Source of the DNA: Planctomycetia bacterium
GTDB taxonomy: Bacteria; Planctomycetota; Planctomycetia; Pirellulales; UBA1268
Assembly (NCBI GenBank): GCA_046092145.1
Contig: JBJTDB010000374.1
Location: 15,762 to 79,761 of the forward strand
Length of the DNA stretch: 64,000 nt
Direction: 5' to 3'
Notes under the pieces: model-generated
Seen by the model: only the letters and a program-made list of their open reading frames with translations
What the model was told of the DNA's origin: nothing
Databases searched by the model: none
In this document: piece by piece, positions 1 through 64,000 of the stretch
Position numbering within the stretch: position 1 is the stretch's first letter
Layout: every line of letters starts with the position of its first letter
Program-made: the position numbers and the translations under genes

Positions 1-1416
1 GACGCAGGGCTCTTGCTCGTGGCATCGGCAGCCGATGGACGGGCGGGGCGGCAGGGCCGGGCGGCTGCCGGCACGATCGCCACGCTCATCGAGCGGGTGC
101 GGGCGGAGCGGTCGCTCCTGACATCGGTGCAGGACGTGATCGATCGGATCGACGACCTGCTCGCCGAGGAGTTTCCGAGACAGGATTTCGATACGGCATC
201 GATCGATGCGGCGGCGGGCGGCGCCGTGCGGGTGATGAACCTCCACAAATGCAAGGGACTCGAGGCGCCGGTGGTGTTCCTGTGCGACGAAGATGGTCCT
301 GATCGTGACCGAGGACCGTCGTGGCATATCTCGCGATCTGCAGTTGGAACCGCGGGCTATCTGAAAATCTCCCGTGCCGGCTTCTTTGGCAAGGAGGGCG
401 CGACGCTTGCGGCGTCTTCGGAATGGCAGCAGGTGGAGCAGACAGAACGCCGCTACCTGGAGGCGGAGTATCTCCGGCTCAATTATGTCGCCGGCACACG
501 GCCTGGCACATGCCTCGTGGTCTCGGTCTTCGAAGACAGCAAGGGAGAAATCACGGGCGGCTGGCACGAACTCTCTCCCGACATCGGGGCCGTCGCGAAT
601 CTGCCCGATCTCGAACCGGATGCCGATGCCGAAGCGGCCCGCTCCGCCGCCGCCGCGCGGCCGCCGGCCGATGCCACGGTGGTCACGGCGGCCCGCGAGC
701 AGGCCGAGAAGCGGGCGAAGTCCATCCGCCTGCCCACGTTTGCCACGGTCACACCGCGCGACTTCCTTACCGAGCCAGCCGAACGGATTCGCCACACGGG
801 CCGGGGACTTGGACAGGAATGGGGCACGGTGATTCACCGGCTCCTCGAACTGGCCGTCATACAACTGGAGAAGCCAGAGGCGACGTTCGACCTGCGGTCA
901 GTCGCCGAGAGCATCATCGAGGAGAGTGATCTCGCCGAAAGCGGCATCGCCCGCCAGACACTCATAGACCGGGCCATCGGGCTCGTCGAGGAGATTCGGC
1001 GGAGCACGGCGTGGCAACGGATCAGCCGGAGCCGCGAGCGGTATGTCGAGGTGCCGTTCACGATCGCCATCCGCGGTGACGAGATCCCGACCGGAGTGGC
1101 GGTCGATATGGGGCCTGGGCAGAGCGAGTCGGCAGGAACCGATCGCATGGTGTCGGCCACGGCAGCGGCCACCCCCCTGCCGGTGCTCGTTCGCGGCCAG
1201 ATCGACGCGGTGTTCGAGGAAGCCGCCGCAACGCCGGACGAGTCTGGGTGGATCATCCTCGACTGGAAGACCACCTCGGTCGCGGATCGCGACGTGGGCC
1301 CACTCCAGGACCACTACAGACCGCAGCTCAGGCTCTACGCCCGCTGCTGGGCGGCAGAGCGTGACTCCCGTCACCCGTTCCTTCCAGGTGTGCAGCGTGG
1401 TGATCGTGGCAGGTGA
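1..1416 (+). CDS. UvrD/AddA-type helicase-nuclease, C-terminal part (5' end outside window)
   Basis: The frame is open from the window edge. A helicase motif VI-like VMNLHKCKGLEAPVVFL is followed by a C-terminal PD-(D/E)XK nuclease signature (GQIDAVFEE, WIILDWKTT, YRPQLRLY). The last ~89 nt overlap the convergent SbcC-like gene. Confidence 0.8.
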   Translation, partial: DAGLLLVASAADGRAGRQGRAAAGTIATLIERVRAERSLLTSVQDVIDRIDDLLAEEFPRQDFDTASIDAAAGGAVRVMNLHKCKGLEAPVVFLCDEDGPDRDRGPSWHISRSAVGTAGYLKISRAGFFGKEGATLAASSEWQQVEQTERRYLEAEYLRLNYVAGTRPGTCLVVSVFEDSKGEITGGWHELSPDIGAVANLPDLEPDADAEAARSAAAARPPADATVVTAAREQAEKRAKSIRLPTFATVTPRDFLTEPAERIRHTGRGLGQEWGTVIHRLLELAVIQLEKPEATFDLRSVAESIIEESDLAESGIARQTLIDRAIGLVEEIRRSTAWQRISRSRERYVEVPFTIAIRGDEIPTGVAVDMGPGQSESAGTDRMVSATAAATPLPVLVRGQIDAVFEEAAATPDESGWIILDWKTTSVADRDVGPLQDHYRPQLRLYARCWAAERDSRHPFLPGVQRGDRGR

Positions 1417-3781
1417 AGAAGATCACCTGGGATCGCTCGGCGAAGCTACGGATGATGCAGGCCGCCTGGCTCATCCGCTCCGCATCGAGGTTCACGAGCG
1501 GGTCGTCGAGGATGATGAAGCCCGTTCCGCCGTCGAGGTAGGCCTCCGCCATCGCAAGCCGCAGCGCCAGTGCGAGCGCTCCACTGGCACCTTGTGAGAG
1601 CCGCTCCGGTGGCAGCGACACGCCGCCGCGATCCACGGCCATCGGCAAGGCCCCATCGAATGCCACCGTCGCCTCCCTTCCCGTGATGCGGGAGAACATG
1701 TCGGCCACCTTCATGCTGAACACTGCCAGAGGGTCGTCGCCACTCCGCGCCGCGATGTGGTCGAGCTCCTCGCGGATGCGAAGGTAGGCCCACCCTCGGC
1801 TCCGGGCCCGTTCGAATTTCCGTCGCGACGCCTCGGCCTCCTCGGCCACGTCTTCACTGCGACGATCACCGAGTCGAGCGGCCAGCCCTCCCAGTTCTTC
1901 TTTCGTGGCGACGAGTGCCCGTTGCCCGTCGAGCCGTCGGTTTTGGGCGCGCTCGAGTTCGGAGAGCAGGGCCCTCGACGATTCGAAGCCGGGCGGCAAG
2001 GCAGGCGCGCCGGCCAGCTTCTCCCTCGCTGCCTTGAGATCGCCCCGCTCCTTGAGCAATCGCTCCCCGAGCGCATCGTGATCGCCATATTCCTTGATCC
2101 AGCCGGCGATCGCCTCCACATGCTTCTTGTTCGCGGCGTTGCCGACAGCCACTTTTTCACTGGCCTCTTTGATGTCCCGCTCGATGACGTCGAGGGCTCG
2201 CGTTTCAGGAAGCCCGTCGACCGCTTTGATCTGCGCCTCCCATTGCTCGAACGTCTTCCCGAGCAGGAGGCCCTCGAGCAGTTTCTTTTTCATCTCGGCG
2301 GCATGTGCCGCGTCACGATGGCGCTGCGCCATGAGCCGCACCTCTTCGGCCGAGTTCGCACCGCAGGCTTCGAGTTCAGTCGCACGGCTCGCACGATTGG
2401 CTGCCAGCGACTCGAACAACGACGCTACGTCATCACCACCACTCTCGACGGTGAGCGTCACACCTCCCACCACGATGCGGACACGGGCTTCGGCCGTTCC
2501 TGTCGCACCCTCGGGGCCCGCCTTCACGGTCTCGGCAGGCTCGCTTCCCCGCTCCAGCACCACCGCCTCCGGCGTTGCGGCCTCGATGCGCCACGCCATT
2601 CGTCGGCTCGCAAGCTTGTTTTCGGCCGCTGTGATCGCCTTTTCGAGCTTTTCAACCGCGTCGAGCCTCGCGGGCCCCGGGTCGGGGAGGCTTCCGACGG
2701 CTTTGTCGGCATTCCGCCAGTCCCGTCGTGCCTCCTCGATCCGCCGAAATGATTCTTTCGCAGCGACGTTGTCCTTGCGTTTCTTGGCGGTGGCGAGTTC
2801 GGTCTCGAGCTTTTCGAGGTGCGACTCGCGTTCCGCTTTCTGCCGCTCCCATTCCTCGATCGCCGCCTGCGCAGCCGGCCACTGCTTGAAGACCGTGGTC
2901 ATCACAGCCTCCGCCGCCACGAGGCGAGGCACCCGCTCGTCCAGCACATCGCGTTCATTCAGACCGTCGCGAAGCGCACCATGCGTCTCGACAAAGGCGG
3001 CCGCATCCGCGATCGTCGCCTCGATCTCCGACACCTCGTGAGTGACACGATCGATGTCTCCTTCGATCGAGAGAAGGTCGGCATGCTCCCCGACGAGCTC
3101 CTGCCAGTCATACCACGCCTGGAGGATGCTCCCGACATCCTTCTTCCAGCGATTGCCGGCGACCTTTTCCTGTCCCTGTTGACGTTCCGGCTTGCCATGC
3201 TCGTCATCCCAGCGGCTGAAGGCGGCCTCGATCTGCTCCTCCACCAGGCGTCGCAATCGCTGCTCGTCCACATCGGCAGACGAACCGGCTGTGGCGTTGA
3301 GCATGTCGCGGATGTCGCGCAGGTCGGCTGCATTGTTCTTGATGGCGACGAGCGTCTGCTCGAGTTCCGACTGTCCCGTGAACAGCACATGCCGATACGT
3401 CGCCTCGCCATGTGCGAGCATCTCGCCAAGACGCGTCTGCACGGTGGCCGGATCCGCGATCGATGTCGTGCCGTTACTGAGTCGGCTGACCGGACCGGCA
3501 CCCCACCTTTTTTCCAGCGACCACGTGTCGCCGTCGTGCTCGAACGTGAGCGTGACCTGGGCGTAGTCTCCCGCCGGCAGTGGAAGCCAGGGCCCCACCG
3601 TATCCCCGAGTTTGGTCTTCGTGAGCTTGGTCGGCGTGAAAAGCGAGTGGAAGATCGCCTGCCGAAGCGTCGTCTTGCCCTTCTCATTCGGGCCATGAAC
3701 GACCACCAGCGACGTTGCCAGATCCCATGACGCGTCGGTGAAATGACCGAACGGATGGAGCCGTATGTTCGTGAGCCTCAT
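1328..3781 (-). CDS. SbcC/Rad50/YhaN-like AAA ATPase
   Basis: Walker A HGPNEKGKTTL at the N-terminus, a long E/A/R/L-rich coiled-coil-like middle, and a C-terminal signature LSQGASGALALALRLA, Walker B FIILDDP and FFTCH. The ATG at 3781 forms an ATGA overlap with the stop of the upstream SbcD-like gene. Confidence 0.85.
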   Translation of the reverse strand: MRLTNIRLHPFGHFTDASWDLATSLVVVHGPNEKGKTTLRQAIFHSLFTPTKLTKTKLGDTVGPWLPLPAGDYAQVTLTFEHDGDTWSLEKRWGAGPVSRLSNGTTSIADPATVQTRLGEMLAHGEATYRHVLFTGQSELEQTLVAIKNNAADLRDIRDMLNATAGSSADVDEQRLRRLVEEQIEAAFSRWDDEHGKPERQQGQEKVAGNRWKKDVGSILQAWYDWQELVGEHADLLSIEGDIDRVTHEVSEIEATIADAAAFVETHGALRDGLNERDVLDERVPRLVAAEAVMTTVFKQWPAAQAAIEEWERQKAERESHLEKLETELATAKKRKDNVAAKESFRRIEEARRDWRNADKAVGSLPDPGPARLDAVEKLEKAITAAENKLASRRMAWRIEAATPEAVVLERGSEPAETVKAGPEGATGTAEARVRIVVGGVTLTVESGGDDVASLFESLAANRASRATELEACGANSAEEVRLMAQRHRDAAHAAEMKKKLLEGLLLGKTFEQWEAQIKAVDGLPETRALDVIERDIKEASEKVAVGNAANKKHVEAIAGWIKEYGDHDALGERLLKERGDLKAAREKLAGAPALPPGFESSRALLSELERAQNRRLDGQRALVATKEELGGLAARLGDRRSEDVAEEAEASRRKFERARSRGWAYLRIREELDHIAARSGDDPLAVFSMKVADMFSRITGREATVAFDGALPMAVDRGGVSLPPERLSQGASGALALALRLAMAEAYLDGGTGFIILDDPLVNLDAERMSQAACIIRSFAERSQVIFFTCHDHHAAHLEGTGDGSHALPPSSGRRA

Positions 3782-4908
3782 ACCTTCGACGCTTTTTCGA
3801 TGAGTTCGTGGGCGAGGGTGGCGGCCTCGGGGTGATCGGTGTCGGCAAGGAGGGACGTGAGCAGCCGCTCCGCGAGTCCGCCGCGTCGATAGCGGCGGGC
3901 AATCTGCGTGGCATCGAGCCGGTCGTGGATGTCGCTTTCGACGCTCACGCATGGAAATCCGGACCGAATGCGCTCGATGGACGCCTCCAACTCAGATCTC
4001 TCCGCACCCGAAAGCCGGCCGGTGAGCTGCAGGTCGAGAATCGTGGATCCAGCATCGAGGGCTCGGCAATCGCGCACCAAGCCAGCAACGTCGTCACTTC
4101 CGAGCAATTCCCTCTCGATTCGCACAAATCGCATACGTCCCGGGGTAAGCCGTTCGTACCGCGAGACCCGGCTCCCCTCGCACTCGATCCACCAGGCCGA
4201 CCCGGGATGACGGCAGCGGAGCGAGTCGGGCGTGTGGGTGCCGGCCATGAAGATGGTCGATGCCCCGCCCGCTTCGACGGTCGGAAAAGGCACATGAATG
4301 TGGCCGAGCAGCCAGGTCGCCACGCCGGCCGAATCGAGGGCTGACCGATCCATGCTGAAATACTGATCGGCGGCATCGAGCCCCAAGCCGGGAACGTTGC
4401 CATGGGCAACGCCGATCCGAAGGCCATGGTCATGATTTCGGGTCGCTTCAGCCACCCAGCCGATCATCGGCTCGCGGCCGGTTTTCGACGGGCACGGGCA
4501 TGGGAAAAAATGCACCGGCTGACCGTTGATGTCGTAGGTCTTCACCTCGGGCGACGCGAGCAGATCGATGTTCGCCGCGCTCTCCGTCTCCCGGCGAAAT
4601 CGCTTCCAGAGTTCCGACTCCGGGCCGGCGTGATGATCATGGTTGCCAGGCACGACAATCACCGCGGTGCCGCCGAATCCCCGCAGCAGTGCCGCCGTCC
4701 GTTCGATGTCGAGCGCCTTCACCCGAGGCGAGTCGAAAAGGTCGCCCGCGATCACGAGGAAATCGGCATCACGCTCGTTGGCGATGTCCACGATCCGGCC
4801 GAGTGCCTCGAAGCGCTCCTCGGCGAGTCGCGTGCCGACCTCGGGCGGATACTGCTTGAACGGCAGGCCGATGTGGTTGTCGGCCGTGTGGAGAATACGA
4901 ATCGGCAT
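3778..4908 (-). CDS. SbcD/Mre11/YhaO-like metallophosphoesterase
   Basis: Calcineurin-like motifs ILHTADNHIG, IAGDLFD, VVPGNHD and GHIH. Start set at ATG 4908 (MPIRILH). Confidence 0.85.
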   Translation of the reverse strand: MPIRILHTADNHIGLPFKQYPPEVGTRLAEERFEALGRIVDIANERDADFLVIAGDLFDSPRVKALDIERTAALLRGFGGTAVIVVPGNHDHHAGPESELWKRFRRETESAANIDLLASPEVKTYDINGQPVHFFPCPCPSKTGREPMIGWVAEATRNHDHGLRIGVAHGNVPGLGLDAADQYFSMDRSALDSAGVATWLLGHIHVPFPTVEAGGASTIFMAGTHTPDSLRCRHPGSAWWIECEGSRVSRYERLTPGRMRFVRIERELLGSDDVAGLVRDCRALDAGSTILDLQLTGRLSGAERSELEASIERIRSGFPCVSVESDIHDRLDATQIARRYRRGGLAERLLTSLLADTDHPEAATLAHELIEKASKV

Positions 4909-5247
4909 GGAAGGCCATTCCTCGAAACCGGCACCCGCCGGCAAACCCGTAGTCTATGAAGAACGGCCGACCGTGCTCCCCGCGACGGAAAAGACCGCCG
5001 GATCGCACCTGCGAGGCACCCGTCCCGCGGAACTGTCCCGTCGTCCACTCCGCCGCACGCGGCCGGCGGAACTTTTTCACCTCGCCCGCAAAATGCCGTT
5101 GCTTTGCCGGCACCTCTCGCTGCGGCGACCACGACGTCCTGCTTGCCCGGCGCCCTCACCGCCCCCTACCGTTTCCGGCCCACGGGATGGCCGGCCCGCG
5201 TCGGGCCCCGCCTGTTTCTCCCCCGGGGCTCTCGAGAGGTTCCCACG

Positions 5248-5643
5248 ATGATCGGCAAGAAGACCCTGCTGCAATGTTTCGTTGGAACGCTCACCTGCGT
5301 GGCCGTGATCGCGTCTGGCTGGGATGCCGAAGCCGCGGGCAGACGGCATTGCAGGAGGGCGTGTTGCTGCACCCCCTGCTGCGCACCGGTGTGCGATCCC
5401 TGCTGCACGACGGCCTGCGCGCCGGCGTGTGATCCCTGCTGCCAGACGACCTGCACGACCTGCTATCGCAGCGTCGATGCCTGCTGCTGCACCGACCGCT
5501 GCGGCTGGACGGTCGTGAGCAGCCCGGTGATCGTGTCGTCTCCCTGCTGCGCCGCCGACACGAAGGCGGCATCGAGCACGGAGGCAGTCGCGGTGAAGCC
5601 TGCCGCAAAGGCCACGACCGTCTTGGCCACCTCGGCCCGCTGA
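5248..5643 (+). CDS. small secreted cysteine-rich protein
   Basis: Signal-peptide-like N-terminus MIGKKTLLQCFVGTLTCVAVIASG. About 21 Cys follow within ~60 residues as CC/CCC clusters (ACCCTPCCAPVCDPCCTTACAPACDPCC), then an A/T/S-rich tail. GC3-biased frame. Confidence 0.6.
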   Translation: MIGKKTLLQCFVGTLTCVAVIASGWDAEAAGRRHCRRACCCTPCCAPVCDPCCTTACAPACDPCCQTTCTTCYRSVDACCCTDRCGWTVVSSPVIVSSPCCAADTKAASSTEAVAVKPAAKATTVLATSAR

Positions 5644-5830
5644 CCCGTCGCCCGCGATCCGTCCTCTGGCATGAAGTCCAGGGCAACGCTCCCACTCCCG
5701 CGCGGAGGCCCCGCCCTCCGCGCGGGAGTTTTGTTCTTCCGAGGCTCGGAAACCACCTGCGGGCCAGGCCTGGAGGACCGGGTACGCACCAGCGGCCGGA
5801 GGTCATGACGGCGAGGCTTGCGTGGAGCGA

Positions 5831-5963
5831 GGGGCTGCCCGTGCCCCGGGAGCTGGCGTATGCAGGCAAGCGAAGCAAGGATTGCGGAGCGCAGTCTGCA
5901 TCCGAGTGAGCGGAGGGCACGATGCCCTCCGCGAACGTCCGGCAAAGGGGCACGGGCAGCCCC
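5831..5963 (+). repeat. family A structured repeat, copy A1 (133 bp)
   Basis: The termini ggggctgcccgtgcccc and ggggcacgggcagcccc are perfect inverse complements. Inner hairpins are atgcag/ctgcat and cggagggca/tgccctccg, and the conserved blocks ggagcgcag and gcgaacgtccggc are present. The element ends 8 nt from the HDAC stop codon. Confidence 0.8.
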
Positions 5964-5970
5964 GAGCCCG

Positions 5971-6906
5971 CTACACGCGACCGCTCGGCATCCTGCCGGC
6001 CAGCCCTTGGGCCGCCTGCGCCGCCAGCAGCATCGTGGCGGCGTGGATATCGACGATCGACTCGATATCGGTGCAATACCCGCCCCCGCAGACGATGGCG
6101 ATCGGGGCACCTGCCGTGCTCGCGGCATCGAGCACGAGCCGGTCGCGGTCAAGAAGCCCCCGCTTCGTGAGCCGAAGCCGCCCGAGCCGGTCGCCCTCGT
6201 AGGGATCGGCGCCGGCGATGAAGAGCACGAGATCGGGCCGCGACCGTGAAAACGATTCCTGCACCGCGGCCTCCAGCCGCTCCAGGTATTCCGCGTCGCC
6301 CGTGCCATCCTCGAGCCCGACATCGAGCGACCCTGGATGCTTCCGCAGCGGAAAATTCTTCGCACCGTGGATCGACATCGTGAAGACCGTCTCGTCGTCG
6401 GCGAAGATCTCGGCCGTGCCGTTGCCCTGGTGGACGTCGCAATCGAGCACCAGCACCCGCCGGACCGCGCCCCGCGCCTGCATCTCGCGGGCCGCGACGG
6501 CCACGTCGTTGAACACACAGTAGCCCTCGCCGAAGTCGCGGCCCGCATGATGCGTGCCGCCTGCCAGGCTCGCCGCCGCGCCATCCTGCAGGGCGGCCGC
6601 CGCGGCATCGACCGCGGCGCCCGTGCTGCGAAGCGAACGCTCCACGAGCTCGGGGCTCCAGGGGAATCCGATCCGGCGGACTTCCGCCGGCGACAGCGCG
6701 CCTGCCATCACCCGGCCGACATACTCGCGGCAGTGAACCCGCAGCAGTTCGTCGGCCGTGGCCGCGTGCGGCTCGATGAACTCGAGCGGCGCGCCCTCGG
6801 CGGCATGCCGCTCGAGCCGCTGCCGGAGGCGGGAATATTTTTCGATCGGAAACCGGTGGCCCTCCGGGAGCGGAAGGTGGAACCGGTCGCACGGAAAGAG
6901 CCGCAT
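5971..6906 (-). CDS. histone deacetylase-family (HDAC/AcuC-like) deacetylase
   Basis: Class I/II HDAC motifs GGTHHAGRDFGEGYCVFND, LDCDVHQGNGT and GADPYEGD. Start at ATG 6906 (MRLFPCDRF). Confidence 0.85.
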   Translation of the reverse strand: MRLFPCDRFHLPLPEGHRFPIEKYSRLRQRLERHAAEGAPLEFIEPHAATADELLRVHCREYVGRVMAGALSPAEVRRIGFPWSPELVERSLRSTGAAVDAAAAALQDGAAASLAGGTHHAGRDFGEGYCVFNDVAVAAREMQARGAVRRVLVLDCDVHQGNGTAEIFADDETVFTMSIHGAKNFPLRKHPGSLDVGLEDGTGDAEYLERLEAAVQESFSRSRPDLVLFIAGADPYEGDRLGRLRLTKRGLLDRDRLVLDAASTAGAPIAIVCGGGYCTDIESIVDIHAATMLLAAQAAQGLAGRMPSGRV

Positions 6907-7061
6907 GGCGGAAAGTGTAGCCCTCCGGGGCCACCGGAGCAGACGCGGCCCCCCTCGGATTGCCCTTGCACACACCGATGCAAGAGGCGACTCTCACGGT
7001 GAACGGCCGCCTCCGCCGCCGCCCGATCCACTGCGACCCGAGAAACGGGAGCATCGACCGC

Positions 7062-8855
7062 ATGACCCTCGACTGGCTTCTTCAGCACTGGCAGCCCTTG
7101 CTGACGGCCATCGTGTCGATCGTCACGATCGTGCTGCTGCTTGTCGGCCAGCGGGCACCCGACATGGTCATGATGGGGGCGGTGATCGTCCTCCTCGCCG
7201 CCGGCGTGCTCACGCCCGACGAGGCGCTGCGGGGCATGAGCAACGAGGGGATGATCACGGTCGCCGCGCTCTTCGTGGTGGCCTCCGCGGTGGAGCGGAC
7301 CGGCGCCCTGGCGACGATCGTCGATCGCGTGCTCGGCCAGCCGCGATCGCTGGCCAGCGCCCAGCTCCGCACCATGATCGGCCCCGGCGCCACCTCCGCC
7401 TTCATGAACAACACGCCTGTCGTCGCGCTCATGGTGCCGGCGATCCGCGACTGGGCCCGCAAGCACAGGCTCTCGGTGTCGAAGCTGCTGATGCCAATGA
7501 ACTGCGCCGTGGTTCTCGGCGGGCTGTGCACGCTCATCGGCACGAGTACGAACGTCGTCGTCAGCGGCCTCGTGTCCGGGAAGACAGGACGGCCGCTGGG
7601 GATGTTCGAGATCACGTGGCTCGGGGTCCCGATCTTTCTCGTCGGCATGGCCTACCTCCTGCTGGCCAGCAAGCTACTGCTCAAGGACCGGCGGCCGGCG
7701 ATGAGCGCCAGCGACGATCCCCGGGAGTATTCGCTCGAGATGCTGGTCGAATCGGGCAGCCCGCTCGTCGGCAGGACGATCGAAGAAGCGGGCCTGCGCG
7801 GTCTCCACGGTCTTTATCTGATGGAAATCGACCGAGACGGCCACGTGATGGCCGCCGTCGCACCGACCGAACGGCTCGAGGCGAGCGACCGGCTCGTCTT
7901 CGTCGGCGTGGTCGATTCCGTGCTGGAGCTTCAGAAGATCCGCGGCCTTCGGCCGGCGACCGACCAGGTGTTCAAGCTCGACGATCCGCGGAGCGAGCGG
8001 GTGCTCGTGGAGGCGGTCGTATCGAGCAGCTGCCCCCTGGTGGGAGGCACGATCCGCGAGGGACGCTTCCGCTCGACCTACGGCGCCGTGGTGATCGCGG
8101 TGGCCCGCGATGGCGAGCGGCTGCAGATGAAGATCGGCGACATCGTCCTCGAGCCGGGCGACACGCTGCTCCTGGAGGCCAGCCCGGCATTCGTCGAACG
8201 GCAGCGGTCGAGCCGCCACTTCTACCTCGTCAGCCAGGTCGATGGCTTCGCCCCGCCACGGCACGATCAGGCGTGGATCGCACTGACGGTGCTGGCGGGC
8301 ATGGTGCTCGCGGCCACGCTCGAACTGGCGCCGATGGTGGCGGCGGCCCTGGTCGCCGCCGGCATCGTGCTGGTGACCCGGTGCGTCTCGTCGACCGACG
8401 CCCGCCGCTCCATCGAATGGGAGTCGCTCCTGCTGATCGCCGCCAGTTTCGGCCTGGCCAAGGCGATGGAGAAGACGGGCCTCGACGAGATCGTCGCCCA
8501 GTCGGCCATCGGCGCCGCCGGCGACAGCCCCCACCTCGTGCTCGCCGCGGTCTATGTAGTCACGATGCTGGCGACCGAGCTGATGAGCAACAACGCCGCC
8601 GCCGTGCTGATGTTCCCGATCGGCTGGCAGGCCGCGGCCGACATGGGGGTGAACCCGATACCCTTCGTGATGGCCGTCACGATCGCCGCCAGCTGCGGGT
8701 TCGCCACGCCGATGGGCTATCAGACCAACCTCATGATCTACGGCCCGGGTGGCTACAAGTTCTCCGACTATGTCCGCTTCGGCGGGCCGCTCAACCTGAT
8801 CGTGATGGCCCTCACCGTGATCCTGGCCCCATTCATCTGGCCCTTCGGCCGGTGA
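7062..8855 (+). CDS. SLC13/DASS-family anion permease with two central TrkA-C domains
   Basis: Polytopic hydrophobic protein. The central soluble repeats (EMLVESGSPLVGRTIEEAGLR..., VEAVVSSSCPLVGGTIREGRFR...) are typical of TrkA_C. Start at ATG 7062. Confidence 0.8.
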   Translation: MTLDWLLQHWQPLLTAIVSIVTIVLLLVGQRAPDMVMMGAVIVLLAAGVLTPDEALRGMSNEGMITVAALFVVASAVERTGALATIVDRVLGQPRSLASAQLRTMIGPGATSAFMNNTPVVALMVPAIRDWARKHRLSVSKLLMPMNCAVVLGGLCTLIGTSTNVVVSGLVSGKTGRPLGMFEITWLGVPIFLVGMAYLLLASKLLLKDRRPAMSASDDPREYSLEMLVESGSPLVGRTIEEAGLRGLHGLYLMEIDRDGHVMAAVAPTERLEASDRLVFVGVVDSVLELQKIRGLRPATDQVFKLDDPRSERVLVEAVVSSSCPLVGGTIREGRFRSTYGAVVIAVARDGERLQMKIGDIVLEPGDTLLLEASPAFVERQRSSRHFYLVSQVDGFAPPRHDQAWIALTVLAGMVLAATLELAPMVAAALVAAGIVLVTRCVSSTDARRSIEWESLLLIAASFGLAKAMEKTGLDEIVAQSAIGAAGDSPHLVLAAVYVVTMLATELMSNNAAAVLMFPIGWQAAADMGVNPIPFVMAVTIAASCGFATPMGYQTNLMIYGPGGYKFSDYVRFGGPLNLIVMALTVILAPFIWPFGR

Positions 8856-9012
8856 TCCTCGCCCGCGCGACGCTCCACGCGGGCCGGTCGTGCCGGTCGC
8901 ACCGACCGCCGAGGCGTCATCATCGGCACGACCGACGCCGGCCGCCCTCCGTTTCGGGGAAAACCCCCGTGGAAACTTTCCAACGAGGGATGGCGAACGT
9001 ACCCTCAACGGC

Positions 9013-10371
9013 ATGAGCGACATCCTGTTCCACTATTACCGCGTCAACCCGACGACGTGGTTCTATCTCTCGTCGCTGCTCTCGATCGCGGTCTTCTTCA
9101 AGTTCAACCGCGTGCTGAGCATGCGGAACCTCGACCTTGTCGGCCTCATCCTGCTCGCCCCCGGGCTGCTGGCGGTGGAATACGGCGGCTTCAAGGCGAG
9201 CACCGCCGCCCAGCAACTCGGCTTCGTCTGGATCTTCGCCGTCTCGGGGCTCTTCCTGATGAGGATGCTCTTCGATTCGCTCATGGTCCGCCGTCCGATG
9301 CTCGAGCCGAATCTTTCCGTCGGCGGCCTGACGTTCCTCGGCTTGTCGCTCTTGGTCTTCCTGCTGGCCAACGTGATCACCACCCGCCCGCAGCGCGACG
9401 ACCTCGCCGCCGCGGCCGCGGCCACGAAGCTGGGGGCGGGCGAGGGGCATGTCGATGCCGACCAGCTCGCACGCCTCGGCCCCGGCTATCCGCTCCTCTT
9501 CCTGCTCCCCCAGATCTCGACGCAGCGGATCTTCACCCCCGAGACTGCGACCGCCGGCCAAGAGACCACGGCCAGAAGCCGCCGCGCCGTCCATGAGACG
9601 ACGGCCCGCATCATGGCCATCGTCTCGCAGGTGGCGATCGTGAGCGGCATGGTGCTCATCGGCTGGTGGCACTTCGACAACATACTGCTGGGCATCGCCG
9701 CGGCGGTGCTCTACCTGCTCCTCCCCTACACCGCGATCATGACCGGCCGCGTCGATCATGTGCTGCCCGGCGCCCTGATCACCTGGGCCGTCGTTGCCTA
9801 TCGTCGCCCCTTCACCGCCGGCTGTCTCATCGGCCTGGCGATCGGCACGATCTACTATCCTGTCTTCCTGCTCCCGCTGTGGTGCGCGTTCTATTGGGAG
9901 CGGGGCATCCGCCGGTTCGGATTGGGCGTGGTGACGGCGCTCGCCGTGCTCGTGCTCGGGCTGTGGATCACGTCTCCCGATGGCGGAGTCTTCCTCGATC
10001 AGCTGCGGCAGATGTTCGGCTGGATCTTCCCCAACGACGTGTCGCTCGAGGGCTTTTGGGCCCTGCCCGGCAACGACGCCGTCTTCCGGCTCCCCGTGCT
10101 CGCCGCGTTCATCGCCATGATCGCGACGCTGGCGATCTGGCCGTCGCCCAAGAATCTCGGCACGCTCATGAGCTGCACCGCCGCGGTGCTCCTGGGCAGC
10201 CAGTTCTGGACGGCCCACAACGGCGGCCTCTTCATGGCCTGGTTCCTGCCGATGCTGCTCCTGGTGATCTTCCGGCCGAACCTCGAGAATCGAGTCGCGC
10301 TCCTGGTGCTCGACGCCGATTGGTTCTCCCGCCGCCGCCGCGTGGCCGAGCCCACCGATCAGGCGGCGTGA
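9013..10371 (+). CDS. polytopic membrane protein, unknown function
   Basis: 452-aa ORF with at least 10 hydrophobic segments and a GC3-biased frame. No catalytic motif recognised. Confidence 0.6.
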   Translation: MSDILFHYYRVNPTTWFYLSSLLSIAVFFKFNRVLSMRNLDLVGLILLAPGLLAVEYGGFKASTAAQQLGFVWIFAVSGLFLMRMLFDSLMVRRPMLEPNLSVGGLTFLGLSLLVFLLANVITTRPQRDDLAAAAAATKLGAGEGHVDADQLARLGPGYPLLFLLPQISTQRIFTPETATAGQETTARSRRAVHETTARIMAIVSQVAIVSGMVLIGWWHFDNILLGIAAAVLYLLLPYTAIMTGRVDHVLPGALITWAVVAYRRPFTAGCLIGLAIGTIYYPVFLLPLWCAFYWERGIRRFGLGVVTALAVLVLGLWITSPDGGVFLDQLRQMFGWIFPNDVSLEGFWALPGNDAVFRLPVLAAFIAMIATLAIWPSPKNLGTLMSCTAAVLLGSQFWTAHNGGLFMAWFLPMLLLVIFRPNLENRVALLVLDADWFSRRRRVAEPTDQAA

Positions 10372-10383
10372 ACGCCGCCAGCG

Positions 10384-11253
10384 CTAGCCGCGGCGGAGGT
10401 CGATCGTCGCCGGCGCCCGTTGCCGCGCGAGCCATGCCCGCCAGGCGGCGACGTCCCACCCGAAGTTCTTGCCGCTGAGCGACACAAGCGCCTCGAGCAC
10501 CTGTTCGTTCTTGAACGGGACGGCGACCTGCTTCCTGCTGCTTCCCAGCGACAGGCCGCCCCCCTCCGGCGTGAACGTCGCCGTCGTCGATCCTTCTGGG
10601 GGGCCATCGCCCACGGTGACGACATGCCTCGTCTCGAGCGATGCGATCAACGCCGGCACCACCGTCGGCACGCCGATCCGCTCGAGCGCCGCGGCCGCGC
10701 GGTTGATGCGGCCGTTGTCGGGGCCGGCGAGGGCCGCGGAGATCGCGTTGGCAGCTTCCCGCGGCGCGAGTTCGGCGAGCTTCTCCGCGGCATCGATCCG
10801 TGTCTCCGGATTGGGATGATCGACGGCCGCCGCGACGAGCGCCATCCGTGCGGACGGATCCCTGATCCGCGTGAGTGCATTGAGATAGAGCAGCCGGACG
10901 CGACGATTGGGCTCGGCCGCGAGCGCCGCCGTGATCGCGGGCACCGCATGGGGATCGGCGATCTCCTGGAGTTCCTCGGCAGCCCGATCGGAATCGTTTC
11001 CCCCGGCCACGTCGCGCCGCAGCCTCTCGATCTTCTTGTTCCACTCCTTCTGGGCGACGTTCGTGCGGGCGTTCCGCTCGATGATCGCGATCTCCTGCGC
11101 GGTCCGCCACGATCCGCCATGCCGTTGATAGCCGAGCGCCGCCATCCATTCCTGATGGCTTTCCCGCTTCCGGGGTTCCGGGTCGTCGGCCGCCGCGCCG
11201 GCCACTCCCGGCGCCGTCGCGACGACCAACACGATGACAGGAATCAACTTCAT
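10384..11253 (-). CDS. secreted HEAT-repeat protein
   Basis: Signal peptide MKLIPVIVLVVATAPGVAGA. Repeated HEAT-like units follow (DPHAVPAITAAL..., RIRDPSARMALV..., HPNPETRIDAAEKL..., GVPTVVPALIASL). Confidence 0.65.
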   Translation of the reverse strand: MKLIPVIVLVVATAPGVAGAAADDPEPRKRESHQEWMAALGYQRHGGSWRTAQEIAIIERNARTNVAQKEWNKKIERLRRDVAGGNDSDRAAEELQEIADPHAVPAITAALAAEPNRRVRLLYLNALTRIRDPSARMALVAAAVDHPNPETRIDAAEKLAELAPREAANAISAALAGPDNGRINRAAAALERIGVPTVVPALIASLETRHVVTVGDGPPEGSTTATFTPEGGGLSLGSSRKQVAVPFKNEQVLEALVSLSGKNFGWDVAAWRAWLARQRAPATIDLRRG

Positions 11254-11284
11254 GGCAGTCGGGCCTCGTCTTCCTTCATCATCG

Positions 11285-12295
11285 TCACAAGCCGCGGCCT
11301 GCGTCATGCAGAATCCCGGCATATGCCGAAAAGAGCCGGAAGACCAGGAGCACGACGAGCCCGGCGACGGCCACCCAGACCGCCGCCCCCGCGGCGCTGG
11401 CGGCCGCTGCAAACCCACGGGCCGCAGCCTCGTCGTATGCCTCCGCCAGCCGGTCGAGCGCCTCCGCGGTCTTCCCGGTCAGTTCGCCCACGCCGACGGC
11501 CTCGAGAAGCGGTCGTGGAAAGAGCCGCGTCTCGCGGAGCATCTCCGCAAGCGAGAGGCCGTCGCGAAGCCGCGCCGCCGCGGCCCCCGGATCGATCGCC
11601 AGTCCCGGCGCGACGGCCGATGCAATCCTGAGCAGCTGACGGATGTCGAGCCCGATGCCACTGGCCAACGATGCCGCCCGGCACCATGCGGCCCGCTCGG
11701 CATCGGCGGCCGCGCGACCGATCATGGGAATGCGTGCAAGGGCATGCCGCACGATGCCGCGATGCCGCCAGCTCCGCAACGCCGCCACGACCAACGCCCA
11801 GCCGCATGCCACCACGCCGGCCACGATGACGAGAAACGTCATGGCGCCTCCCTGGCCCGTGAGCCCGATCCCGAGCATGTCGAACGAACTGCCGGCCACG
11901 AAAATCAGGAGCGTGACGACGCCCACGGCGACAAGGGCCTTCACGGCCGGCCCGACGAGCGACCTCCTGAGCTCGGCGGCGTTTCTGGCCGACCGTCTGC
12001 ATTGCGCGGCAAGGTCGCGGCAGACATCGGGCTCACGGCCCGCCATCTCCCCGGCGGCGAGCATCCCGCGGACAACGGGCGAGAACGTCGCGCCGACCGC
12101 ATCGACCGACTCGGCCAAGGTCGTGCCGGCGGCGAGCGAACGGGCCACCTGCTCGATCGCGGGCTTCCAGCGTGCGGGGGCCCGCGCGGCCTCTCCCGCC
12201 CACGCCCGCCGCATGTCGATGCCGGCCGACGTGGCAATGGCGAGGCGGCCGAGCAGGTCGGCGACCGTGGCATCCGGCATTCGTCTCCAACGCAT
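11285..12295 (-). CDS. type II secretion/type IV pilus platform protein F-family (GspF/PilC-like)
   Basis: Two GspF-like repeats (GTTLAESVD...SPVVRGMLAAGEMAG and GLSLAEMLRETRLFPRPLLEAVGVGELTGK) alternate with TM segments. The start is taken at MRWRRMPD (12295); 12280 is an alternative. The upstream part of the 670-aa ORF is antisense to tyrA and was discarded. Confidence 0.7.
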   Translation of the reverse strand: MRWRRMPDATVADLLGRLAIATSAGIDMRRAWAGEAARAPARWKPAIEQVARSLAAGTTLAESVDAVGATFSPVVRGMLAAGEMAGREPDVCRDLAAQCRRSARNAAELRRSLVGPAVKALVAVGVVTLLIFVAGSSFDMLGIGLTGQGGAMTFLVIVAGVVACGWALVVAALRSWRHRGIVRHALARIPMIGRAAADAERAAWCRAASLASGIGLDIRQLLRIASAVAPGLAIDPGAAAARLRDGLSLAEMLRETRLFPRPLLEAVGVGELTGKTAEALDRLAEAYDEAAARGFAAAASAAGAAVWVAVAGLVVLLVFRLFSAYAGILHDAGRGL

Positions 12296-12409
12296 GTCCG
12301 CAGATTCTACAGGCTGCTCACGCTCCGCCCCCGCATCTGGTACAAGAACCTCGTGCCGCCCGTCGCGGCCTGCTCGCGGCAGCATGCAGGAATCTTCGCC
12401 CCAGTCCCG

Positions 12410-13285
12410 ATGAAAGCCGGCACCTCCCCGAAATCGAAGGCCCACTGGCCGACCGTGGCGATCGTGGGCACCGGCCTGATCGGCGGGTCGGTGGGGCTGG
12501 CCGTGCAGGCTCGTCGGCTCGCCACGCGGGTGATCGGAGTGGGGCGTTCGGCCCCCTCGCTGGCCGCAGCCCGCAAGGCGAAGGTCGTGACGGAGACATC
12601 GCTCGACCTGGAAGCCGCCGTCGCGGATGCCGATCTGGTCGTCATCGCCACCGACGTCGGCACGATCCCGGCGATCCTCGAACGGGTCGATGCCGCCGTG
12701 AAGCCCGGCACCCTCGTCACCGATGCGGGGAGCACGAAGGCCTCGATCGTGTCGGCCTGGGAGAAGCGTCGCCGCAGCCGACGAAGCCGGTTCGTGGGCG
12801 GGCACCCCATCGCCGGCAGCCACCGGAGCGGTCCCGCTGCTGCGACGGCCTCGCTCTTCGAAGGACGCATCACCGTGGTCACGCCCGCCTCCGCCACACC
12901 GGCCGACGATGCCGAGGCGATCGGTGGATTCTGGTCGGCTCTCGGTTCGACCGTCTTCATGATGCCGCCACAGGAACACGACAAGCTGCTGGCGGCCACC
13001 AGCCATGCGCCCCACCCCATGGCCGCCGCGATCGCGGTGGCCACCCCCGCCACGGCCCGTCAGTTCACGGCCGGCGGCTGGAAAGACACCACTCGGATCG
13101 CCGCCGGCGATCCCGACCTGTGGGCCGACATCCTGCTCGACAACGCGGCCAACGTGGCGACGGCCCTGGCGAAGATCGCCCGCGCCGCGGAGAAGATGAT
13201 CACCGCCATCGAGGTGGGCGACCGCCGCAGGCTCGTCACGCTGCTCTCGCAGGCGAAGGAGGAACGCGATGCTGTGGGAGGTTGA
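12410..13285 (+). CDS. tyrA: prephenate dehydrogenase
   Basis: Rossmann motif VAIVGTGLIGGSVGLA, with GGHPIAGS and DAGSTK motifs. Start at ATG 12410. Confidence 0.85.
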   Translation: MKAGTSPKSKAHWPTVAIVGTGLIGGSVGLAVQARRLATRVIGVGRSAPSLAAARKAKVVTETSLDLEAAVADADLVVIATDVGTIPAILERVDAAVKPGTLVTDAGSTKASIVSAWEKRRRSRRSRFVGGHPIAGSHRSGPAAATASLFEGRITVVTPASATPADDAEAIGGFWSALGSTVFMMPPQEHDKLLAATSHAPHPMAAAIAVATPATARQFTAGGWKDTTRIAAGDPDLWADILLDNAANVATALAKIARAAEKMITAIEVGDRRRLVTLLSQAKEERDAVGG

Positions 13286-16187
13286 TGTCCGCCTCAAGGA
13301 TGCCGCCGGCGATCATGCCGCGCGGGCGGTCGTGGACGGAGCGGCGGCCCTCGGCATCAAAGGCTGCATGAAGGCGGCGACGGCGACGGGCTGGCTGATC
13401 GAGGGCAGCCTCTCGCGGGACGATGTCGAGCGGCTCGCCGCGGCGCTCCTCACCGATCCGGTGACCGAGCAGTTCACCGCGGCGGAGGTGGGGAACGCGG
13501 CGCTCGCATCGGGCCCCGCCGGCCTCCCGACCATGCTCCACGTGCTGCCGCGGACCGGTGTCACGGACCCGGCGGCCCAGTCGGCCCATGAATCGCTCTC
13601 GCTGCTCGGCATCCGTCCATCGGCGGTGAGGAGCGTTCGGAAATACTGGCTCCCCGCGCTCGATGCCGCCGACACCGAACGGCTCGCCTGGAAGCTGCTT
13701 GCCAGCGAGGCGATCCACGATGTCGTCGTCGGGCCGCTCGCCATCAAGACGCTCTCCGGGGGACGCACATGGAGCTTCTCCCGGGAGTCGATCCGGCTCG
13801 ACGGGCTCGACGATGCGTCGCTCGCGCAGCTCAGCCGCGACCGTTGCCTTGCCCTCACCGCGGCCGAGCTCAGGGCGGTCCGCGACCACTTCCGATCGAT
13901 CGGCCGCGATCCGTACGAGATCGAGCTGGAGACGATCGCCCAGACCTGGAGCGAGCACTGCTGCCACAAGACGCTCGGCAGCCCCGTCGATCACGTCGGC
14001 CCCGAGGGCACGACCCGCTACGACAACCTGCTCAAGGAGACCGTCTTCGCCGCCACTCGGAAGATCCGCGAGTCGCTCGGGCCCCGCGACTGGTGCGTGA
14101 GCGTGTTTCGTGACAACTCGGGCGTGGTGCGGTTCGATGGCGACCACGACATCTGCGTGAAGGTGGAGACGCACAACCATCCCTCCGCGATCGAGCCCTA
14201 CGGCGGCGCGGCGACCGGCCTGGGAGGCGTCATTCGCGACGTGCTCGGCACGGGCCTTGGTGCCAAGCCGATTGCCAGCCTCGACGTGTTCTGCGTCGGC
14301 CCGCCCGACACGCGGCCTGAGGATCTTCCGCAGGGCGTGATCCATCCGCGCCGGCTGCTCGAGGGCGTCGTGGCGGGCGTCCGCGACTATGGCAACCGGA
14401 TGGGCATTCCCACGATCGCGGGCGCCGTCGCCTTCGATCCCGGCTACACCTGCAACCCGCTCGTCTTCTGCGGCACCGTCGGCCTCATGCCGCGGAATGC
14501 CGCCGATGCCTCGGTGCACACGGGCGATCTGGTCGTCGTTGCCGGCGGACGCACCGGCCGCGACGGCATCCATGGCGCCACCTTCTCCAGCGAGGAGCTG
14601 TCGAGCGCCAGCGAGAGCGAGTCGGGAGGCTCGGTGCAGATCGGCCACGCCATCCACGAGAAGACGCTCTCCGACTTCGTGCTCGAATCGGCGCGTCAGC
14701 GGCTCTTCCATGCGATCACCGACTGCGGCGCGGGAGGGCTTTCCAGCGCCGTCGGCGAGATGGGGGCCACGCTCGGCGCCGAGGTCCACCTCGACCGCGT
14801 GCCGCTGAAGTACGAGGGCCTCTCCGCGACGGAAGTCTGGATCTCCGAGGCGCAGGAGCGGATGGTGCTGGCCGTCGATCCGGCCAACTGGCAGAAGATG
14901 GCGGCGATCGCCGCGGCCGAGGGTGTCGAAGCGACGGCGATCGGCAGCTTCACCGGTGAAGGACGGATCGTGCTGAAGTGGCAGGGCAACGTGGCGGGCG
15001 ATCTCGACTGCCACTTCCTCCACGAGGGCAGGCCCAAGCAGCGGCTCACCTCCCGCCACACGCCGCCGCGTGCCGAGCCGACGGCATGGCCTGCGACCGG
15101 CCGCGGGCTCGACCGCAGCCTGCTCGACCTGCTCTCGAGCCCCGATGTCGCGAGCAAGGAATGGATCATCCGTCAGTACGACCACGAAGTGCAGGGCTGC
15201 AGCGTGGTCAAGCCACTGCTCGGACCGGGCGACGGGCCCGCCGATGGCACGGTGATCCGGGGCGTGCTCGGCCGTGACCGGGGCATCGTGCTCGGTGTCG
15301 GCCTGCGTCATCGGATCGGCCGTCGCGATCCCTACCAGATGGCCGCCGGCGGGATCGTGGAAGCGATCGCCAACGTCGTGGCCGCCGGCGCCGATCCCGC
15401 GAGGATCGCGCTGTTGGACAACTTCTGCTGGGGCGACACCCGCCGCGAGGAGTCGCTCGGAACGCTCGTCGAGGCCTGCCGCGGCTGCCACGACATGGCC
15501 GTGGCATTCATGGCGCCGTTCGTGAGCGGCAAGGACAGTCTCAACAACGTCTTCTCCCACACCGACGCCGCGGGACGGCACCACGAGCTTTCGATCCCGC
15601 CGACCCTGCTGGCGACGGCGATGGGACAGGTCGATGATGTCCGTCGCGCGATGACGCCCGACCTCAAGGCGGCCGGCAACCGTCTGGCGGTGGTCGGCCT
15701 CTCCCGCGACGACCTCGCCGGCAGCCAGCTGGAACTGGTCGGCGGCGTATCGGGCGGCCGGGTGCCGCGGGTCGATGCCGATGCCTGCCGTGCCGTCTTC
15801 ACCGCCGTCGCTGCGGCGATCCGATCCGGATGCGTGGCCGCCTGTCACGATGTTTCCGACGGCGGGATCGCCGCGGCCGTCGCGGAGATGGCGATCGCCG
15901 GCGGGTGTGGCGCGAGGCTCGATCTCACGGCGCCACCCGTGGAGATCACCGAGGCGTCGGGCACGGCCCGCGACCTCGCGATCGCCTTCACGGAGACGCC
16001 CGGCCGATTCGTCTGCGAGGTGCCCTTCGCCGCGTCGGAGCGGTTCGAGGCGTTGATGGGCGGCCTGCCCTGGGCCTGGGCCGGGGCCGTCCTGGCAGAG
16101 CCGTCGCTCGAGATCGTCGGCACGTCGGGCACGACCTCGCGGATCGCCGTCGATCAACTCGCCAAGGCCTGGCGTCGCGCCGATTGA
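13269..16187 (+). CDS. purL: phosphoribosylformylglycinamidine synthase subunit PurL with two N-terminal PurS-like domains
   Basis: PurL motifs WSEHCCHKT, ETHNHPSAIEPYGGAATG and ITDCGAGGLSSA. The first ~175 aa form two PurS-like modules (MLWEVDVRLKD..., LHVLPRTGVTDPAAQ...VRKYWL). The gene overlaps the tyrA end by 17 nt. Confidence 0.9.
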   Translation: MLWEVDVRLKDAAGDHAARAVVDGAAALGIKGCMKAATATGWLIEGSLSRDDVERLAAALLTDPVTEQFTAAEVGNAALASGPAGLPTMLHVLPRTGVTDPAAQSAHESLSLLGIRPSAVRSVRKYWLPALDAADTERLAWKLLASEAIHDVVVGPLAIKTLSGGRTWSFSRESIRLDGLDDASLAQLSRDRCLALTAAELRAVRDHFRSIGRDPYEIELETIAQTWSEHCCHKTLGSPVDHVGPEGTTRYDNLLKETVFAATRKIRESLGPRDWCVSVFRDNSGVVRFDGDHDICVKVETHNHPSAIEPYGGAATGLGGVIRDVLGTGLGAKPIASLDVFCVGPPDTRPEDLPQGVIHPRRLLEGVVAGVRDYGNRMGIPTIAGAVAFDPGYTCNPLVFCGTVGLMPRNAADASVHTGDLVVVAGGRTGRDGIHGATFSSEELSSASESESGGSVQIGHAIHEKTLSDFVLESARQRLFHAITDCGAGGLSSAVGEMGATLGAEVHLDRVPLKYEGLSATEVWISEAQERMVLAVDPANWQKMAAIAAAEGVEATAIGSFTGEGRIVLKWQGNVAGDLDCHFLHEGRPKQRLTSRHTPPRAEPTAWPATGRGLDRSLLDLLSSPDVASKEWIIRQYDHEVQGCSVVKPLLGPGDGPADGTVIRGVLGRDRGIVLGVGLRHRIGRRDPYQMAAGGIVEAIANVVAAGADPARIALLDNFCWGDTRREESLGTLVEACRGCHDMAVAFMAPFVSGKDSLNNVFSHTDAAGRHHELSIPPTLLATAMGQVDDVRRAMTPDLKAAGNRLAVVGLSRDDLAGSQLELVGGVSGGRVPRVDADACRAVFTAVAAAIRSGCVAACHDVSDGGIAAAVAEMAIAGGCGARLDLTAPPVEITEASGTARDLAIAFTETPGRFVCEVPFAASERFEALMGGLPWAWAGAVLAEPSLEIVGTSGTTSRIAVDQLAKAWRRAD

Positions 16188-16233
16188 TCATTCACCCTTT
16201 TCTCCTCACGTCATCCTTCTCCTTTCTCACCGC

Positions 16234-16983
16234 ATGCTCTCTCCCCGTGCCCTGATCCTGCGTGCCCCCGGCACCAACTGCGACCATGAGACCGCCCATG
16301 CCTTCGAGCGGGCCGGCGCGATCGCCCGCCGAGTGCATGTTCGGGCGCTCGCGGAACGACCGTCGATCGCCGACGACTTCCAGATGCTCTGCATTCCGGG
16401 AGGCTTCTCCTACGGCGACGACATCGCCAGCGGCCGGATCTTCGCGCTCGAATTGAAGCTGCGGCTCGGCGACATGCTGCGGAAGTTTCGCGACAAGGGC
16501 GGCCTGATGCTCGGCATCTGCAACGGCTTCCAGGTGCTCCTGCAGACAGGCCTCCTGCTCGGAGGCCGCGCCACGCTGGCCCACAACGATTCGGGACGGT
16601 TCGTCGATCGGTGGGTTCATCTGCGGGCATTGCCGGCGACGTGTGTCTTCCTCCAGGGCATGGACCGGTTCGAATTGCCGATCGCCCATGGAGAGGGACG
16701 CTTCGTCACCGGCTCGGATGCCGACTTTTCGGCGCTCGAGGCGGCCGGTCAGCTCGTGCTTCGCTATGGATCCGACGGCCACGGCCTGCCGACCAATCCC
16801 AACGGCGCCATGGGCGACGTGGCCGGCGCGTGCGATGAAACGGGGCGGATCTTCGGGCTCATGCCCCATCCCGAGCGGTTCATCGACGCCACGCAGCATC
16901 CGGCCTGGGCCGGCCGGCTCGACCCGACCGCAGCCGGCGCCGGGCTGGCCATCTTCTGCAACGCCGTCAAATCGGTCTCCTGA
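16234..16983 (+). CDS. purQ: phosphoribosylformylglycinamidine synthase glutaminase subunit
   Basis: Class I amidotransferase motifs LGICNGFQVL and MPHPER, located directly downstream of purL. Confidence 0.9.
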   Translation: MLSPRALILRAPGTNCDHETAHAFERAGAIARRVHVRALAERPSIADDFQMLCIPGGFSYGDDIASGRIFALELKLRLGDMLRKFRDKGGLMLGICNGFQVLLQTGLLLGGRATLAHNDSGRFVDRWVHLRALPATCVFLQGMDRFELPIAHGEGRFVTGSDADFSALEAAGQLVLRYGSDGHGLPTNPNGAMGDVAGACDETGRIFGLMPHPERFIDATQHPAWAGRLDPTAAGAGLAIFCNAVKSVS

Positions 16984-17069
16984 CCACTCGGCTGCGGCAT
17001 TGACCCGGTGGGCCTGCGTGCCTACCCTCCCGCCGCATTTTTCCGGCCCCACCGCCCCACGGCCTCGCC

Positions 17070-18026
17070 ATGCCCGCTTCGCGCCAGATTGCCGCGCGGT
17101 CGCTCGTGCTGCGCATCGGATGCATCGTGCTGCCGATGCTTGCGGCGCCGTCGGCATGCGGCTGCAAGATGGCGATCCTGACACCGGCGATGGTGTCGGA
17201 TGTCCCACCGGCAGACGCGCTCGCCGGCAGGAAGGCGACGAAGCCGGAGCCTCGCACGATTCCCTTCGAGCTGGTCTTCGTGCGGCACGGTGAGCAGGAT
17301 CCGCAGATGACGGCCGACCTCTGGAATCTCGCCGACGAGCAGGCCATCGATGCCGACATCCGCAGGCAGCTCAACGCCAACGGCCTTCGGGCCGGTATCG
17401 TCTCGGCGATCCTCCCCCCGGAACTGCAAAGCCGTTTCACCGCGACGACGATCGACCCATCCCAAGAAACGACCTCGCAGCAGTCGATGGTCGAGGCCCC
17501 GACCGTCGTGCGGCGGACGATGCGGCTGCTGCCCGGACGGGAAAACGAGCTGCTCACGGCCAGCACGCTCGACGAGCTGATCCTCATGGAATGCCTCGAT
17601 GGCGGCGTGCAGGGAAGCACCTACCGCGATGCCAGCGCGATCTTCACGCTCCGCGCGTGGCCCGCCGCGAGCGGCCGTGTGCGGGTGCAGCTGTGCCCCG
17701 TGATCAAGCACGGTCCGATGGAGCGCACGTGGGTGGGCGACGAGGGCGTCTTCCGGCTGGAGGCGGGCCAGAAGCGGCATGTCCTCGACCGCCTCATGTT
17801 TGAAGCCACGCTTTCGCCCGACTCGATGCTGCTGGTGACCTGCGCCGGCGAGGCCGCTTCGAGCGTCGGTGATGCCTTCTGCCGCGACCGGGAAGCGGGG
17901 GAGATCGGCATGCGGCTGGTGGCCCTTCGGCCGCTGGCCCGCACCGCCGATCCGCTCTTCGCGCCGGCCGATCCGTCGATCCCCGCAACGGCCGACGACC
18001 GCGACGATTCATCGCGGCGGCGGTGA
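17070..18026 (+). CDS. hypothetical exported protein
   Basis: 318-aa ORF with a hydrophobic N-terminus and balanced, GC3-biased coding composition. The competing antisense ORFs are R/H/G-rich shadows. Confidence 0.55.
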   Translation: MPASRQIAARSLVLRIGCIVLPMLAAPSACGCKMAILTPAMVSDVPPADALAGRKATKPEPRTIPFELVFVRHGEQDPQMTADLWNLADEQAIDADIRRQLNANGLRAGIVSAILPPELQSRFTATTIDPSQETTSQQSMVEAPTVVRRTMRLLPGRENELLTASTLDELILMECLDGGVQGSTYRDASAIFTLRAWPAASGRVRVQLCPVIKHGPMERTWVGDEGVFRLEAGQKRHVLDRLMFEATLSPDSMLLVTCAGEAASSVGDAFCRDREAGEIGMRLVALRPLARTADPLFAPADPSIPATADDRDDSSRRR

Positions 18027-18230
18027 GGGCCGCAGCGGCGGGGAGCGGATGCCAGCGTGGCGGCGAACGGCCGGCGTGACAGGCTGGGAAACGTGCGGCG
18101 GGCTGCACGCCCTCGCGCCGGGCAACCTGCGGGGTTTTGGCAAATCGTGCCACCGTCTGAAAGTGGCACGTTCCGGGAGCCCCGGTTGTGCCGATTTCTC
18201 CGGCACTGACTGACTGGAGAGCCTTGAGCC

Positions 18231-19394
18231 ATGCAGAAGCATCATCCGACCGGCCGTTCACAACGCCCGAAGGCCCTGACCGTCTTCGCGGCCGCGTTCA
18301 TCGCCGGCGCCGCCGCGGCCGTGGGGATCAACCGAGCGCTCGACGTCCACATGGCGCAGGCGAAGACGCAGGTCGAATGCGAGCCGATCTTCGTCGCGAT
18401 TCGGCCGCTGCCACAGGGATCGCCCGTCACCATCTGGGATGTCGCGCTCCGCGACTGGCCCAAGGCGATGCTGCCGACCACGGCGCTACGGGCCGAAGAC
18501 CGGTTCGAGGGAATGATCCTCAAGCATCCGTTGCGGGAAGGCCAGCCGCTGTTGTCGGTGCAACTCGTGAAGGCTGAGCAGCCGCCTGCGGCAGGGCTCG
18601 CCGCGCAGGTCGGAGAGAGGTATGTGCCGGCCGCGATCCAGCCGCCGACGCGGCCCGACGCCGACCTCTGGACGCCGACCGCCACGCCCGGGGCCCCACC
18701 GGCGCCGCTGGCCGTGGCCGATGCCGTCGCCGCACCGACCGAGCAGATGGCGACATCACCCGTCGCCGCGCCAGCTGCCGCCATTCCGGCCGCCGAGCCG
18801 GCTTCGATCGCGACGCCTGACATCACGACCGACATCGCCGACGCCGCGCAGCCCCTGGAGACAGGCGTGACCGAGGCGACGGTGTCGGATCAGACTGATG
18901 CGGCGACGGCCGAACCGGCGGAGGTGACGGCGACGATTCCTCGGGCGGTGACGACCGAAAGCGATGCCACTGCCGACACGATACCGCCAACGACGCCGCC
19001 CCAGGCCGCCTCCCCCAAGCGATACCTGGTCGTGCCGGAGCGGATCGCGTCGCTCGCCGATGCCTCGTTCACGACGCCCGCTCCCAAAGAGCAGACCCCC
19101 GATGCCACGCCGCAGCAGCAGCCATCCCAGCCACGCGGCGGCACCGCCTCTGCCAAGAAGCCGAAATCGGTGCCCCCGGTCATGCAGGCGCCGACGAACC
19201 GGACGCGGGCCCAGGCGAGCCCGCCGCCGAAGCCCCAGGGCATGTTCGGCGGCATGTTCCCTCCGCCCCGGCTCGGCGCCCAGCCCGGCCCCACCAGCGA
19301 CGGCTCATCCGGGCAGTCGCGTCAGCCCCAGCCGGCGAAAAAGCCATCGCCCCGCACCGCGCTCTGGCCATGGTCGGCAGGCGGCTCGAAATAG
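18231..19394 (+). CDS. SAF-domain (CpaB/FlgA-like) protein with long P/A/T-rich tail
   Basis: An N-terminal TM segment (ALTVFAAAFIAGAAAAVGI) is followed by a SAF-like segment IFVAIRPLPQGSPVTIWDVALRDWP...LREGQPLL. About 270 aa of low-complexity P/A/T/Q sequence follow. Confidence 0.6.
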   Translation: MQKHHPTGRSQRPKALTVFAAAFIAGAAAAVGINRALDVHMAQAKTQVECEPIFVAIRPLPQGSPVTIWDVALRDWPKAMLPTTALRAEDRFEGMILKHPLREGQPLLSVQLVKAEQPPAAGLAAQVGERYVPAAIQPPTRPDADLWTPTATPGAPPAPLAVADAVAAPTEQMATSPVAAPAAAIPAAEPASIATPDITTDIADAAQPLETGVTEATVSDQTDAATAEPAEVTATIPRAVTTESDATADTIPPTTPPQAASPKRYLVVPERIASLADASFTTPAPKEQTPDATPQQQPSQPRGGTASAKKPKSVPPVMQAPTNRTRAQASPPPKPQGMFGGMFPPPRLGAQPGPTSDGSSGQSRQPQPAKKPSPRTALWPWSAGGSK

Positions 19395-19414
19395 GCAGCC
19401 GTTTCCGCCGACGC

Positions 19415-20410
19415 TCACGGCTCGATCACGAGTTTGCCGCCGACGGCGCCCGAGCGATGGATCGTGCTTGATTCCTGAAGCGCATGGGCCTCTGCCGTCG
19501 CGTCGAGCGGGAGCACCCGGTCGATCGGCACCCGCAGGCTGCCCGCCGCCATCCAGCGGTTGATGTCGATCGCGGCCGCCGCCTGCTCCTGGCTCGACGC
19601 CTTGAACATGACGAACCCGAAAAGCCGGCACTGCTTCACATAAAACGGTCCGACCGGAAAGGGGGGCCTCGCATCCCGGCCGGCCATCACCACCATGCGG
19701 CCGCGGTCACCGAGCATCTCGACGGCCTGGTCGAATGCCGGCTCGCGAAGCGTCTCCCAATAGACATGCACGCCCTCGGGAGCCGCCTCGCGCACCGATT
19801 GCAGCATGGCCGCCGGGTCATGGTAATCGAGCACCAGATCGGCTCCGAGCCGTCGAACCATCGCCCGTTTCTCATCGCTGCCCGCCGAGGCGATCACCCG
19901 AGCGCCGAGCGCCTTGGCGATCTGCACCACCGCCGTCCCCACGCCCCCCGAACCGCCGTTGACGAAGATCGTCTCGCCGCGTTCGAGCCGCGCGGTGCCG
20001 ACGTGTCCGAGGGGGGGGGTGATCGAGACGACCGCCGCCGCGGCCGCGTCGCGGTCGGTCACACCGTCGGGAATCGGGTAGAGCCACCGCTCGTCAACCG
20101 CGGCCAACTCGGCAAACGTCCCCTGCCGGCCAACGACGCCCTGGTTGGATCCCCAGACCCGCATTCCCGGACGCAGCCGATCGACATCCTTGCCGACGGC
20201 CACGACCTCACCGGCGAGGTCGCATCCCACGATGAAAGGAAAGCTGAGCGGCATCGCCACCGTGCCGGCTCGAACGTAGGTATCGATCGGGTTGACCGCG
20301 CAGGCCCGCACCCGCACCAAGGCCTCACGCGGTCCGGGCACGGGATCGGGAAGGGTGGCGACCGCGATCTCGTCCGGCGGCCCTGGCCGCCTGATGAATG
20401 CCGCCTTCAT
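19415..20410 (-). CDS. zinc-type alcohol dehydrogenase/quinone oxidoreductase family protein
   Basis: MDR-family layout with the nucleotide motif NGGSGGVGTAVVQIAKALGARV. ATG 20410 forms an ATGA overlap with the upstream gene. Confidence 0.85.
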   Translation of the reverse strand: MKAAFIRRPGPPDEIAVATLPDPVPGPREALVRVRACAVNPIDTYVRAGTVAMPLSFPFIVGCDLAGEVVAVGKDVDRLRPGMRVWGSNQGVVGRQGTFAELAAVDERWLYPIPDGVTDRDAAAAAVVSITPPLGHVGTARLERGETIFVNGGSGGVGTAVVQIAKALGARVIASAGSDEKRAMVRRLGADLVLDYHDPAAMLQSVREAAPEGVHVYWETLREPAFDQAVEMLGDRGRMVVMAGRDARPPFPVGPFYVKQCRLFGFVMFKASSQEQAAAAIDINRWMAAGSLRVPIDRVLPLDATAEAHALQESSTIHRSGAVGGKLVIEP

Positions 20411-20922
20411 GACCGCCTCGGACGTGACGATGCCCCGAGCGCGACCCCGACCAAGCCGACCGCGGCACCGACACCACCGATCAGGAGCAGCCCACGGGAA
20501 ACACCGCGGCGAAAATGGACGGTCTGTTGAAACCGCTTCTCCTCGGGCATCGGAGGCCTGGCCACGCCGGACTGCGAGAGCGACCTCCATGCATCGAGGA
20601 TCTGTTTGTCGGTGGCCTTCGACACGTTGTCGCGGATCACGTCGCCGCTGATCGGCGACTGTGGCGGAATCCCGATCGCCAAGGCCGCCACCCATGCCAG
20701 AAGGGCGGTCGCGCCGCCCGCCAGCATGCATGCGTGGGCCGGCCGCCATCCGCCTCGCGACACCGACTGTCCCTGATCGGCAGGCTGCAGCTGTCCAAAA
20801 TCCCGCAACTTCGGCACCGTGACCTCGCTGCCGCATGCCGAGCAGGCCACGGTCCCCCCAGCCTGCGCCGTACCGACCACGATTCGATGCGCGCATTCGC
20901 ATGGCAACAGAAACGTTCTCAT
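20407..20922 (-). CDS. zinc-ribbon membrane protein, unknown function
   Basis: CxC...CxxC ribbon (LPCECAHRIV...ACSACGSEV) followed by two hydrophobic segments. Start at MRTFLLP (20922). Confidence 0.5.
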   Translation of the reverse strand: MRTFLLPCECAHRIVVGTAQAGGTVACSACGSEVTVPKLRDFGQLQPADQGQSVSRGGWRPAHACMLAGGATALLAWVAALAIGIPPQSPISGDVIRDNVSKATDKQILDAWRSLSQSGVARPPMPEEKRFQQTVHFRRGVSRGLLLIGGVGAAVGLVGVALGASSRPRRS

Positions 20923-21037
20923 CGCGGGATCATCCACAGGGGTCGCGGCCAGAGGCCGCAGAAACACTTCCGCCGGAAGTTTTTACCATCAGCGGGCATT
21001 TTTTCGGAATTTTGGCCCATTCGAGAGTGAAAAAAAG

Positions 21038-21067
21038 TTGGCTTCCGGCCCGTTGTCGCGGCATAAT
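21038..21067 (+). promoter_or_regulatory. sigma70-like promoter upstream of rpoD
   Basis: TTGGCT-N18-CATAAT in a locally AT-richer patch preceded by an A-tract (gtgaaaaaaag). It lies about 280 nt upstream of the rpoD start. Confidence 0.4.
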
Positions 21068-21346
21068 CGTGGGCCCTCCGGAACCGAGCAATCGCCGCCG
21101 ATTCGTGCCCACACTCGTCTCCATGGTTCCCTCCTCTCCTCACCAGTCGACCGAAGGTGCCAACGCCCTCCGGAGCCCCCTCCCGGGGCTGCCGCAAGGC
21201 CCATCACCGGCAGGTTTTCTGGCCACTGGACTTGGTGGCGACTTGAATCACACTGTCGGCTCCCCGAATGATGCATCGGTGCCTGGAGGCGCCCCGCGGC
21301 CGTTGGCCGCACGGTTGTGTTCGTAGGATCCTGAAGGAGTTTTCCC

Positions 21347-22936
21347 TTGTACGACTCGCTGCTGGACGAACTCGAGGATGACGTTGTCTCCAACCCGCAG
21401 GAAGTTGAGGAACTGACCGAGAAGGTGGTCGATGCCGAGGAGGGCGATGTCGAACTCCTTGCCGACGAAACCGAGACGGTCGTGGTTCCGGAAGGCGAAC
21501 TCGAAGCCGAGGCCGAACTCGAAGCCAATGGTGACGGCGAGGAAGTGCTCGCCGAGCAGGTCGAGAACTGGTCCGACGACCCGGTCCGGATGTACCTCAC
21601 GCAGATGGGCGAGATCCCACTGCTCACACGCGCCCAGGAAATTTTCCTCGCCCGCCAGATCGAGACGACGCGAGCCCAGTTCCGTGCGAAGCTGCTGCAG
21701 TGCGAGTATGTCTGCCAGCAGGCCTTCAAGGTGCTCTCCCGGGTTCACCGTGGTGAGCTGCCGTTCGACCGCACCGTGCAGGTGTCGGTGACCGACCGGC
21801 TGGAGAAGGATCAGATCCTCGGCCGCCTCCCGCACAACCTGCGGACGCTCGAGGTGCTCCTTAAGCAGAACAAGGCCGACTATCGAATCGCGCTGTCCAA
21901 GAAGCGAAAGATGGCGGAGCGGCGCGAGGCATGGGCGCGGCTCGGCCGCCGCCGCCGCCGGTGCGTGCGGCTCATCGAAGAGCTCGGCCTCCGCACGCAG
22001 CGGATCGAGGCGATGATCCCCACGCTCGAAAGCTTCGTCGCCCGTCTTCGCGAGTTGAAGCACAAGATCGACGCCCACAAGCGGTCGAAGCAGCCGCCGT
22101 CCGGTCGGGCTCAGCTGGTCGATGAATACCGGGCCATCCTCAAGGCCTGCCAAGAGACGCCCCGCAGCCTGAAGCGGCGGATCGACGAGATCCGCGTCAT
22201 CTTCGCGAAGTATCAAAAGGCGAAGCGGGGGCTCTCCGAGGGCAACCTTCGGCTCGTGGTCTCGATCGCCAAGAAGTACCGCAATCGCGGCCTCTCCTTC
22301 CTCGATCTGATTCAGGAGGGCAATGCCGGCCTGATGCGGGCCGTGGACAAGTTCGAATACCGCCGCGGCTTCAAGTTCTGCACGTATGCCACCTGGTGGA
22401 TCCGACAGGCGATCACCCGCGCGGTGGCCGATCAGAGCCGCACGATCCGCATCCCGGTGCACATGGTGGAGACGATGTCGCGGGTGAGGAACGTCGCCCG
22501 CACGCTGCTCCAGGAATACGGCCGCGAGCCGACGATCGAGGAGATCGCCGCCCGGGCCGGCACGCCGGTGGACGAGACGCGACGGGTCACGGCGATGAGC
22601 CGCTACCCGATCAGCCTCGACCGCCCGGTGGGCAACAGTGAAGACAGCCACTTCGGCGACCTGCTCCCCGACACCGGCGCCGAGAACCCGGCCGTGGGTG
22701 CGGCCCAGGAGATGCTCCGGAACCGGATCGCGAAGGTGCTCAAGAGCCTTTCCTACCGCGAGCGCGAGATCATCAAGCTCCGCTACGGCCTCGGCGACGG
22801 CTACAGCTACACGCTCGAGGAAGTGGGGCACATCTTCAAGGTGACCCGCGAGCGGATCCGCCAGATCGAGGCGAAGGCCGTGCGAAAGCTCCAGGCCCCG
22901 GCCCGCAGCGAAGAGCTCAGCGGGTTCCTGGACTGA
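21347..22936 (+). CDS. rpoD: RNA polymerase primary sigma factor
   Basis: Regions 1.2-4.2 are recognisable ([63 protein letters not shown]). The start is TTG at 21347, 7 nt after GAAGGAG. An in-frame TAG at 21323 excludes any upstream start, and there is no ATG before conserved region 1.2. Confidence 0.95.
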
Positions 22937-22942
22937 CTATAC

Positions 22943-23047
22943 GCCCGACGGGCCATCCATGGCCCCGTCGGGCTTGGCATCGGGCGAGCCTGCTCGCCCG
23001 ATGCGGCGGTCGCACCTCCGGGCGACCGTGGCCGCCTCGCGGCGGCG
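22943..23047 (+). repeat. family B multi-hairpin repeat, copy B1
   Basis: Four consecutive hairpins start 7 nt after the rpoD stop: cccgacggg..cccgtcggg around ccatccatgg, catcgggcgag-cctg-ctcgcccgatg, ggtcgc-acctccgg-gcgacc, and gccgcc-tcgc-ggcggc. Confidence 0.7.
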
Positions 23048-23110
23048 AAGATCGACACGGATCTACTTGAACATTGCGTGGACGCTGTGCATATGAACAA
23101 GGTCTAGGAA

Positions 23111-23243
23111 TGGGTTGCCCATGCCCCGGGAGCCGGCGTAGGTGGCCAGCGCAGCCCGGAGGGCGAGAGCGCAGCCACCTCCGAGAGAGCGGAGGGCAGG
23201 GATGCCCGCAGCGAACGTCCGGCGACGGGGCGTGGACAACCCC
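23111..23243 (+). repeat. family A structured repeat, copy A2 (133 bp)
   Basis: The termini gggttgcccatgccccg and cggggcgtggacaaccc pair with one T-G and one C-A mispair. Inner hairpins are aggtggc/gccacct and gggca/tgccc, and the conserved gagcgcag and gcgaacgtccggc blocks are present. Confidence 0.75.
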
Positions 23244-23303
23244 GGACCCGCGAAACGAGTTTTTATCAAGTGTGTGCCGTCTGAAACCACAAAGGAACTT
23301 CTC

Positions 23304-23831
23304 ATGCGTTTGCGTATCGCCTTCGTGATCGCTCTGGCGAGTCTTTGTCCTTGCGTCGCCGCGGAGCCGGGGGCGTTTGCCCGCACCACGATCGATCTCG
23401 GCGTGGTCGTGAGCGACCTCGAGAAGTCGGCCCGGTTCTACACCGACGTCGTCGGCTTCACGGAAGTGCCGGGCTTCAGCGTGCCGGGCCCGGTGGCGGC
23501 CGATGCCGGGCTCACCAATGGGCTGTCGCTCACCGTCCGCGCCTTCGTGCTTGGCGACGGCCCGGAGGCCACGAAGATCAAGCTCATGCAACTGGCAGAC
23601 CCTGCCCAGCGCACCGGCGACAACCAGTTCATCCACTCGCACACCGGCTTCCGCTACCTGACGATCATCGTCAAGGACATGAAGGCCTCGGTGGCGCGGC
23701 TGGAAAAGGCGGGCGTGAAGCCGCTGATGAAGTCGCCGGTGGACATTCCGGAAACGACCGTCCCCGGCGGTCTCAAGCTCACCTGCTTCCGCGATCCCGA
23801 CGGCAACATCATCGAGTTCGTGGGGAAGTAA
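23304..23831 (+). CDS. secreted VOC/glyoxalase-family protein
   Basis: Signal peptide MRLRIAFVIALASLCPCVAA, then a glyoxalase-like fold pattern (IDLGVVVSDLEKSARFYTDVVGF ... FRDPDGNIIEFV). Confidence 0.75.
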   Translation: MRLRIAFVIALASLCPCVAAEPGAFARTTIDLGVVVSDLEKSARFYTDVVGFTEVPGFSVPGPVAADAGLTNGLSLTVRAFVLGDGPEATKIKLMQLADPAQRTGDNQFIHSHTGFRYLTIIVKDMKASVARLEKAGVKPLMKSPVDIPETTVPGGLKLTCFRDPDGNIIEFVGK

Positions 23832-24519
23832 CTCCCCGCGGAATCATGCCGGCTTGCTCCAGCCAGCCGATCACCTGATCGGCGAGCACGTCGGGAGGCG
23901 TCGAGGCCGAGTCGAGCACGATCTCCGGATGGAGCGGCTCCTCGTAGGGATCGTCGATCCCCGTGAAACCCTTGATCTCGCCGGCACGGGCTTTCTTGTA
24001 GAGCCCCTTCGGATCGCGACCCTCGCAGACGTCCAGCGGCGCCTTCACGTGGATCTCGACGAAGTCGCCGGCGGGAAGCATCGCCCGCACGGCGTCACGG
24101 TCGCGACGGTAGGGGCTGATGAAGGCCGTGAGCGTGACGATGCCGGCCTGGGCGAAGAGTTCGGCCACGGCGCCGATCCTGCGGATGTTCTCCTCGCGGT
24201 CCTCCGGCCCGAATCCGAGGCCGAACCGCGCGGCGAAGCCGGCCCCGTGCCGCGGCTCCAGGATGGCTGGGGAGGCATTGAGCCCGTGCCGCACGTTATC
24301 CCCGTCGAGGATGAACGTCCTGCAGCCGCGGTCGTGGAGCCTGCGATCGACGAGGTTGGCAAGCGTGCTCTTGCCGCAGCCCGAAAGCCCGGTGAACCAG
24401 AGCACGCAGCCCTTGTGCCCGGCGGCCTTCTCCCGATCCGCGCGGCTCACGGCATGGGTATGCCACCGCACATCGACCAGCTCGCCCGTCCGCTGTTCGC
24501 CTGCCATCCGTTTCTCCAT
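23809..24519 (-). CDS. cysC: adenylyl-sulfate kinase
   Basis: P-loop FTGLSGCGKSTLA with ILDGDNVRHGLN and FISPYRRDR motifs. Start candidates are ATG 24507, 24519 and 24525; 24519 overlaps the upstream stop by 1 nt. Confidence 0.88.
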   Translation of the reverse strand: MEKRMAGEQRTGELVDVRWHTHAVSRADREKAAGHKGCVLWFTGLSGCGKSTLANLVDRRLHDRGCRTFILDGDNVRHGLNASPAILEPRHGAGFAARFGLGFGPEDREENIRRIGAVAELFAQAGIVTLTAFISPYRRDRDAVRAMLPAGDFVEIHVKAPLDVCEGRDPKGLYKKARAGEIKGFTGIDDPYEEPLHPEIVLDSASTPPDVLADQVIGWLEQAGMIPRGVTSPRTR

Positions 24520-25496
24520 CACCATCCGTCCAATTCGATCGTGCGCACGAACCGCTCCTGCGGACCGGCCGGCGGGCCACGGCTGACTTCCAGTTCCAGC
24601 TTCTCGCCGGGGCCCTTCGCGCCGATCCGGTCGGTCAGCTCCTGGAAGTTCGCCACGTCGGTGCCATCGACCTTCGTGATGATGTCGCCCACCTGCACGC
24701 CCGCCTTGTCGGCGGCCGAATCGGGCTGAACCATCGTGATGAGGCATGGCCCGATGGTCGGTTGCCCGCCCACGCCGAGTTTGCCGCCTCTCCGCCACTC
24801 GACCTTCGTGTCGGTCAGTTTGGCGGTGAGGGCCGCCACCTGCTTTCCATCGACGCCCGTGCCGTACAGCTCGACACGGGTCACCTGCCGCAGCCTGCCG
24901 AGGATGGCGAGGTCTGCATCGCCGATCTTCACGCCATGGAGGCTGACGACCGCGATGCCGGGCACCCGCAGGAGCAGCCGCAGGTCGTCGGTCGTACCCC
25001 GCCAGGCGGCGGAGAATTTCGCATGCCATCCCTGCTGGCCTGTCACGGCGAGCGCCCGAACGAATTCCATCCCGAGCGACTGCAGCTTCTCGCGAGCGTC
25101 GTCGGCCATGCCGAGGACATGGAAGTCGAGCGTGTCGCCGGCGAGGCGGGCGGCGGCCGGGTCGTCCCCCTCGGCGACCGATTCCAGGAATCGCTCGGCC
25201 TCGGCCGATGCCTCGGCGTCGGCTCCTCCGAGGATGCCTCGCGCCACCTCGATGGCCCGGCTGCTCACCTCCAGGTCGCCCCGGCGCATGGCCTCGCGGA
25301 GCGAGGGCAGCGATGCCACACCGGCCTCCACGAGGCTGCGGGTGGCGGCTTCCCGCTGCGAAAACTGCGGTGCCCCGAGGGCATCGATCCAGGCCGCGAT
25401 CTGCTCGGCGGAGGGGGGCTCGTCCGCCATCGACGCGCCGGCCCATGCGGCCGCGAACGCCGCAAAGGAGACGACACGATGGATCGTAGCGGTCAC
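24519..25496 (-). CDS. secreted PDZ-domain protein
   Basis: C-terminal PDZ segment ([24 protein letters not shown]). The start is GTG at 25496, 7 nt after GAGGAGG, which gives a signal peptide [21 protein letters not shown]. Confidence 0.65.
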
Positions 25497-25600
25497 GCAG
25501 GAACCTCCTCGTGGCGAATGTCCCGAATATACCAATGGCGGGCCAGTGCAATTTCCCGCGGGTACACTCCGAAGAGAAGCCCCGCCCCTGGCTCGAGCCG

Positions 25601-27589
25601 ATGTCCCTGCACCTGCCACACGACCGTTCGCCGCGCCCTCCCCTTCCGGCCACCCGTGAGGAAATGCTCGCCCGCGGCTGGAACGAGGTCGATGTCGTCT
25701 TCGTCAGTGGGGATGCCTACGTCGATCACCCGAGCTTCGCCAACGGCCTCCTCGCCAGGCTCCTGGAGGCTGCCGGCTTCCGCGTGGCCGTGCTCGCCCA
25801 GCCCGACTGGCATTCCTGCGAGCCATGGCGACAGTTCGGCCGGCCGCGGCTCTTCTTCGGCGTGTCGGCCGGCAACATGGACTCGATGATCAACCACTAC
25901 ACCGCCAACCGGAAGGTGCGGAACGACGACGCCTATTCCCCCAACGGCGAGATCGGCCGACGGCCCGACCGCGCCACGCTCGCCTACTGCCAGCGTTCGC
26001 GGGAGGCGTTTGCGGGCGTGCCCGTCGTCGCCGGCGGCGTCGAGGCGAGTCTCCGGCGACTGGCCCACTACGACTACTGGAGCGATACCGTCCGCCGCTC
26101 GATCCTGATGGATTCGAAGGCCGATCTGGTCGTCTTCGGCATGGGCGAGCGGACGATCCTTGAAATCGCCCGCGGCCTCGCGGCGGGCAAGACGATCAAG
26201 GATCTCCGCGATCTGCGGGGCGTCGCCTACCGGCTCGGCGCGAGCGAGCCGCCACCGACCGGCCCGGGGGGCGACGCGGCCGACACGGTGGAACTGCCCG
26301 ACTACGAATCCGTGTCGCACGACACCCTCGCCTTCTGCGACATGACGCGGATCGCGCATCTGGAGACGAATCCCCACAACGCCAGGCGGCTCGTCCAGCG
26401 GCACGGCCGCGAATCGATCGTCGTGAATCCCCCCGCCCTGCCCCTCGAGCAGGACGAGATGGACGAGGTCTACGGTCTGCCATTCACGCGGCGTCCGCAT
26501 CCCTCCTACGGCACGGCCCGCATTCCCGCCTTCGAGGTCGTGGAAACGAGCGTGCAGATCATGCGGGGCTGCTTCGGCGGCTGCACCTTCTGCTCGATCA
26601 CGGCCCACGAGGGGCGGATCATCCAGAGCCGCAGCCAGGATTCGATCATCACCGAAATCAAACTTCTGGCGGGCCAGCCAGGATTCAAGGGCACGGTGTC
26701 GGACATCGGCGGCCCGACGGCCAACATGTATCAGATGCGGTGCACGCGGCCGGATGTGGAGGCCAAATGCCGCCGGCTCTCCTGCGTGCATCCGACCGTC
26801 TGCAAGCTGCTGGGCACCGATCACGGGCCGCTCAAGAGCCTGATGCGAGAGGCCCGAAGTGTGGAGGGCGTGAAGCGGGTGCTCGTCGCCAGCGGGGTGC
26901 GCATGGATCTGGCCCGCCGCGATCCGGAGTATCTCCAGGAACTCGCCGAGCACCATGTCGGTGGTCATCTCAAGGTCGCACCCGAGCACACCGATCCCGA
27001 GGTCTTGAACCTGATGAAAAAGCCGTCAGCCGACGACTATGTCGAGTTCGACAAGGCCTTCAAGGCGGCCAGCCGCCGCGTCGGCAAGAAGCAGTTCACG
27101 GTCCCCTATTTCATCGCCAGCCACCCCGGAAGCGGTGTTGAGGAGATGATCGATCTGGCCCTCTTCCTCAAGCGCAACAGCTACAAGCCCGACCAGGTGC
27201 AGGACTTCATCCCGAGCCCCTTCGACATCGCCGCCTGCATGTATTACACGGGCCTCGACCCGATGACGAAGCAGCCGGTGAAGGTGACCAAGGGCCTGAA
27301 GGATCGGCGGATGCAGCGGGCCCTGCTCCAGTTCTTCAAGCCGGAAAACTATTTCGAGGTCCGACGGGCGCTCGAGCAGGCGGGTCGCCACGACTTGATC
27401 GGCAGCGGCTGCGATTGCCTGATCCCCGACCGTCCGCCGAAGGAGGCGCTCGACAAAAAGCGCCGCGAAGCCACGCAGGCCTTCACGGAAGAGACGTCGG
27501 GCGACCACATCCGCGGCAAGCCCGGCAGCCGCAAGCAACGCCGCCCCCGCACATCGATCGGCTACCGGCCAAGACGTCCCGGCACGTGA
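25601..27589 (+). CDS. ygiQ: YgiQ-family radical SAM protein (UPF0313)
   Basis: N-terminus [16 protein letters not shown], radical-SAM cluster motif [12 protein letters not shown], and a basic C-terminal tail. Start at ATG 25601. Confidence 0.88.
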
Positions 27590-27627
27590 TCACCGCGTAT
27601 CACGGAATCCTTCCCAGAAAACCGCGA

Positions 27628-27758
27628 GGGGTTGCCCGTGCCATGGAGCCGGCGTTGCGGGCAAGTGAAGCCATGGATGGCGAGAACGCAGCCAGCATCG
27701 AGTGTGCGAAGGCCTGGTAGGGCGAAGCAAACGTCCGGCGAATGGCACGGGCAACCCC
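27628..27758 (+). repeat. family A structured repeat, copy A3 (131 bp)
   Basis: The termini ggggttgcccgtgccat and atggcacgggcaacccc are perfect inverse complements. The core is about 85 percent identical to copy A4. The element lies between the convergent ygiQ and GNAT genes. Confidence 0.8.
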
Positions 27759-27787
27759 GAGCCACTCCATCGACTCCGAACCGCGGC

Positions 27788-28906
27788 CTACCGGTCGTAG
27801 ATCCGATACTTCTTCGTCACGAGCGCCCCGCCGCGTTCGAGCGTCCGCTTCGAGAGGTGGTTGCTTTCGAGCACCCAGGAAAACTCCACCTCGTCCATGC
27901 CCCAGTCATAGAGCCGCGGCACGAGCGCGGCGTGCAGCACGAGCCCGACACCCCATGATTGATACTCGGGGATCACATTGGTGCTGATCGCCCGCATCCG
28001 CTTGATCGCCCGCTTGTTCCAGAGCAGCTTCAGGAACCCGAAGGGAAAGAGCCGGCCGTTGATCGCCTTGATCCTCGGGTTGTAGTCGAGGAGGCAGAAG
28101 ACCGTGCCGATCGGCTTGCCTTCCGCCTCGGCGACAAGCGCGAGCTCCGGCACGATCAGGTGCTTCATGCTCGCGGCCATGTGGTTCACCTCGCCCGGCG
28201 TGAGCGGCACGAAGCCCCATGTGCCGCCGAGGCTCGAGTTGTAGATGTCGAGGAACATCCGCACTTCCTCGTCGAACCGCTTCCGGTCGAGCGGTCGCAC
28301 CGTCACGCCGAAGCGTTCCTTCACCCCCTCCACCATTACGCCAAGTTTCTTGTCGATCGTTTCGAGCATCGACAAGCGGCCCCAGAAGGCGTAGAGGTCT
28401 TCGGCCTTGTGGAAGCCGTTGGCCTCGACGAGGCCGGCGTAGTAGGGCTTGTTGTGCGTCATCATGAAGAAGGGGGGTGTGTCGAAGCCCTCCGTCAGCA
28501 GGCCGCATTCGTAGTTGAGCGAAGGATTCGTCGGGCCGCGCACGCTCGTCATGCCCTGGCCGGCCAGCCAGTCGGAGGCCGCGCCGAAGAGGGCCCGGGC
28601 CGCGGCGGGGTCGTCGTCGCACTCGAAAAACCCGAAGAAGCCCCTCTGCTCCCCGTGCCGTTCGATGTGTCCGGCGTTGACGATCGCGGTGATCCGGCCG
28701 ACGTCGGTGCCGCCACGGGTGGCGAGGAACGACCGGCTTCGCGACTTCTCATAGAAGGGATGCGGGCGGAAGCCGAGAAGCTCTTCCTGGGCCATCACGA
28801 GGGGTGGCATCCAGCAGGGGTCGTCTCGGTAGATCCGCCAGGGGAGCCGGACGAACCGCTTCTGCTCCGACCGGCTCTCCACCGGCCTTACCGCAAGATC
28901 CGCCAC
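27788..28906 (-). CDS. GNAT-like N-acetyltransferase family protein
   Basis: About 370-aa family pattern RFVRLPWRIYRDDPCWMPPL...GFFGFFEC. GTG 28906 lies 8 nt after GGAGGA; TTG 28921 is an alternative start. Confidence 0.65.
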   Translation of the reverse strand: MADLAVRPVESRSEQKRFVRLPWRIYRDDPCWMPPLVMAQEELLGFRPHPFYEKSRSRSFLATRGGTDVGRITAIVNAGHIERHGEQRGFFGFFECDDDPAAARALFGAASDWLAGQGMTSVRGPTNPSLNYECGLLTEGFDTPPFFMMTHNKPYYAGLVEANGFHKAEDLYAFWGRLSMLETIDKKLGVMVEGVKERFGVTVRPLDRKRFDEEVRMFLDIYNSSLGGTWGFVPLTPGEVNHMAASMKHLIVPELALVAEAEGKPIGTVFCLLDYNPRIKAINGRLFPFGFLKLLWNKRAIKRMRAISTNVIPEYQSWGVGLVLHAALVPRLYDWGMDEVEFSWVLESNHLSKRTLERGGALVTKKYRIYDR

Positions 28907-29141
28907 GCCAGCATCCTCCAAACTGTCTTAACTCGAAGATTTTCAGGACTTTCCGGCACGACCGCGAGCATCTTCGGGGGTGATCGGCTCGTTCGTCAAA
29001 TCCGGTGCCCCCCTCCCTCGTGAAAGTCGCCCCGCCTTTCCAGCCGAATTAGAATCGGTCCGGGTTCACGACGACGGATCGACCAGCCCGGCCATGTGGA
29101 ACGGCCCAAGGAGCGATCCGATCGTGGAAGCATCCATTCGC

Positions 29142-30191
29142 ATGTCGATGTCCGGCGGCCGTGGTATTCCCACGGCCGTCGATTGCCTCGTCACCGGGGC
29201 GACGGGCCTGGTCGGCAACAACGTCGTCCGTCTCCTGCTCAATCGGGGCCGGACCGTGCGGGCCCTCGTGAGGCCGAATCGTGGTGCCGACGATCCCGCC
29301 CTCGCCGGCCTCCCGATCGAAACAGCACACGGCACGCTCGACGACGAGCATTCGCTGCAGTCGGCGATCGACGGAGCATCGTTCGTCGTCCACTCCGCCG
29401 CGATGGTGCATTGCGGATGGAGGCATCTCGACGAGATTCACCGTGTGAATGTCGTCGGCACGGAACTCGTCGCCCGCTGCGCCCGCCGCGCCGGGGCCCG
29501 GATGATCCATGTGTCGAGCGTCGATGCCATCGGCCTGCGTGCCGACGGCGAGCCCGCCGACGAAGAGACGCCCCCGGGCGGCATGCCGGAGTGCCCGTAT
29601 GTGGTGACCAAACGGGATGCGGAGGCGGCCGTGCTCGCGGAGGTGGACCGCGGCCTCGACGCCGTGATCGTCAACCCGGTCTTCATGCTCGGGCCGTGGG
29701 ACTGGACGCCGTCGAGCGGCCGGATGCTCGTGGAGGTGGCCTCCGGCAAGGGGCTCTTCGCGCCTCCGGGCGGCAACGACTTCGTCGATGTCCGCGACGT
29801 GGCCGCGGGAATCATCGCCGCGATGGATCGTGGGCGGGTCGGCCGCCGCTACATCCTCGGCGGGCATCCGCTCTCGTATCTTGAGGCATGGAAGGTGTTC
29901 GCCCGCACGGGCGGTCGCATCCAGCCGCTCGGGGCCGCGGGGCCGATCCTGCTCCGCGTGGCGGGCTTCTTCGGCGATCTGGCCGGGATGGTGAGCCGCC
30001 GCGAGCCGCCCGTGAACTCGGCGGCGGTCACGATGTCGATGCTGCCGCATCATTTTTCGAGCCGCCGTGCCCGCTCGGAACTCGGCTATTCGTTCCGCCC
30101 GTTCGAAGACACGGTTCAGGATGCCTTCGAGTGGTTCGTGGCCCACGGCTACGCCCGGCCGGTGCGTGAACGGACCGTCCTCGTGCGGTAA
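29142..30191 (+). CDS. NAD-dependent epimerase/dehydratase (extended SDR)
   Basis: Rossmann motif LVTGATGLVGNNVV and an active-site YVVTK. The start is ambiguous among ATG 29094, 29142 and 29148. Confidence 0.8.
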   Translation: MSMSGGRGIPTAVDCLVTGATGLVGNNVVRLLLNRGRTVRALVRPNRGADDPALAGLPIETAHGTLDDEHSLQSAIDGASFVVHSAAMVHCGWRHLDEIHRVNVVGTELVARCARRAGARMIHVSSVDAIGLRADGEPADEETPPGGMPECPYVVTKRDAEAAVLAEVDRGLDAVIVNPVFMLGPWDWTPSSGRMLVEVASGKGLFAPPGGNDFVDVRDVAAGIIAAMDRGRVGRRYILGGHPLSYLEAWKVFARTGGRIQPLGAAGPILLRVAGFFGDLAGMVSRREPPVNSAAVTMSMLPHHFSSRRARSELGYSFRPFEDTVQDAFEWFVAHGYARPVRERTVLVR

Positions 30192-30200
30192 GATGCCGCG

Positions 30201-30935
30201 ATGGCCCATATTCTCGTCGTCGAAGACGAGCAGCATCTCGCCATCGGGATCAAGTTCAACCTGGAGTCGGAAGGCTACCGCGTGACGGCGGTGGGCGACG
30301 GCCAGTCGGCCTTGGCCGCGCTGGAGCCGGCTGCTTCGCCGGTCGATCTGGTTGTGCTCGATCTCATGCTCCCGGGCATGAGCGGCTATGCGATCTGCGA
30401 GGCGATCCGGTCGGGAGGCAATCCCGTGCCCGTGGTGATGCTCACCGCCCGCACGCTCGTGGAGGATCGCATCCGCGGGTTCGATGCCGGCACCGATGTC
30501 TATCTCCAGAAGCCGTTCGATCTGGAAGAGCTTCTCTCGGTCATCCGCAACCTGCTCGCGAGGCGACGTCGGGCCGCGGCGTCGGTGGCCGGCGAGGGCA
30601 ACGGAAGCCGGGGCACCATCGTCCACTTCGGCTCGGCCGAGGTGAATTTCGACACCTGGGAGGCGACGGCCGGAGGCGAGGCCGTGCGGCTGACGAGCCT
30701 GGAGATGAAGCTGCTCCGCTATCTCGTGGAGCACGAGGGCGTTGTCGTGTCTCGGGAGGAGCTGCTCAAGAACGTGTGGGGCCTCGCCCGCGCCCCGGCG
30801 ACGCGCACGATCGACACCTTCATGCTCAAGCTGCGGAAATCGTTCGAGGAGGATCCATCGAAGCCGCGGCATTTTCTGTCGGTCCGCGGCACGGGCTACC
30901 GGTTCGTGAAAGACGACGGCGCGGCCGGGCGATGA
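30201..30935 (+). CDS. OmpR/PhoB-family response regulator
   Basis: Receiver domain (ILVVEDE, DLVVLDLMLPGMSG, KPF) plus a winged-helix output (TFMLKLRK...VRGTGYRFV). No adjacent kinase. Confidence 0.9.
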   Translation: MAHILVVEDEQHLAIGIKFNLESEGYRVTAVGDGQSALAALEPAASPVDLVVLDLMLPGMSGYAICEAIRSGGNPVPVVMLTARTLVEDRIRGFDAGTDVYLQKPFDLEELLSVIRNLLARRRRAAASVAGEGNGSRGTIVHFGSAEVNFDTWEATAGGEAVRLTSLEMKLLRYLVEHEGVVVSREELLKNVWGLARAPATRTIDTFMLKLRKSFEEDPSKPRHFLSVRGTGYRFVKDDGAAGR

Positions 30936-30970
30936 CTTGGCGTCCGTGACACTGGCTGAAAGGACCGCCG

Positions 30971-31753
30971 CTACCGGCCGAGGAGACGGGCCGCGGCGGT
31001 GCCTGGGTCGGGCTGCTTGAGCAGCGATTCACCGACGAGCATGGCACCGATTCCCGCCGCCTCGAGCCGCTCGACATCGGCCCGGGTCTTGATCCCGCTC
31101 TCGGCGACCAGCACCACGTCGTCGGGCACGCGATCCCGCAGCCGCATCACATGGCCAAGATCGGTCGTCATCGTCTTGAGGTTGCGGTTGTTGATGCCCA
31201 CGAGCGTGGCCCCCAGATCGAGGACGCGGGAGAGGTTCTCCTCGTCGTGCAATTCCACGAGCGGTGTCATGCCGAGGTCGAGGATGTCGCGATAGAGGCT
31301 CCGCAAAAGGCAGTCGTCGAGGCATTCGGCGATGAGCAGCACGGCATCGGCCCCGTGCGCCCGGGCCTCGAGCACCTGATAGCGATCGATCACGAATTCC
31401 TTGCGGAGAGTCGGCAGCGGCACCGCGATCCGCGCCGCTTCGAGATCGACGAGGCTGCCGCCAAAATCCCAGGCGTCGGTGAGCACGGAGAGCGCCGCGG
31501 CGCCGGCCGCCGCGTAGCCGCGGACGACCTCCTCCACGGTCGCCCCCGGCCTGATCTCCCCCGCCGACGGGCTCTTTCGCTTGAACTCCGCGATCAGGTT
31601 CACGGTTCCCGGCCGCGACACCGCGGCGAAAAAGTCGCGCACGGCCGGGGCCACCGAGAGCCGCCCCTCGAGCGCCGCCGACGGCACCCGCTCCCGCTGC
31701 AGCGCCACCTCCTTGCGCTTCCGCTCGACAATCTGTTCAAGAATCGAGTTCAT
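30971..31753 (-). CDS. trpC: indole-3-glycerol phosphate synthase
   Basis: Hallmark AEFKRKSPSAG plus NNRNL and ESGI motifs. Confidence 0.9.
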   Translation of the reverse strand: MNSILEQIVERKRKEVALQRERVPSAALEGRLSVAPAVRDFFAAVSRPGTVNLIAEFKRKSPSAGEIRPGATVEEVVRGYAAAGAAALSVLTDAWDFGGSLVDLEAARIAVPLPTLRKEFVIDRYQVLEARAHGADAVLLIAECLDDCLLRSLYRDILDLGMTPLVELHDEENLSRVLDLGATLVGINNRNLKTMTTDLGHVMRLRDRVPDDVVLVAESGIKTRADVERLEAAGIGAMLVGESLLKQPDPGTAAARLLGR

Positions 31754-31924
31754 CTCACGGTTATATCAAGTCGGAAGATCGTCGCAGCATCGCGGACATC
31801 ATGCCCTGGCACGGTTCGTCCGACACCCTGCCCAACCATGGGCTGCCATGCTGGAGGCAATGGATCCCTTCCGACCGGAGGTCGGCAAGGAAACCGAGGC
31901 CATGGATGGCGAGGTTCCGTAAAC

Positions 31925-33589
31925 CTAGTGTCTGAAGTGCCGCCGGTCCGTGAACACCATCGGGATTCCGGCCGCATCAGCCGCCGCGATCACCTCCGCA
32001 TCCCGCTTCGATCCACCCGGCTGCACGACGGCGGCGATGCCGGCCCGCGCGATCAGATCGATCGAGTCGGGGAATGGGAAGAAGGCGTCGGAGGCGAGCA
32101 CGGCGCCGCGGGCCCGATCGCCCGCCTTCTCCAGCGCGATTCGCACCGAGTCCACACGGCTCGTCTGGCCGATCCCCGCGCCGACGAGGCTCGTCCCCTG
32201 GCAGACGCAGATCGCGTTGCTCGTCAGCCGGCGAACGATCGTGAAGGCGAAGTCGAGGGCCGGCGTGAGGTCGGCCGGCGGAGACGTCTTCGTGACCGTC
32301 CGCCAGAGCGACGGATCGTCGGGCGTATCGTCGGGGCGTTGGGCGAGCAGGGCGCCGGCGACGCCGCGGAGTTCGAGCCCGTTGGTCGCGTCCCACGGAT
32401 TGCCAGGGGGCACCTCCACCATCCGCACGCTCGCCTTCCATGTCGGCTTCGTCGTGAGCAATTCGACCGCCGACCGTTCGAACGCCGGCGCGGCGATCAC
32501 CTCGACGAACAGGCCCGGGGCGAGCAGTCGCTCGGCACAGGCGCGGTCGAACGTGCGGTTGACCGCCACGATCGAGCCGAAGGCGCTCGTCGGATCGGCC
32601 GCCATCGCGGTGGCCAGCGCCTTGTCGATCGCCGAGTCGCTGGCGGCACCGCACGGATTGGTGTGCTTGATGACCACGGCGCCCGGCTCCTCGATCAGGT
32701 TCGCCAGCCGCACGGCGGCATCGAGGTCGAGCAGGTTGTTGTAGGAAAGCTCCTTGCCGCACAGCTGCGTCAGGCCCGCGAGGCCGAGCTTCGTTCCGGC
32801 GGGGGCGTAGAGGAGGGCCGCCTGGTGTGGATTCTCGCCGTAGCGGAGCGGAAGCCGCTGCTCGAGGTCGAGCGAGAACCGCGCGGGCAGCGGGATTGCA
32901 TGCTGCTCGCCCACGGCCGGGGTCGCCGCCGTCGCCACGAGCCCCGCATGCCGGGCCATCCATCGGGCGATCACGGAATCGTAGCCGGCCGTGTGCTCGA
33001 AGGCGCGGGCCGCGAAGAGACGACGTTCGGCGAGTGACGTGCCGCCACGACCGATCGCCGCGAGAAAATCGTCGTATTGGTCGGGATGGGTGACGACGGC
33101 CGTGAAGGCATGGTTCTTCGCGGCCGCCCGCACGAGGCTCGGGCCTCCGATGTCGATCAGTTCGATCGCCTCAGGGGCCGTGCAATCCGGCTTGGCGATC
33201 ACGCTTTCGAAGGCGTAGAGATTGACGATCACCGCGTCGAACCGTTCGATGCCGTGCTCCGCGAGCACCTCGAGATCGTCGGCACGATCGCCGCGGGCGA
33301 GGATGCCGGCGAAGATGTTGGGGTGGAGCGTCTTCACGCGGCCATCGAGCACCTCGGGAAACCCGGTGATGGCCGAGACATCCTCCACGGCAAGGCCGTG
33401 GGCGGCCAGCGCCGAGGCCGTGCCGCCGGTGCTGGCGACGCGGACGCCCGCCGCCTTCAGCCCCTTGGCGAGCCGGTCGATGCCGGTCTTGTCGAAGACG
33501 CTCACGAGCACCCGTCGGACGGGGACGATATCGACGCTCGGGGCGGTGGCGGCATGGCCGCCGTGCGGTGCGGTAGGTGTTTGATTCAT
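31925..33589 (-). CDS. purH: bifunctional AICAR transformylase/IMP cyclohydrolase
   Basis: MGS-like N-terminus VLVSVFDKTG, GRVKTLHP, a C-terminal AICARFT domain, and the ending RHFRH. Start at ATG 33589. Confidence 0.92.
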   Translation of the reverse strand: MNQTPTAPHGGHAATAPSVDIVPVRRVLVSVFDKTGIDRLAKGLKAAGVRVASTGGTASALAAHGLAVEDVSAITGFPEVLDGRVKTLHPNIFAGILARGDRADDLEVLAEHGIERFDAVIVNLYAFESVIAKPDCTAPEAIELIDIGGPSLVRAAAKNHAFTAVVTHPDQYDDFLAAIGRGGTSLAERRLFAARAFEHTAGYDSVIARWMARHAGLVATAATPAVGEQHAIPLPARFSLDLEQRLPLRYGENPHQAALLYAPAGTKLGLAGLTQLCGKELSYNNLLDLDAAVRLANLIEEPGAVVIKHTNPCGAASDSAIDKALATAMAADPTSAFGSIVAVNRTFDRACAERLLAPGLFVEVIAAPAFERSAVELLTTKPTWKASVRMVEVPPGNPWDATNGLELRGVAGALLAQRPDDTPDDPSLWRTVTKTSPPADLTPALDFAFTIVRRLTSNAICVCQGTSLVGAGIGQTSRVDSVRIALEKAGDRARGAVLASDAFFPFPDSIDLIARAGIAAVVQPGGSKRDAEVIAAADAAGIPMVFTDRRHFRH

Positions 33590-33652
33590 GGCTCGATTAG
33601 AACAGTCACACGTCGATCGGAAAGGCCCGCCGCTCCCGGCCCGGGTTCGCCC

Positions 33653-35053
33653 ATGAACGCTCATCCCGAATCGCCGGCGGCCACCCCGGCCGCCTCGCTC
33701 GCCCGCCGCAACACGGCGCTCTTCGTGGCGTTTCGGATTCTTTTCAACGTCCGGTTCTACTATCCCGTCTTCATGGTGATGTTCCTCGATTTCGGGGTCA
33801 CCCTCGAGCAGTTCGGCATCCTCAATGCCGTCTGGGCCGCCGCGATCGTGCTGCTGGAGGTTCCGTCGGGGGCGCTGGCCGATCTCGTCGGCCGTCGGCG
33901 ATTGCTCGTGGCCTCCGCCGGGCTGATGGTGGTCGAGATGCTGCTATTGTGCCTTGTGCCGGTGCCGTCGCGATGGGTCTTTCCGGCCCTCCTGCTCAAC
34001 CGGATCGTGAGCGGCGCCGCGGAGGCGCTCGCCTCCGGCGCCGACGAGGCGCTGGCCTACGATTCGCTGCAGGCCGCCGGCCGATCGGCCGAGTGGCCGA
34101 AGGTGCTCGAAACCTTGATGCAGGCCGGTGCCATCGTGACGATCGCCACGATGGTGACCGGAAGCCTGCTCTATGACCCGGCACCGCTCAACATGCTGGC
34201 CGGCGCCGTCGGCCTCCCCCCCACGCTCACGGCGGCCGACACGTTCCGGCTCCCGGTGTGGCTCACGCTCGGATCGGCCCTGGCCGCCGTCGCGGCGACG
34301 CTCGCCATGCGGGAGCCGCCGCGCGAGAGGACCTCTACGACCATCGGCCTGCTCGCCCCGTTTCGCGAGACGATCGCAACGGGTTCGTGGATCCTCGCCC
34401 ATCCCCTCGTGCTCGCCGTGATCATGGCGGGCGTGCTGTGCGACCAGCCGATCCGCCAACTGCTCGTCGTCTCCAGCGAGATCTATCGCGAGATCGCCAT
34501 TCCGGCGCCGGCCTTCGGGCTCGTCGGCGCCCTGTCGGCCGCGGTGGGCCTGCTGGCCGCGGGCCCGATCCGTCGATTGGCGATCCAGGCGAACCCGCGA
34601 CGCAACTTCGTCGTGCTCGTCGCCGTCACGCTCGCCGGCCTCGTCGGCACGGCGTTGTTCGTGCCCGTGTGGGGCGTGGCGTTTGCGATCCTCCTCTCGC
34701 TCACGATGCGCATGGTCGTCTTCCTGCAGAGCCATTATCTCAATCAGCTCGTCGGCTCCGACCGCCGGGCGACCGTGCTGAGTTTTCGGGGGCTGGCGGT
34801 CAACGTGGGCTATGGACTCATGAGCCTCGGGTTTGCCGCCGCGGGGCTCGCGACGACGGAAGCCACCGACCGCATCCCCGCCTTCCGCGCCGCCGTCGCG
34901 CTGCTGCCGGTCTCGTTTGTCGTCCTCTGCGGCCTCTTTCTCGGCTGGGTCTCCCGCGCCGTCCGCGACCGCAGCCTCCTGGCCCGCGACGGCGGCTTCG
35001 AGATCGCGTCGGAACCCGCCGCTACGCCGCTCCCGGCAGTTCCACCTCCATGA
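33653..35053 (+). CDS. MFS transporter
   Basis: About 12 hydrophobic segments with the MFS loop motif GALADLVGRRRLL. Start at ATG 33653. Confidence 0.75.
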   Translation: MNAHPESPAATPAASLARRNTALFVAFRILFNVRFYYPVFMVMFLDFGVTLEQFGILNAVWAAAIVLLEVPSGALADLVGRRRLLVASAGLMVVEMLLLCLVPVPSRWVFPALLLNRIVSGAAEALASGADEALAYDSLQAAGRSAEWPKVLETLMQAGAIVTIATMVTGSLLYDPAPLNMLAGAVGLPPTLTAADTFRLPVWLTLGSALAAVAATLAMREPPRERTSTTIGLLAPFRETIATGSWILAHPLVLAVIMAGVLCDQPIRQLLVVSSEIYREIAIPAPAFGLVGALSAAVGLLAAGPIRRLAIQANPRRNFVVLVAVTLAGLVGTALFVPVWGVAFAILLSLTMRMVVFLQSHYLNQLVGSDRRATVLSFRGLAVNVGYGLMSLGFAAAGLATTEATDRIPAFRAAVALLPVSFVVLCGLFLGWVSRAVRDRSLLARDGGFEIASEPAATPLPAVPPP

Positions 35054-35942
35054 CCGTGCCGCGTTCGAGGAACCGACCCTTCACGGTCACTCGTCCGCGG
35101 AGCTGACGCACGAGCGAACGGACGAGAAAGAGCCCCAGTCCGGTGCCCGGCTTCGAACGCTCCAGTTCGCTCCCCAGTCGGACAAAGCGGCGAAAGACAT
35201 GGGAACGCTGCGAGATCGGAATGCCGGGGCCGTTGTCGGCGACCCGCACGAGCACCTTCCCATCGGGCATGCGCTGCGCCGTCACATCGACCTGCGGCTC
35301 CGGGAGCGAATACTTCACGGCGTTGTCGATCAGGTTGCGAAACACGATCTCGAGATCGGCCTCGCGTCCGCGAACCGTCAGGCCCCCCCCGGTGTCGCAG
35401 TCGAGACGAACGCACGATTCGTCCACGCCATGCCGCTGCGTTGCCGTCGCACAGGCCCGCTCCAGCACCGGTTCGAGCGACGCGATCTCGTCGGATCCCG
35501 CCGGCCGGCGTTGCAGCGTCTTGGCCGCGTCGAGCAAGTGGTCGATAAGCGTGTCGAGCCGCTCGACATCCTGGAGCATGAACCGATGCAAGTCGGCCTG
35601 CTGGTCGGGCGGCACCGCCCGCCGGGTCAGCGTCTGCAGATAGAGCTTGAGCGATGCCAGCGGGCTTTTCAGTTCGTGGGTCACGCTATCGATGAAATTG
35701 CTCTGCCGCTGCGAGAGGGCGATCGCCTTCACCGTGAGCGCGAGATAGACGATCACCCCGACGAGCACCAGCACGAGCAGGGCCACCCCCACCCCCATCG
35801 CCGCCCAGTAGAAGGCAGCGTTTTCCGACCCGAGGGCCGCGGCGATGCTGACGAGCACCCAGCCGACGCCCAGCGCGATGATCGATCCGATGAGCACGAT
35901 GCCAAGCAGGATCGGCCAGCCGAGCGAGCGACGCGGTTCCAC
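35022..35942 (-). CDS. sensor histidine kinase (two TM segments, HisKA + HATPase_c)
   Basis: H-box SVTHELKSPL, N-box FRNLIDNAVKYS, G-boxes VADNGPGIP and GTGLGL. GTG start at 35942. The 3' end overlaps the MFS gene by 32 nt. Confidence 0.85.
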   Translation of the reverse strand: MEPRRSLGWPILLGIVLIGSIIALGVGWVLVSIAAALGSENAAFYWAAMGVGVALLVLVLVGVIVYLALTVKAIALSQRQSNFIDSVTHELKSPLASLKLYLQTLTRRAVPPDQQADLHRFMLQDVERLDTLIDHLLDAAKTLQRRPAGSDEIASLEPVLERACATATQRHGVDESCVRLDCDTGGGLTVRGREADLEIVFRNLIDNAVKYSLPEPQVDVTAQRMPDGKVLVRVADNGPGIPISQRSHVFRRFVRLGSELERSKPGTGLGLFLVRSLVRQLRGRVTVKGRFLERGTVMEVELPGAA

Positions 35943-36023
35943 GAGATGCTCCGAGGCGGTCTGCCGAACGGCCGACGTTTCCGTATGCTACCGGCTCGTG
36001 GGCGAAGGCCCATCCAGAAACCC

Positions 36024-36506
36024 ATGCCCACCCCTCAGCCTTCCATCACGATCGGCCCCGTCACCGTCCGGTTCACATGGATGGGCGACCGCTGGTCGCA
36101 CGAGGTGAGCGTGGGCGAGGGGCATGTGTGGCGATCGGTTGAAGGCCCGCGGGCGGCCGATGGCGACGATCGCTGGCCGGCCTCTCCCGTGCTCGTCGAA
36201 CTCTCCCCGATCGAGACGGCCTCCGGCCCGGCGATCCTCGGCGTGGGCCGTGCCGGGCGATCCCACTTTTCGGCGAGCATCGGGGCCGATCCCATCCACC
36301 CAGGCCATGTGCGTTTTGAGATCGCATGCCGGGTGGCCGAGCCGCCCGCCTGGCTCGGATCGACCTATCATGCCGCCGGTGGCCGGGTGGTCGTGGAGCC
36401 CTCCGACGGGCCCGGGAACCTGCCCGCCACGATCGAGTGGAGCTATGCTTTTGGAGCCGCGGGGCTCGTGGCTTGCGATCGCCCCCGGAATTGGTCAGAT
36501 TCGTGA
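36024..36506 (+). CDS. hypothetical protein
   Basis: 160-aa ORF with W-rich, beta-like composition. The competing antisense ORF is an R/G-rich shadow. Confidence 0.5.
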   Translation: MPTPQPSITIGPVTVRFTWMGDRWSHEVSVGEGHVWRSVEGPRAADGDDRWPASPVLVELSPIETASGPAILGVGRAGRSHFSASIGADPIHPGHVRFEIACRVAEPPAWLGSTYHAAGGRVVVEPSDGPGNLPATIEWSYAFGAAGLVACDRPRNWSDS

Positions 36507-36561
36507 AGGTTTTCCGGCGGCTCTTCCTCCGGATCCGTCTCCTCATCCAGTGGAAAAAGCC

Positions 36562-37173
36562 ATGTTCGACGTCATCGAACGCCTGAAGTCGGAGTGGACC
36601 GACAAGTACGTGGTCATCGACTCCCGCGCCCCCGAGCTGGCCCGCTTCGCGAAGACCACCGGGCAGGTCAAGACCGTCAACATGAACGGCCGCTGCCTGG
36701 TCGAGTTCGATCAATACAACAACATCGGCTGGTACGACATCGATCCCTCGGCCTTGAAGATCGTTCCCAAGCCGCTCCCCAAGCCGCCCGAGGCGAAGCC
36801 CGCGAAGGCCGCCGCGCCGGCCAAGCCCGCACCTGCCAAACCAACCGCCGCCAAGCCCGCGGCCGGCAAGCCCTCCACCGCCGATATCCTCGCCGCCGCG
36901 CGCGGCAAGGGAGCGGGAGCCGCTGCGGCCAAGCCGGCAGGCAGCCGGCCCTCCACGGCCGAGATTCTCGCAGCCGCCCGCGGTGCATCGGCGGCACCGG
37001 CCGCAAAGGCTCCTGCGCCGGCCCCGGCGGTCGAGGAAGCGGCTTCCGACGAGCCCGCAGCCGCGCCGGCACCGGTCGTGAAGGCAAAGGCTGCCAAGCC
37101 GGCCGCCGGTCCGATGCCCACCACGACATCCGAAAAAATCGCCTGGTGTCGGGCCCACGACGCCAAGGGCTGA
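36562..37173 (+). CDS. hypothetical protein with P/A/K-rich region and triple ILAAAR-type motif
   Basis: A compact 68-aa N-terminal domain is followed by (P/A/K)n low complexity. This is punctuated by STADILAAARGKG, STAEILAAARGAS and a terminal TSEKIAWCRAHDAKG. Confidence 0.6.
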   Translation: MFDVIERLKSEWTDKYVVIDSRAPELARFAKTTGQVKTVNMNGRCLVEFDQYNNIGWYDIDPSALKIVPKPLPKPPEAKPAKAAAPAKPAPAKPTAAKPAAGKPSTADILAAARGKGAGAAAAKPAGSRPSTAEILAAARGASAAPAAKAPAPAPAVEEAASDEPAAAPAPVVKAKAAKPAAGPMPTTTSEKIAWCRAHDAKG

Positions 37174-37259
37174 TCGTCCCCTTTCACCCGCGATCGCCTG
37201 CGACCCATCGTCGGGCGCGACAGACACGTTCAGGCCAGACACGTTCAGGAGGAACGCCG

Positions 37260-37727
37260 ATGCTTCGAAGGACCGCCGTTTGTTGTGCTTTCCTGCTCGC
37301 CATGGCCGGCTGCAGCCGGCTCTCGAGCCATCCGGTCGTAGCCGCCGCCAAGGACGAGGTTTCGAAAAACGCCCGCGTCGCGGCCGTGCTCGGTGAAAGG
37401 ATCGAGTTCAGCCCGTCGATCGTCGGCCGTGCCAACGAGACCGACGGCATCGCGGCGATGCAGTTCGAGGCCACCGGGCCGAAGGGCAAGGGATTGGTGG
37501 TGGTCGAGGGCAAGAAGCTCGGCAAGGAATGGGGCGTCACGCTCCTGGAAATCCGACCCGCCGGTGGAGGGGAGCACCTGCATCTCACGGCCGACCTCGA
37601 GGAGCGAACCGGCGTCGATACGCCGAAATTCGATCCCACGGCCAAGCCCACCAGTTCGTCACCGGCTCCGCCCCCCGGCGACATCGAGATCACGATCCCA
37701 TCCGGTGGGCCGGGCGGCGAAGGCTGA
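37260..37727 (+). CDS. lipoprotein, Coa1/Tim21-like fold suspected
   Basis: AGGAGG lies 7 nt upstream of the ATG. Lipobox LLAMAGC. The pattern VAAVLGERIEFS...ATGPKGKGLVVVEGKK..EWGVTLLEI resembles the Coa1-type domain. Confidence 0.65.
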   Translation: MLRRTAVCCAFLLAMAGCSRLSSHPVVAAAKDEVSKNARVAAVLGERIEFSPSIVGRANETDGIAAMQFEATGPKGKGLVVVEGKKLGKEWGVTLLEIRPAGGGEHLHLTADLEERTGVDTPKFDPTAKPTSSSPAPPPGDIEITIPSGGPGGEG

Positions 37728-37792
37728 TCGGAAAAGCCGGCGATTCTCGCCGGACATCGCGACGGCAAAGCATGCCGGTCGTGACGGCCATG

Positions 37793-37814
37793 CAGGCAAA
37801 AAACGCCTGTTTTT
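37793..37814 (+). terminator. weak intrinsic terminator candidate
   Basis: caggc-aaaaaac-gcctg followed by ttttt, about 65 nt after the lipoprotein stop. The stem is short. Confidence 0.3.
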
Positions 37815-37842
37815 CGAGGCCGAAAATCTTGTTCAAAAATGT

Positions 37843-37870
37843 TTGACTCGCGTCATCCGACGTCCATAAT
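37843..37870 (+). promoter_or_regulatory. sigma70-like promoter
   Basis: TTGACT-N16-CATAAT within the most AT-rich patch of the window (cttgttcaaaaatgTTTGACT...). Confidence 0.5.
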
Positions 37871-37876
37871 GCGGTC

Positions 37877-38087
37877 GGTCACCACGATCACCTCCCGTTG
37901 CGGCACCTGCCGCTCCCATCAACGGGTTGTGGGTTGACCGCCAGTCTCCGGTGTCCGCGCACCGCCCACGAGACTGGAGGTAGTTCGCACGACATTTCGG
38001 AAAAACAATCCCGAGGGGCGCCGGATCGGCCGGACGCCCCGTCGGGATCAGGACTCCCCATATCAAGAAAGGACTTGGTTCCCTCCG
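37877..38087 (+). other. hairpin-rich 5' leader or small RNA downstream of the promoter
   Basis: Three strong hairpins: cccgttg..caacggg (37894-37926), ccagtctc..gagactgg (37941-37977) and cccgaggggcgccgg..ccggacgccccgtcggg (38010-38046). No ORF with coding bias. Confidence 0.3.
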
Positions 38088-38312
38088 ATGGCCCGGATTC
38101 GCAACGTTTTTGAGATCATCGAGCTGTACGGTCACGACGAGAATTTCGAGCCGCAGACCACGCCGGAATTCATCGCCACCAACGCACCGGCCGGCTCCAG
38201 GCAGAAGATCGACATCCTCGCCGAGCGGATCCAGCGGGGCATGCCGCTGTGGCATCCCGAGGATTCGACCGACGCCACCAACGGCGTACTGGTCGGCGCG
38301 AACGAGGCCTGA
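38088..38312 (+). CDS. small hypothetical protein (74 aa)
   Basis: Strong GC3 bias across the whole ORF. The sequence MARIRNVFEIIELYGHDENFEP...KIDILAERIQRGMPLWHPED shows no recognised motif. Confidence 0.65.
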   Translation: MARIRNVFEIIELYGHDENFEPQTTPEFIATNAPAGSRQKIDILAERIQRGMPLWHPEDSTDATNGVLVGANEA

Positions 38313-38344
38313 GCCGTCGCGTCGGACAAACCTTTTTCGATCAG

Positions 38345-38986
38345 TCAGTGCCCTCCGCGACCCCGGCCGCGGAGGGCACTTTCAATTTCCCGCTTGGCCG
38401 TCTCGGCCTTGAGCTTCTGCCGCTTGTCGTGCGCCTTGCGGCCGCGGCCGATTCCCATGAGCACCTTCACCCGTCCGTTCTTGAAATACATCTTGAGCGG
38501 GACGAGCGTGAGACCCTTCTCGAAGGCCATGTCGGCGAACTTGCGGATCTCGCTCCGGTGCATGAGCAATTTTCGAGGCCGCTTGGGCTTGTGGTTGAGC
38601 TGATTGGCCTTCTCGTACTCGGGGATATCGCAACCCAGCAGCCACACCTCGGCCCCCTCCACCCTCCCGTAGGCCTCATCGAGCGACATTCGCCCGGCCC
38701 GGAGGCTCTTCACTTCGCTGCCCACCAGCGCGATGCCGCATTCAAGGGTGTCGAGAATTTCATAGTCGTGGCGGGCCTTCCGATTTTCGGCCACGACCCG
38801 CTCGGCGGGCGCATCGGCCGCCTTGGATGTGCCGGACCGCTTGCCGGCGGCTGGGGGATTCGGTTTGGTGGGCTTTGGGGCGGCCACGGAAACATGCTCG
38901 CGCGTGGGCAGTGGGCTCTTCAACAGAGTACACTCTACGGTCTCCGGCGGACCGTTTTCTGCCAGCCCTCCCCCGCCCTTGTTCAT
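38345..38986 (-). CDS. smpB: SsrA-binding protein with ~60-aa N-terminal extension
   Basis: Conserved core ENRKARHDYEILDTLECGIALVGSEVKSLRAG...LLMHRSEI...VPLKMYFKNGRVKVLMGIGRGRKAHDKRQ. The only ATG is at 38986; GTG 38887 is an alternative start. Confidence 0.9.
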   Translation of the reverse strand: MNKGGGGLAENGPPETVECTLLKSPLPTREHVSVAAPKPTKPNPPAAGKRSGTSKAADAPAERVVAENRKARHDYEILDTLECGIALVGSEVKSLRAGRMSLDEAYGRVEGAEVWLLGCDIPEYEKANQLNHKPKRPRKLLMHRSEIRKFADMAFEKGLTLVPLKMYFKNGRVKVLMGIGRGRKAHDKRQKLKAETAKREIESALRGRGRGGH

Positions 38987-38997
38987 CCGGAGCGCTC

Positions 38998-40206
38998 ATG
39001 CCCACATCCCGGCTCGCATGCCTGATCATCGCCGTCGCCCTCATGCCCTGGCCGATCCGAGCGGAAGCCGCTTCGGCCGAGTCCCAGCCGGGCTTTGTGG
39101 CCGGCGACACACGGCCAACAGGCGATGGACCGGCGATCCGCGTGCCGGGCGGATGGATGGTGGCCTATGACGAAACGATTCCGGGCACCGACGTCACGTT
39201 TCGGATGCTCCCGGTTCCCGGGGGCACGCTTCGCATGGGGAGCCCCGGCACGGAGCCGGGCCGCAGCGATCGTGAGGGCCCGCCGTTCGACGTGACCGTG
39301 GCTCCCTTCTGGATGGGCCGCTGCGAGGTGACCTGGCGGGAATACAAGGCCTATATGGCCGCCTGCGATCTCTTCAAGACGCTGCAGGCGGGGGGCACGA
39401 GGGTGGTCACGGAGGCCAACCGCGCCGACGCGATCACCGCGCCCTCGTCGCTCTACGATCCGACGATGACATTCACCAACGGCGAGAATCCGGCGCAGCC
39501 GGCGGTGACGATGTCGCAGTTCGCCGCACGGCAATACACCGGCTGGCTGAGCGGCCTCACCGGCCGGTTCTACCGTCTGCCGAGCGAGTCCGAATGGGAA
39601 CATGCATGCCGAGCCGGCACGACCACGCCCTGGTCGTGCGGGGCCGAGGCCGCCGCGCTCGCCGATGTCGCCTGGTTCGCCGACAACTCCGACGAAACGA
39701 CCCATCCTGTCGGCGAGAAGAAGCCCAACGCCTGGGGCCTCCACGACATGCATGGCAACGCGGCCGAGTGGGTCGTCGATCAGCTCGCCACCGACGGCTA
39801 CGCGAGGCAGGCCGCACTGCCCCAGCCCGTGACCGCGGCGGCAGCCATCGAATGGCCCACGACCCTTTCCGGGCGGGTGGTCCGTGGCGGCGCCTACTAC
39901 GACGATCCGGACCAGTGCCGCAGTGCGACCCGCCGTGGATCCGAAGACGAGGCCTGGAAGGAGGTCGATCCCAACTACCCCAAGAGCCCGTGGTGGTACA
40001 CCGAGGAGCCGGCCCTCGGTGTCGGAATGCGGCTGGTGCGGCCGCTGGCGGAGCCCGCCATGGCCGATCGCCGCCGCTGGTGGGATGCAGACCTTGAAAG
40101 CATTCGCGACGACGTGGAGAGCCGGATGAACGAGGGCCGCGGAGCCCGGGCCGTCGTCGATCAGCACCTGCCGGCCGATGCGCGAGCCGCGGGCGCGGGG
40201 AGTTGA
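38998..40206 (+). CDS. secreted formylglycine-generating-enzyme (SUMF1) family protein
   Basis: Signal peptide MPTSRLACLIIAVALMPWPIRA. FGE-sulfatase motifs YRLPSESEWEHACRAG, GLHDMHGNAAEW and RVVRGGAY. Confidence 0.85.
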   Translation: MPTSRLACLIIAVALMPWPIRAEAASAESQPGFVAGDTRPTGDGPAIRVPGGWMVAYDETIPGTDVTFRMLPVPGGTLRMGSPGTEPGRSDREGPPFDVTVAPFWMGRCEVTWREYKAYMAACDLFKTLQAGGTRVVTEANRADAITAPSSLYDPTMTFTNGENPAQPAVTMSQFAARQYTGWLSGLTGRFYRLPSESEWEHACRAGTTTPWSCGAEAAALADVAWFADNSDETTHPVGEKKPNAWGLHDMHGNAAEWVVDQLATDGYARQAALPQPVTAAAAIEWPTTLSGRVVRGGAYYDDPDQCRSATRRGSEDEAWKEVDPNYPKSPWWYTEEPALGVGMRLVRPLAEPAMADRRRWWDADLESIRDDVESRMNEGRGARAVVDQHLPADARAAGAGS

Positions 40207-40227
40207 CGCAGTCCTGGGAGCCTCATC

Positions 40228-42573
40228 GTGATGAAGATGGTCCGTTCCATTCTGGAAATCGCCTCGTTTCTCGCCCTGCTCTCCTTCCCCGCGGCCCATG
40301 CCGCCGACTGGCCCGATTGGCGCGGGCCCCTGCAAAACCGCCACTACTCCGGGCCGCCGCTCGTCACGTCGTTCGATCCCGAGAAGGGCACGAACGTGCT
40401 CTGGAAAAACGACGAGGCCGGCGGCATTTCCACACCCGTGATCATGGGGGGCAAGCTCTTCACGCTCGTGCGGCACAAGCCGGGCACGCAGGAGGAGGCG
40501 GAGAAGGTGCTCTGCCTCGACGCCGTCACCGGTAAGAAGCTCTGGGAAAACGTCTGCAACGTCTATCTCTCCGACGTGCCGGCGGAGCGGGTCGGCTGGT
40601 CGGCCGTCATCGCCGATCCCGCCAGCGACACCGTCTTTGCCCACGGCGTCTGCGGCGCGTTCACGGCGATCGACGCGGCGACGGGCACGACGAAGTGGCA
40701 GCGGTCGCTCCACGAGGAATTCGGTTTTCTTTCCACCTACGGCGGCCGGACGAACATTCCGGTCGTCTTCGAGGATCTGGTCATCGCCAGCGCCGTCGTC
40801 ACGGGCTGGGGCGACACGGCGCGGCCGGCCCATCGCTTCCTCGGTATGGACAAGGCGACGGGCCGGGTCCGCTGGATGAACGGCACGAAGGAACTGCCCG
40901 AAGACACGACCTACAGCACGCCGTCGCTCGCGGACTTCGGCGGTCAGGCCGCGCTCGTCTTCGGGTCGAGCGACGGGAGCGTCTGGAATCTCCAGCCGCG
41001 CACGGGCAAGGCGGTCTGGAGCTTCAAACTCTCCCGCCGCGGTATCAACACGGCACCGCTCGTGGACGGCGACACCGTGGTCATCTCACAGTCGGAGGAG
41101 AATCTCGACAACACCTCGATGGGCTCGGCGACCGTCTTCAAGGCTGCCGGCACGGGCGACATCACGGCCACGGCTGCGATCTGGCAGAAGAAGGGGATCA
41201 TGGACGGCCGGTCGATGCCGGTCGCGCTCGGCGAGCGGATTTACTTTGTAGACGACGGCGCGAAGGTCTACGTCTTCGATCGCACGACGGGCGAGCCGGT
41301 CGGCCGGCCGCAAAAACTCCTCGGCACGATTGTCCGCGGCAGTCCGCTCGTGGCCGACGGCAAGCTCTTCATCTGCTCGACGAGCGGCTGGCATGTGCTC
41401 GAGCCGACGGGCGATGGCGTGAAGTTCGTCAACCGCATGCGGTTCGACGAGGAAGACGAGGTGACTGCCTCGCCGATCGCCGCCAATGGACTGCTCTACC
41501 TGACGACGGGGGCACGGCTCTACTGCCTCGGTGAGAAGGCCGTGCCGCGGGCCAGCGGCCCCACGCCGACACGGCCGCAGGCTGTGTCGGCCGCGACGCA
41601 GGGCCCCGCTGGCGAGCCGGCGTGGGTGCAGGTGGTGCCGGCCGAGGCCCAGATCGCCGCGGGCGAGACGCTCGCCCTGAAGGCGCGTCTCTTTGACGAG
41701 CAGGGCCGGTTCGTGAAGGAATCGCCGGCCACATTCACCACCACGGCCGGCACTGTCTCCAGCGACGGCACCTACACCGCGCCCGCCGGCCAGCATGCCG
41801 CCGCGATCGTCACCGCCAAGGTCGGCAGCCTCGAAGGCAAGGCACGCATCCGCTCGATGCCGCCGCTCCCATGGACATTCAACTTCGACGAGATCCCGCT
41901 CGCCAAGGATCCGAAGACGGGCGTGATGAAGGGGGAGCCGCCGCTGCCCTGGATCGGCATGCGGTATCGGCATGCCATCCGCGAGGTCGATGGCTCGAAG
42001 TGCCTGGTGAAAGTGACAACGATCCCGAAGGGCACGCGGAGCCAGGGCTGGATCGGGCCGATCACGCTCCACGACTATTCGATCCGGGCCGAATTCCGCG
42101 CCCAGGAGACGGGCGTGGGCAAGCCGGGCGATCCAGCCACTCCCTCCGGAAAGCCCGCCGACTCGGATGCCGACGCCTTTCAAAAGGCCTTCGGCAATCC
42201 AGCCGCGCTCGAGAAGGCCCGCATGCCCGACATGGGTCTTATTGCGCAGCGCTACACGCTCGACCTCATGGGCGCGGCACAGCAACTGCAGCTGCGATCG
42301 TGGCCGCCCCAAGTGGCGACCTACTTCTCGAAGACGATCCCGTTTTCGTGGGAGGCAGGCCGCTGGTACGTGATGAAGCTGGAGGCCCGCACCAACGGAG
42401 CCGCCGCCGTGCTCCGCGGCAAGGTCTGGCCGCGTGGCGAGCCGGAGCCTGAAGCCTGGACGATTGAAGCCGCGCATGCCGCGGGCAATCTCCAGGGCAG
42501 CCCCGGCTTCTTCGGCAACTCAAAAGACTCCGAGATCTACATCGACAACGTCTCCGTGGAGGCTGTGCAATGA
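40228..42573 (+). CDS. secreted PQQ-like beta-propeller protein with Ig-like and lectin-like C-terminal domains
   Basis: The signal peptide ends AAHA|ADWPDWRG. Repeated propeller blades, a Big_2-like segment and a concanavalin-like tail follow. The start is GTG 40228 or ATG 40231. Confidence 0.8.
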   Translation: MMKMVRSILEIASFLALLSFPAAHAADWPDWRGPLQNRHYSGPPLVTSFDPEKGTNVLWKNDEAGGISTPVIMGGKLFTLVRHKPGTQEEAEKVLCLDAVTGKKLWENVCNVYLSDVPAERVGWSAVIADPASDTVFAHGVCGAFTAIDAATGTTKWQRSLHEEFGFLSTYGGRTNIPVVFEDLVIASAVVTGWGDTARPAHRFLGMDKATGRVRWMNGTKELPEDTTYSTPSLADFGGQAALVFGSSDGSVWNLQPRTGKAVWSFKLSRRGINTAPLVDGDTVVISQSEENLDNTSMGSATVFKAAGTGDITATAAIWQKKGIMDGRSMPVALGERIYFVDDGAKVYVFDRTTGEPVGRPQKLLGTIVRGSPLVADGKLFICSTSGWHVLEPTGDGVKFVNRMRFDEEDEVTASPIAANGLLYLTTGARLYCLGEKAVPRASGPTPTRPQAVSAATQGPAGEPAWVQVVPAEAQIAAGETLALKARLFDEQGRFVKESPATFTTTAGTVSSDGTYTAPAGQHAAAIVTAKVGSLEGKARIRSMPPLPWTFNFDEIPLAKDPKTGVMKGEPPLPWIGMRYRHAIREVDGSKCLVKVTTIPKGTRSQGWIGPITLHDYSIRAEFRAQETGVGKPGDPATPSGKPADSDADAFQKAFGNPAALEKARMPDMGLIAQRYTLDLMGAAQQLQLRSWPPQVATYFSKTIPFSWEAGRWYVMKLEARTNGAAAVLRGKVWPRGEPEPEAWTIEAAHAAGNLQGSPGFFGNSKDSEIYIDNVSVEAVQ

Positions 42574-44384
42574 GCACGAAAAAACAATTGCAAACTGAGT
42601 ATGGGGTGAGCGGGGTTGCCCCTGCCGCTGAGCCGGCGTTGCTGGCCAGCGGAGCCATGGATAGCGGAGCGCAGCCAGCATCGAGCGAGCGAAGGCCAGG
42701 ATGGCCGCAGCGAACGTCCGGCGACGCGGCAGGGGCAACCCCGCGCGCGGCTCCAGCCAAGGTGGCCCTTGCCTTGATCCTGACTGCGCTGCCGCTTACG
42801 GCAAGCGCGAGCGACTGGAATCAGTGGGGCGGCTCGCCAGTCCGCAACAACGTGTCGCCGGCAAAGAATATTCCAGCCGAGTGGGCGCCCGGCGACTTCG
42901 ACGCCACCACCGGCGAGTGGAAGTCCAAGACGAGCACGAATGTCGCCTGGGTGGCCTCGCTCGGCAGCCAGTCCTACGGCAACCCTGTCGTCGCCGGCGG
43001 CAAGGCGTTCGTCGGCACCAATAACGGCAAGGGGTGGCTCAAGCGATATCCCCCTGAGGTCGATCTCGGCTGTCTTCTGGCGTTCGACATCAAGGATGGC
43101 TCGTTCCTCTGGCAGGACTCGAGCGAGAAGCTCCCCACGGGCCGCGTGCATGATTGGCCGCTGCAAGGGATCTGCTGTGCGCCGCTCGTGGAGGGAGACC
43201 GGCTCTGGTATGTGACCAGCCGCGGCGAGGTGAAGTGCCTCGACACCGAGGGTTTTCGAGACGGCGAGAACGACGGCCCCTTCACGACGGAAAAGGTGCA
43301 GGAGAAGGACGAGGCCGACGTCGTGTGGGTGCTCGACATGATGAAGCAGCTCGGTGTCTCGCAGCACAACATGTGCTCCTGCAGCGTGACGAGCGCGGGC
43401 GACTTCCTCTTCGTGAACACGAGCAATGGCGTGGACGAGGGGCACATCAATCTCCCCAATTTCGAGGCGCCGAGTTTCCTCTGCATCGACAAGCGCGACG
43501 GCAAGGTGCTCTGGGCCGACAACACGCCCGGGGCCAACGTGCTCCATGGCCAGTGGTCGAGCCCGGCCTATGCCGACATCGGGGGCGTGCCGCAGGTGAT
43601 CTTCGGCGGCGGCGACGGCTGGCTCTATGCGTTCGACGCCCGCGGTGAGAACGGCCGCTCGAAGAAGATCTGGGAGTTCGACTGTAATCCCAAGGAGTCG
43701 AAATACACGCTCGGCGGCCGGGCCGATCGCAACCACATCATCGGCACGCCGGTCGTATACGAGGGGCTCGTCTACATCGCGGTGGGCGAGGATCCGGAGC
43801 ACGGCGAGGGGGTGGGGCATCTTTGGTGCATCGATCCCACGAAGCTGGGCGATGTCTCGAGCGAGCTGGCCGTGAGCCTCAAGGACCCGACCACTCCCCT
43901 GCCCCGCCGCCGCGAGCAGGCGGTGATCAAGGAGCAGGGCGAGGTGGCCCGCCCGAATCCGAAGTCGGCTGCCGTCTGGCACTATCCCGGCTTCGATACC
44001 GACACGAATGGCAAGCTCGACTTCGAGGAGACGATGCACCGCACCTGCGGCACCGTAGCCATTCACGACGGCCTGCTCTTCGTGGCCGATTTCAGCGGTC
44101 TCTTCCACTGCCTCGACCTGAAGACGGGCAAGCCGCATTGGACCCACGACATGCTCGCCGCGAGCTGGGGCTCGCCGCTCATCGTGGATGGGAAGGTCTA
44201 CATCGGCGATGAAGATGGCGATATCACCGTCTTCCGGCTCTCCAAAGAGAAGGAGATCCTCTCCGAGATCAACATGGCCAACAGCGTCTATTCGACGCCG
44301 ATCGTCGGCGGCGACACGCTGTACATCGCCAACAAGAGCCACCTCTTCGCGATCCGCGAAGCCGCCACTCCCGTCACGAAGTGA
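42570..44384 (+). CDS. secreted PQQ-like beta-propeller protein (start uncertain because of repeat A4)
   Basis: The mature part starts ASA|SDWNQWGG, followed by propeller blades. ATG 42570 is ATGA-coupled to the upstream gene but then reads through repeat A4. GTG 42762 (KVALALILTALPLTASA) is the alternative start. Confidence 0.75.
   Translation: MSTKKQLQTEYGVSGVAPAAEPALLASGAMDSGAQPASSERRPGWPQRTSGDAAGATPRAAPAKVALALILTALPLTASASDWNQWGGSPVRNNVSPAKNIPAEWAPGDFDATTGEWKSKTSTNVAWVASLGSQSYGNPVVAGGKAFVGTNNGKGWLKRYPPEVDLGCLLAFDIKDGSFLWQDSSEKLPTGRVHDWPLQGICCAPLVEGDRLWYVTSRGEVKCLDTEGFRDGENDGPFTTEKVQEKDEADVVWVLDMMKQLGVSQHNMCSCSVTSAGDFLFVNTSNGVDEGHINLPNFEAPSFLCIDKRDGKVLWADNTPGANVLHGQWSSPAYADIGGVPQVIFGGGDGWLYAFDARGENGRSKKIWEFDCNPKESKYTLGGRADRNHIIGTPVVYEGLVYIAVGEDPEHGEGVGHLWCIDPTKLGDVSSELAVSLKDPTTPLPRRREQAVIKEQGEVARPNPKSAAVWHYPGFDTDTNGKLDFEETMHRTCGTVAIHDGLLFVADFSGLFHCLDLKTGKPHWTHDMLAASWGSPLIVDGKVYIGDEDGDITVFRLSKEKEILSEINMANSVYSTPIVGGDTLYIANKSHLFAIREAATPVTK
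42612..42742 (+). repeat. family A structured repeat, copy A4 (131 bp), inside the annotated 5' end of an ORF
   Basis: The termini ggggttgcccctgccgc and gcggcaggggcaacccc are perfect inverse complements. Inner hairpins are gctggc/gccagc and ggcca/tggcc, and the conserved ggagcgcag and gcgaacgtccggc blocks are present. Confidence 0.8.
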
Positions 44385-44406
44385 TCCAAACACTCTCTCG
44401 AAGGAC

Positions 44407-46056
44407 ATGACCATGCTCCGCGCGGTCGCTCTCATCGCCCTGGTCTCGCTACCCCTCGCGGCCCGCGCCGATGACGCCGCAGACATGGTCCGCCATGCCG
44501 AGCGGATCGTCTGTCTCGGCGACTCGATCACGCATGCCGGCGGCTGGGTCGCGGCGCTGGCAGCCTGGCTCGAGCGCGAGGGCGTCGAGGCCGAGGTGAT
44601 CAACATGGGCCTGCCCAGCGAGACCGTCTCGGGCCTTTCCGAGGCTGGGCATGCAGATGGAAAATTCCCCCGGCCCGATCTGGCCGAGCGGCTCGACCGG
44701 GTGCTGCGGGTAAGCCGCCCCGACCTCGTGATCGCCTGCTACGGAATGAACTGCGGGATCTACCAACCGCTCGACGAGGCCCGGTTCACCCAGTTCAAGG
44801 AGGGGATCGAGCGGCTGCACGATGCGGTCGAGAAAGCGGGCGCGAAGATCATCCATCTTACGCCGCCCCTCTATGACAAACGGCCCGAGGCTCCTGGACC
44901 GGCAGGCCAAACCGACTACGACGCCGTCCTCGACGCCTATTCGAAATGGCTCCTCTTGAAGCGGGCCGACGGCTGGGTCGTGCTCGACATCCACGGGCCG
45001 ATGAAGGAATCGCTCGACGCCGCACGGGCCAAGGATCCGAAGGCGGTCTTCGCGCCCGACGCCGTGCATCCGAGCGACGCCGGCGCGTGGGCCTTTGCTC
45101 GGGCCCTCTTCAAGGGGCTTGGTGAGGCCGAGATCGCCGCGGCCGAAACGCCTGCGGCGCTCGCGGCATTCCTGCCGGAGGTGACCGCCCGCATGCAGAT
45201 CCTTCGCGATGCGTATGTCGCGGCGGCGGGTCACCAGCGGCCCGGCATGGCTCCGGGCCTGCCGCTCGGCGAGGCCGAGGCGAAGGCCCGCGCGGTCACC
45301 GACTCGATCCGCTCGCGGCGGCTGCAGCTCATGGGTGGCCAGAAGGGCACGGCTGAATGGAAGAGCCCGATCGAGTGGCCGAAGCCCCGGGTCGTCGATC
45401 CGGGCCCGGCTCCCGCCACCCCGGCGCCGATTCCTTCCGACGCGATCGTGCTCTTCGACGGGACGAATCTCGACCGGTGGACCAACGGTGAAAACTGGAC
45501 GGTGGCCGACGGCGCAGCCACGGTCGGCAAGGGCGACATCCGCACGAAGCAGGGCTTCGGAGACTGCCAACTGCATCTCGAGTTCCGCGAGCCTGTGCCT
45601 GCCACCGGGAAGGGACAGGGACGCGGCAACTCCGGCGTCTTCCTCATGGACAAGTACGAGATCCAGATCCTCGACTCATTCCAGGATGGCACGGACGGGC
45701 CGGTGACCTACTTCGACGGCCAGTGCGGTGCCCTCTACAAGCAACAGCCGCCGGCCATGAACGCCTGCCGCAAACCGGGCGAATGGCAGACCTACGACAT
45801 CCTCTTCACGCGGCCCCGCTTCCACGCCGACGGAACGCTCGCTACGCCCGCGCGGATCAGCGTGATCCACAACGGCATGGCCATCCACTCCGACACGGTG
45901 ATCAAGGGGGAGACGTGGTTCCATGTGCCCCCGAGCTACGCGAAGCACGACGATGCCCTGCCGATCCGGCTCCAGGACCACGGCAACCCGATTCAGTTCC
46001 GCTCGATCTGGGTGCGGCCGTTCGAGCCGCTCGAGCCGACGTTGATCAGGCCGTAG
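44407..46056 (+). CDS. secreted SGNH/GDSL hydrolase fused to DUF1080 (3-keto-disaccharide hydrolase-like) domain
   Basis: Signal peptide MTMLRAVALIALVSLPLAARA, followed by the GDS motif IVCLGDSITHAGG. The C-terminal pattern is FDGTNLDRW...NSGVFLMDKYEIQILDS...IRLQDHGNPIQFRSIWVRP. Confidence 0.8.
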   Translation: MTMLRAVALIALVSLPLAARADDAADMVRHAERIVCLGDSITHAGGWVAALAAWLEREGVEAEVINMGLPSETVSGLSEAGHADGKFPRPDLAERLDRVLRVSRPDLVIACYGMNCGIYQPLDEARFTQFKEGIERLHDAVEKAGAKIIHLTPPLYDKRPEAPGPAGQTDYDAVLDAYSKWLLLKRADGWVVLDIHGPMKESLDAARAKDPKAVFAPDAVHPSDAGAWAFARALFKGLGEAEIAAAETPAALAAFLPEVTARMQILRDAYVAAAGHQRPGMAPGLPLGEAEAKARAVTDSIRSRRLQLMGGQKGTAEWKSPIEWPKPRVVDPGPAPATPAPIPSDAIVLFDGTNLDRWTNGENWTVADGAATVGKGDIRTKQGFGDCQLHLEFREPVPATGKGQGRGNSGVFLMDKYEIQILDSFQDGTDGPVTYFDGQCGALYKQQPPAMNACRKPGEWQTYDILFTRPRFHADGTLATPARISVIHNGMAIHSDTVIKGETWFHVPPSYAKHDDALPIRLQDHGNPIQFRSIWVRPFEPLEPTLIRP

Positions 46057-46110
46057 GCCCAGCCTACGCCGGAAGCGAGTCCTTGATGGGCCGCTCCAGG
46101 TCGTCTCTGA

Positions 46111-48030
46111 TCATCGGTCGAGGACCAGCTGCGTTGGAGACGCCGCGTCGGCGAGGGTCGGTTGGCCAGCCGGTGCGGCGGCATCCTTTTTCCGCCAGCC
46201 CACCGCCACCCAGCCGTCTTTGCGGGCCACGAGCTGCTCCATCGGGAGCGGCCCGGCGTGCTCGAGCTGGTTTGGAAGCTTCATCGGCTCGACGTCCACG
46301 ACCTCCTTGAAGACCTTGTTGAACCGCTTCTGCAGGATCCGCCGCAGCGAGGTCTCGGCGACCGAGAGCTTCTCACCGCCACCGGGGACGAAGCCTGGCG
46401 GGTAGATCTGCACGTCGCCATCGCGGACGAGGCGAATCTTTCCGTCGGCCGGCTCGATCCGGTAGGCGGCCCAGATATCCATGGGGGGGAATTCGCGGTC
46501 GCCGGAGGTGAACTTGCTGCCGCGCACCGTCATCTTCACGCGATCATCGTCTGCATCGAGCTGCACCGGAAGCCGCTTGGCGAACGTGATCGACCATGGC
46601 GGCTGATCGGGGTCGTTGCCGAGCGACTCCGGCAGTGTGCCGTTGTTTTTCTTGATCTGCTCTTCGACGAATTCCTGCGTGATCGTGCGACCACCGAGCG
46701 TGATCTCGGCCGCGTTGTTGACGAGCGTCTCATGCACCCGGGCTGCAAGGACGGCGTCGGGATCGACGGCCGGCGGCGGCGTGAAGGCCGCGATCTGGTC
46801 GGCGAGGGACTTGCGGGCCACGACCGAGAGACGCGTGTCGCTCGTGCTGATGGAGAGCGACTCCGGATACCATCCCCGCTCCATGAGCGGCCGGCGGAAT
46901 TTCGCCTGGTAGTCGGCGGAGGCCTTGGCGATCGGGCCGGCCGTCTGCTCTTCGAACTGGCTTCGCACCCGCTCCTGGGCCCGACGCTCCGAGATCGCCT
47001 CGGCCTTTGGCTTCACCTGGGCGATCTTCTTGCCGGCCATCTTTCGAATCAGATTCTTGGCAAACTTGCTCTTCACGCCGATGCCGGCCGTCTCGGTGCT
47101 GGTGGAGGCGGAGGCCGATGTCGGCAGCGAGGTCACCCGCTGGTCATCGACCACGATCCGCTTCCTCGCATCGACCTTCGTGACGCCTCGGGTGGAGACC
47201 GTCACCGGGCCCTTGCTGCTGCGGGTGTCGGAATGATTGGTGGCGTCGAGCGTGAGATCGATGATGGCCGACTTGAGCGATGGGACGAAGTCGAGGAGCA
47301 CGAGGCCTGTCGTATGGCCGCTCCCACGGACGCGGTTGCCGAGCACGACATCGTCGATCGGCGTGTGCTCGTCGACGACGCGATTGACGCCCGATCCCAG
47401 CAGCGACTCATCGACGTCGAGATAGAGGTTGGGCTTGGTGACCGCTTCGCGGACGCGGGCGACCGTCTGCGGTGCCTGGCCCGATGCCTCGAGCCTCGAC
47501 AGCAGCGGCCCCACCGTCTCGAGCGACTCGGTCGTGCCGGCCGCGACACCACCGGCGACGGCGGCGGAGAGTTTTTCCAGACGCTGGGCGTAGGTGGCGG
47601 CGGCGTCGGCGCTCTTCGCCGCTTCGGCGGCGTCGGCATAGGCCGCCACGGCCCGTCGAACGGCGGCGAACTGCGGCATTTCAAGGCCGTTCTCCTCGGC
47701 GTCGAGCCGCTTGAAGAGCCGTCGCAACTCGGCAGGATCGGCGTTGGCTCCCGTCGCAGCCTGCTTGGTAAGCGACGCCCAGTCGAGATACTTCTTCCAG
47801 TCGGGTCCGCTCTTGCTTCGGGCCAGGAGGCTGTCGAGCCGGCCGAGGGCGGTTCGAAGACGGGAGGCGGCTGCATCGAGCGACGCACCCGAGACGGGTC
47901 GGAATGCCTCGCCTTCACCGAGCGGCTTGGCCGTCAGCCCGGCGAGATCGGGGGCCTGACCACCGACTTCGAGCCCCGCACAGGCGATCACCGCCAACCC
48001 GACGCACGCTGCAAAAAACCGACCGTTCAT
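46111..48030 (-). CDS. large secreted hypothetical protein (639 aa)
   Basis: Signal-like N-terminus MNGRFFAACVGLAVIACAGL, then an alpha-helical A/E/R-rich first third and a mixed beta-rich remainder. Consistent coding bias. No motif recognised. Confidence 0.65.
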   Translation of the reverse strand: MNGRFFAACVGLAVIACAGLEVGGQAPDLAGLTAKPLGEGEAFRPVSGASLDAAASRLRTALGRLDSLLARSKSGPDWKKYLDWASLTKQAATGANADPAELRRLFKRLDAEENGLEMPQFAAVRRAVAAYADAAEAAKSADAAATYAQRLEKLSAAVAGGVAAGTTESLETVGPLLSRLEASGQAPQTVARVREAVTKPNLYLDVDESLLGSGVNRVVDEHTPIDDVVLGNRVRGSGHTTGLVLLDFVPSLKSAIIDLTLDATNHSDTRSSKGPVTVSTRGVTKVDARKRIVVDDQRVTSLPTSASASTSTETAGIGVKSKFAKNLIRKMAGKKIAQVKPKAEAISERRAQERVRSQFEEQTAGPIAKASADYQAKFRRPLMERGWYPESLSISTSDTRLSVVARKSLADQIAAFTPPPAVDPDAVLAARVHETLVNNAAEITLGGRTITQEFVEEQIKKNNGTLPESLGNDPDQPPWSITFAKRLPVQLDADDDRVKMTVRGSKFTSGDREFPPMDIWAAYRIEPADGKIRLVRDGDVQIYPPGFVPGGGEKLSVAETSLRRILQKRFNKVFKEVVDVEPMKLPNQLEHAGPLPMEQLVARKDGWVAVGWRKKDAAAPAGQPTLADAASPTQLVLDR

Positions 48031-48270
48031 GGAAACCGCCTGTCTGAAAAACGGGTGGGAATCTGGTAAAGCGAACGGGAGTGTAGCGATTGTGACGATT
48101 TTTCCCATGCCAAACCTGGCATGGCTCTTTCCCCCCTCGCTGATCACGAATTTCTCGATTTTTCGCGGCAAGTCGCAACATCCTGCCACCGTTCGACTTG
48201 AGCGGCGTGCTGCTCGGCGCAAGTCCAGCAAAGTCGACGTGACGCACACACCCTTCCTGACCCCTCCTGC

Positions 48271-48299
48271 TTGCCAATCGCCTGTGGCTGCTCTTCAAT
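48271..48299 (+). promoter_or_regulatory. possible sigma70-like promoter for the CAP-domain gene
   Basis: TTGCCA-N17-TTCAAT about 42 nt upstream of ATG 48341. This is a match to consensus only. Confidence 0.25.
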
Positions 48300-48340
48300 C
48301 GCGGACCCTCCAGACCTGAAACCAAGGAAAGGGTTTTGTC

Positions 48341-49213
48341 ATGAAGATCATGAGCACCACGCTCGCCGTTGCCGTCATTGCCGCATGGGTCGCGCCGGCG
48401 ACCGCCGCCACGCCGGATCGCACGGCCACCGTAAACACCGTCGCGATCCAAAGGCTCGACGACTACGCGGCCGCCGGGGAGGCCGCCAAGCAGGCCGGAG
48501 CGATGCTGCTGGTGTCGGTGGAACCGGGCTCGGGCGGAGAAGCCGATCCGGCAGGCCAGCGGCTCGCGCGGGCCGACGTGCAGGAGCGATTCGCGCGGAG
48601 CGGCACGCCCTGGGTGTTCTGCCGGCTTGGCATGGACACGGCGGCGAAGCTCGTGGCCGACCCGGCTCTGGTCGAGATGCGGCGCGGTCCGGGCATCTTC
48701 GTCGTCGATCACACCGACGTGCCGCTTTCCGGTCGGATCGTATCGATCCTGCCACGCACCGGCGGGAAGTATTACCAGTTCAGCCCCTCGCACATCGACG
48801 AACTGGCGACACTTCCCCCGGGCACGCTGACACAGCGATCGATGATCTTCGCCGTGAGGATCCACCCGGAGCATCCGCAGAGCACGACGGGCACATGCGA
48901 GCCGATGCTCTGCGAGGAAGCCGCGTCACACTCGGCGCATCAGGCCCGCATCCGGGTGCAGGGGCACCATGATTGGGGCACCCGGTCACAACGGATCGTG
49001 GGCGCCATCGGCGGGGCGGGCTCGGCATCGGAAGTCTGCGCCGAGAGCTGGGAAAACCAGGATCTTCTCGACTCGTGCGTCGACTGCGTCGCGAGCTGGC
49101 GGCAGTCACCGGGCCATTGGCGCGGCGTGAGCAGCCCGCAGTCCGCGTATGGCTACGACATCCGCCGCGGCTCCAACGGCATCTGGTACGCCACCGGGAT
49201 ATTCCTCCGCTGA
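48341..49213 (+). CDS. secreted protein with C-terminal CAP/SCP (YkwD-like) domain
   Basis: Signal peptide MKIMSTTLAVAVIAAWVAPATA. C-terminal CAP pattern AESWENQDLL...ASWRQSPGHWRGV...YGYDI...GIWYATGIF. Confidence 0.75.
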   Translation: MKIMSTTLAVAVIAAWVAPATAATPDRTATVNTVAIQRLDDYAAAGEAAKQAGAMLLVSVEPGSGGEADPAGQRLARADVQERFARSGTPWVFCRLGMDTAAKLVADPALVEMRRGPGIFVVDHTDVPLSGRIVSILPRTGGKYYQFSPSHIDELATLPPGTLTQRSMIFAVRIHPEHPQSTTGTCEPMLCEEAASHSAHQARIRVQGHHDWGTRSQRIVGAIGGAGSASEVCAESWENQDLLDSCVDCVASWRQSPGHWRGVSSPQSAYGYDIRRGSNGIWYATGIFLR

Positions 49214-49219
49214 CGCTCC

Positions 49220-49543
49220 TCACCCGGGCCGTGGCTCGGGCAACGTCGGCGCCGAGGCGGGGAGGACGAAGATCTTGCCGTCGCCGATGCGGCCGGTGCG
49301 GGCCACGGCCGTGATCCGTTCGACGACCTCCTCGACACGAGGATCGTCCACCCACAACTGGATCTCGACCTTGGGGAGGAAGGCGAGCGAATACTCGCTG
49401 TCGCCATATTGATCGAGGTAGCTCTTCTGGCGGCCGTAGCCTTTCACTTCCCGGACGGCACATGCCTCAAGCGGCGCGAATTTCAGCGCCTCGAGCACCC
49501 GCTCAGCCAGGAACGGCTTCACGATGGCGATGACTTCCTTCAA
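49220..49543 (-). CDS. P-II (GlnB/GlnK-like) signal transduction protein
   Basis: Alignable by eye to GlnB: KEVIAIVKPF..., T-loop EVKGYGRQKSYLDQYGDSEY, FLPKVEIQLWV, TGRIGDGKIFV. The TTG start at 49543 forms a TTGA overlap with the ferredoxin stop. Confidence 0.8.
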   Translation of the reverse strand: MKEVIAIVKPFLAERVLEALKFAPLEACAVREVKGYGRQKSYLDQYGDSEYSLAFLPKVEIQLWVDDPRVEEVVERITAVARTGRIGDGKIFVLPASAPTLPEPRPG

Positions 49544-49887
49544 CTGAAGAAATTTTCCCCGTAGAGGTTCATCGCCGGGCAGGTCGTCACGGTGATGTCG
49601 CCGTTGACCCGCGTCTGGCAGGCGAGACGCATGGTCGATTCGTTGCCGATGTAGGCCAGAGAGACGGCGAGCCGCCCCGACTCGAGCAGCCCCTTGGGGC
49701 TCGTGTTCTCCATGCCCTTGGTGACGAGCACGCGGCAACTGCCGCAGCTGCCGAAGCCGTGGCAGTTGGCCACCTTGTGGATCCCGGGATAGAGGCTCAC
49801 GCCGGCCCGAAGTGCCTCCTTCCGGAGATTCGCCCCCTCCGGAACTTGAATTTCCTTTTTTTCGTTGGTGAACGTGATGGTAGGCAT
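49540..49887 (-). CDS. [2Fe-2S] ferredoxin-like protein
   Basis: 115 aa with Cys pattern C-x5-C-x2-C-x38-C (NCHGFGSCGSCRV...MRLACQT) in a beta-grasp-like context (ITFTNEKKEIQVPEGANL). Confidence 0.75.
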   Translation of the reverse strand: MPTITFTNEKKEIQVPEGANLRKEALRAGVSLYPGIHKVANCHGFGSCGSCRVLVTKGMENTSPKGLLESGRLAVSLAYIGNESTMRLACQTRVNGDITVTTCPAMNLYGENFFS

Positions 49888-49987
49888 CGGAAATCTCTCG
49901 ATGGGGGGCGGGCGGCTGCCGATAGTATGTCGCAGCGGCAATACTGTAGCCGGCTCCCCACCCTCCTTCCACTGGCGTGATGACCCG

Positions 49988-50248
49988 ATGGCGGAACTGA
50001 CCAAATACCAGCGGACGATCGTCAAAAACTACTACGACAACCTCGACACCGCCCTGGTGCAGCGGCTCGGGGAGCAGGTGACCGATCTCTACCTGGCCGA
50101 GGGCAAAAAACGGGCGAAGCTCTGGGAAAGCGTCGCCACGTCGCTCGCCAAGGTGGGGGTGCCCCAGAAGCGGATCGACCACATCGTGGCCACCGACGAC
50201 GCCCGGCAACTGGCCACCCTCCTGCAGGAACTGTGGGCCAAGGATTGA
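49988..50248 (+). CDS. small hypothetical protein (86 aa)
   Basis: MAELTKYQRTIVKNYYDNLD... has helical, K/E/L-rich composition and is GC3-biased. It is divergent from the ferredoxin gene. Confidence 0.55.
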   Translation: MAELTKYQRTIVKNYYDNLDTALVQRLGEQVTDLYLAEGKKRAKLWESVATSLAKVGVPQKRIDHIVATDDARQLATLLQELWAKD

Positions 50249-50300
50249 CCCTCGCGGCTCCGCGCTCCATTCTGTGAGGCCCGCCACGCGTCGGAGCCCC

Positions 50301-51227
50301 ATGATGAATCAAAGCGCCGCCCCCGCCACTGCCGTCTCACAGGACCGCACGGCCACCGTCGAGGCCCTCCGCTGGAGGAAGTTCCCCGTGCTCGACGACG
50401 GGTTCGTCGCGCTCGTCGACGTGATGGGTGACGACGGCTCCGTCGTGCAGGCCGCACGCGTGAGCTATGGCGAAGGCACCCGCAAGGTGAGCGACGACCG
50501 GCAGCTGATTCGGTACCTCATGCGGCATGCCCACACGACGCCGTTCGAAATGGCGGAGCTGAAGTTCGTCGTCCGCGTGCCGATGGATTGCTGGCGTCAG
50601 TGGATCCGTCATCGCACGGCGAGCGTCAACGAGTATTCGACCCGTTACTCGCTGGCGATCGACTCGATGCAGACCACGGCCGATGGCGAGTGGCGGTCGC
50701 AGGCGACGAACAACCGCCAGGGGTCCGCGGGGCTCGTCGCCGAAGCCGAGGGCCACCGGCTCACGCAGTCCGAAGCGGAGCTGCAGGGCATGGCCCGACG
50801 GGTCTACGAGGAACGGCTGGGCGCCGGCATCGCCCGCGAGCAGGCCCGAAAGGATCTGCCGCTGTCCACCTACACCGAGGCCTACTGGAAGATCGATCTC
50901 CACAACCTCTTCCACTTCCTGGCGCTGCGAATGGATTCCCACGCGCAGCTCGAGATTCGCCGGTATGCCGAGGCGATCGGCCACGAGATCGTGGCGAAGC
51001 TCTTCCCGCTCTGCTGGGAGGCGTTCCTCGACTATCGCGTCGAGGCGATGCGGCTGACGCGGCTCGATCAGGGGGTGATCCGCCGGCTCGCCGAGCATGG
51101 CCGGGCGTTGCCGGCTTCCCCGGACGACTTTCTCGCGGCGCAGGATCCATCCTGGGCCGGCCTCGAGCGGTCGCGCGAGCGGGATGAGTGCCTCGCGAAG
51201 CTCACGGCCCTCGGCATCGTCAGGTAG
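50301..51227 (+). CDS. thyX: FAD-dependent thymidylate synthase
   Basis: ThyX signature RHRTASVNEYSTRY (RHRxxSxxxxSxR) with HTTPFE and a second-half repeat. ATG 50301 is chosen over the upstream GTG 50274. Confidence 0.9.
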   Translation: MMNQSAAPATAVSQDRTATVEALRWRKFPVLDDGFVALVDVMGDDGSVVQAARVSYGEGTRKVSDDRQLIRYLMRHAHTTPFEMAELKFVVRVPMDCWRQWIRHRTASVNEYSTRYSLAIDSMQTTADGEWRSQATNNRQGSAGLVAEAEGHRLTQSEAELQGMARRVYEERLGAGIAREQARKDLPLSTYTEAYWKIDLHNLFHFLALRMDSHAQLEIRRYAEAIGHEIVAKLFPLCWEAFLDYRVEAMRLTRLDQGVIRRLAEHGRALPASPDDFLAAQDPSWAGLERSRERDECLAKLTALGIVR

Positions 51228-51265
51228 TCCGTCCGTACGTTTCTGTCCGATTCCTGGAGCACCGC

Positions 51266-51661
51266 ATGGATCCCGTCGTCACCGAACTGCTCGCCCTCAA
51301 TCAGCAACTCCTCGATGCCATCGCCACCGGCGATTGGAACGCCTACCGCAACCTCGTCGCGTCCGACATCACCTGCTTCGAGCCGGAAGCCAGCGGCCAC
51401 CTCGTGCATGGGCTGCCCTTTCACGAGTTTTATTTCAGGCTTTCCGACGGCTCGAAGCCGAAGCATCTCACGACCACGATGGCCTCGCCCCACGTGCGGA
51501 TGCTTTCCGACTCGGCTGCCCTCGTGGCCTACGTGCGACTCGTGCAGAAACTCGACGCATCGGGCGCACCAGTCACGGTGCAGTCGGAAGAGACCCGCCT
51601 GTGGCAGAAGATCGGCGGCCGCTGGCAGCACGTTCATTTCCACAGAAGCCTGCCGGGATAG
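51266..51661 (+). CDS. NTF2-fold protein (DUF4440/CaMKII-association-domain-like)
   Basis: 131 aa with the pattern LLALNQQLLDAIATGDWNAYRNLVASDITCFEPEA...ETRLWQKIGGRWQHVHFHRS. Confidence 0.7.
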   Translation: MDPVVTELLALNQQLLDAIATGDWNAYRNLVASDITCFEPEASGHLVHGLPFHEFYFRLSDGSKPKHLTTTMASPHVRMLSDSAALVAYVRLVQKLDASGAPVTVQSEETRLWQKIGGRWQHVHFHRSLPG

Positions 51662-52910
51662 AATTTTCCTCGCGGTGGACGACCTCGACCTCGTCGCCCG
51701 CGTCGCGGCGTCCGCCGGCGGCTGGCATCGCGATCATGCCGTTGGCCCCGGCCAGGCCGAGCAGGTCGGATGAGCCGGTCCACGGCAGAGGCGTGGCATC
51801 GAAGCCCTCGGCCGAACGTGCCAATCGGCAGGGAAGGTAGACCGGCCGATCGGCCGCGGCCTTCGCCGGCGCGGTGAGCCGTGCGGTTCCGCGGGGCAGA
51901 TGCCATCGGCTCCTCGGTTCGCCGGCGAGGATCCTGATCGCCGGTCGGGCGAAGAGATCGAAGCAGACGAGACTGCTGGCGGGATTCCCGGGCAGGCCGA
52001 AGACGAGCGTGTCGGCGGCATGGTCGCGCCGCAGGATGCCGAAGTAGACGGGCTTGCCCGGCTTGAGCCGCACCTTGTGGAAGATCGTTTCGACGCCGCA
52101 GCGGCCGAGGATCTCCGGCACGAGATCGAGATCACCGGCCGAAACTCCCCCCGAGATCACGAGCATGTCGGCCGCGAGGCCTTGGGCCACCGCCGCTCGG
52201 ATCGCCTCCGGCCGATCGGCTGCGATGCCAAGCGTGATCGGCTCGCCGCCGAGCGCGGCGACGGCCGCATGCAGCATCGGGCCGTTGGAGTTGCGGGTCT
52301 GCCCGAAGGCCGGCACGGCATCGTGCGGCACCAGTTCGCTTCCGGTCTGGAGGATCGCCACTCGCACCTGCGGCGACGCGACCACGTGCGTGGCCCCGGC
52401 CTCCGCCGCGAGCCCCGTTTCGGCCGGCCCGAGCGTCATCCCGGCCTGAAGCACCTCCTGTCCCGCGCGAAAGGCCGCGGCCCGTCGGGCGATGTGCTGA
52501 CCGGGACGGAATGCCTCGTCGCGGAGCCGGACGTTCATTCCCGCATGCATGCCGCGGGTGTCATCGACGGCCCGTTCGATCGGGATGATCGCGTCGGCGC
52601 CCTTCGGGATCGGCGCCCCGGTCATGATCCGCGCGCAGGTTCCCGGCCTGATCTCGAGGCCCGTCACGTCTCCCGCCGCGAGATCGACGGCCACCTCTAG
52701 TTCGACGATTCCTCTGCCGGCGGCGGCGACGTCGTCTCCGCGGACGGCGAAGCCGTCCATCATCGCCCGATCCCATGGTGGCGAATCGAAGTCAGACACG
52801 ACCGACGCCGCAAGTGGCCGACCACAGGCATCCAGCAGCCGCATCCGTCGAGGCGGGAGCGGTGCCGCCGTCCGCTCGATCAGGGCGATGGCTTCTGCGA
52901 GATCGATCAT
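51573..52910 (-). CDS. moeA: molybdopterin molybdenumtransferase
   Basis: MoeA motifs SPPWDRAMMDGFAV, ARIMTGAPIP, ILQTGSEL, VISGGVSAGDLD, KVRLKPGKP and GLPGNPAS. ATGA overlap with the upstream amidotransferase gene. The 3' tail overlaps the NTF2 gene by 89 nt. Confidence 0.9.
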   Translation of the reverse strand: MIDLAEAIALIERTAAPLPPRRMRLLDACGRPLAASVVSDFDSPPWDRAMMDGFAVRGDDVAAAGRGIVELEVAVDLAAGDVTGLEIRPGTCARIMTGAPIPKGADAIIPIERAVDDTRGMHAGMNVRLRDEAFRPGQHIARRAAAFRAGQEVLQAGMTLGPAETGLAAEAGATHVVASPQVRVAILQTGSELVPHDAVPAFGQTRNSNGPMLHAAVAALGGEPITLGIAADRPEAIRAAVAQGLAADMLVISGGVSAGDLDLVPEILGRCGVETIFHKVRLKPGKPVYFGILRRDHAADTLVFGLPGNPASSLVCFDLFARPAIRILAGEPRSRWHLPRGTARLTAPAKAAADRPVYLPCRLARSAEGFDATPLPWTGSSDLLGLAGANGMIAMPAAGGRRDAGDEVEVVHREENSIPAGFCGNERAASGRRSSATGGSLPTAP

Positions 52911-53494
52911 GCGCCCACGTGGAGGAACGCCCTCAGAAGGTCGTAGCCCGCCGGGGTCAGGAAGCTCTCGGGATGGAATTGGAGGCCGTAGACGGGGAGG
53001 GTCGTGTGGCGGATCGCCATGATCTCCCGGCTGCCGTCGGGCGCCGTGGACCAGGCATCGACCTCGAAGTCCTTGGGCAGCGTGGGCGGGTCGATGACGA
53101 GGCTGTGGTATCGCGTCGCCTCGATCGGGCTGGGCAGGCCGGTGAAGAGGCCTCTGCCGGCGTGTTCGATCCTGTCCACCTTGCCATGCATGAGACGCAT
53201 CGCCCGAACGATCTTCCCGCCGAAGACCTGTCCGATCGACTGGTGACCGAGGCAGACGCCGAGGATCGGCATCCGCCCGGCGAACCGCCGGACGACGTCG
53301 CACGAGATGCCGGCCTCGTCGGGCGTGCATGGGCCGGGGGAGATCACCAGGTGGCTCGGGGCCTTCCGCGCGATCTCGTCGTCTGTGATCCGGTCGTTGC
53401 GATGCACCTCCAGCGGCCTGCCGGGCGCGATCTCGCCGAGCCGCTGCACGAGGTTCCAGGTGAAGGAATCGTAGTTGTCGATGAGGAGGATCAT
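52907..53494 (-). CDS. anthranilate/aminodeoxychorismate synthase glutamine amidotransferase component (TrpG/PabA)
   Basis: MILLIDNYDSFTWNLVQ, GVCLGHQSIG and QFHPES are class I GATase motifs. Confidence 0.9.
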   Translation of the reverse strand: MILLIDNYDSFTWNLVQRLGEIAPGRPLEVHRNDRITDDEIARKAPSHLVISPGPCTPDEAGISCDVVRRFAGRMPILGVCLGHQSIGQVFGGKIVRAMRLMHGKVDRIEHAGRGLFTGLPSPIEATRYHSLVIDPPTLPKDFEVDAWSTAPDGSREIMAIRHTTLPVYGLQFHPESFLTPAGYDLLRAFLHVGA

Positions 53495-53513
53495 GGCCGC
53501 TGCTCAGGAGTCT

Positions 53514-54350
53514 TTACTGTAGCAGCACTTTCGGCATCGGACTCACCGGCCCCTCCAGCCGCCGCGCGAGAATGCGGAGGTAGGGGGGCAGAAACGCGGC
53601 GCGGTGGGCGAAGGAGCCGGCAGCGGCCTGGGGCGACGTGTGCTCGGGTTCGGCGACATCCTCGATCACGAACCCTGCGGTGCAGATGCCGCCGAGGAGG
53701 TCCGAGAGCGAGTGGATGAATTCATGGGTGCCCGCCTCCCGCAGCCGCGATGGCGGCTCGGGCGGAAGTGGTGCGCCGGTTCCCTGCGGATGCGCCAGTT
53801 CGTACCGGCCGGCGACTCCCGGGACGAGCGTGGCCTGCAGGCTGGCGGGCGACTTGTGCTGGCTGACATAGCGGCCGCCGGGCTTCGTGACCCGCGCCAC
53901 CTCGTGGAACACCCGGCCCACGTCGGGCACATAGCAGCTGCTCACCGGATGGATGACAAGGTCGAACCGTCCGACGCCGAGCATCGAGAGGTCGTCCATC
54001 GATCCGTGCACGATCTCGAGGTCGATCCTCCGCTCGCGGGCGACCTGGCGATCGAGTTCGAGCATTGCCGAGGAGATGTCGAGCACGGTCACCCGGGCCC
54101 CGGCCGCCGCATAGAGCGGCCCGTGCTTGCCGCCGCCAGCCGCGAGGCACAGGACATGGAGTCCGTCGAGTCGATCCGGCAGCCATGCCCGACCGGCCGT
54201 GCCGCCGCCGCCCAACCAGCCCCGTGGATCGGTGAAGGCACCATCGGCGGCCGGCCGCGCCAGGGGCACGCGATCCGCCGCCAGCCGGTCCCACGCCCGA
54301 GCGTTGTGCTCGAGCGAGGACCGACGACGGTGATCGTGCGACGGATCCAT
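53514..54350 (-). CDS. class I SAM-dependent methyltransferase
   Basis: Motif I VLCLAAGGGKHG, with an acidic residue after beta-2 (VTVLDIS), and post-I/II motifs (LVIHPVS, KPGGRYV). Confidence 0.8.
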   Translation of the reverse strand: MDPSHDHRRRSSLEHNARAWDRLAADRVPLARPAADGAFTDPRGWLGGGGTAGRAWLPDRLDGLHVLCLAAGGGKHGPLYAAAGARVTVLDISSAMLELDRQVARERRIDLEIVHGSMDDLSMLGVGRFDLVIHPVSSCYVPDVGRVFHEVARVTKPGGRYVSQHKSPASLQATLVPGVAGRYELAHPQGTGAPLPPEPPSRLREAGTHEFIHSLSDLLGGICTAGFVIEDVAEPEHTSPQAAAGSFAHRAAFLPPYLRILARRLEGPVSPMPKVLLQ

Positions 54351-54351
54351 G

Positions 54352-54657
54352 TCACGTGGCCGGCTTCAGCATGCCCTTTTGGCGCATCACATCGAGCGGG
54401 GGCCCGGGCCTCCATCGTTTTCGCCGGGCGTCATAGACCGCCGGCACGAGCGTCGGCTCACCGGTCTTCGGATTGTCGAGCACGTCGCCCGCAAGCGGCA
54501 GCGTGAACACTTCCCCGCTTTTGCGGCACACATAACGGATCTCGGGGATCGAACCGGCCGACACCTCGGGTGGACGGGGCGGGAACACGAACGGCGAGAT
54601 CAGCCAGCCCGTCACCATGAACAGAGCGACGGCCATCCATACGCGAACATCTTTCAT
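54352..54657 (-). CDS. small membrane-anchored hypothetical protein
   Basis: 101 aa with an N-terminal TM segment WMAVALFMVTGWLISPFVF. It sits between the DUF1559 and methyltransferase genes, with gaps of 27 nt and 1 nt. Confidence 0.55.
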   Translation of the reverse strand: MKDVRVWMAVALFMVTGWLISPFVFPPRPPEVSAGSIPEIRYVCRKSGEVFTLPLAGDVLDNPKTGEPTLVPAVYDARRKRWRPGPPLDVMRQKGMLKPAT

Positions 54658-54684
54658 GCATCGGTCTCCTGGGGCGCCCCTGTG

Positions 54685-55605
54685 TCATTCCAAGTCATAC
54701 AGGGCGTCTGCCTGAACGGCATCGTCCGGGTCGCCGTCGCACACGATCCCGATCCGGTGAAACTCCATCTGAGGCAACTGCTCCGGGCCGGTGTAGGGCC
54801 CGGCCCGAAACTTCCTGGGATAGCTCTCGACATGGCCATCCACGAATACGACGTTCGCACGAACACCCGCGTGCCGAAAATGGATTGCCGGATCCGAGTC
54901 GCTTGGCTTCAGAAGGCCGCCGAGATTCTCCCGGAGGGTGAATGGCGGGGCATAGTAGACGATGGCACTCTCCGCGAATGCGATCGTTCGCTTCGTCTCC
55001 CGAACCTTGGACACCGTATTCCGCTCACATCGGCTCCGGAGCGACGGCTCGTATGTCGGCGGCAGCCAGTCCCAGCAGGTTCCGGGGCCAAGGGCCACGT
55101 TGTAGTCGAAGCCGGTCGACATCTTTCCATACCGCAGTTCGGAGACGGCCGTCGGGCCGAAGTTCGGACACTGGTAGGCCTGCACGTTTCCTTCCATGAA
55201 GGGCGTCATCGACCCTTTCTCGAAATTCAGACGATCCGTCAGGCTCGGTTGATTTTCATTGACCTCACCAAACCAATAGATGCTCTTGCCCGGATAGGGG
55301 TTCGCCCACGGGTTGGCAAGCGTCCCGGCAATCCGGGCCTCGTCATCGACCTTCCATGGCGGGAAGAAGGAGTTGTTCGCGGTCACGTAGCCGTGCAGGG
55401 CGATCCCCAGCTGCCGCAGGTTGCTTGCGCAACTGGTTCGGCGCGATGCTTCCCGCGCCGACTGCACCCCCGGCAGCAGAAGCCCCACGAGCACTCCGAT
55501 CGTCGAAATCACGACGAGCAATTCCACGAGCGAAAATCCTGCCGGCCTTCGGGCCTGCGCAGCGGCGGGGCCACGGCCCGCCATGCATGCGATGCGCGCG
55601 TTCAT
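54685..55605 (-). CDS. DUF1559 protein with prepilin-type N-terminal cleavage/methylation segment
   Basis: [45 protein letters not shown] is the canonical Planctomycetota DUF1559 N-terminus. GGGAGG lies 5 nt before ATG 55605. Confidence 0.9.
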
Positions 55606-56455
55606 GAATACCTCCCTGCGGCCATCGGTGGCGTGGCTCCAGGGCGCACGGCGGCGCCCTTGCCTGCACGAACGACGGCCAGTCGATCCAATCGCCTCAC
55701 CGGCCCACACGCGCGGGCCGTGCCCGTGACACCGCCCTCGCGGCGACACGCGCTCCTCTCGAACACTGGTAGGTCTTCTGACTCCCAGGCTCGGTCGGCT
55801 GCAGCCTTCTCGCACCGCACCGTCGCAACGATGCATGCAATGGCTTGAACACAGCCGGCCTTTTTCCCGAGACCGAGGGCTTCCCTCGGTTCGGAAATCG
55901 CCCGGATACAGCGGCGGGGCCGTCCCGGAATCGCACCGGAGTTCCCTGTTTGCCGCCGAAAACCAGATGCTTTCGACGGCCACCAGGCTCGGCGGCAAAG
56001 TCTACGGGTCGTGCCGGTCGTGTCAACCAACGCCGGCAACGCCCGCACGACCGTCACGGTTTATCAGGCCGAGCCTGTCACCTGTCAAAGGCTGCGGGTC
56101 ACGGTGAGAACACGCACGAGACTCTGACGGTTGATCGGCCTCGCGCCGCACCGCTTGCCGGCGCGGAACGCGCGGCATTTCTTGCCCACGCGTCACCACA
56201 AGTCCTTCGGCGAAAAATACTTGGAGCGTGTTCAAGCCGCTTTCGCCAAGTCGCCGATAGGCCACATGTCCCCCGGGGCATCACTGTGCCCGTCGGGCAA
56301 CCAGGGGGCGGCAGTCACCTGCGATCGATCGAGTCACGGAATGGCTCGACAGGCCTGCCGTAGAAGAGTTCGTGGATCACAACCTCGGGATGACAAGACT
56401 CGCGAACGGGACGAAGCATTCTCGCGTGATCCGCAAGCAAAGGAGATGTGGCTCG

Positions 56456-57226
56456 ATGAAGCGTATGATGTTCCTCGGTGCGCTGATTCTCGGTGTTACC
56501 GTCTGTACCCAGTCCTATGGTTTCGAGCTCCTTGATCGGATGCTCGGCCACCATCGGGGCTGCTGTGATTCGTGCTGTGAGCCCGGCTGCGATGCCGGCA
56601 AGGGGTGCTGCGAACCGGGCTGCGGAGCCGGCAACGGCTGTGCGGAACCGGCCTGCGGCGCTGGCAATGGCTGTGCGGAGCCCGCTTGCGGTGCCGGCAA
56701 CGGCTGCTGCGAGCCGAGCTGCGGTGCGGCTTCGTGCTGCGGCGTTCGGAAGAAGTGCGACCTGTTCGGCGGGCTGAAGGGCCTGTTCGAGAAGTGCAAG
56801 GCGAAGCATCGTGGCTGCTGCGACAGCTGCTGCGATGAGCCCGATTGCGGTGCTGGCAACGGCTGCTGCGAGCCCGCTTGCGGTGCTGGCAACGGCTGCT
56901 GCGAGCCCGCTTGCGGTGCTGGCAACGGCTGCTGCGAGCCGAGCTGCGGTGCCGCCTCGTGCTGCGGTGTCCGGAAGAAGCACACGCCGATTGCTGATCT
57001 CCTCCGGGCGATCCATGACGCGAAGAAGTGCCGCCGGAGCTGCTGCGACAGCTGCTGCAACGAGCCCGACTGCGGTGCTGGCTGCGAGCCCGCCTGCGGT
57101 GCCGGCAACGGCTGCTGCGAGCCGGCCTGCGGTGCGAACCAGGCTGCCCCGACCCCCGATGCCTCGGCGTCGGTCAAGGGAACGAGCAAGGTCGTCGCGG
57201 TGAGCCGCATGGTCGAGATCAAGTGA
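56456..57226 (+). CDS. secreted modular cysteine-rich repeat protein (about 46 Cys in 256 aa)
   Basis: The signal peptide MKRMMFLGALILGVTVCTQSYG is followed by three modules. Each module has a helical linker (LLDRMLGHHRG, LKGLFEKCKAKHRG, LLRAIHDAKKCRRS), then CCDSCC, then 11-aa units EPxCGAGNGC(C/A). The first two modules close with EPSCGAASCCGVRKK. Confidence 0.75.
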   Translation: MKRMMFLGALILGVTVCTQSYGFELLDRMLGHHRGCCDSCCEPGCDAGKGCCEPGCGAGNGCAEPACGAGNGCAEPACGAGNGCCEPSCGAASCCGVRKKCDLFGGLKGLFEKCKAKHRGCCDSCCDEPDCGAGNGCCEPACGAGNGCCEPACGAGNGCCEPSCGAASCCGVRKKHTPIADLLRAIHDAKKCRRSCCDSCCNEPDCGAGCEPACGAGNGCCEPACGANQAAPTPDASASVKGTSKVVAVSRMVEIK

Positions 57227-57278
57227 GTTGAGGGCAGGTAGGTCGATCGGAGATCTGTTGCCCGACTTCGGCCAGTGA

Positions 57279-57315
57279 GCTCCGCCCGGGAGGAAACTCC
57301 CGGGCGGAGTTTTTT
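57279..57315 (+). terminator. canonical rho-independent terminator
   Basis: gctccgcccgggag-gaaa-ctcccgggcggag followed by tttttt, 52 nt after the Cys-rich gene stop. The TAA stop of the convergent GTPase-like gene (57314-57316) lies in the T-tract. Confidence 0.8.
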
Positions 57316-59140
57316 ACGTTTTGAGTCGGCCGAGTGTGGTGGCGGGCTCGTCGAGGCCGGCGGCGAGCGAGCGGGCCTCGCGGGCGATTCGATCGCCGGC
57401 ATCGATCGAGCGGCTGATGGTGTCGGCGGCGTCGGCGAAATCCGAGAGCAGTGGATCGACCAGCCGTGCCGCGGGGAGGCGGGCCATCAGCGACGTGATG
57501 TCTCGGTGCAAGCCGGCTCGCACCCATGTGAAGAGCAGCCATCGCAGCACGAGCCCCCACAGGATGATCCAGACGAGCGATTCCTCGAGGAAGGCGACGC
57601 CATCGACCCGCCGCCCCTCCCAGAGATGTCCGTAGAAGTAGCTCCAGCCCGCGCGGCCGAGCACGACGACGATCAGCGACGCGAAGAGGATTTCGAATCC
57701 CCAGCGGAGCACGGGGCCATCGACGCGGCGGCGGCGCTCGCTCACCAGCCGCTCGATTCCCGACGCGAGCCACCGGCCGGTTCGATCGAGAACCGCGCCG
57801 GCCGTTTCGCCGGTCCGCGCATCATCCAGCCTCGCCCGCCCCACGAGCGGCTCGACGATCTTCGCCCGCGCCGCATGGCCCACGAGGATGCTTCGCGACT
57901 GCTCGACCTCGGCCGCGGAAAGCCCGAGCTCCTCCACCGCGTGCCACGCCCCGTGCCCGGTCGCGACCTGCTCCGGCGCGTTGCCGGCCAGCAGCCGCCC
58001 GATCAAGCCTCCCCCGGGCCGCATCCGCGTCCAGAACGATCCGATCGCGGAAACCGTATGCAGAAACATCGCGAACGGCCCGCCGTGCCAACGATCGACG
58101 AGCTCGTCGGCCAAAAGCCGCTGCCATGCCGTGCGATTGGTCTGCAGCGTCTCCTCGATCGACCGCCCGAGCAGCCCCTCCAGCCGCGCCCGCTCCGTCT
58201 TCACACCGGCAGCCAGCCGCGCGACCGGCTCCCGCAGAGGATCGATCTGCGCGGCCGCCTGCCCCATGAACCAGGTGGCCAGATCGAGTGCTCCGGTCCG
58301 CCGCACCCGCCGCGCCGCGCGTCCGACGAGTTCCTCGTCGATCGCCGAGACGAGTTCCCGGAAGCCGGGTTCCGGCGCGAGCCCGGCCGCGGCCCGCCGC
58401 GCCGCATCGAGGGCGTCGAGCCGGAAGATCCTTGGCACCACGAACCCCTGCGACTCCAGTTCCCGCCTCCAGTCGTCGCGGATGTCGGGGTCGCGCGAGG
58501 CATGAGACTGCACGAAGAGCAGCGGCCGCCCCGGGGCGAAGGCCTGCAGTTCCCGGGCCACGATCCACGACCTGTATTTCTGCGCCGTGGCGACCAAGAG
58601 CAGCACGTCGCACACCGGGAGCACGGCCGCGAGCATGTCGCGGTTGCGATTGGCATCGCTCGGGCGAGGCGGGTGATCGCCCTCTCGGTGCGGCTCGTCT
58701 GGCTGCGTGTCGGGATCGGGGCAGTCGATGAGCACGATGTTGGCCACGGCCGGGGCATCGCTGCGGACGACGCGGGCCTGCATCGCGTCGATCGGCAGCC
58801 ACGAGCAATCGATCTCCTGGGAGACGACCACGACGGGCGTCGTCGTCGTCGGCCTCGCGACATCGCTCGCGGCCGTCACGTCGCGGCCGGTCAACGCGTT
58901 GACGAGCGTGCTCTTCCCGGTGCCGGTGCCACCGATGACGCCCACCACCAGCATCCGGGCAAGCTCGCGCCGCGTGCGATCGAGCCTCGGCGAAAGCTGC
59001 TCCCACTCCGAGCGGATCCGCCGCGCCGGCGGCCAGTCAGGCCCCGAGCCGACCCATCGCGAAAGCGACTCGACGAGTTCGTCGAAGCTCGTGAAATCGA
59101 TGCCGGGCTCCGGCGCGTCGGTGGAAGGAACGTCGTTCAT
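57314..59140 (-). CDS. P-loop GTPase-like protein with C-terminal membrane hairpin (dynamin-like/DUF697-like)
   Basis: Walker A GVIGGTGTGKSTLVNALTG. Two hydrophobic helices lie near residues 480-540 (FEILFASLIVVVLG, LVWIILWGLVLRWLLFTWV). ATG 59140 forms an ATGA overlap with the upstream partner. Confidence 0.7.
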   Translation of the reverse strand: MNDVPSTDAPEPGIDFTSFDELVESLSRWVGSGPDWPPARRIRSEWEQLSPRLDRTRRELARMLVVGVIGGTGTGKSTLVNALTGRDVTAASDVARPTTTTPVVVVSQEIDCSWLPIDAMQARVVRSDAPAVANIVLIDCPDPDTQPDEPHREGDHPPRPSDANRNRDMLAAVLPVCDVLLLVATAQKYRSWIVARELQAFAPGRPLLFVQSHASRDPDIRDDWRRELESQGFVVPRIFRLDALDAARRAAAGLAPEPGFRELVSAIDEELVGRAARRVRRTGALDLATWFMGQAAAQIDPLREPVARLAAGVKTERARLEGLLGRSIEETLQTNRTAWQRLLADELVDRWHGGPFAMFLHTVSAIGSFWTRMRPGGGLIGRLLAGNAPEQVATGHGAWHAVEELGLSAAEVEQSRSILVGHAARAKIVEPLVGRARLDDARTGETAGAVLDRTGRWLASGIERLVSERRRRVDGPVLRWGFEILFASLIVVVLGRAGWSYFYGHLWEGRRVDGVAFLEESLVWIILWGLVLRWLLFTWVRAGLHRDITSLMARLPAARLVDPLLSDFADAADTISRSIDAGDRIAREARSLAAGLDEPATTLGRLKT

Positions 59141-60975
59141 CGGGCCAGCTCCCGGCCGCATTCGAGGAGAAGGCTGCGGGCCCTGGCGACCTCGGGCCGT
59201 GACGCAGCCTCGGCGAGCCGTTCGATCCGCTCGAGGCGGTCGCCGAGCACGACGTCGCGGATCGTCTCGGCGAGCACGCGCCTGCGGCCGGCCGACCATC
59301 CCGCGAAGAGCCGTTCGATGAGCGGGCGAATGCCGCGCGAGGCCGCCGCGACGGCCCCCTCGCCGGCCAGCGGCGCCGCCACGGTCACGCCCACATCGAG
59401 CATGGAGTGCAGCACGCCTGCGGCTGCCGGAATCGCGGCCGAACCGACGTTGAACAGCGCGATCGTCATCACCGGCCGTGCGATCGAGCCGACCGTCAGG
59501 CCCGCCAGCACCGCCTTCACCATGCCGGGGTTCTCGGCGGCGAACCGATCGAGTTCGGTCCGCACGAACGTCCGGTAGTCGTCCGACACCAGCGGCAGCG
59601 CCGCATGACGCCGTTCGAGGTCGGCATACCATGCGGCCCGGTCGGCCTGCACGAGCCGATCCTCGAGCATGGCGGCCAGTTTCGGCTGCGCTCGGCAGAT
59701 GCCGTCGAGCCGATCGACGAAGTCGCCGAGCGCCTGCTTGAGCGAGGCCAGTTCGACCGTTGCAAAATCGTCCCGCTTTTCCGAATCGGTGCGGAGCAGG
59801 CCGGCCCACCGCCCGGCCACTCGCACGGCGCGGCCCACCTGGCGATACCCGCGGCTCACGGCGAGGTCGAAGCCCGATCGCCGCGGCTCGAGCCACTCCC
59901 AGATCTCGTTCCACACGATCTCCCGCGGCGCGGCCGGCATCTCCACCCGCACACGGCTCTGGTCGGTGAGCAGACGGCGGGCATCCTGCCAGCCACGCGA
60001 CGACGCCTCGACGGCATCGAGCCAGGCAGCCGCACCCGCGGCCGGATCGAGCACGACGCGAAACGCCCCCTCCATCGATCGCATCTTGATGCGGTCGAAG
60101 TCGCAGTCGATCAGCCGCTGTCGCAGGTCGGCCGAGCCGCCGTCGGGCGAAAACTCGGGCATGGCGTGAAAGCTGATCCGACCCTCCGACGCAGCCTTGA
60201 AATCGAATGGCGAGGCATAGACAGCCGCCGGCTCGGCCCCCGTCTCGACGACGAACGTCCGCAGCCATCCCGCGATCACCTGCCGCTGGGCGGGCCACTC
60301 GACCATGTTGAAGACCACGATGATCGTCTTGCGTGCCGCGGCCGCGGCGGTGAAAAAATCGCGAACGGCCGCGTCGTTGTATTTCTGCTGGGTGAGCACA
60401 GCCACGATCACGTCGCACGCGTTGCGGACGAGTTCGGCCCGCTGCCAGTTGTCGCGAAGCGTGCCATCGATGTCGGGCGTGTCGAGGAGCACGAGCCGCT
60501 CGGGCTGGGTGCCGCCGGCATCCTCGCGCCACACGAGCGTGTCGGTGTCGGTCGGATCGAGGGCGTCGTCCTCCGACGACCACGGCTTCGGTGTGAATCC
60601 CGGAAAGAGCGAGGCGATGTCGAGCCGCGACGACAGGCCTCGGGGCAGGCTGACGACGGGATGTCGGGTCTTGGCCGCCTCGGGCACCGAGCGGCTGATC
60701 TCGCTGCCGACCAGCGCGTTGGCGATGAGGCTCTTGCCGGTGTTCGTGCCGCCGCAGACGGCCGCCACGAGGAGTGGCTCGCGATCGACCTGCGGCCCGA
60801 GCTTGCCGAAGAGGGCGCCGTGCCAGTCGGAGGATGCCGGAGCGGGCGCACCGAGTTCGCGGCCCAGCGGCTCGAGGGCGGCGAGACTCTGGCAGAGTTC
60901 ACGGACACATTCCGACCACGCGGCGAAGCTCGTCGTGGCGCCGGGACCGCGGGTGGATGGGGGGGCGTCGTGCAC
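59137..60975 (-). CDS. P-loop GTPase-like protein (dynamin-like), upstream partner
   Basis: Walker [20 protein letters not shown] with [11 protein letters not shown], and a large helical C-terminal half with a hydrophobic patch ([24 protein letters not shown]). GTG start at 60975 with no clear SD. Confidence 0.7.
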
Positions 60976-61142
60976 GGTTGAATGGGTCGATGGGCCGGGA
61001 TCCGCCCGGCCTGATTTACGCCGGGGTTCTCGAGCGCTACACTACAGGCAGGCTTCGGGGTTCATCGCCCACGACGCCGGCTCCGCAAGTGTGTCCTCCC
61101 CGGCGGAGCCCCGCAAATCCCAGTCTTTTCCCGAACCACCCG

Positions 61143-61964
61143 ATGCGCGAACGTCGTCCACTCTTTCCCGGTGTCATCGAGATCAACCATCAGGCCGGCT
61201 ACCGGATCGGCTGCAGCGTCTATCTGGTCTACGATGACCGCGACTGGGCGCTCATCGACATCGGCTACGAGGAGACGGTCGATGAGATCATCGAGCTGAT
61301 CCGCCAGCTCGATTTCCCGTTGTCGCAGTGCCGGGCCCTCATCGCCACGCACGCCGACGTGGACCACATCCAGGGGCTCGCCCGGGCGAAGGGGATTCTC
61401 AAGGTGCCGGTGCTGGCCCACCCGAAGGCCGTGCCGTCACTGGAATCGGGTGATCCGATCAAGACGTTCGCCGAGATCGCCGCCCAGAACATCCGCATGC
61501 CGATGCCGACGGTGAAGGTCGATCGCGAGATCAAGGACGGCGACATCGTCGAGATCGGCTCCCGAAAACTCGAGGTCTGGCATACGCCTGGCCACACCGA
61601 CAGCCAGCTCGCGTTTCGTCTCGGCCCCCTGCTGCTCTCCGGCGACAACATCTACCGCGACGGCTCCGTCGGCGCGATCGACGCCCACCATGGCAGCGAC
61701 ATTCCGTCGTTCATCCGATCGCTCGGGCGAATCCTCGCCAGCGACGTCGAGTGGCTGTTGCCGAGCCACGGCCCGGTGTTTCGCAAGGACGACGCACTTC
61801 TGAAGAAGACGATCGCCCGGCTCGAAGGCTACCTGACGCTCGCCGACTTCGGCACCTGCGCCCCCCACTGGCCCCTGATCGACGAATGGGACCGCGAACT
61901 GGCGGAGGGCCGCATGCCCGCCGAAAAACCGAGACCGGAAAAGGCCGTCGCGCGGGCCACCTGA
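61143..61964 (+). CDS. MBL-fold metallo-hydrolase
   Basis: [11 protein letters not shown] (HxHxDH-type motif), WHTPGHT and LLPSHG. Confidence 0.85.
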
Positions 61965-62094
61965 CGGTGAGGGGCTGCCCCTCGCCCCCTCACGCCATTC
62001 CGCGTTTGGCAAACCCTGACGATTTTTCCGTCAAGAACGGTCGTGCCGACTGCCGATACCTGTGAGACGACCGGTTTTCAGGGGGGACAATCAA

Positions 62095-62436
62095 ATGAAA
62101 CGGCACCTGTTTGCCGCCGCGGCGATCGTCGCCGGGGCGATGCTTTTCACGGCCGACGACGCCCGCGCCCAGCAGCCTTTCGCCGGAACGCAGGCCTACG
62201 GCTACCAGTGGGGCTCCTCGTACAACACCCACGATTGGAATCGGCTCTACCACTATCCGTATGTGTGGTATCCGCAGAATTTCTACGCCGACGGCTACTT
62301 CCAGAGTGCCAACGATCTCTACTACCGGTATCCGCAGGAGATGCGGGTGCCGGTCTACAACCGCCAGTGGCACAACGAGTATCCGAAGTCCCGCCGCTAT
62401 CACCAGGGCCACCACTTCCATCTCGACGTGTTCTAG
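62095..62436 (+). CDS. small secreted Tyr/Trp/His-rich protein
   Basis: Signal peptide MKRHLFAAAAIVAGAMLFTADDARA. The 88-aa mature part has about 15 Tyr, 4 Trp and 7 His (YHYPYVWYPQNFYADGYF...YYRYP...RRYHQGHHFHLDVF). Confidence 0.65.
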   Translation: MKRHLFAAAAIVAGAMLFTADDARAQQPFAGTQAYGYQWGSSYNTHDWNRLYHYPYVWYPQNFYADGYFQSANDLYYRYPQEMRVPVYNRQWHNEYPKSRRYHQGHHFHLDVF

Positions 62437-62440
62437 TTTC

Positions 62441-62550
62441 AAGCCTGCGGGGCCATCCATGGCCCCCGCAGGCTTGGCCTCATGCGAGCCTGCTCGCATG
62501 AGGCGGGCGGTCGCACCTCCGGGCGACCGTGGCCGCCGCTCCGCGGCGGC
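62441..62550 (+). repeat. family B multi-hairpin repeat, copy B2
   Basis: Hairpins aagcctgcgggg..ccccgcaggctt around ccatccatgg, cctcatgcgag-cctg-ctcgcatgagg, ggtcgc-acctccgg-gcgacc, and gccgccgc-tc-gcggcggc. The element starts 5 nt after the stop of the Tyr-rich gene. Confidence 0.75.
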
Positions 62551-62618
62551 GGAGGCTCGCCTCTGGCGAGCCGACCGTAAGATGCGACAGGCCCAAAGGG
62601 CTGACGCAGCGCGAAAAC

Positions 62619-62708
62619 AAGCCCCCCGCAGGCTTGGCCTCACGCGAGCCTGCTCGCATGAGGCGGGCGGTCGCACCTCCGGGCGACCGTGGCCGCCGCT
62701 CCGCGGCG
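62619..62708 (+). repeat. family B repeat, copy B3 (5'-truncated), followed by extra hairpins and a partial copy at 62824-62846
   Basis: Nearly identical to B2 from ccccgcaggcttggcct onward, with one C-A mispair in stem 2. Further on are ccccggg-tggaaa-cccgggg, cccccggt-tgcc-accggggg and the partial tcctggcgaccgtggccgccgct. Confidence 0.7.
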
Positions 62709-62858
62709 AAAAGCCCCGGGTGGAAACCCGGGGATAATCCGGCACCAAGCCCGTGTGGTCTTCAGCATTGATCCCCCGGTTGCCACCGGGGGCTTGCCTG
62801 AGCGCGGTCACCACCGCCGCACATCCTGGCGACCGTGGCCGCCGCTAGAATCTCACCC

Positions 62859-64000
62859 ATGGCCGGGCTCCAACATCCGCCGTTTGAGAACGACCGTGAG
62901 GCGGCGCGGTGGTGGCTCGACACCGTCTATGCCGGCGACCATGCCGTGCAGCTCACGCCACGGGCCGTCGTCAGCGGCATGCTGATCGGTGGCCTGATGT
63001 CGATCAGCAATCTCTATGTCGGCCTCAAGACCGGCTGGGGGCTCGGCGTCACGATCACGGCCTGCATCATCGCCTACGCCGTCTTCAAATTTCTCGAGCA
63101 GATCGTGCCCGCCTATCGTGCGCGGCCGTTCTCGACCCTCGAGAACTACACGATGTCGAGCGCCGCCAGCGCCGCCGGCTACATGTCGAGCGCCGGCCTC
63201 GTGTCGGCCATTCCTGCGCTCTACCTCACTACCGGCCGCATGCTCGCATGGTGGGAGATCGGCCTGTGGCTGCTCGCCCTTTCACTCCTCGGCGTCTTCA
63301 TGGCGATCCCGCTCAAGCGGCAGCTCATCAACGTCGATCAGCTCCCCTTCCCTTCCGGCATCGCCACCGCGGAGACGCTCGCGAGCATGCACAGCGAGGG
63401 GGGCGAGGCCGTGGTCAAGGCGCGGTCGCTCCTCGCCGCCGGCATCGTCGGGGCCGCGGTCGCTCTCTGGCGGGATCTCTTCGCGCAGGTGAAGGCTCTC
63501 GCTGACTTCGCGTTTCCGGCCGAAATCCCCTTCTGGCCGTCGGCCGCGGGCCGCGACCTGCTCACGAAATACACGATCGGCATCGAGGGCTCGCTCATCA
63601 TGGTGGCGGCCGGCGCGATCATGGGCATGCGGGTGGCTGCATCGATGCTCGTCGGATCGGTGATCTTCTACGGGATCCTCGGCCCGATCCTCGTGAGCCG
63701 CGGCATCGCGGAGCCAGGCTACCGCGGCATCGTGTCGTGGGTGCTCTGGCCCTCGACGGCGATGATGGTGGCGTCGGGGCTGTTGTCGTTCGGGCTGAAG
63801 TGGCGGACCGTGCTGCGGGCCTTCGGCGGCCTCGGTGCGATCCTCGGCGGCAGACCGGCCGACGACGATCCGCTCGCCCCGATCGAGGTGCCTGCGTCAT
63901 GGTTTCTTGCCGGCACGCTCGCCTCCGGCACCGCCTGCGTGATCCTGGGCCACTGGCTCTTCGGGATCACCTGGTGGATGGGCATCCTGGCGGTGGTGGT
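62859..64000 (+). CDS. OPT-family oligopeptide transporter (3' end outside window)
   Basis: The frame is open from ATG 62859 to the window end, so it is absent from the ORF track. MAGLQHPPFEND..QLTPRAVVSGMLIGGLMSISNLYVGLKTGWG... and DQLPFPSGIATAE are typical OPT patterns, with many TM segments. Confidence 0.75.
   Translation, partial: MAGLQHPPFENDREAARWWLDTVYAGDHAVQLTPRAVVSGMLIGGLMSISNLYVGLKTGWGLGVTITACIIAYAVFKFLEQIVPAYRARPFSTLENYTMSSAASAAGYMSSAGLVSAIPALYLTTGRMLAWWEIGLWLLALSLLGVFMAIPLKRQLINVDQLPFPSGIATAETLASMHSEGGEAVVKARSLLAAGIVGAAVALWRDLFAQVKALADFAFPAEIPFWPSAAGRDLLTKYTIGIEGSLIMVAAGAIMGMRVAASMLVGSVIFYGILGPILVSRGIAEPGYRGIVSWVLWPSTAMMVASGLLSFGLKWRTVLRAFGGLGAILGGRPADDDPLAPIEVPASWFLAGTLASGTACVILGHWLFGITWWMGILAVV

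Follow-up and report, generated by a model that had tools for sequence, protein, structure and literature searches.

Structured intergenic repeats of 100–160 nt are represented in bacteria by ERIC (Enterobacteriaceae), Correia/NEMIS (Neisseria), and bcr1 (Bacillus cereus group), for some of which compensatory changes have been reported, together with possible effects on mRNA stability. The classical REP families are characterized by a dominance of head-to-head dimers, the absence of tail-to-tail ones, and heterodimers with a spacer motif (PMC3733652). Class 3 Y1 HUH proteins, which are reported principally from Planctomycetes and Acidobacteria (PMC6006769), are encoded by genes flanked by high-copy 'atypical secondary structures' with the foot CnGA (Quentin et al. 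2018, PMC6006769). In the window, that is, the whole 64,000-nt stretch of planctomycete DNA analysed here, we found that a repeat hereafter designated family A occurs in four copies, A1–A4, at the places and on the + strand given by an earlier sequence-only reading, with a mean column identity of 87%; nhmmer and a covariance model (CM) detected no fifth copy in the window. The copies and their neighbours are as follows.

5831–5964, + strand: A1, with foot GCGA at 5827–5830 and tail GAGCC at 5964–5968; CM score 129.9 bits, fold z-score −8.8; the stop codon of an opposite-strand histone-deacetylase-family gene (Pfam; 5971–6975, − strand) lies 7–8 nt away
23111–23244, + strand: A2; CM score 116.7 bits; located 3' of a sigma-70 gene (21347–22936, + strand) and a family B repeat (22943–23049); a glyoxalase-family gene follows, with its true start, ATG 23304, 60 nt downstream of the copy
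27628–27759, + strand: A3, with foot GCGA at 27624–27627 and tail GAGCC at 27759–27763; CM score 119.4 bits; located between a YgiQ radical-SAM gene (25511–27589, + strand) and a convergent 377-aa gene (27788–28921, − strand)
42612–42743, + strand: A4; CM score 128.8 bits; flanked by two PQQ/BamB-like beta-propeller genes, with 39 nt separating it from the preceding stop at 42573 and 19 nt from the following true start, GTG 42762

The copies are spaced 4.5–17 kb apart, and all four are intergenic. One of them had been placed within the 5' region of a gene, which proved incorrect: the two ORFs that overlap copies are over-extensions with true starts at GTG 42762 and ATG 23304, and the products from both starts open with signal peptides. 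Moreover, codon-position GC is flat across the element (0.68/0.68/0.67) in contrast to 0.61/0.47/0.84 downstream, and the gene call in the related locus L121 also backs the shorter gene models beside the copies. No transposase or RAYT gene is present in the window, in agreement with the earlier reading.

The four copies have fold z-scores of −6 to −8.8 relative to shuffled sequence. As had been read from the letters, the 17-nt arms of the closing stem (P1) are perfect complements in A1, A3, and A4 and differ in sequence between the copies, A2 carries the mispairs T·G and C·A (with an additional terminal T·C), and the two inner hairpins co-vary between copies. The description as a closing stem with two hairpins thus stands for these parts and falls short in the number of helices, since P1, P2, P2b, P3–P4–P5, and P6–P7 were found. 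Likewise, the size of 131–133 bp holds for the core, the true extent being about 140 nt: beyond a tandem A·G/G·A step, P1 gains two extra pairs (GYGA, then GGGG...CCCC, then GARC) with covarying Y-R, and the unit measures 131–135 nt without foot and tail. Its ends read GGGGYUGCCC...GGGCARCCCC, with the foot GYGA, in which the G at −4 carries 1.3 bits, before P1 and the tail GARCC(G) after it. The parts of the fold are given below for A3 from the column-to-coordinate map.

27628–27645, + strand: 5' arm of P1, with its partner at 27742–27758
27648–27654, + strand: 5' strand of P2 (GCCGG) and P2b (CG), with partners at 27735–27739 and 27699–27700
27656–27697, + strand: arm 1, with P3 at 27656–27662/27691–27697 and P4 at 27665–27666/27686–27687
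27670–27681, + strand: P5 hairpin GCC-AUGGAU-GGC, with the GGA of the loop invariant or nearly so
27701–27728, + strand: junction AGUGU (consensus AGUGA) and arm 2, with P6 at 27706–27708/27726–27728 and P7 at 27710–27715/27719–27724
27729–27741, + strand: conserved 3' block G(C)AAACGUCCGGCGA (consensus GCGAACGUCCGGCGA), comprising a junction, the 3' strand of P2, and GA

P2 is formed by GCCGG/CCGGC on a 'GA' foot, and P2b has 2 bp; their 5' strand, preceded by that foot, makes up the most conserved block, GAGCCGGCGU, which also builds the base of the hairpins beside class 3 HUH genes in Gemmataceae. Each of the two arms is capped by a C-A(U)GGAU-G loop, and in arm 2 a 3x3 G·A/A·G internal loop separates P6 from P7, the loop of P7 being of GGA type in the consensus. 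The 3' block is also retained in a variant subfamily with a different 5' block, owing to which this subfamily lies outside the selection made by the search pattern.

The argument that the fold itself is selected became strongly supported on adding about 130 copies from other species. In the alignment of 134 copies, compensatory double changes were seen at 41 of the 47 base pairs, and P1 showed covariation in all of its 18 pairs. Pairing was found in 90.8% of cells, compared with 77.7% after shuffling and 30–40% with the partners slid, and the covariation score of 0.341 was matched by none of 500 shuffles and fell to about 0.05 with slid partners; the shuffle control ignores the relatedness of the copies, whereas the slid-partner control keeps it. 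At individual positions, UA:77/AU:42 was counted for P3 pair 32–79, CG:86/GC:47 for P5 pair 48–58, and CG:82/GC:35/AU:10 for arm 2 pair 99–108, and pair 92–113 is G·A in 93 copies and Watson–Crick in 40. G·U outnumbered A·C by 253 to 40 overall and by 173 to 17 in P1, a ratio that does not discriminate between RNA and single-stranded DNA. Between nearest-neighbour copies, we counted 234 compensated doubles, 189 exchanges between Watson–Crick and G·U versus 34 between Watson–Crick and A·C, and change rates per column of 11.4 for paired and 7.0 for unpaired positions. The stem arms are the most variable part of the element, and the junctions and loops are the least variable.

The sense strand was calculated to be more stable than the antisense strand in 129 of the 134 copies with RNA parameters and in 131 with DNA parameters, by −9.8 and −4.5 kcal/mol, respectively. 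The CM scored the window copies at 117–130 bits in the sense orientation, versus 24 bits for the sole reverse-strand match on a copy. Thus, the covariation, the preference for G·U over A·C, and the better folding of the sense strand indicate that one specific strand folds, and give strong support to the conclusion that selection keeps a strand-specific, Y-shaped fold, on one strand only, while the stem sequences drift.

Scanning genomes yielded about 150 additional copies, which come from at least 72 species-level metagenome-assembled genomes (MAGs) of freshwater planctomycetes. In sequence not selected for the element, a copy occurs about every 17 kb, which extrapolates to about 0.8% of these genomes. 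With Rfam 15, no gathering-score match was obtained on the window copies and none at E ≤ 1 in eight element-bearing loci, so that the check proposed earlier revealed no known family matching family A; blastn against a plasmid collection and a literature search on the conserved sequence blocks likewise returned nothing. Family A is a previously undescribed high-copy intergenic repeat of uncultured freshwater Planctomycetes. Another 12 pattern matches in the genome scan, mostly outside Planctomycetes, had no nhmmer support and are ascribed to chance, and of seven pattern matches in viral contigs none was real by the CM.

The copies, among which subfamilies are present, are intergenic and near stop codons (median about 60–100 nt past them) and are depleted between divergent genes. 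Their orientation is near random between co-directional genes (26 antisense versus 16 sense), and within 100 nt of a stop codon 41 copies are antisense and 26 sense. No conserved motif or promoter was found in the 40 nt before the copies, nor did a scan detect promoter-like or terminator-like sites at them. Target-site duplications are absent as well, the constant flanks extending the stem with no variable direct repeat. Adjacent copies form 13 head-to-head and 2 tandem pairs and no tail-to-tail pair; the head-to-head partners are heterodimers of 54–75% identity with a spacer hairpin between them. Distant copies on one contig share the same orientation in 22 cases and are opposite in 8, and the sense strand lies on the strand of negative GC skew in 90 cases versus 54 (p = 0.003), unlinked to the gene-strand bias; in a syntenic region, 6 of 6 sites are +.

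Some sites are shared across species, namely those upstream of EF-G (L054/L119) and after the nuo operon (L012/L100). Among relatives with 86–97% identical flanking proteins, filled sites, sites with no detectable copy, and truncated remnants all occur: the site of A2 has no copy in L121, L122, and L124, and that of A3 is filled in L121 and L123, with no copy detected in L122 and L124. Clean empty sites or target duplications were not found at three sites in those relatives, the spacers being already unalignable. Because of the remnants and the filled and unfilled sites in close relatives, many copies must be dispensable.

These properties are best explained by taking family A as a REP/BIME (REPIN-like) repeat that is interspersed, non-autonomous, and specific to its lineage. 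As in REP/BIME/REPIN of E. coli and Pseudomonas, the copies are numerous, extragenic, and near gene 3' ends; the fold matters more than the stem sequence; several subfamilies co-exist; head-to-head dimers dominate, with a heterodimer spacer motif and no tail-to-tail arrangement; target duplications are lacking, and most copies have no transposase beside them; and there is turnover between relatives. In contrast to the single 20–40 nt hairpin of REP with its foot GT[AG]G, however, family A is about 140 nt long and branched, has the foot GYGA, folds with marked strand asymmetry, and has no RAYT near the sampled copies. Among the three options left by the sequence-only reading, a REP/MITE-like mobile hairpin therefore fits best in its REP/BIME-like form and not as a MITE with terminal inverted repeats (TIRs); the terminator is rejected for want of a U-tract and of any terminator-like site at the copies, and a cis-acting mRNA module or independent small RNA is weakened by the near-random gene orientation and the lack of an upstream promoter motif.

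On balance, we lean towards family A being a REP-like element that is mobilised as single-stranded DNA. A HUH Y1 nuclease/transposase of the RayT or 'class 3' type would then act in trans on the single-stranded form; this predicted enzyme is probably dimeric and encoded elsewhere in the genome. Copies would be gained and lost via single-stranded DNA intermediates linked to replication; since copying would be mediated by single-stranded DNA, new copies would carry the fold whichever way they face relative to local genes, and would then decay. Secondarily, the stable hairpins may also influence mRNA 3' ends. Palindrome-associated elements derived from IS200/IS605 (PATEs) resemble family A in having strand-specific hairpins (subterminal and recognised as single-stranded DNA in PATEs), no target duplication, and an orientation tied to replication, and the two similar hairpins could seat a dimeric TnpA. 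The ends of IS200/IS605, in contrast, are not mutual inverted repeats and form no closing stem; the strand bias of family A is opposite to the expectation from IS608, and no tnpA/tnpB partner was seen.

Several observations stand against this REP-like reading. The feet GYGA and nnGA are neither the published CnGA nor the GT[AG]G of REP. The folding strand is mostly the C-rich strand, which with conventional skew corresponds to the leading-strand template, opposite to the lagging-strand-template targeting of IS200/IS605. A protein-binding RNA would just as typically show conserved junctions, tandem G·A pairs, and two GGA loops, and a candidate enzyme gene is absent from the family-A-bearing sequence examined (about 1 Mb).

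No HUH, RayT, or class 3 gene was found with the about 150 copies in that sequence, and searches of about 0.97 Mb for the motif HxH...Y..NP and by tblastn with RayT and IS200 TnpA yielded nothing, as did class 3 motif scans and tblastn with class 3 proteins; one weak match in L031 was spurious, lying antisense within a real gene and lacking the HUH histidines. Clustering of neighbours gave no partner gene, the largest family being found at 7 of 108 loci and all families being housekeeping or paralogous planctomycete genes. Oppositely oriented copies bracket housekeeping genes only, and no transposase is near or bracketed by any sampled copy.

Class 3 genes (motif NHVH ... YV[VI]xEQ), a very large family of 3,426 clusters at 50% identity, were recovered from other planctomycete lineages. 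In Gemmataceae, they are flanked by hairpins of the form ACGA, GCCGGAAGCGU.AGCGACGGGC...GCCCGUCGCUGACGCUUCCGGC, UCGU, the observed feet of class 3 hairpins being ACGA or CCGA. At the class 3 loci L150–L152, these flanking hairpins took all best matches of the CM run without filters (31.6 bits, with E about 6e-5 in 25 kb), and the family A blocks GAGCCGG, AGCGAAGGCC, and ACGUCCGGC align to them in order; this resemblance comes from one independent repeat family, so that the support it gives is modest, and is partly a generic hairpin score, with both strands scoring alike. The elements that the family A core shares with the Gemmataceae hairpins are GA before GCCGG..CGU / ACG..CCGGC together with AGCGAnGGnC, with the order kept. 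These hairpins differ in being long, near-perfect palindromes in nested arrays with neither a second arm nor an outer P1, and class 3 loci from other lineages contain no family A copy. Family A agrees with the class 3-flanking structures in host phylum, high copy number, and a foot ending in GA; its own feet are GYGA at P1, nnGA at P2, and (C/U)CGA-GUGA at the junction before P6, only the ...GA being common to class 3. The published structures have the foot CnGA, and the association of family A with a class 3 gene is putative.

As a possible, though tentative, alternative, family A may be primarily a functional structured RNA, either a protein-binding module in UTRs or one processed from them. 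The identical C-A(U)GGAU-G loops of its two arms would be bound by a dimeric RNA-binding protein, CsrA for instance. The element would have been amplified by some route, and RNA-level selection would maintain the fold in each copy. The very strong covariation with conserved unpaired junctions and loops, the tolerance of G·U and avoidance of A·C, the tandem G·A motifs, and the sense–antisense stability gap, about twice as large with RNA parameters, are all in keeping with an RNA, as are the copies at identical orthologous sites in different species and the recurrence of the hairpin module alone and in another repeat family. The loops also appear to match the consensus of CsrA sites, CANGGANG. 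Planctomycetes are listed among the phyla possessing CsrA plus FliW (PMC4682653). CsrB/RsmZ-type RNAs share the GGA in short C-A(N)GGA(N)-G hairpin loops, two per element in family A; such RNAs, however, come from a single dedicated gene or a small number of them, equipped with a promoter, a terminator, and many GGA sites, whereas family A consists of hundreds of promoter-less copies in both orientations. With the gene-relative orientation near random and if anything antisense, read-through would transcribe the wrong strand for about half of the copies, and neither a conserved promoter motif in the 40 nt upstream nor any promoter- or terminator-like site was found. The truncated or deleted remnants and the filled and unfilled sites speak for the dispensability of many copies, hundreds of copies per genome with head-to-head heterodimers are typical of REP, and no Rfam family matches. 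It is more doubtful that family A represents a class of Y-shaped RNAs of about 140 nt acting as a genome-wide post-transcriptional tag or protein sponge, with hundreds of UTR-embedded copies binding CsrA or a planctomycete factor and REP-like dissemination serving only as the vehicle.

An ordinary MITE, in which the arms of P1 are TIRs bound as double-stranded DNA by the DDE transposase of a full-length IS located elsewhere and the hairpins are incidental, is improbable. The size of 130–140 bp, the terminal inverted repeats of 17–19 bp, the many dispersed copies, and the sites filled or unfilled between relatives would suit it, and the joint change of both arms between subfamilies could reflect transposase specificity. 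Nevertheless, there is no target-site duplication; conservation is highest in the interior and lowest in the arms, the reverse of a MITE; the internal helices covary as well; no transposase is near or bracketed by the copies; and head-to-head heterodimers are not a MITE trait. Recognition of double-stranded DNA cannot explain why arm mismatches favour G·T over A·C by about 10 to 1 (173 to 17). ERIC, Correia/NEMIS, and bcr1 resemble family A in size, long terminal complementarity, location in transcribed intergenic regions, occurrence in both orientations, and conservation across species, but have no sequence relationship to it and differ from its three-way-junction core, twin identical loops, and REP-style head-to-head heterodimers; Correia and bcr1 are, moreover, MITE-like with target duplications, which family A lacks.

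Very improbably, the fold is under no selection at all, its complementarity being kept by template-switching, hairpin-templated repair, or gene conversion and its covariation reflecting subfamily history. In its favour, mutation by correction of quasi-palindromes is well established, the related copies fall into subfamilies, and the shuffle control disregards this relatedness. The slid-partner control, which retains it, nonetheless lowers pairing from 90.8% to 30–40% and covariation from 0.34 to about 0.05. Templated correction would, furthermore, give perfect Watson–Crick arms and not the excess of G·U (189 to 34), and leaves both the conserved unpaired junctions and short internal helices, such as the 4-bp P5 with its covariation (CG:86/GC:47), unexplained.

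An intrinsic terminator, or a hairpin that was duplicated at gene ends and purely stabilises mRNA 3' ends, is hardly tenable: the copies do lie just past stop codons (median about 60–100 nt) and the GC-rich stem is very stable, but P1 is followed by no U-tract on either strand, the terminator scan was empty at A2 and A3, some copies are in 5' leaders (A4, for example, 19 nt before a start codon), and a simple hairpin needs neither two conserved inner arms nor strand-specific wobble pairs. Integron attC sites were rejected, as family A has no R''/R' core sites (RYYYAAC...GTTRRRY) and occurs in copies 4.5–17 kb apart and in head-to-head pairs, unlike the same-orientation arrays around single-gene cassettes that attC sites form; hammerhead-like and other ribozymes were set aside for lack of a matching Rfam model.

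If family A is indeed a REP-like element mobilised as single-stranded DNA, the REP/REPIN-RAYT concept would reach Planctomycetes and extend to a much larger, branched, strand-asymmetric substrate, and the class 3 HUH enzymes, which are poorly understood, would gain a concrete candidate partner that can be aligned. If it is an RNA, it would rank among the best covariation-supported new bacterial RNA folds. In a freshwater lineage that is abundant and uncultured, hundreds of gene ends have a family A copy beside them, so that effects of the element on assembly, intergenic turnover, and the structure of mRNA 3' ends are probable. The CM can serve as a marker of the host lineage in metagenomes, and the alignment is ready to submit as a new family.

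The P5-type hairpin module GCC-AUGGAU-GGC has four matches in the window versus none expected, and recurs alone and in another repeat family. One solitary module lies in the IGPS/AICARFT spacer:

31899–31910, + strand: solitary GCC-AUGGAU-GGC hairpin module

In L122, the orthologous IGPS/AICARFT spacer contains a full family A copy; in L123, a remnant of 63 nt is left there.

Four copies of family A, the repeat under study, occupy the window positions assigned to them by the sequence-only reading, all in the same orientation and with a mean column identity of 87%:

5831-5963, plus strand: copy A1, ending 7-8 nt away from where a deacetylase gene on the opposite strand has its stop codon
23111-23243, plus strand: copy A2, 60 nt upstream of the next gene's true start
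27628-27758, plus strand: copy A3, between convergent genes
42612-42742, plus strand: copy A4, 19 nt upstream of the next gene's true start

No fifth copy was detected in the 64-kb window by nhmmer or a covariance model, and every window copy gave fold z-scores of -6 to -8.8 against dinucleotide shuffles. The stem sequences proposed earlier were correct, including the T·G and C·A mispairs in A2, which also has a terminal T·C, and the window gene content confirmed the absence of a transposase. One copy had been placed inside the 5' region of a gene; however, the ORFs apparently containing A2 and A4 are over-extensions without a coding signature over the element, and all four copies are intergenic.

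The fold was derived from an alignment of 134 distinct copies by RNAalifold with manual refinement, and comprises the following helices on the folding (sense) strand:

P1: closing stem, ~18 bp
P2: GCCGG/CCGGC
P2b: helix of 2 bp
Arm 1: P3-P4-P5
Arm 2: P6-P7, separated by a 3x3 G·A/A·G internal loop

Both arms are capped by the loop C-A(U)GGAU-G, in which GGA is invariant or nearly so, and the conserved flanks extend P1 through a tandem A·G/G·A step to two further pairs (GYGA-GGGG...CCCC-GARC, Y-R covarying), making the unit ~140 nt. Paired cells amounted to 90.8%, as compared with 77.7% in shuffled controls and 30-40% with the partners slid, and the covariation score was 0.341, falling to ~0.05 in the slid-partner control. 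The earlier proposal that the fold itself is selected is borne out by this collapse and by compensatory double changes in 41 of the 47 pairs, and the covariation behind it is exceptionally clean. When nearest-neighbour copies were compared (median identity, 89%), 234 double changes were fully compensated, more than were disruptive, and substitutions per column were more frequent at paired (11.4) than at unpaired (7.0) positions. Thus, the stem sequence drifts while the pairing, junctions, and loops are held.

The selected structure is strand-specific. G·U pairs outnumbered A·C pairs by 253 to 40 overall and by 173 to 17 within P1, with a similar excess among recent changes (189 G·U-type to 34 A·C-type). 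The sense strand folded more stably than the complementary strand in 129 of the 134 copies under RNA parameters and in 131 under DNA parameters, and the covariance model scored 117-130 bits on the sense strand, whereas its only reverse-strand match on a copy reached 24 bits. This asymmetry excludes both recognition in double-stranded form and mechanical palindrome correction as the origin of the complementarity; it does not separate RNA from single-stranded DNA.

A scan of one genome per GTDB species, using two internal blocks as the pattern and leaving the stems free, matched at least 120 loci, among which 108 of those listed held real copies (152 nhmmer hits). The carriers, at least 72 species-level assemblies, are nearly all MAGs of uncultured planctomycetes from fresh water, sampled in Mendota, Pavin, Tanganyika, several Swiss lakes, and other lakes; their records are labelled Pirellulales, Planctomycetia, Planctomycetaceae, or 'Candidatus Kuenenia', and orthologues common to the host genomes are 70-93% identical. 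Twelve scan loci, mostly from other phyla, and all seven pattern matches on viral contigs were false by the covariance model, and plasmid records contained no family A. In the window and four syntenic relatives, sequence not selected for the element, the density is ~1 copy per 17 kb, which implies a few hundred copies per genome. Structured interspersed intergenic repeats are well known as a general kind; family A matches no Rfam family and is absent from the literature searched, and its unit is unusually large, branched, and strand-asymmetric.

Turnover was compared in the four relatives, whose YgiQ proteins are 86-97% identical to that of the window. At the A3 site, a copy is present in two relatives and none was detected in two others; at the A2 site, no copy was detected in the three relatives covering it. 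Two more sites hold copies in relatives but lack them in the window, and at one of the two, decay has left a remnant of 63 nt in another genome. In all six sites compared, the copies have the same orientation. The relatives yielded no clean empty site, because the spacers diverge too fast. In the closest relative, the A3 site (L121 ~12010-12238) carries a truncated main-type copy that lacks P3-P5 and the 3' arm of P1; directly behind it lies a complete copy of a variant subfamily, an arrangement suggestive of nested insertion or of recombination among copies. Compared with the window gene order, another relative has an insert between ygiQ and the PDZ gene (L123 2741-9872) that looks like a defence island, with an MmeI-type restriction-modification gene and RhuM, DEAD-helicase, and T5orf172 genes.

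Copies lie just past stop codons and are scarce between divergent genes. Their orientation relative to neighbouring genes is near random (26 antisense and 16 sense for singletons between co-directional genes; 41 to 26 for stop codons within 100 nt, p=0.09). Neither a conserved motif in the 40 nt upstream of copies nor a recurrent gene family beside them was found, and the genes that they bracket are housekeeping genes. Of the adjacent pairs, 13 are head-to-head, 2 are tandem, and none is tail-to-tail, the same dimer statistics as in classical REP families (PMC3733652). Tandem pairs are 96-98% identical and head-to-head partners 54-75%, the latter often with a small spacer hairpin. This conserved hairpin, GAGCCUCCUC-N10-14-GAGGAGGCUC (L084 573-610 and 5877-5913, L023 517-554, L085 4976-5008, L081 2565-2600), makes the head-to-head dimers look like mosaic units comparable to BIMEs. 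Distant copies on the same contig are oriented alike in 22 cases and unlike in 8, and for 90 of 144 copies the sense strand is the one with negative GC skew (p=0.003), whereas no such relation holds for gene-strand bias (69 to 73). The folding strand is mostly on the C-rich strand, opposite to the IS608 paradigm, and this fits no model cleanly.

Class 3 Y1 HUH proteins were described principally from Planctomycetes and Acidobacteria; 'atypical secondary structures' of high copy number, with a CnGA foot, flank the genes, an arrangement that the authors regarded as REPtron-like (Quentin et al., PMC6006769). A search of metagenomes with the back-translated published motifs yielded 17 genes that are genuinely class 3. 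Starting from one subgroup, we reached 3,840 relatives in the databases, of which the organism-named ones are all Gemmataceae and the JGI name is RayT. The class 3-like family now forms 3,426 clusters at 50% identity, versus 24 sequences described in 2018, and some members are fused proteins of 500-1,500 aa. In four Gemmataceae loci (L137, L150, L151, and L152), the RayT-like class 3 gene has hairpins on either side, with the unit ACGA-GCCGGAAGCGU.AGCGACGGGC ... GCCCGUCGCUGACGCUUCCGGC-UCGU, and sits within nested hairpin arrays whose stems reach up to 61 bp. In a filterless covariance-model search, all best matches in these loci fell on the flanking hairpins (31.6 bits), whose GAGCCGG, AGCGAnGGnC, and ACG..UCCGGC blocks align in order to corresponding blocks of family A. 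These are its most conserved blocks, the 3' one being kept even in the variant subfamily unselected by the search pattern, so that family A looks like a class 3-type hairpin to which another arm and an outer closing stem have been added. The weak point of this link is that ~1 Mb of family-A-bearing sequence yielded no HUH gene, whatever the class.

On balance, family A is probably a REP/BIME-like non-autonomous repeat, the single-stranded sense fold of which would be recognised as the substrate of a trans-acting HUH (RayT/class 3-type) enzyme. We prefer this reading because it explains jointly the strand-specific structural selection, the indifference to gene orientation, the REP-style dimers, and the turnover. 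The main rival, a protein-binding structured RNA, is possible but doubtful: it is favoured by the conservation of the junctions, by the G·A motifs, and by the paired GGA loops, which resemble candidate CsrA sites, but the near-random orientation, the lack of a promoter (no promoter-like site coincides with A2 or A3), and the decay of copies speak against it. An ordinary MITE is unlikely, since the strand asymmetry is incompatible with a site read as double-stranded DNA and family A is not bordered by variable direct repeats; mechanical palindrome maintenance as the source of complementarity is unlikely given the excess of G·U over A·C, and so is a terminator, no terminator-like site coinciding with A2 or A3.

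The intergenic spacers of the host lineage are crowded with several unrelated hairpin repeats. Family B, which in the MAGs sampled is far less common than family A, consists of four consecutive hairpins, the stems of which differ compensatorily between copies; on the minus strand, its first hairpin contains GCC-AUGGAU-GGC, a module identical to P5 of family A. The 12-mer GCCATGGATGGC occurs four times in the window, versus none expected, and different repeats seem to share its hairpin as a module:

22943-23049, 62443-62550, and 62603-62710, plus strand: family B (also L121 7565-7682)
27670-27681, plus strand: GCCATGGATGGC within A3
31899-31910, plus strand: GCCATGGATGGC alone, in the IGPS/AICARFT spacer
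22952-22963 and 62452-62463, minus strand: GCCATGGATGGC, twice in family B

A small hairpin repeat, CACAGGTTGAAAACCTGTG (with variants), lies beside family A copies in several genomes, either on one side or on both (L071 7063-7125 and around many other MAG copies), and one relative of the window carries five tandem ~33-nt units (ccttgtgggataggcttcagcctgccttgc) and palindromes CCGCTTGCTCCGCAAGCGG (L122 ~18800-19100 and 12000-12230). The window also contains a full-length cobalamin riboswitch aptamer (RF00174; 55751-56002, minus strand; 65.8 bits), and next to the riboswitch region a 33-nt coding repeat with many Cys codons (GCTGCGAGCCCGCTTGCGGTGCTGGCAACGGCTGC..., ~56556-57139) runs in tandem for at least nine units.

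Follow-up and report, generated by a model that had tools for sequence, protein, structure and literature searches.

A cysteine-rich repeat protein family of Planctomycetota with a probable export signal and a conserved, structured leader RNA

A cysteine-rich coding repeat and its surroundings

The gene described here lies in a 64,000-nucleotide stretch of planctomycete DNA, called the window below. It encodes a protein of 256 amino acids and is accompanied by a two-block promoter motif, an untranslated leader and an intrinsic terminator, whose coordinates are collected in Table 1. The sequence AAGGAG is located 9 nt upstream of the ATG.

Cysteine accounts for 47 of the 256 residues (18.4%) and for 46 of the 234 residues (19.7%) that follow the predicted signal peptide. 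The mature protein is rich in Gly, Ala and Ser as well as in Pro (CCxPxC), and it contains 14 CC and 16 CxxxC motifs, no CxC, and only three aromatic residues, all of them Phe outside the Cys blocks. Such a composition, taken alone, fits a metal-thiolate protein and a matrix protein equally; His residues flank the Cys blocks (GHHRGCC, KHRGCC). The coding repeats were mapped with Tandem Repeats Finder, which reports two arrays of a 33-bp unit, with 4.7 copies and 79% matches in Cys block 1 and 3.5 copies and 95% matches in Cys block 2, and a super-period of 225 bp (56620-57135) that corresponds to the module of the protein. Two units of module 2 (56870-56902 and 56903-56935) are identical at 33/33 positions. 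Each module begins with a predicted helix and a basic patch, followed by CCDSCC and by the 11-residue EPxCGAGNGC(C/A) units, and modules 1 and 2 are closed by EPSCGAASCCGVRKK. An earlier sequence-only reading had described a secreted-type protein of three such modules, made of 33-bp coding repeats with about 18% Cys and devoid of the CxxCH motif of c-type cytochromes. This layout is borne out by the counts above, and a regular-expression search found no CxxCH in the protein. The range of one to three 11-residue units per module given in that reading needs correction, as module 1 carries four.

The strong intrinsic terminator proposed for the gene is indeed present: the terminator scan gives a 16-bp stem with 11 GC pairs (57277-57312) followed by TTTTTT, and compensatory changes from GGGA/UCCC to GGGG/CCCC occur in its upper stem among 73 loci. 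With its own promoter motif and terminator, both shown as sequence features, the gene appears to form a stand-alone transcription unit. Its neighbours encode a DUF1559 protein, a methyltransferase, MoeA and a dynamin-like GTPase, while Cupin_2, PQQ_2 propellers, LpxB and FloA are found near the gene in other clades. Synteny with the cobalamin-riboswitch DUF1559 operon, the methyltransferase and the dynamin-like GTPase is confined to close relatives, and the idea that any of them works together with the gene was therefore rejected. Among the loci examined, genes for disulfide formation or sorting are not conserved next to it.

Table 1. Features of the gene, its leader and its product, with positions in the window
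Feature	Position	Strand	Evidence
Two-block promoter motif: TTCAAG (56231-56236), 16-nt variable spacer, GCCGATAG (56253-56260)	56231-56260	+	Conservation in 76 loci
5′ untranslated leader, about 190 nt	56268-56455	+	Conservation in 76 loci
P1: CCCC/GGGG stem (56271-74 / 56304-07) around hairpin GGGCAU..GUGCCC (56276-91)	56271-56307	+	RNAalifold
P2: three-helix stack	56303-56366	+	Covariance model R1, covariation
P3: GUGGAUCA (56372-79) paired with UGAUCCGC (56427-34), closing a variable 47-nt insert	56372-56434	+	Covariation
Shine-Dalgarno AGGAGA, conserved spacer GUGGCUCG, AUG	56441-56458	+	Leader conservation
Coding sequence, 256 aa and stop	56456-57226	+	Homologue searches, frame conservation, codon-position differences
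Predicted Sec-type signal peptide MKRMMFLGALILGVTVCTQSYG	56456-56521	+	KR n-region, 13-residue hydrophobic core, S-Y-G at -3 to -1
Conserved mature start FELLDRMLGHHR; family motif QSFGFELLDRMLG	56522-56557	+	Alignment of 33 sequences
Cys block 1: 61 aa, 17 Cys, net charge -6, holds array 56573-56727	56558-56740	+	pLDDT about 40
Basic linker 1 GVRKKCDLFGGLKGLFEKCKAKH, net charge +5, predicted amphipathic helix	56741-56809	+	AlphaFold helix, residues 105-117
Cys block 2: 51 aa, 15 Cys, net charge -6, holds near-identical array 56837-56952	56810-56962	+	Repeats, charge
Basic linker 2 CGVRKKHTPIADLLRAIHDAKKCRRSC, net charge +6, predicted helix	56963-57043	+	AlphaFold helix, residues 178-194
Cys block 3: 30 aa, 9 Cys, net charge -5	57044-57133	+	Charge count
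Cys-free C-terminal tail ..APTPDASAS..KVVAVSRMVEIK	57134-57223	+	Conserved in divergent members
3′ UTR (GGUCGA..GUUGCCCGACUUCGGCCAGUGAGCU) and intrinsic terminator	57240-57320	+	Terminator scan, at least 80-90% conservation in 73 loci

The protein family and its predicted structure

Relatives of the protein are found in several hundred species genomes. The first homologue search retrieved 177 homologues, 397 species genomes encode a relative, and the family profile returned 521 clusters at 50% identity, in which every named match comes from Planctomycetota, mostly from Pirellulales; the cultured Rosistilla oblonga also has a homologue (CA51_05110). One gene copy is present per locus among the loci examined. 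Neither Pfam nor NCBIfam yielded a match to the window protein even at E ≤ 10, metallothionein models included, in agreement with the earlier remark that no metallothionein family signature could be recognised, and a PDB sequence search with the family profile gave nothing at E ≤ 1. No description of the family was found in the literature searched on Planctomycetes and cysteine-rich, metallothionein or YTV proteins.

Long spurious ORFs are common in all six frames of this GC-rich DNA, so that the length of the ORF alone proves nothing, and it has to be considered whether the locus makes no functional protein; it could be an open but non-coding tandem repeat, or it could encode a ribosomally synthesised and modified peptide precursor whose core is repeated. 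The repeated units are superficially like those of multi-core peptide precursors, and a few metagenomic entries (P0093, P0096 and P0098) have frame-shifted tails. However, a single frame is intact in 80/80 complete orthologues from species-representative genomes; all of them share the ATG and the C-terminal motif, and none has a frame-disrupting variant. The fractions of differences at codon positions 1, 2 and 3 are 0.13, 0.15 and 0.34, respectively, the third position being about 2.4 times more variable than the first and second. In addition, homologues of as little as 33% identity still conserve the signal peptide, linkers and tail, the N-terminus resembles a Sec signal and not a leader peptide, and maturation genes (radical-SAM, YcaO, lanthionine, protease/transporter) are absent nearby in any clade examined. 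A non-functional repeat or a peptide precursor is thus highly improbable. Because the frame is intact in all complete orthologues and third codon positions are the more variable, the ORF is a genuine gene of a large, unnamed and uncharacterised protein family of Planctomycetota.

The complete orthologues contain 10-15 repeat units each. Repeat sequences differ widely between clades (CCEPAC, CGCEAAAPS, CCAKPCC, CQKDGC), with Cys density and both termini kept; Cys columns are 89% conserved, and Cys and Ala are frequently exchanged at the last position of the unit. The recent expansion or gene conversion suggested by the sequence-only reading agrees locally with the two identical units of module 2, but does not extend to the remainder. 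Among 78 genes, the closest counterpart of a unit was located in another genome for 846/982 units and in its own gene for 42/982, so that the arrays appear to be mostly old and orthologous. Family-wide concerted evolution of the repeats was rejected on the same grounds.

With regard to the parts outside the repeats, an alignment of 33 sequences reaching down to 41% identity shows Q19, F21, G22, F23, L26, M29, L30 and G31 to be either invariant or conserved at 90% or more. FELLDRMLG is a conserved N-terminal motif of the mature protein, the linker motif DLFGGLKGLF is conserved, and the tail follows the pattern APxPPAPxxDPSAS....RRVxQASxxV, with D[PAS]xA occurring within the last 60 residues of 101 of the 136 distant representatives. 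By inspection, the N-terminus displays the features of Sec export (MKR, MMFLGALILGVTV and S-Y-G) in a region conserved family-wide, and the product is probably exported through this Sec-type signal peptide. A lipoprotein was ruled out: the Cys of the signal peptide is preceded by Val at -1, and a lipobox is absent because this Cys is replaced by Ser in many homologues.

The AlphaFold model built with the 33-sequence alignment has a mean pLDDT of 49.5, and its helices are confined to the signal peptide (residues 3-29) and the two basic linkers; the helix of linker 2, with a pLDDT of about 76, is the best-scoring internal segment. The Cys blocks are predicted to be disordered. A fixed disulfide fold is also unlikely because the number of Cys has no even/odd preference: it varies from 10 to 62 in 229 full-length members and is even in 101 and odd in 128, and a fixed all-disulfide fold was rejected on this ground.

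The upstream region, promoter motif and leader RNA

The region upstream of the gene had been described as 850 bp of non-coding DNA. Its length (55606-56455) stands, but it is not empty, since it contains a cobalamin riboswitch on the minus strand (55751-56002, Rfam cmscan), which serves the divergent gene, as well as the promoter motif and the structured leader. An Rfam 15 cmscan of 55500-57400 at E ≤ 10 detected nothing on the plus strand of the leader, metal riboswitches included, the cobalamin riboswitch being the sole real match.

Conservation at the promoter falls into two blocks around a spacer of variable sequence (76 loci), the general form of the motif being TCAAG-N16-GCCGATA. CAAG-N16-G[CT]CGATA was found upstream of the ORF in 122/137 loci, always with a spacer of 16 nt, and elsewhere only three times in 1.27 Mb; the distant clades L001, L164 and L165 carry it as well. 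Transcription is predicted to start at about 56268, and three short contigs start at the equivalent of 56275/56276. The sigma-28 consensus comprises GCCGATAA at -10, an element that ends at -8, and TCTAAAG at -35, and the length of the spacer was reported not to be conserved (PMC12784957). In the window, GCCGATAG matches this -10 consensus at 7/8 positions, and its CGATA is invariant in 70 leaders, whereas the -35 block is TCAAG, not TAAAG, and the fixed spacer is 2 nt longer than that of P. aeruginosa fliC. The promoter therefore resembles sigma-28 (FliA) promoters, and a factor of this type may use it, as judged from motif resemblance only. No flagellin gene was detected by tblastn in the window or in 165 loci.

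The leader is highly conserved: at most positions from 56254 to 56455, the window base is common to at least 90% of 76 loci, and 53/80 metagenome loci have nhmmer leader scores above 150 bits upstream of the ORF. Homologue indels in this region are not multiples of three, which identifies it as non-coding. Three helical elements, P1 to P3, were predicted. P1 lies right at the 5′ terminus of the predicted transcript; all of its pairs are invariant in 70 sequences, so that covariation neither supports nor refutes it. P2 consists of the helices GCGGCAG/CUGCCGU (56308-14 / 56355-61) and CCUG/CAGG (56318-21 / 56350-53) and of a terminal hairpin, UCGAGUC/GGCUCGA (56329-35 / 56343-49), with the 7-nt loop ACGGAAU (56336-42). 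The covariance model of P2 (R1) gives one match per locus in 79/100 sources, on the plus strand and always upstream of the ORF, and none away from this position in 673 kb. In the P2 alignment, 99% of cells are paired and double changes occur in 8/18 pairs (43 cells), a level reached by 0/500 shuffles and compared with 1-3 pairs in slid controls. The GGA of its loop, A(C/A)GGA(A/U)U, is invariant in 37 diverse sequences. P3 shows GC-to-AU double changes at two pairs (6 and 7 sequences) and many G-U intermediates, which are compatible only with the plus strand. Since the folding energy of the single-sequence leader is no better than that of shuffled controls (z = 0.22), the case for structure is made by covariation only. 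On this basis, the leader is a previously undescribed structured RNA with covariation-supported helices and no Rfam family.

At the 3′ end of the leader, where the Shine-Dalgarno sequence is nearly perfect, AAAGGAGAUGUGGCUCGAUGAAG is essentially invariant in 70 leaders, and even clades with a leader that differs in all other parts retain AAAGGAGAYGUKGCUCGAUG. In the single-sequence minimum-energy fold, the spacer between the Shine-Dalgarno sequence and the AUG can pair with UCGAGUCAC of P2b, which would provide an alternative pairing. An anti-Shine-Dalgarno helix formed with CCGAUAGCC, as proposed by RNAalifold, was rejected: this segment is the -10 block of the promoter and lies upstream of the predicted start, and the three short contigs begin downstream of it.

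The presence of GGA both in a hairpin loop and in the Shine-Dalgarno sequence AAAGGAGA corresponds to a CsrA-type layout. Planctomycetes are among the phyla listed for CsrA and FliW (PMC4682653); tblastn found no csrA in the window or in the loci sampled. A comparable arrangement is the flagellin (hag) circuit of Bacillus subtilis, in which a sigma-D (sigma-28) promoter is combined with a CsrA-bound leader; it shares with the present locus the -10 block and the GGA of loop and Shine-Dalgarno sequence. It differs in that the -35 block here is TCAAG and that the size and conservation of the leader go far beyond what two putative CsrA sites would require. The sigma-28 and CsrA assignments are both motif resemblances only.

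Candidate functions of the protein

Several known groups of Cys-rich proteins bear on the function. The keratin-associated proteins of mammalian hair (Keratin_B2_2, PF13885) share the tandem CC-x-P-x-C units, a Cys content of 15-25%, richness in Pro and the lack of a stable fold, and they act through dense intermolecular disulfide crosslinking, which the bacterial protein may also undergo. They are not homologous, as the window protein has no PF13885 match and adds a signal peptide, basic helical linkers and terminal motifs. One family member, P0113, scores 30.3 bits against Keratin_B2_2 (threshold 27), P0157 falling below the cut-off; judged by sequence, this match is compositional convergence and not family membership. 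The chlamydial OmcA/OmcB, from the same PVC superphylum, are exported, stage-specific Cys-rich envelope proteins that give rigidity by disulfide crosslinks; they differ in repeat architecture, there is no Pfam match, and the window protein has no lipobox.

Within the phylum itself, cell-wall preparations of Planctomycetes were reported to be protein-dominated and to contain cysteine-rich (YTV) proteins (PMC8567305; PMC12673574). The YTV-domain proteins of Planctomycetia (Hieu 2008 and Mahajan 2020, as cited in PMC8567305) resemble the present family in being Cys-rich and secreted, were recovered in cell-wall preparations and are what is known in molecular terms of the 'proteinaceous cystine-rich wall'. 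However, the window protein has no match to PF07639 at E ≤ 10, is much smaller and lacks the YTV motif. In the planctomycete cell-wall proteomes covered here (PMC8567305; PMC12673574), the present family is not reported, which is weak evidence, as tryptic peptides of 50-60-residue Cys blocks would be hard to detect.

The function is unproven; the reading we prefer, at a probability of roughly 0.4, is that of a protein of the envelope or matrix which can be crosslinked by disulfides, much like the keratin-associated proteins. Metal binding, a crosslinked matrix and a redox buffer cannot be separated from sequence alone, and we lean to the crosslinked matrix because of the Pro-rich CCxPxC, the absence of a parity constraint on Cys, the conserved terminal handles and the envelope-type layout of the gene. 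Stand-alone genes with a long leader, a strong Shine-Dalgarno sequence and a terminator are characteristic of envelope proteins made in abundance, OmpA and S-layer proteins being examples. The low mean pLDDT, the unconstrained parity and the divergence of repeats with preserved Cys density and termini also support a structural protein. Briefly, the protein would be exported by its Sec-type signal, with acidic, Pro/Gly/Ala-rich Cys blocks (CC-EPx-C units) alternating with basic amphipathic helices. After export, the thiols would form intermolecular and intramolecular disulfides, giving a crosslinked envelope or extracellular matrix, and the basic helices and terminal motifs might dock the protein to anionic envelope components or partners. 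The promoter would be used by a sigma-28-type factor, and the leader would stabilise the mRNA or gate translation, possibly via a GGA-binding protein such as CsrA or via the alternative pairing of the Shine-Dalgarno-to-AUG spacer. With the long 5′ UTRs of ompA and S-layer genes, the gene has in common its isolation, the long leader, a stem at the extreme 5′ end, and the strong Shine-Dalgarno sequence and terminator; there is no sequence relationship, the folding energy of the leader is unremarkable, and a stabilising role of the leader can only be suggested.

A metallothionein-like protein of the periplasm or extracellular space is the main, though less likely, alternative. Its reduced thiolates would bind soft metals or metalloids such as Cu(I), Zn, Cd, Hg or As, and the Cys blocks would fold only on binding. 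The protein would serve as an extracytoplasmic buffer or store of metal, made in amounts set by the leader. The very high content of Cys, the CC and CxxxC motifs and the lack of aromatics in the Cys regions are all shared with metallothioneins, whose apo-forms are disordered like the predicted Cys blocks; the richness of the mature protein in Gly, Ala and Ser, the unconstrained parity of the Cys number and the bordering His residues are likewise in keeping with this function. Csp1 of methanotrophs, an exported copper store lined with Cys, offers a precedent, although it is a folded four-helix bundle with a Tat-type signal, whereas the window protein has a Sec-type signal and is helical only in its linkers. 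Such Sec-type export would deliver the protein into a compartment where thiols normally oxidise. Moreover, no metallothionein model matches, the mature protein of 234 aa is far longer than metallothioneins, and the Pro-rich CCxPxC, common in keratin-associated proteins, is seldom seen in metallothioneins. A single copy per examined locus in hundreds of species, no metal-resistance genes nearby among the loci examined, and a leader that matches no known metal riboswitch also argue against metal binding, which would leave the conserved termini and basic helices without a role.

It is also conceivable, though unlikely, that the protein contributes the thiols to an adhesive or surface material, for example a holdfast, that is specific to one stage, and that it is made in the motile swarmer stage together with a Tyr/Trp/His-rich protein. 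The two would react or co-assemble by thiol-aromatic redox chemistry and charge-driven condensation, like mussel foot proteins. In the 1.27 Mb sampled, the only other gene with CAAG-N16-GCCGATA encodes this small secreted Tyr-rich protein (62095-62436), as is true in several genomes, and the Tyr-rich protein belongs to a conserved Planctomycetes family of its own (289 matches). Planctomycetes possess flagellated swarmer cells and holdfasts, the -10 block fits the sigma-28 consensus, and acidic Cys blocks alternate with basic linkers. However, all of this is circumstantial: a distance of 5 kb lies between the two genes, each of which has its own transcript, and the acidic/basic alternation is not universal, some members having basic Cys blocks (e.g., CCAKPCC). 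Just as doubtful is an extended version, by which the Cys-rich and Tyr/Trp/His-rich proteins would form a sigma-28-class swarmer surface layer of Pirellulales with disulfide and aromatic crosslinks. Its synthesis would be gated by the leader, a new class that would toggle between the P2 GGA hairpin and occlusion of the Shine-Dalgarno-to-AUG spacer, cued by a CsrA-like protein or a small ligand.

As for regulation, the family-wide promoter motif, shared with one other gene here, would give initial access to a regulon of an alternative sigma factor in these bacteria. A second new regulatory object is the structured leader of about 190 nt, absent from Rfam and exclusive to this gene in the DNA scanned. 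Should the protein be a periplasmic thiolate metal store instead, this would also be unusual for bacteria. Early chemical work found the planctomycete envelope to be protein-dominated and rich in cystine and proline, and to our knowledge only the YTV proteins have so far been tied to it. The protein described here may be a piece of this long-reported cystine-rich envelope: small, probably exported, with about 20% Cys, and encoded in several hundred Planctomycetota species genomes, mostly of Pirellulales, it is a candidate for a missing crosslinker, from a family that would be nearly invisible to trypsin-based proteomics.

Gene, repeats and protein family

The Cys gene (56456-57226, plus strand) opens with an ATG preceded by AAGGAG and comprises 256 codons, and its whole product contains 47 Cys (18.4%), or 46 in 234 residues once the predicted signal peptide is removed. 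Repeat finder, motif and terminator scans agree with the ORF, the repeats, the absence of CxxCH from the protein and the hairpin terminator described in the sequence-only reading. Its three-module layout also stands, except for the unit number, as module 1 has four 11-residue units rather than the one to three proposed. The units at 56870-56902 and 56903-56935 are identical. Unit ends occur as CC (GGCTGCTGCGAG) and CA (GGCTGTGCGGAG) variants (56630-56700 versus 56860-56900), which look as though 1 nt had been deleted and 1 nt inserted 4 nt further on to compensate, not as products of point substitution.

Features of the Cys gene, its surroundings and the co-promoted gene
Feature	Position	Strand	Description	Method or score
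33-bp array 1	56573-56727		4.7 copies, 79% matches	Tandem Repeats Finder
33-bp array 2	56837-56952		3.5 copies, 95% matches	Tandem Repeats Finder
225-bp super-period	56620-57135		corresponds to protein module	Tandem Repeats Finder
Terminator	57277-57312		16-bp GC-rich hairpin, then T run	
Leader domain P1 (predicted)	56271-56307	+	5′-terminal CCCC/GGGG stem and inner hairpin	RNAalifold, 70 leaders
Leader domain P2 (predicted)	56303-56366	+	three stacked helices, hairpin loop ACGGAAU	RNAalifold
Leader domain P3 (predicted)	56372-79 with 56427-34	+	long-range helix	RNAalifold
Cobalamin riboswitch RF00174	56002-55751	minus		65.8 bits (gathering score 31.5), E 1.5e-15
Promoter TTGACA-N16-TAGACT	56026-55999	minus	just ahead of the cobalamin riboswitch	
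Tyr/Trp/His-rich secreted protein	62031-62436 region, ORF 62095-62436	+	113 aa (MKRHLFAAAAIVAG...YHYPYVWYPQNFYADGYF...)	

Long ORFs occur in all six frames of the GC-rich window DNA, so an ORF by itself is no evidence for a gene. A protein search yielded 177 homologues, all unnamed or 'hypothetical' and all from Planctomycetota, one of them, CA51_05110, belonging to the cultured Rosistilla oblonga. A relative is encoded in 397 genomes (scan of one genome per species), and 521 clusters at 50% identity match the family profile in a full-library search (E<=0.001). Of 82 loci with a full-length match, two are cut by contig ends; the remaining 80 hold complete orthologues, each read in a single frame that begins at the same ATG and reaches a homologous C-terminus. 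These orthologues, all from species-representative genomes and all intact, measure 234-292 aa; their EPxC units number 10-15 and their Cys content is 12-23%. Differences from the window affect 13%, 15% and 34% of sites at codon positions 1, 2 and 3, respectively, and Cys columns of the window protein hold Cys in 89% of aligned residues. Comparison shows the Cys gene to be real and conserved. Neither a non-coding repeat nor the precursor of a modified peptide is a serious alternative. Three metagenomic homologues on short contigs (P0093, P0096 and P0098) run out of frame from partway through the repeats into Ala/Arg/Leu-rich tails; such a switch occurs in 0 of the 80 species-representative genomes, and the tails are most likely assembly errors in the repeats. 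No relative of the protein was found in Pfam, NCBIfam or PDB, and no account of the family in the literature searched. This family without name, model or structure is a new variant among secreted Cys-rich repeat proteins.

Judged down to 33-40% identity, the family-wide features are a signal peptide followed by (L)xSQSFGFELLDRMLG, two or three Cys-rich blocks, basic linkers (e.g., KKHDLFGGLKGLF or (G)GLLxxLF) and a Cys-free tail, APxPPAPxxDPSAS....RRVxQASxxV. The repeat sequence varies by clade (CCEPAC, CGCEAAAPS, CCAKPCC, CQKDGC). The N-terminus has features of a Sec signal peptide and the product is probably exported. A lipoprotein was rejected because the signal-peptide Cys is often Ser in homologues and is preceded by Val. 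In the window protein, Cys blocks with net charges of -6, -6 and -5 alternate with linkers of +5 and +6. AlphaFold, run on the family alignment, gave a mean pLDDT of 49.5 (about 40 in the Cys blocks), with just three helices: one spans residues 3-29 (signal peptide and FELLDRML), the others the two linkers (105-117 and 178-194). Disorder is predicted for the Cys blocks, which helical basic linkers set apart.

The 229 distinct full-length members have between 10 and 62 Cys (an even number in 101, an odd one in 128), and Cys and Ala are frequently exchanged at the last position of the repeat unit. Both this parity and the free exchange argue against a defined all-disulfide fold, and the Cys variation fits a bulk property, either crosslink density or thiolate capacity. 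With 846 repeat units nearest to a unit of another genome and 42 to a unit of their own gene, the units are mostly orthologous between genomes, so that the recent expansion or conversion previously proposed is a local event, confined to module 2 of this genome.

Promoter, leader RNA and 3′-untranslated region

The 850-bp gap upstream of the Cys gene (55606-56455) has the extent first assigned to it but is not empty, as three features lie inside. The cobalamin riboswitch and its promoter serve the divergent DUF1559/prepilin-type gene. Beyond this DUF1559/N-terminal-methylation gene (54685-55605) lie an ORF of 101 aa and a methyltransferase.

On the Cys-gene side, two conserved blocks, TTCAAG(CC) and GCCGATAG, flank a spacer of variable sequence (76 loci). 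The motif CAAG-N16-G[CT]CGATA, whose spacer is always 16 nt, lies ahead of the ORF in 122 of the 137 loci with enough upstream sequence, its median distance to the ATG being 197 nt (300-360 nt in distant clades). Both strands of 1.27 Mb hold only three further copies, always before a Tyr/Trp/His-rich protein gene. Of the eight positions in the sigma-28 consensus GCCGATAA, the -10 block agrees with seven. In P. aeruginosa fliC, the -35 element is TCTAAAG and the -10 element ends at -8, and spacer length is described as not conserved (PMC12784957). By this fliC geometry, transcription is predicted to start near 56268. Three independent contigs of 1040-1065 nt (L091, L093 and L094) start at the position corresponding to 56275/56276 and stop within the 3′ UTR, short of the terminator, as would be expected of transcript assemblies.

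The leader of about 190 nt is conserved far above the coding sequence: the window base is present in at least 90% of 76 loci at most positions of 56254-56455, compared with only 66% identity at third codon positions of the Cys gene. Homologous leaders differ by indels whose lengths are not divisible by three, hence the leader is not coding. A covariance model of P2, built from 37 diverse sequences, matches 79 of 100 sources, once per locus and always ahead of the ORF on the plus strand, with no match elsewhere in 673 kb, the 64-kb window included. In the P2 alignment, 99% of cells are paired and double (compensatory) changes affect 8 of 18 pairs (43 cells), a covariation attained by 0 of 500 shuffles; partners slid by 1-3 columns keep 1-3 such pairs. 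In P3, two pairs show 6-7 GC-to-AU exchanges with G-U intermediates that fit the plus strand only, and P1 does not vary and is thus uninformative on pairing. By this covariation the leader is a structured RNA; its single-sequence folding energy is unremarkable (z = 0.22), and it matches no family in Rfam 15. Stems at the extreme 5′ end are known to stabilise mRNA, a role that P1 may have here.

The GGA of the P2 loop is invariant in the 37 sequences, and even clades whose leader differs retain AAAGGAGAYGUKGCUCGAUG, which runs from the Shine-Dalgarno sequence through the spacer to the start codon. CsrA-type targets, B. subtilis hag among them, are marked by one GGA in a hairpin loop and another in the Shine-Dalgarno sequence, and the leader may be a target of this type. 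Planctomycetes are on the list of phyla having CsrA and FliW (PMC4682653). Moreover, the spacer GUGGCUCGA repeats the 3′ strand of the P2 hairpin and, in the minimum-energy fold, pairs with UCGAGUCAC; this would occlude the start codon and suggests a possible two-state switch.

Clades without P2 (L092, L102, L105, L116, L117, L148-L150, L156, L158, L159, L163, L096 and L001) carry another conserved hairpin, GAUCG-RYGGCGACUUCGUCCRY-CGACC, about 100-150 nt upstream of the ORF, with apparent compensatory changes (GGCGG/CCGCC versus GAUGG/CCAUC), and their Shine-Dalgarno sequence lies within a local GGAG..CUCC hairpin. The gene family thus seems to have two types of leader. At locus L031 (835-950), the leader lacks the central 100 nt (model 85-185: the variable insert, the 5′ strand of P3 and most of P2), with promoter, P1 and Shine-Dalgarno region intact; either a deletion that arose naturally or faulty assembly could account for this.

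The 3′ UTR and terminator are also conserved, with compensatory changes in the terminator stem. The segment ahead of the terminator (57240-57276, GGUCGA..GUUGCCCGACUUCGGCCAGUGAGCU) is 80-100% conserved in 73 loci, and its core CGACUUCG recurs in the marine clade, whose 5′ leader is a different one, as part of a conserved hairpin's loop. So far as the tools applied here can show, neither the promoter motif nor the leader RNA has been described before.

Neighbouring and co-promoted genes

Close relatives share the order methyltransferase, small ORF, DUF1559, gap, Cys gene and, further on, a dynamin-like GTPase. In the window, the dynamin-like/MMR_HSR1 GTPase (1089 aa, 57314-60583, minus strand) converges on the terminator region of the Cys gene; many relatives have about 2.4 kb of extra DNA between the two. 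In distant clades, the upstream divergent neighbours are Cupin_2, one or two PQQ_2 beta-propellers and a response regulator (Rosistilla, L164, L165, L092, L102, L111, L150, L162 and L163). The same arrangement is seen at L001 4309-9429, L164 717-5340 and L165 2708-5065, and is missing from the window's clade. The Cupin_2 protein is cytoplasmic (CPCGTARRAF...HYHK) and the beta-propellers are secreted; a functional tie of these neighbours to the Cys gene is possible. No disulfide-forming, metal-resistance, peptide-maturation or flagellar genes were found near the Cys gene in the loci examined.

The motif before the Tyr-rich protein gene, TCAAG-N16-GCCGATAC, lies 36 nt upstream. L014 and L040 keep this arrangement, and L079, L099 and L142 have it with GAAG variants of the motif. 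The Tyr-rich family has 289 matches in Planctomycetes, some named 'calmodulin-binding protein' by NCBI, and no Pfam or NCBIfam model. Given the common promoter motif, the Cys-rich and Tyr-rich proteins might act together in a stage-specific adhesive or surface layer, which is considered improbable.

Likely function of the Cys-rich protein

The Cys gene is a stand-alone, elaborately controlled transcription unit, and the functional assignment of its product is offered as a hypothesis. The Cys motifs, lack of aromatic residues, disorder and flanking His fit a metallothionein-like extracytoplasmic metal binder, which, however, would leave the Pro content, the Sec-type signal and the conserved termini unexplained, and a metal-related context or riboswitch is absent; this main rival is regarded as rather unlikely. 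The favoured reading, with a probability of roughly 0.4, is a crosslinker of the envelope or extracellular matrix. It is favoured by a CC-x-P-x-C, Pro-rich composition like that of keratin-associated proteins (one family member exceeds the Pfam Keratin_B2_2 cut-off), by the drift of Cys number and position while density and terminal 'handles' are kept, by the export route to an oxidising compartment, and by a gene layout as in abundant envelope proteins. Planctomycete wall preparations, reported to be protein-dominated with Cys-rich proteins present (PMC8567305, PMC12673574), also favour it. As a matrix crosslinker, the protein would be joined through its thiols into the envelope or extracellular matrix of these bacteria.

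Follow-up and report, generated by a model that had tools for sequence, protein, structure and literature searches.

Overlapping planctomycete genes probably encoding a pair of dynamin-like proteins with an aspartate in switch II

In a contig of a Planctomycetia bacterium (JBJTDB010000374.1), of which a window of 64,000 nucleotides was analyzed, two adjacent genes were found whose products, referred to as A and B, probably constitute a heterotypic pair of bacterial dynamin-like proteins (DLPs) of the BDLP/mitofusin class. Both proteins carry an aspartate instead of the canonical glycine in switch II. The cellular role of the pair is one that we only infer.

The gene pair and its flanking regions

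Gene A (59137..60975; 612 aa, GTG start; MFM8635969.1) and gene B (57314..59140; 608 aa, ATG start; MFM8635968.1) are located on the reverse strand, like all of their features mentioned below, and are annotated at NCBI as 'GTPase' and 'GTPase domain-containing protein', respectively. An earlier sequence-only reading had described them as adjacent, ATGA-coupled genes for 612 and 608 aa, and the ORF list, the translation and the sequence agree with this: the TGA of A and the ATG of B share the ATGA at 59137..59140, and the genes are translationally coupled. Among 73 measurable related loci, 53 show the overlap of 4 nt, and nearly all of the remaining ones have the ATG 1-2 nt past the stop codon of A. 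Since the GC3 values of A (0.86) and B (0.87) contrast with those of the antisense shadow ORFs (0.71-0.76) and of the upstream extension of the ORF of B (0.50), and since hundreds of protein homologues exist for A and B, both are true reading frames.

A gene for an MBL-fold hydrolase (ATG at 61143) is oriented divergently from A, as had been stated before. The intergenic region (60976..61142) contains the blocks ATTTGCGG, GGA.GACACACT.G and AGTGTAG, which are conserved in at least 80% of 30 loci and are probably promoters or an operator; a match to the sigma-70 consensus was not found in this region. Directly past the stop codon of B, a G+C-rich hairpin (57277..57312) common to the convergent genes has a perfect stem of 13 bp (16 pairs by scan), and the 64-nt stretch containing it reaches -33.6 kcal/mol (z -5.6). 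Its T-run lies on the forward strand, and by the usual rule the hairpin thus terminates the convergent gene for a Cys-rich protein. The 'strong terminator' formerly assigned to the operon is this shared structure, and on the side of A and B it lacks a U-tract. The other neighbours encode secreted proteins and a methyltransferase.

Fold and membrane elements of both proteins

Models of A (pLDDT 79.8) and, at only moderate confidence, of B (pLDDT 72.8) were obtained with AF2, and a Foldseek search with these models, which the earlier reading had proposed as a check, led for both proteins to bacterial DLPs and mitofusins. The best match of A was the BDLP of Nostoc punctiforme (PDB 2J68/2J69; E 2.3e-8 for 2j69, full-length alignment), followed by Cj-DLP1, SynDLP, OPA1 and Fzo1/Mfn; fragments of Mfn1/2 and Fzo1 comprising the G domain and the helical bundle matched A with a TMt of 0.35-0.47. 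For B, IniA was found first (6j73, E 1.6e-6), followed by Cj-DLP1/2 (5oxf), Drp1 and MxB. The matches to DLPs and mitofusins, with BDLP, Cj-DLP1/2, IniA, SynDLP and Mfn/Fzo1 common to both proteins, extended over the full length (650-720 alignment columns, probability 1.0, E 2e-8 to 1e-4). A helical bundle of about 350 residues and, in addition, a membrane hairpin resemble DLPs, and the large helical C-terminal halves noticed earlier correspond to DLP helical regions in both models.

The secondary structure elements of both G domains follow the order b1-a1-b2-b3-a2-b4-a3-b5-a4-b6, and the domains are Ras-like with dynamin-type features. When compared by hhalign, they were 36% identical over 143 columns (probability 97.8), by which they are to be regarded as paralogues of each other. 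In both proteins, N-terminal helices precede the G domain, and a long helical region, a hydrophobic membrane element at about 80-88% of the length and a C-terminal helix follow; the same domain order occurs in BDLP, mitofusin and Fzo1.

The hydrophobic element of B (residues 476-544; 57509..57715) is the two-helix hairpin that had been proposed for the downstream protein, and it is seen in the hydropathy profile (Kyte-Doolittle maximum of 2.0 each for residues 473-504 and 512-544, 19-residue window) as well as in the AF2 model (helices 476-507 and 514-541). A C-terminal helix (563-597) follows, and distant relatives of B also possess the two-helix hairpin. In A, the hydrophobic patch claimed for the upstream protein is present and weaker than the hairpin of B: residues 484-546 (59338..59526) have a high content of Ala, Gly and Val and do not exceed a Kyte-Doolittle value of 1.64 in the same window; A is devoid of a strong TM segment. 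The patch is a candidate membrane paddle with low pLDDT at residues 497-543, confident helices on either side and C-terminal helices (539-611) behind it. B thus carries a true hairpin as in Fzo1, whereas BDLP possesses a paddle.

At the sequence level, the relationship to dynamins is faint. Pfam Dynamin_N (PF00350) matched B with 27.8 bits (cut-off 27) in the P-loop stretch only and A with 19.1 bits, which is under the cut-off; all 17 distant B-type relatives investigated were matched (best E about 4e-10), and some family members are labelled 'dynamin family protein' at NCBI. Sequence searches against solved structures returned the P-loop and G2 region only and matched no DLP. A different assignment might be derived from the public annotations of the family as '50S ribosome-binding GTPase' or 'EcfA2', from the match of A to MMR_HSR1 (1.6e-6, above the Pfam cut-off) and from weak similarity to Era, Der and ABC proteins in NCBIfam and PDB, according to which the proteins would be ribosome-associated GTPases of the Era/Der/HSR1 type or an ABC-type ATPase. 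This is very improbable, as these matches are restricted to the surroundings of the P-loop and G2 (about 40 residues), with scores far under the family cut-offs (Era 20-22 bits versus 237; Der 18 versus 307). Furthermore, KH, RNA-binding and ABC transmembrane domains and the ABC signature are absent from A and B, and the helical bundle with its hairpin fits DLPs.

The sequence-only reading had considered a tandem dynamin-like pair with one membrane-anchored partner or, as a second option, a GTPase plus DUF697 or YcjX/YcjF pair. The former description is retained. The latter shares with A and B only the generic likeness of a P-loop NTPase beside a membrane protein; neither protein matched Pfam YcjX (DUF463) or DUF697 at E<=1, and each of them combines a G domain of its own with complete DLP-like helical regions. 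This identity is hardly conceivable and effectively refuted.

Pairs of DLPs are known from other bacteria. DLP1 and DLP2 of Campylobacter jejuni possess canonical G motifs and bind membranes peripherally, whereas an integral position is predicted for one partner here. They are likewise encoded by paralogous genes in one operon and form a hetero-oligomer (PDB 5OWV/5OXF; PMC6104087). Chains of both belong to the best structural matches of A and B, with 9-12% identity in the structural alignments. IniA, the best match of B, shows no sequence-level similarity to it, and its G motifs are canonical. Mycobacterial IniA and IniC (PDB 6J72/6J73; PMC6715688) are a DLP pair encoded in one operon and have been linked to membrane fission and to tolerance of envelope stress; IniA uses a lipid-binding loop, whereas B has a TM hairpin.

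A further relative might be MfnL. The MfnL family, which includes TbMfnL of Trypanosoma brucei (Tb927.7.2410), is described as combining a G domain and a coiled coil with a loop made of two consecutive C-proximal TM helices, and bacterial MfnL occur in PVC phyla, including a Planctomycetaceae bacterium (MBV8881356.1) (bioRxiv 10.1101/2023.06.28.546890). Going by this published description, to which the comparison is confined, B fits MfnL in architecture and phylum. The genes described there are single and have 'conserved G1 to G4 motifs'; a partner gene or an exchange of Gly for Asp is not mentioned.

The altered nucleotide-binding site

A Walker A motif had been reported for each protein, and translation confirmed GGTNTGKS in A (residues 75-82; 60730..60753), invariant in 45 homologues, and GGTGTGKS in B (residues 70-77; 58910..58933), occurring in 179 of 223 family members with conservative variants in the others. 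The counts for the B family refer to 223 aligned full-length sequences reaching down to about 25% identity. G2 is represented by T103 of A (PEAAKTRHP; 60667..60669), an invariant column which aligns with 'TR.P' in G2 of Era and Der, and by T98-T99 of B (58844..58849) within RPTT, found in 211/223 members.

That A carries DTPD and B carries DCPD instead of DxxG, also part of the sequence-only reading, was borne out by translation and by the family alignment. In A, G3 reads DTPDIDG (residues 165-171; 60463..60483) with Asp168 in place of the glycine; T166, P167, D168, D170 and G171 are invariant in the homologue alignment, and A-type relatives at 31-35% identity have DTPD[VI]DS. In B, it reads DCPDPDT (residues 139-145; 58706..58726; 194/223) with Asp142 at this position, and the general form hhhhDxPDxD[ST] occurs in 221/223 sequences, including relatives of about 550 aa at about 25-30% identity. 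A DxPD-type G3 was present in all A homologues examined, and Gly at the fourth position was absent from all A- and B-type sequences examined. Normal motifs did not emerge on proper alignment, because the abnormal G3 persisted throughout the family; judged from this alignment, the DxPD motifs are real and no artefact.

To our knowledge, all characterised dynamins possess Gly at switch II (DxxG). The G3 context of mitofusin, DSPGTD, resembles DTPDID and DCPDPD in the pattern DxP-x-x-D, followed by D-V-hhh-V. The sequence match of A and B to BDLP and mitofusin is limited to the P-loop and G2, and the glycine of G3 is exchanged for Asp. Behind strand beta-4, A carries the family motif TQQKY (60379..60393; columns T195-D201 invariant), which recurs in distant A-types and, as TAQKY (58574..58588; T[AQ]QKY in 193/223 members), in B.

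For G4, the earlier reading had found no canonical NKxD, the nearest motifs being FNMVEW and VQSHAS. The specificity Asp is indeed lost, but G4 is decayed rather than absent. A has N-M-V-E (residues 223-226; 60298..60309) with an invariant N223; the fourth position varies between D, A, E and G in close homologues, and distant A-types have NQIL or NQCQ at this site. B has S-H-A-S followed by an invariant R-D (residues 212-217; 58490..58507). The majority form of the B family is T-H-A-D (112/223), the clade of B itself has THAS or SHAS, and distant relatives have TRAD or NRLD. From these alignments, NMVE appears as a decayed form of the NM[VI]D of close homologues and SHAS as a decayed THAD, the latter corresponding to the TKxD of dynamin with H for K. 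THAD, SHAS or NMxx of the A-B family thus stand against NRWD/NKxD of the BDLP/mitofusin class.

Because the glycine of G3 is missing and the Asp of G4 is lost, GTP binding and hydrolysis are not assured. One or both proteins might be pseudo-GTPases or ATP-binding scaffolds devoid of a dynamin-like GTP cycle. Their role would be that of a regulator or static membrane organiser, for which the DgcE regulator RdcA of E. coli offers a comparison. The Gly-to-Asp exchange throughout the family and the unconserved (A) or, in the clade of B, lost G4 Asp would fit this reading, as would Ras G60A and G-alpha G226A, which bind GTP and have lost switching. Additionally, nucleotide binding by LeoA was undetectable in vitro (PMC4159319). 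Nevertheless, such degeneration is unlikely. The Lys and Ser of the P-loop, the Thr of G2, the first, Mg-coordinating Asp of G3 and nearby loops are invariant over about 25-100% identity, the family motifs are strongly constrained, and most members of the B family retain THAD. Since dead sites usually drift, the conservation in these sequences argues for a working nucleotide site.

If the pair acts as dynamin-like proteins, the family-wide Asp in switch II and, in this clade, the lost G4 Asp may result in altered sensing of the gamma-phosphate or altered catalysis and in a relaxed base specificity. The carboxylate of the switch II Asp might place the attacking water or a cation, and use of ATP by A and B is possible.

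Inheritance, proposed function and significance

Several hundred species genomes of the Planctomycetota carry members of the family. Co-occurrence of the two genes, as suggested for examination, turned out to be nearly universal in the clade of the source organism, where A lies directly upstream of B in 77/79 related Planctomycetota loci, and incomplete in deep lineages: in 5 of 10 sampled ones, A and B are adjacent or near-adjacent at about 30-35% identity, whereas the other half possesses B without an adjacent A within the 3.5-8 kb flanks examined. Pairing is hence obligatory only in the own clade, in which A and B are co-inherited, and the pair is vertically inherited. The flanking genes are fixed and of a housekeeping type; the locus gave no sign of a mobile element or defence island, and no homologues were found in phage and plasmid collections.

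These data also bear on a role in anti-phage defence of the Eleos/LeoABC type, in which A would take the part of LeoA and B that of LeoBC, and membrane damage caused by phages would be sensed or countered. LeoA and LeoBC were the only models of the PADLOC defence library matched by the two proteins; LeoA matched A (1.5e-6) and 40/45 of its homologues, and LeoBC matched B weakly (2.7e-4) and 24/44 of its homologues. The LeoA/LeoB/LeoC operon of ETEC encodes a soluble DLP in tandem with a membrane-anchored one, as in A-B, and LeoA and A both have a compact G domain (PMC4159319). Moreover, the housekeeping DLP DynA of B. subtilis is reported to provide phage protection too (PMC12998192). However, the PADLOC models have 559-601 positions, of which the matches cover no more than 35-80 residues, all in the G domain, and thus fall short of full length, and LeoB retains a classical DxxG (PMC4159319), in contrast to DxPD in A and B. 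Leo resides on a pathogenicity or defence island and defence islands are patchy, whereas the vertical descent of A-B, its fixed flanks, its wide occurrence, its neighbours without defence or mobility genes and the lack of homologues in phage and plasmid collections all speak for a stable context. We therefore consider a defence system quite unlikely.

For the preferred heterotypic DLP pair, a mechanism can be proposed by analogy. B would be anchored in the cytoplasmic membrane by the two-helix hairpin and would expose its G domain to the cytoplasm, a topology like that of Fzo1 or MfnL, and A would be its peripheral partner, docking by the weaker hydrophobic paddle. Binding of nucleotide would lead to dimerisation of G domains, either between A and B or from one A-B complex to another, and hydrolysis would drive a hinge motion of the helical bundles. 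In this way, the pair might tether, fuse, repair or reshape the cytoplasmic membrane, which is heavily invaginated in planctomycetes.

A more far-reaching reading, which we regard as rather unlikely, is that the DxPDxD[ST] clade represents a Planctomycetota-centred, mitofusin-like fusion or fission machine with non-canonical switching or catalysis (Asp for Gly) and possibly relaxed GTP/ATP specificity, which would be core to FtsZ-independent budding division or to the dynamics of the invaginated cytoplasmic membrane and would stand to the eukaryotic mitochondrial MfnL family as its bacterial sister or source. If B proves to be an MfnL, the pair bears on the bacterial ancestry of this mitochondrial inner-membrane dynamin.

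Planctomycetes divide without FtsZ and possess an unusually elaborate cytoplasmic membrane. As a clade in which the switch II glycine is replaced by Asp while other residues of the nucleotide site are constrained, the family represents a natural experiment on the rebuilding of gamma-phosphate sensing or catalysis. Being widespread in the phylum, vertically inherited and coupled, the A-B pair is furthermore a genetically testable candidate for the division or membrane machinery of planctomycetes, and among cultured species, at least Rubinisphaera margarita possesses a B-type homologue.

The A and B genes and their predicted fold

The genes A (59137..60975, 612 aa, GTG start) and B (57314..59140, 608 aa, ATG start) lie next to each other on the minus strand, and the stop codon of A and the start codon of B share the four bases ATGA (59137-59140). 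Both positions, as proposed in the sequence-only reading, were borne out by the list of open reading frames and by translation. The DNA has a G+C content of 67-71% and contains chance long open reading frames in several frames; since the A/B region is overlapped by a 1089-aa frame and by two antisense frames (767 and 524 aa), the reading frames were checked. GC3 was 0.86 in the frame of A and 0.87 in that of B, 0.50 in the upstream extension of the B frame and 0.71-0.76 in the antisense frames, and hundreds of protein-level homologues were found for each of A and B. At NCBI, the proteins are deposited from a Planctomycetia MAG as MFM8635969.1 ('GTPase', A) and MFM8635968.1 ('GTPase domain-containing protein', B).

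Pfam yielded MMR_HSR1 for A, and for B Dynamin_N barely over the cut-off (27.8 vs 27 bits) and in the P-loop stretch only. Searches of NCBIfam and of PDB sequences gave only sub-threshold matches of about 40 residues to Era, Der, HflX and ABC proteins; the PDB sequence and profile matches were confined to the P-loop and G2 and are therefore uninformative for a family assignment. A reading of the proteins as Era/Der-type, ABC or YcjX/DUF697 proteins, the last being the GTPase-plus-DUF697 alternative considered earlier, is extremely improbable, because it draws on the P-loop or on nothing at all. The ABC-ATPase reading, to which the JGI name 'EcfA2' refers, was rejected, as the Walker A motif is the sole similarity and a signature motif is missing.

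AlphaFold2 models were calculated from 44-45 homologues and reached a pLDDT of 79.8 and a pTM of 0.68 for A, and 72.8 and 0.55 for B. In Foldseek comparisons with the PDB, both models matched almost exclusively members of the dynamin superfamily, with alignments across the whole query: A matched BDLP (E 2.3e-8), Cj-DLP1, SynDLP, S-OPA1, Fzo1, Mfn1/2, IniA, Drp1 and dynamin, and B matched IniA (E 1.6e-6), Cj-DLP2, Cj-DLP1, Drp1, MxB and dynamin. The order of secondary structure elements (N-terminal helices, a Ras-like G domain, about 350 residues of long helices, a hydrophobic element and a final helix) is that of the BDLP/mitofusin layout. The G domains of A and B are paralogous (hhalign, 36% identity over 143 columns, probability 97.8). 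Kyte-Doolittle profiles revealed two strongly hydrophobic helices in B (residues 473-504 and 512-544, maximum 2.0) and a weaker Ala/Gly/Val-rich patch in A (residues 484-546, maximum 1.64), which agrees with the hairpin and the patch described before. The tandem dynamin-like pair suggested by the sequence-only reading is thus supported by the models, according to which A and B are two paralogous dynamin-fold NTPases, one of them with a predicted transmembrane hairpin.

Motifs of the nucleotide-binding site

All motifs quoted in the sequence-only reading translate from their positions. G1 (the P-loop) and the threonine of G2 are invariant among the homologues of A and B. G3, the switch II motif with the canonical form DxxG, reads hhhhDTPDIDG in A and hhhhDCPDPDT in B, and this deviation persists after proper alignment. 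Of 223 aligned full-length sequences of the B type, with identities down to about 25%, 194 have DCPDPDT, and all but two of the others keep D-x-P-D, among them a group of relatives of about 550 aa with DTPDSDT. A-type proteins at 31-35% identity show DTPD[VI]DS. Glycine at the fourth position of G3 was absent from all A-type and B-type sequences examined. The exchange of Gly for Asp thus marks the clade as a whole and is fixed in it; it is neither a local oddity nor a misalignment.

Unlike G3, the specificity motif G4, canonically (N/T)KxD, appears from the alignments to be decaying. B-type proteins carry T-H-A-D in 112 of the 223 sequences, apparently the dynamin-type TKxD with His for Lys, and some distant relatives have TRAD or NRLD, while B of the clade represented in the window has THAS or SHAS. 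In A, N223 is invariant, and close homologues have D, A, E or G as the fourth residue of the motif; distant A-type relatives show NQIL or NQCQ at this site. The earlier statement that a canonical NKxD is missing is thus correct, but a decayed G4 can still be recognised in both proteins. N-M-x-D is the G4 of FeoB-type proteins, so that the change from Lys to Met has a precedent. The loss of the G4 aspartate predicts a relaxed guanine specificity. It was considered that this loss in B is tied to the possession of a partner A, as in asymmetric heterodimers; this was rejected, as both types occur paired and solitary among the loci compared (with THAD, a partner is present in L085 and L086 but not in L080, L084 and L087; without the Asp, it is present in the window, L081, L083 and L088 but not in L082 and L089).

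A further motif common to A and B, T-[AQ]-Q-K-Y, follows strand beta-4 at the site of the post-beta-4 loop of dynamins. Around G3, beta-4 and G4, the sequence resembles that of mitofusins (DSPGTD...DADVFVLV...NNRWD); as a lead, this is consistent with the structural matches to Mfn and Fzo1. Judging from the alignments, purifying selection on the residues of the nucleotide site is strong. The altered G3 and G4 might also indicate a degenerate NTPase pair which no longer cycles; however, the catalytic residues are invariant, and this explanation is considered unlikely.

Distribution and genomic surroundings

One genome per GTDB species was scanned with two B-specific peptide patterns, and at least 530 stretches were confirmed. 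Among the matches listed, nearly all of the 79 retained loci had Planctomycetota-type titles, if evidently mislabelled bins are allowed for. Many MAGs with a Pirellulales-type A-B locus are titled 'Candidatus Kuenenia' (L002-L005, L016 and others) and one 'Chitinophagaceae'; their genes and an identity of 63-80% with the window point to wrong taxonomic labels or contaminated bins. An exhaustive profile search over 1.84 billion cluster representatives yielded 102 clusters with E<1e-30 and 341 with E<1e-10. The named clusters belong to Planctomycetota (Pirellulales, Planctomycetaceae, Gemmataceae and the cultured Rubinisphaera margarita), and some members are already annotated as 'dynamin family protein'.

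In 77 of the 79 fetched loci, A immediately precedes B; the remaining two are cut by contig ends. The four-nucleotide overlap is found in 53 of 73 measurable loci, whereas in nearly all others the ATG follows 1-2 nt after the stop codon. A and B are translationally coupled and co-inherited. The divergent MBL-fold hydrolase gene is present in 64 of the 79 loci. These loci represent one related lineage (A and B 57-80% identical, the MBL gene 75-98%), and the flanking synteny therefore reflects vertical inheritance and is no proof of a functional linkage with the neighbours. Ten deep lineages with B-type genes were examined. In five of them (L081, L083, L085, L086 and L088), an A-type gene adjoins B or stands one inserted gene away; in the other five (L080, L082, L084, L087 and L089), none lies within the examined flanks of 3.5-8 kb. 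Neighbouring A and B genes are thus found within the related lineage and in only half of the deep ones; B is the more inclusive family, and tight coupling of the two genes is typical of the clade, not universal.

Two predicted proteins from the representative library, P0327 and P0328, carry extra N-terminal sequence ahead of a B-type G domain; in P0328, this extra sequence is an A-type C-terminus. P0328 was rejected as a 'Rosetta-stone' fusion of the A C-terminus and the B N-terminus, as its own C-terminus looks frameshifted; both are probably assembly errors and not true DynA-like fusions. In L084, the solitary B homologue (6001-7824) adjoins a gene for the flotillin-like FloA (PF12127; 5316-5693, minus strand) on the opposite strand. 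Both are membrane-organisation proteins, and this single case may be a coincidence.

In the window, the MBL gene (Lactamase_B, E 3.5e-24) starts at 61143 and runs in the opposite direction to A, as described before. No sigma-70-type promoter or consensus was found in a search which included the A/MBL intergenic region (60976-61142). When 30 related loci are compared, the blocks ATTTGCGG, GGA.GACACACT.G and AGTGTAG of this region recur in 80% or more of them. The second and third blocks, spaced by some 45 nt, make up an imperfect inverted repeat (CACACT/AGTGTA), and the blocks may serve as an operator or as a promoter of an unconventional kind. Directly 3' of the B stop codon lies a perfect G+C-rich hairpin of 13 bp, and the 64-nt stretch containing it folds with -33.6 kcal/mol (z -5.6). 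The strong terminator previously assigned to A-B is therefore confirmed as a hairpin, but its T-run is on the plus strand, so that it is, by the usual rule, an intrinsic terminator for the convergent gene; read in the direction of A-B, the hairpin lacks a U-tract.

Downstream of B, a plus-strand gene (56372-57226) codes for a secreted protein of Cys-rich repeats, which has a signal-peptide-like N-terminus and no Pfam match and is composed of 11-aa CCEPxCGAGNG units (33-nt tandem repeats with a 225-nt higher-order repeat). It is conserved at this site in 49 of the 79 loci and may be an envelope protein that binds metals or is rich in disulfides. Beyond the MBL gene, a gene for a 124-aa secreted protein with a signal peptide (62062-62436, plus strand), rich in Tyr, His, Trp and Asn and without a Pfam family, is likewise syntenic in 49 of the 79 loci. 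On the minus strand, a cobalamin riboswitch (55751-56002; RF00174, 65.8 bits, E 5e-14) directly precedes a pseudopilin-like DUF1559/N-terminal-methylation gene (about 54685-55608); behind it lie a 101-aa gene whose product has a hydrophobic N-terminus (54352-54657) and a SAM-dependent methyltransferase gene (53514-54350). The DUF1559 and methyltransferase genes co-occur in about 23 related loci, and the 101-aa gene was detected in eight. Control of a DUF1559 protein by B12 is unusual and might point to a role in B12 uptake.

Possible function and position in the dynamin superfamily

Cj-DLP1/2, LeoABC, IniA/C, DynA and mitofusins serve as models for a possible mode of action. On this analogy, B would sit in the cytoplasmic membrane, its two termini and its G domain facing the cytoplasm, and would recruit A, whose paddle would touch the membrane. 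As in other dynamin-like proteins and mitofusins, nucleotide-dependent dimerisation of the G domains and hinge motions would then cause membranes to be tethered, fused, severed or repaired. The Asp at the position of Gly must alter how switch II reads the gamma-phosphate. Speculatively, the Asp carboxylate might hold the attacking water or a cation in place and thus provide in cis what dynamins obtain by dimerisation; alternatively, it could lock the switch, with turnover only at the site of the partner. Candidate processes are the upkeep of invaginations, division by budding, repair after stress and defence against phages.

The most serious alternative label is the Eleos/LeoABC defence system, as PADLOC matched A to LeoA and B to LeoBC, and these matches recur in most homologues. 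However, they are partial and cover the G domain only, and the genomic context of A-B is that of a core gene; this label appears quite improbable. No homologues of A or B were found in phage or plasmid collections, nor any defence or mobility genes near A-B in the window; these searches gave no support to an origin from a defence or mobile element.

In fold and architecture, A-B is, as modelled, a bacterial dynamin-like pair. The defining DxxG is not found in A and B and the G4 motif only in part, and the pair is therefore a variant within the dynamin superfamily and not a standard BDLP. This fold assignment is unsurprising and was partly foreshadowed by annotations already in the databases. 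By its published description, the 'MfnL' family comes closest to B: it combines a G domain with a coiled coil and two transmembrane helices near the C-terminus, and its homologues include Planctomycetaceae and other PVC bacteria (bioRxiv 10.1101/2023.06.28.546890). Besides this preprint, no study was found in the literature on planctomycete dynamin-like proteins. A preprint on Saltatorellota reported no dynamin homologues in a PF00350 search, which shows that the family of A and B is easily missed at Pfam thresholds. If B is an MfnL protein, the new elements would be its partner A, the Asp that replaces the switch II Gly throughout the family, and the wide spread of the family in Planctomycetota. 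The invariant non-canonical switch II merits experiment, and so does the position of the pair in Planctomycetota, for whose membrane and division machinery it is a candidate.
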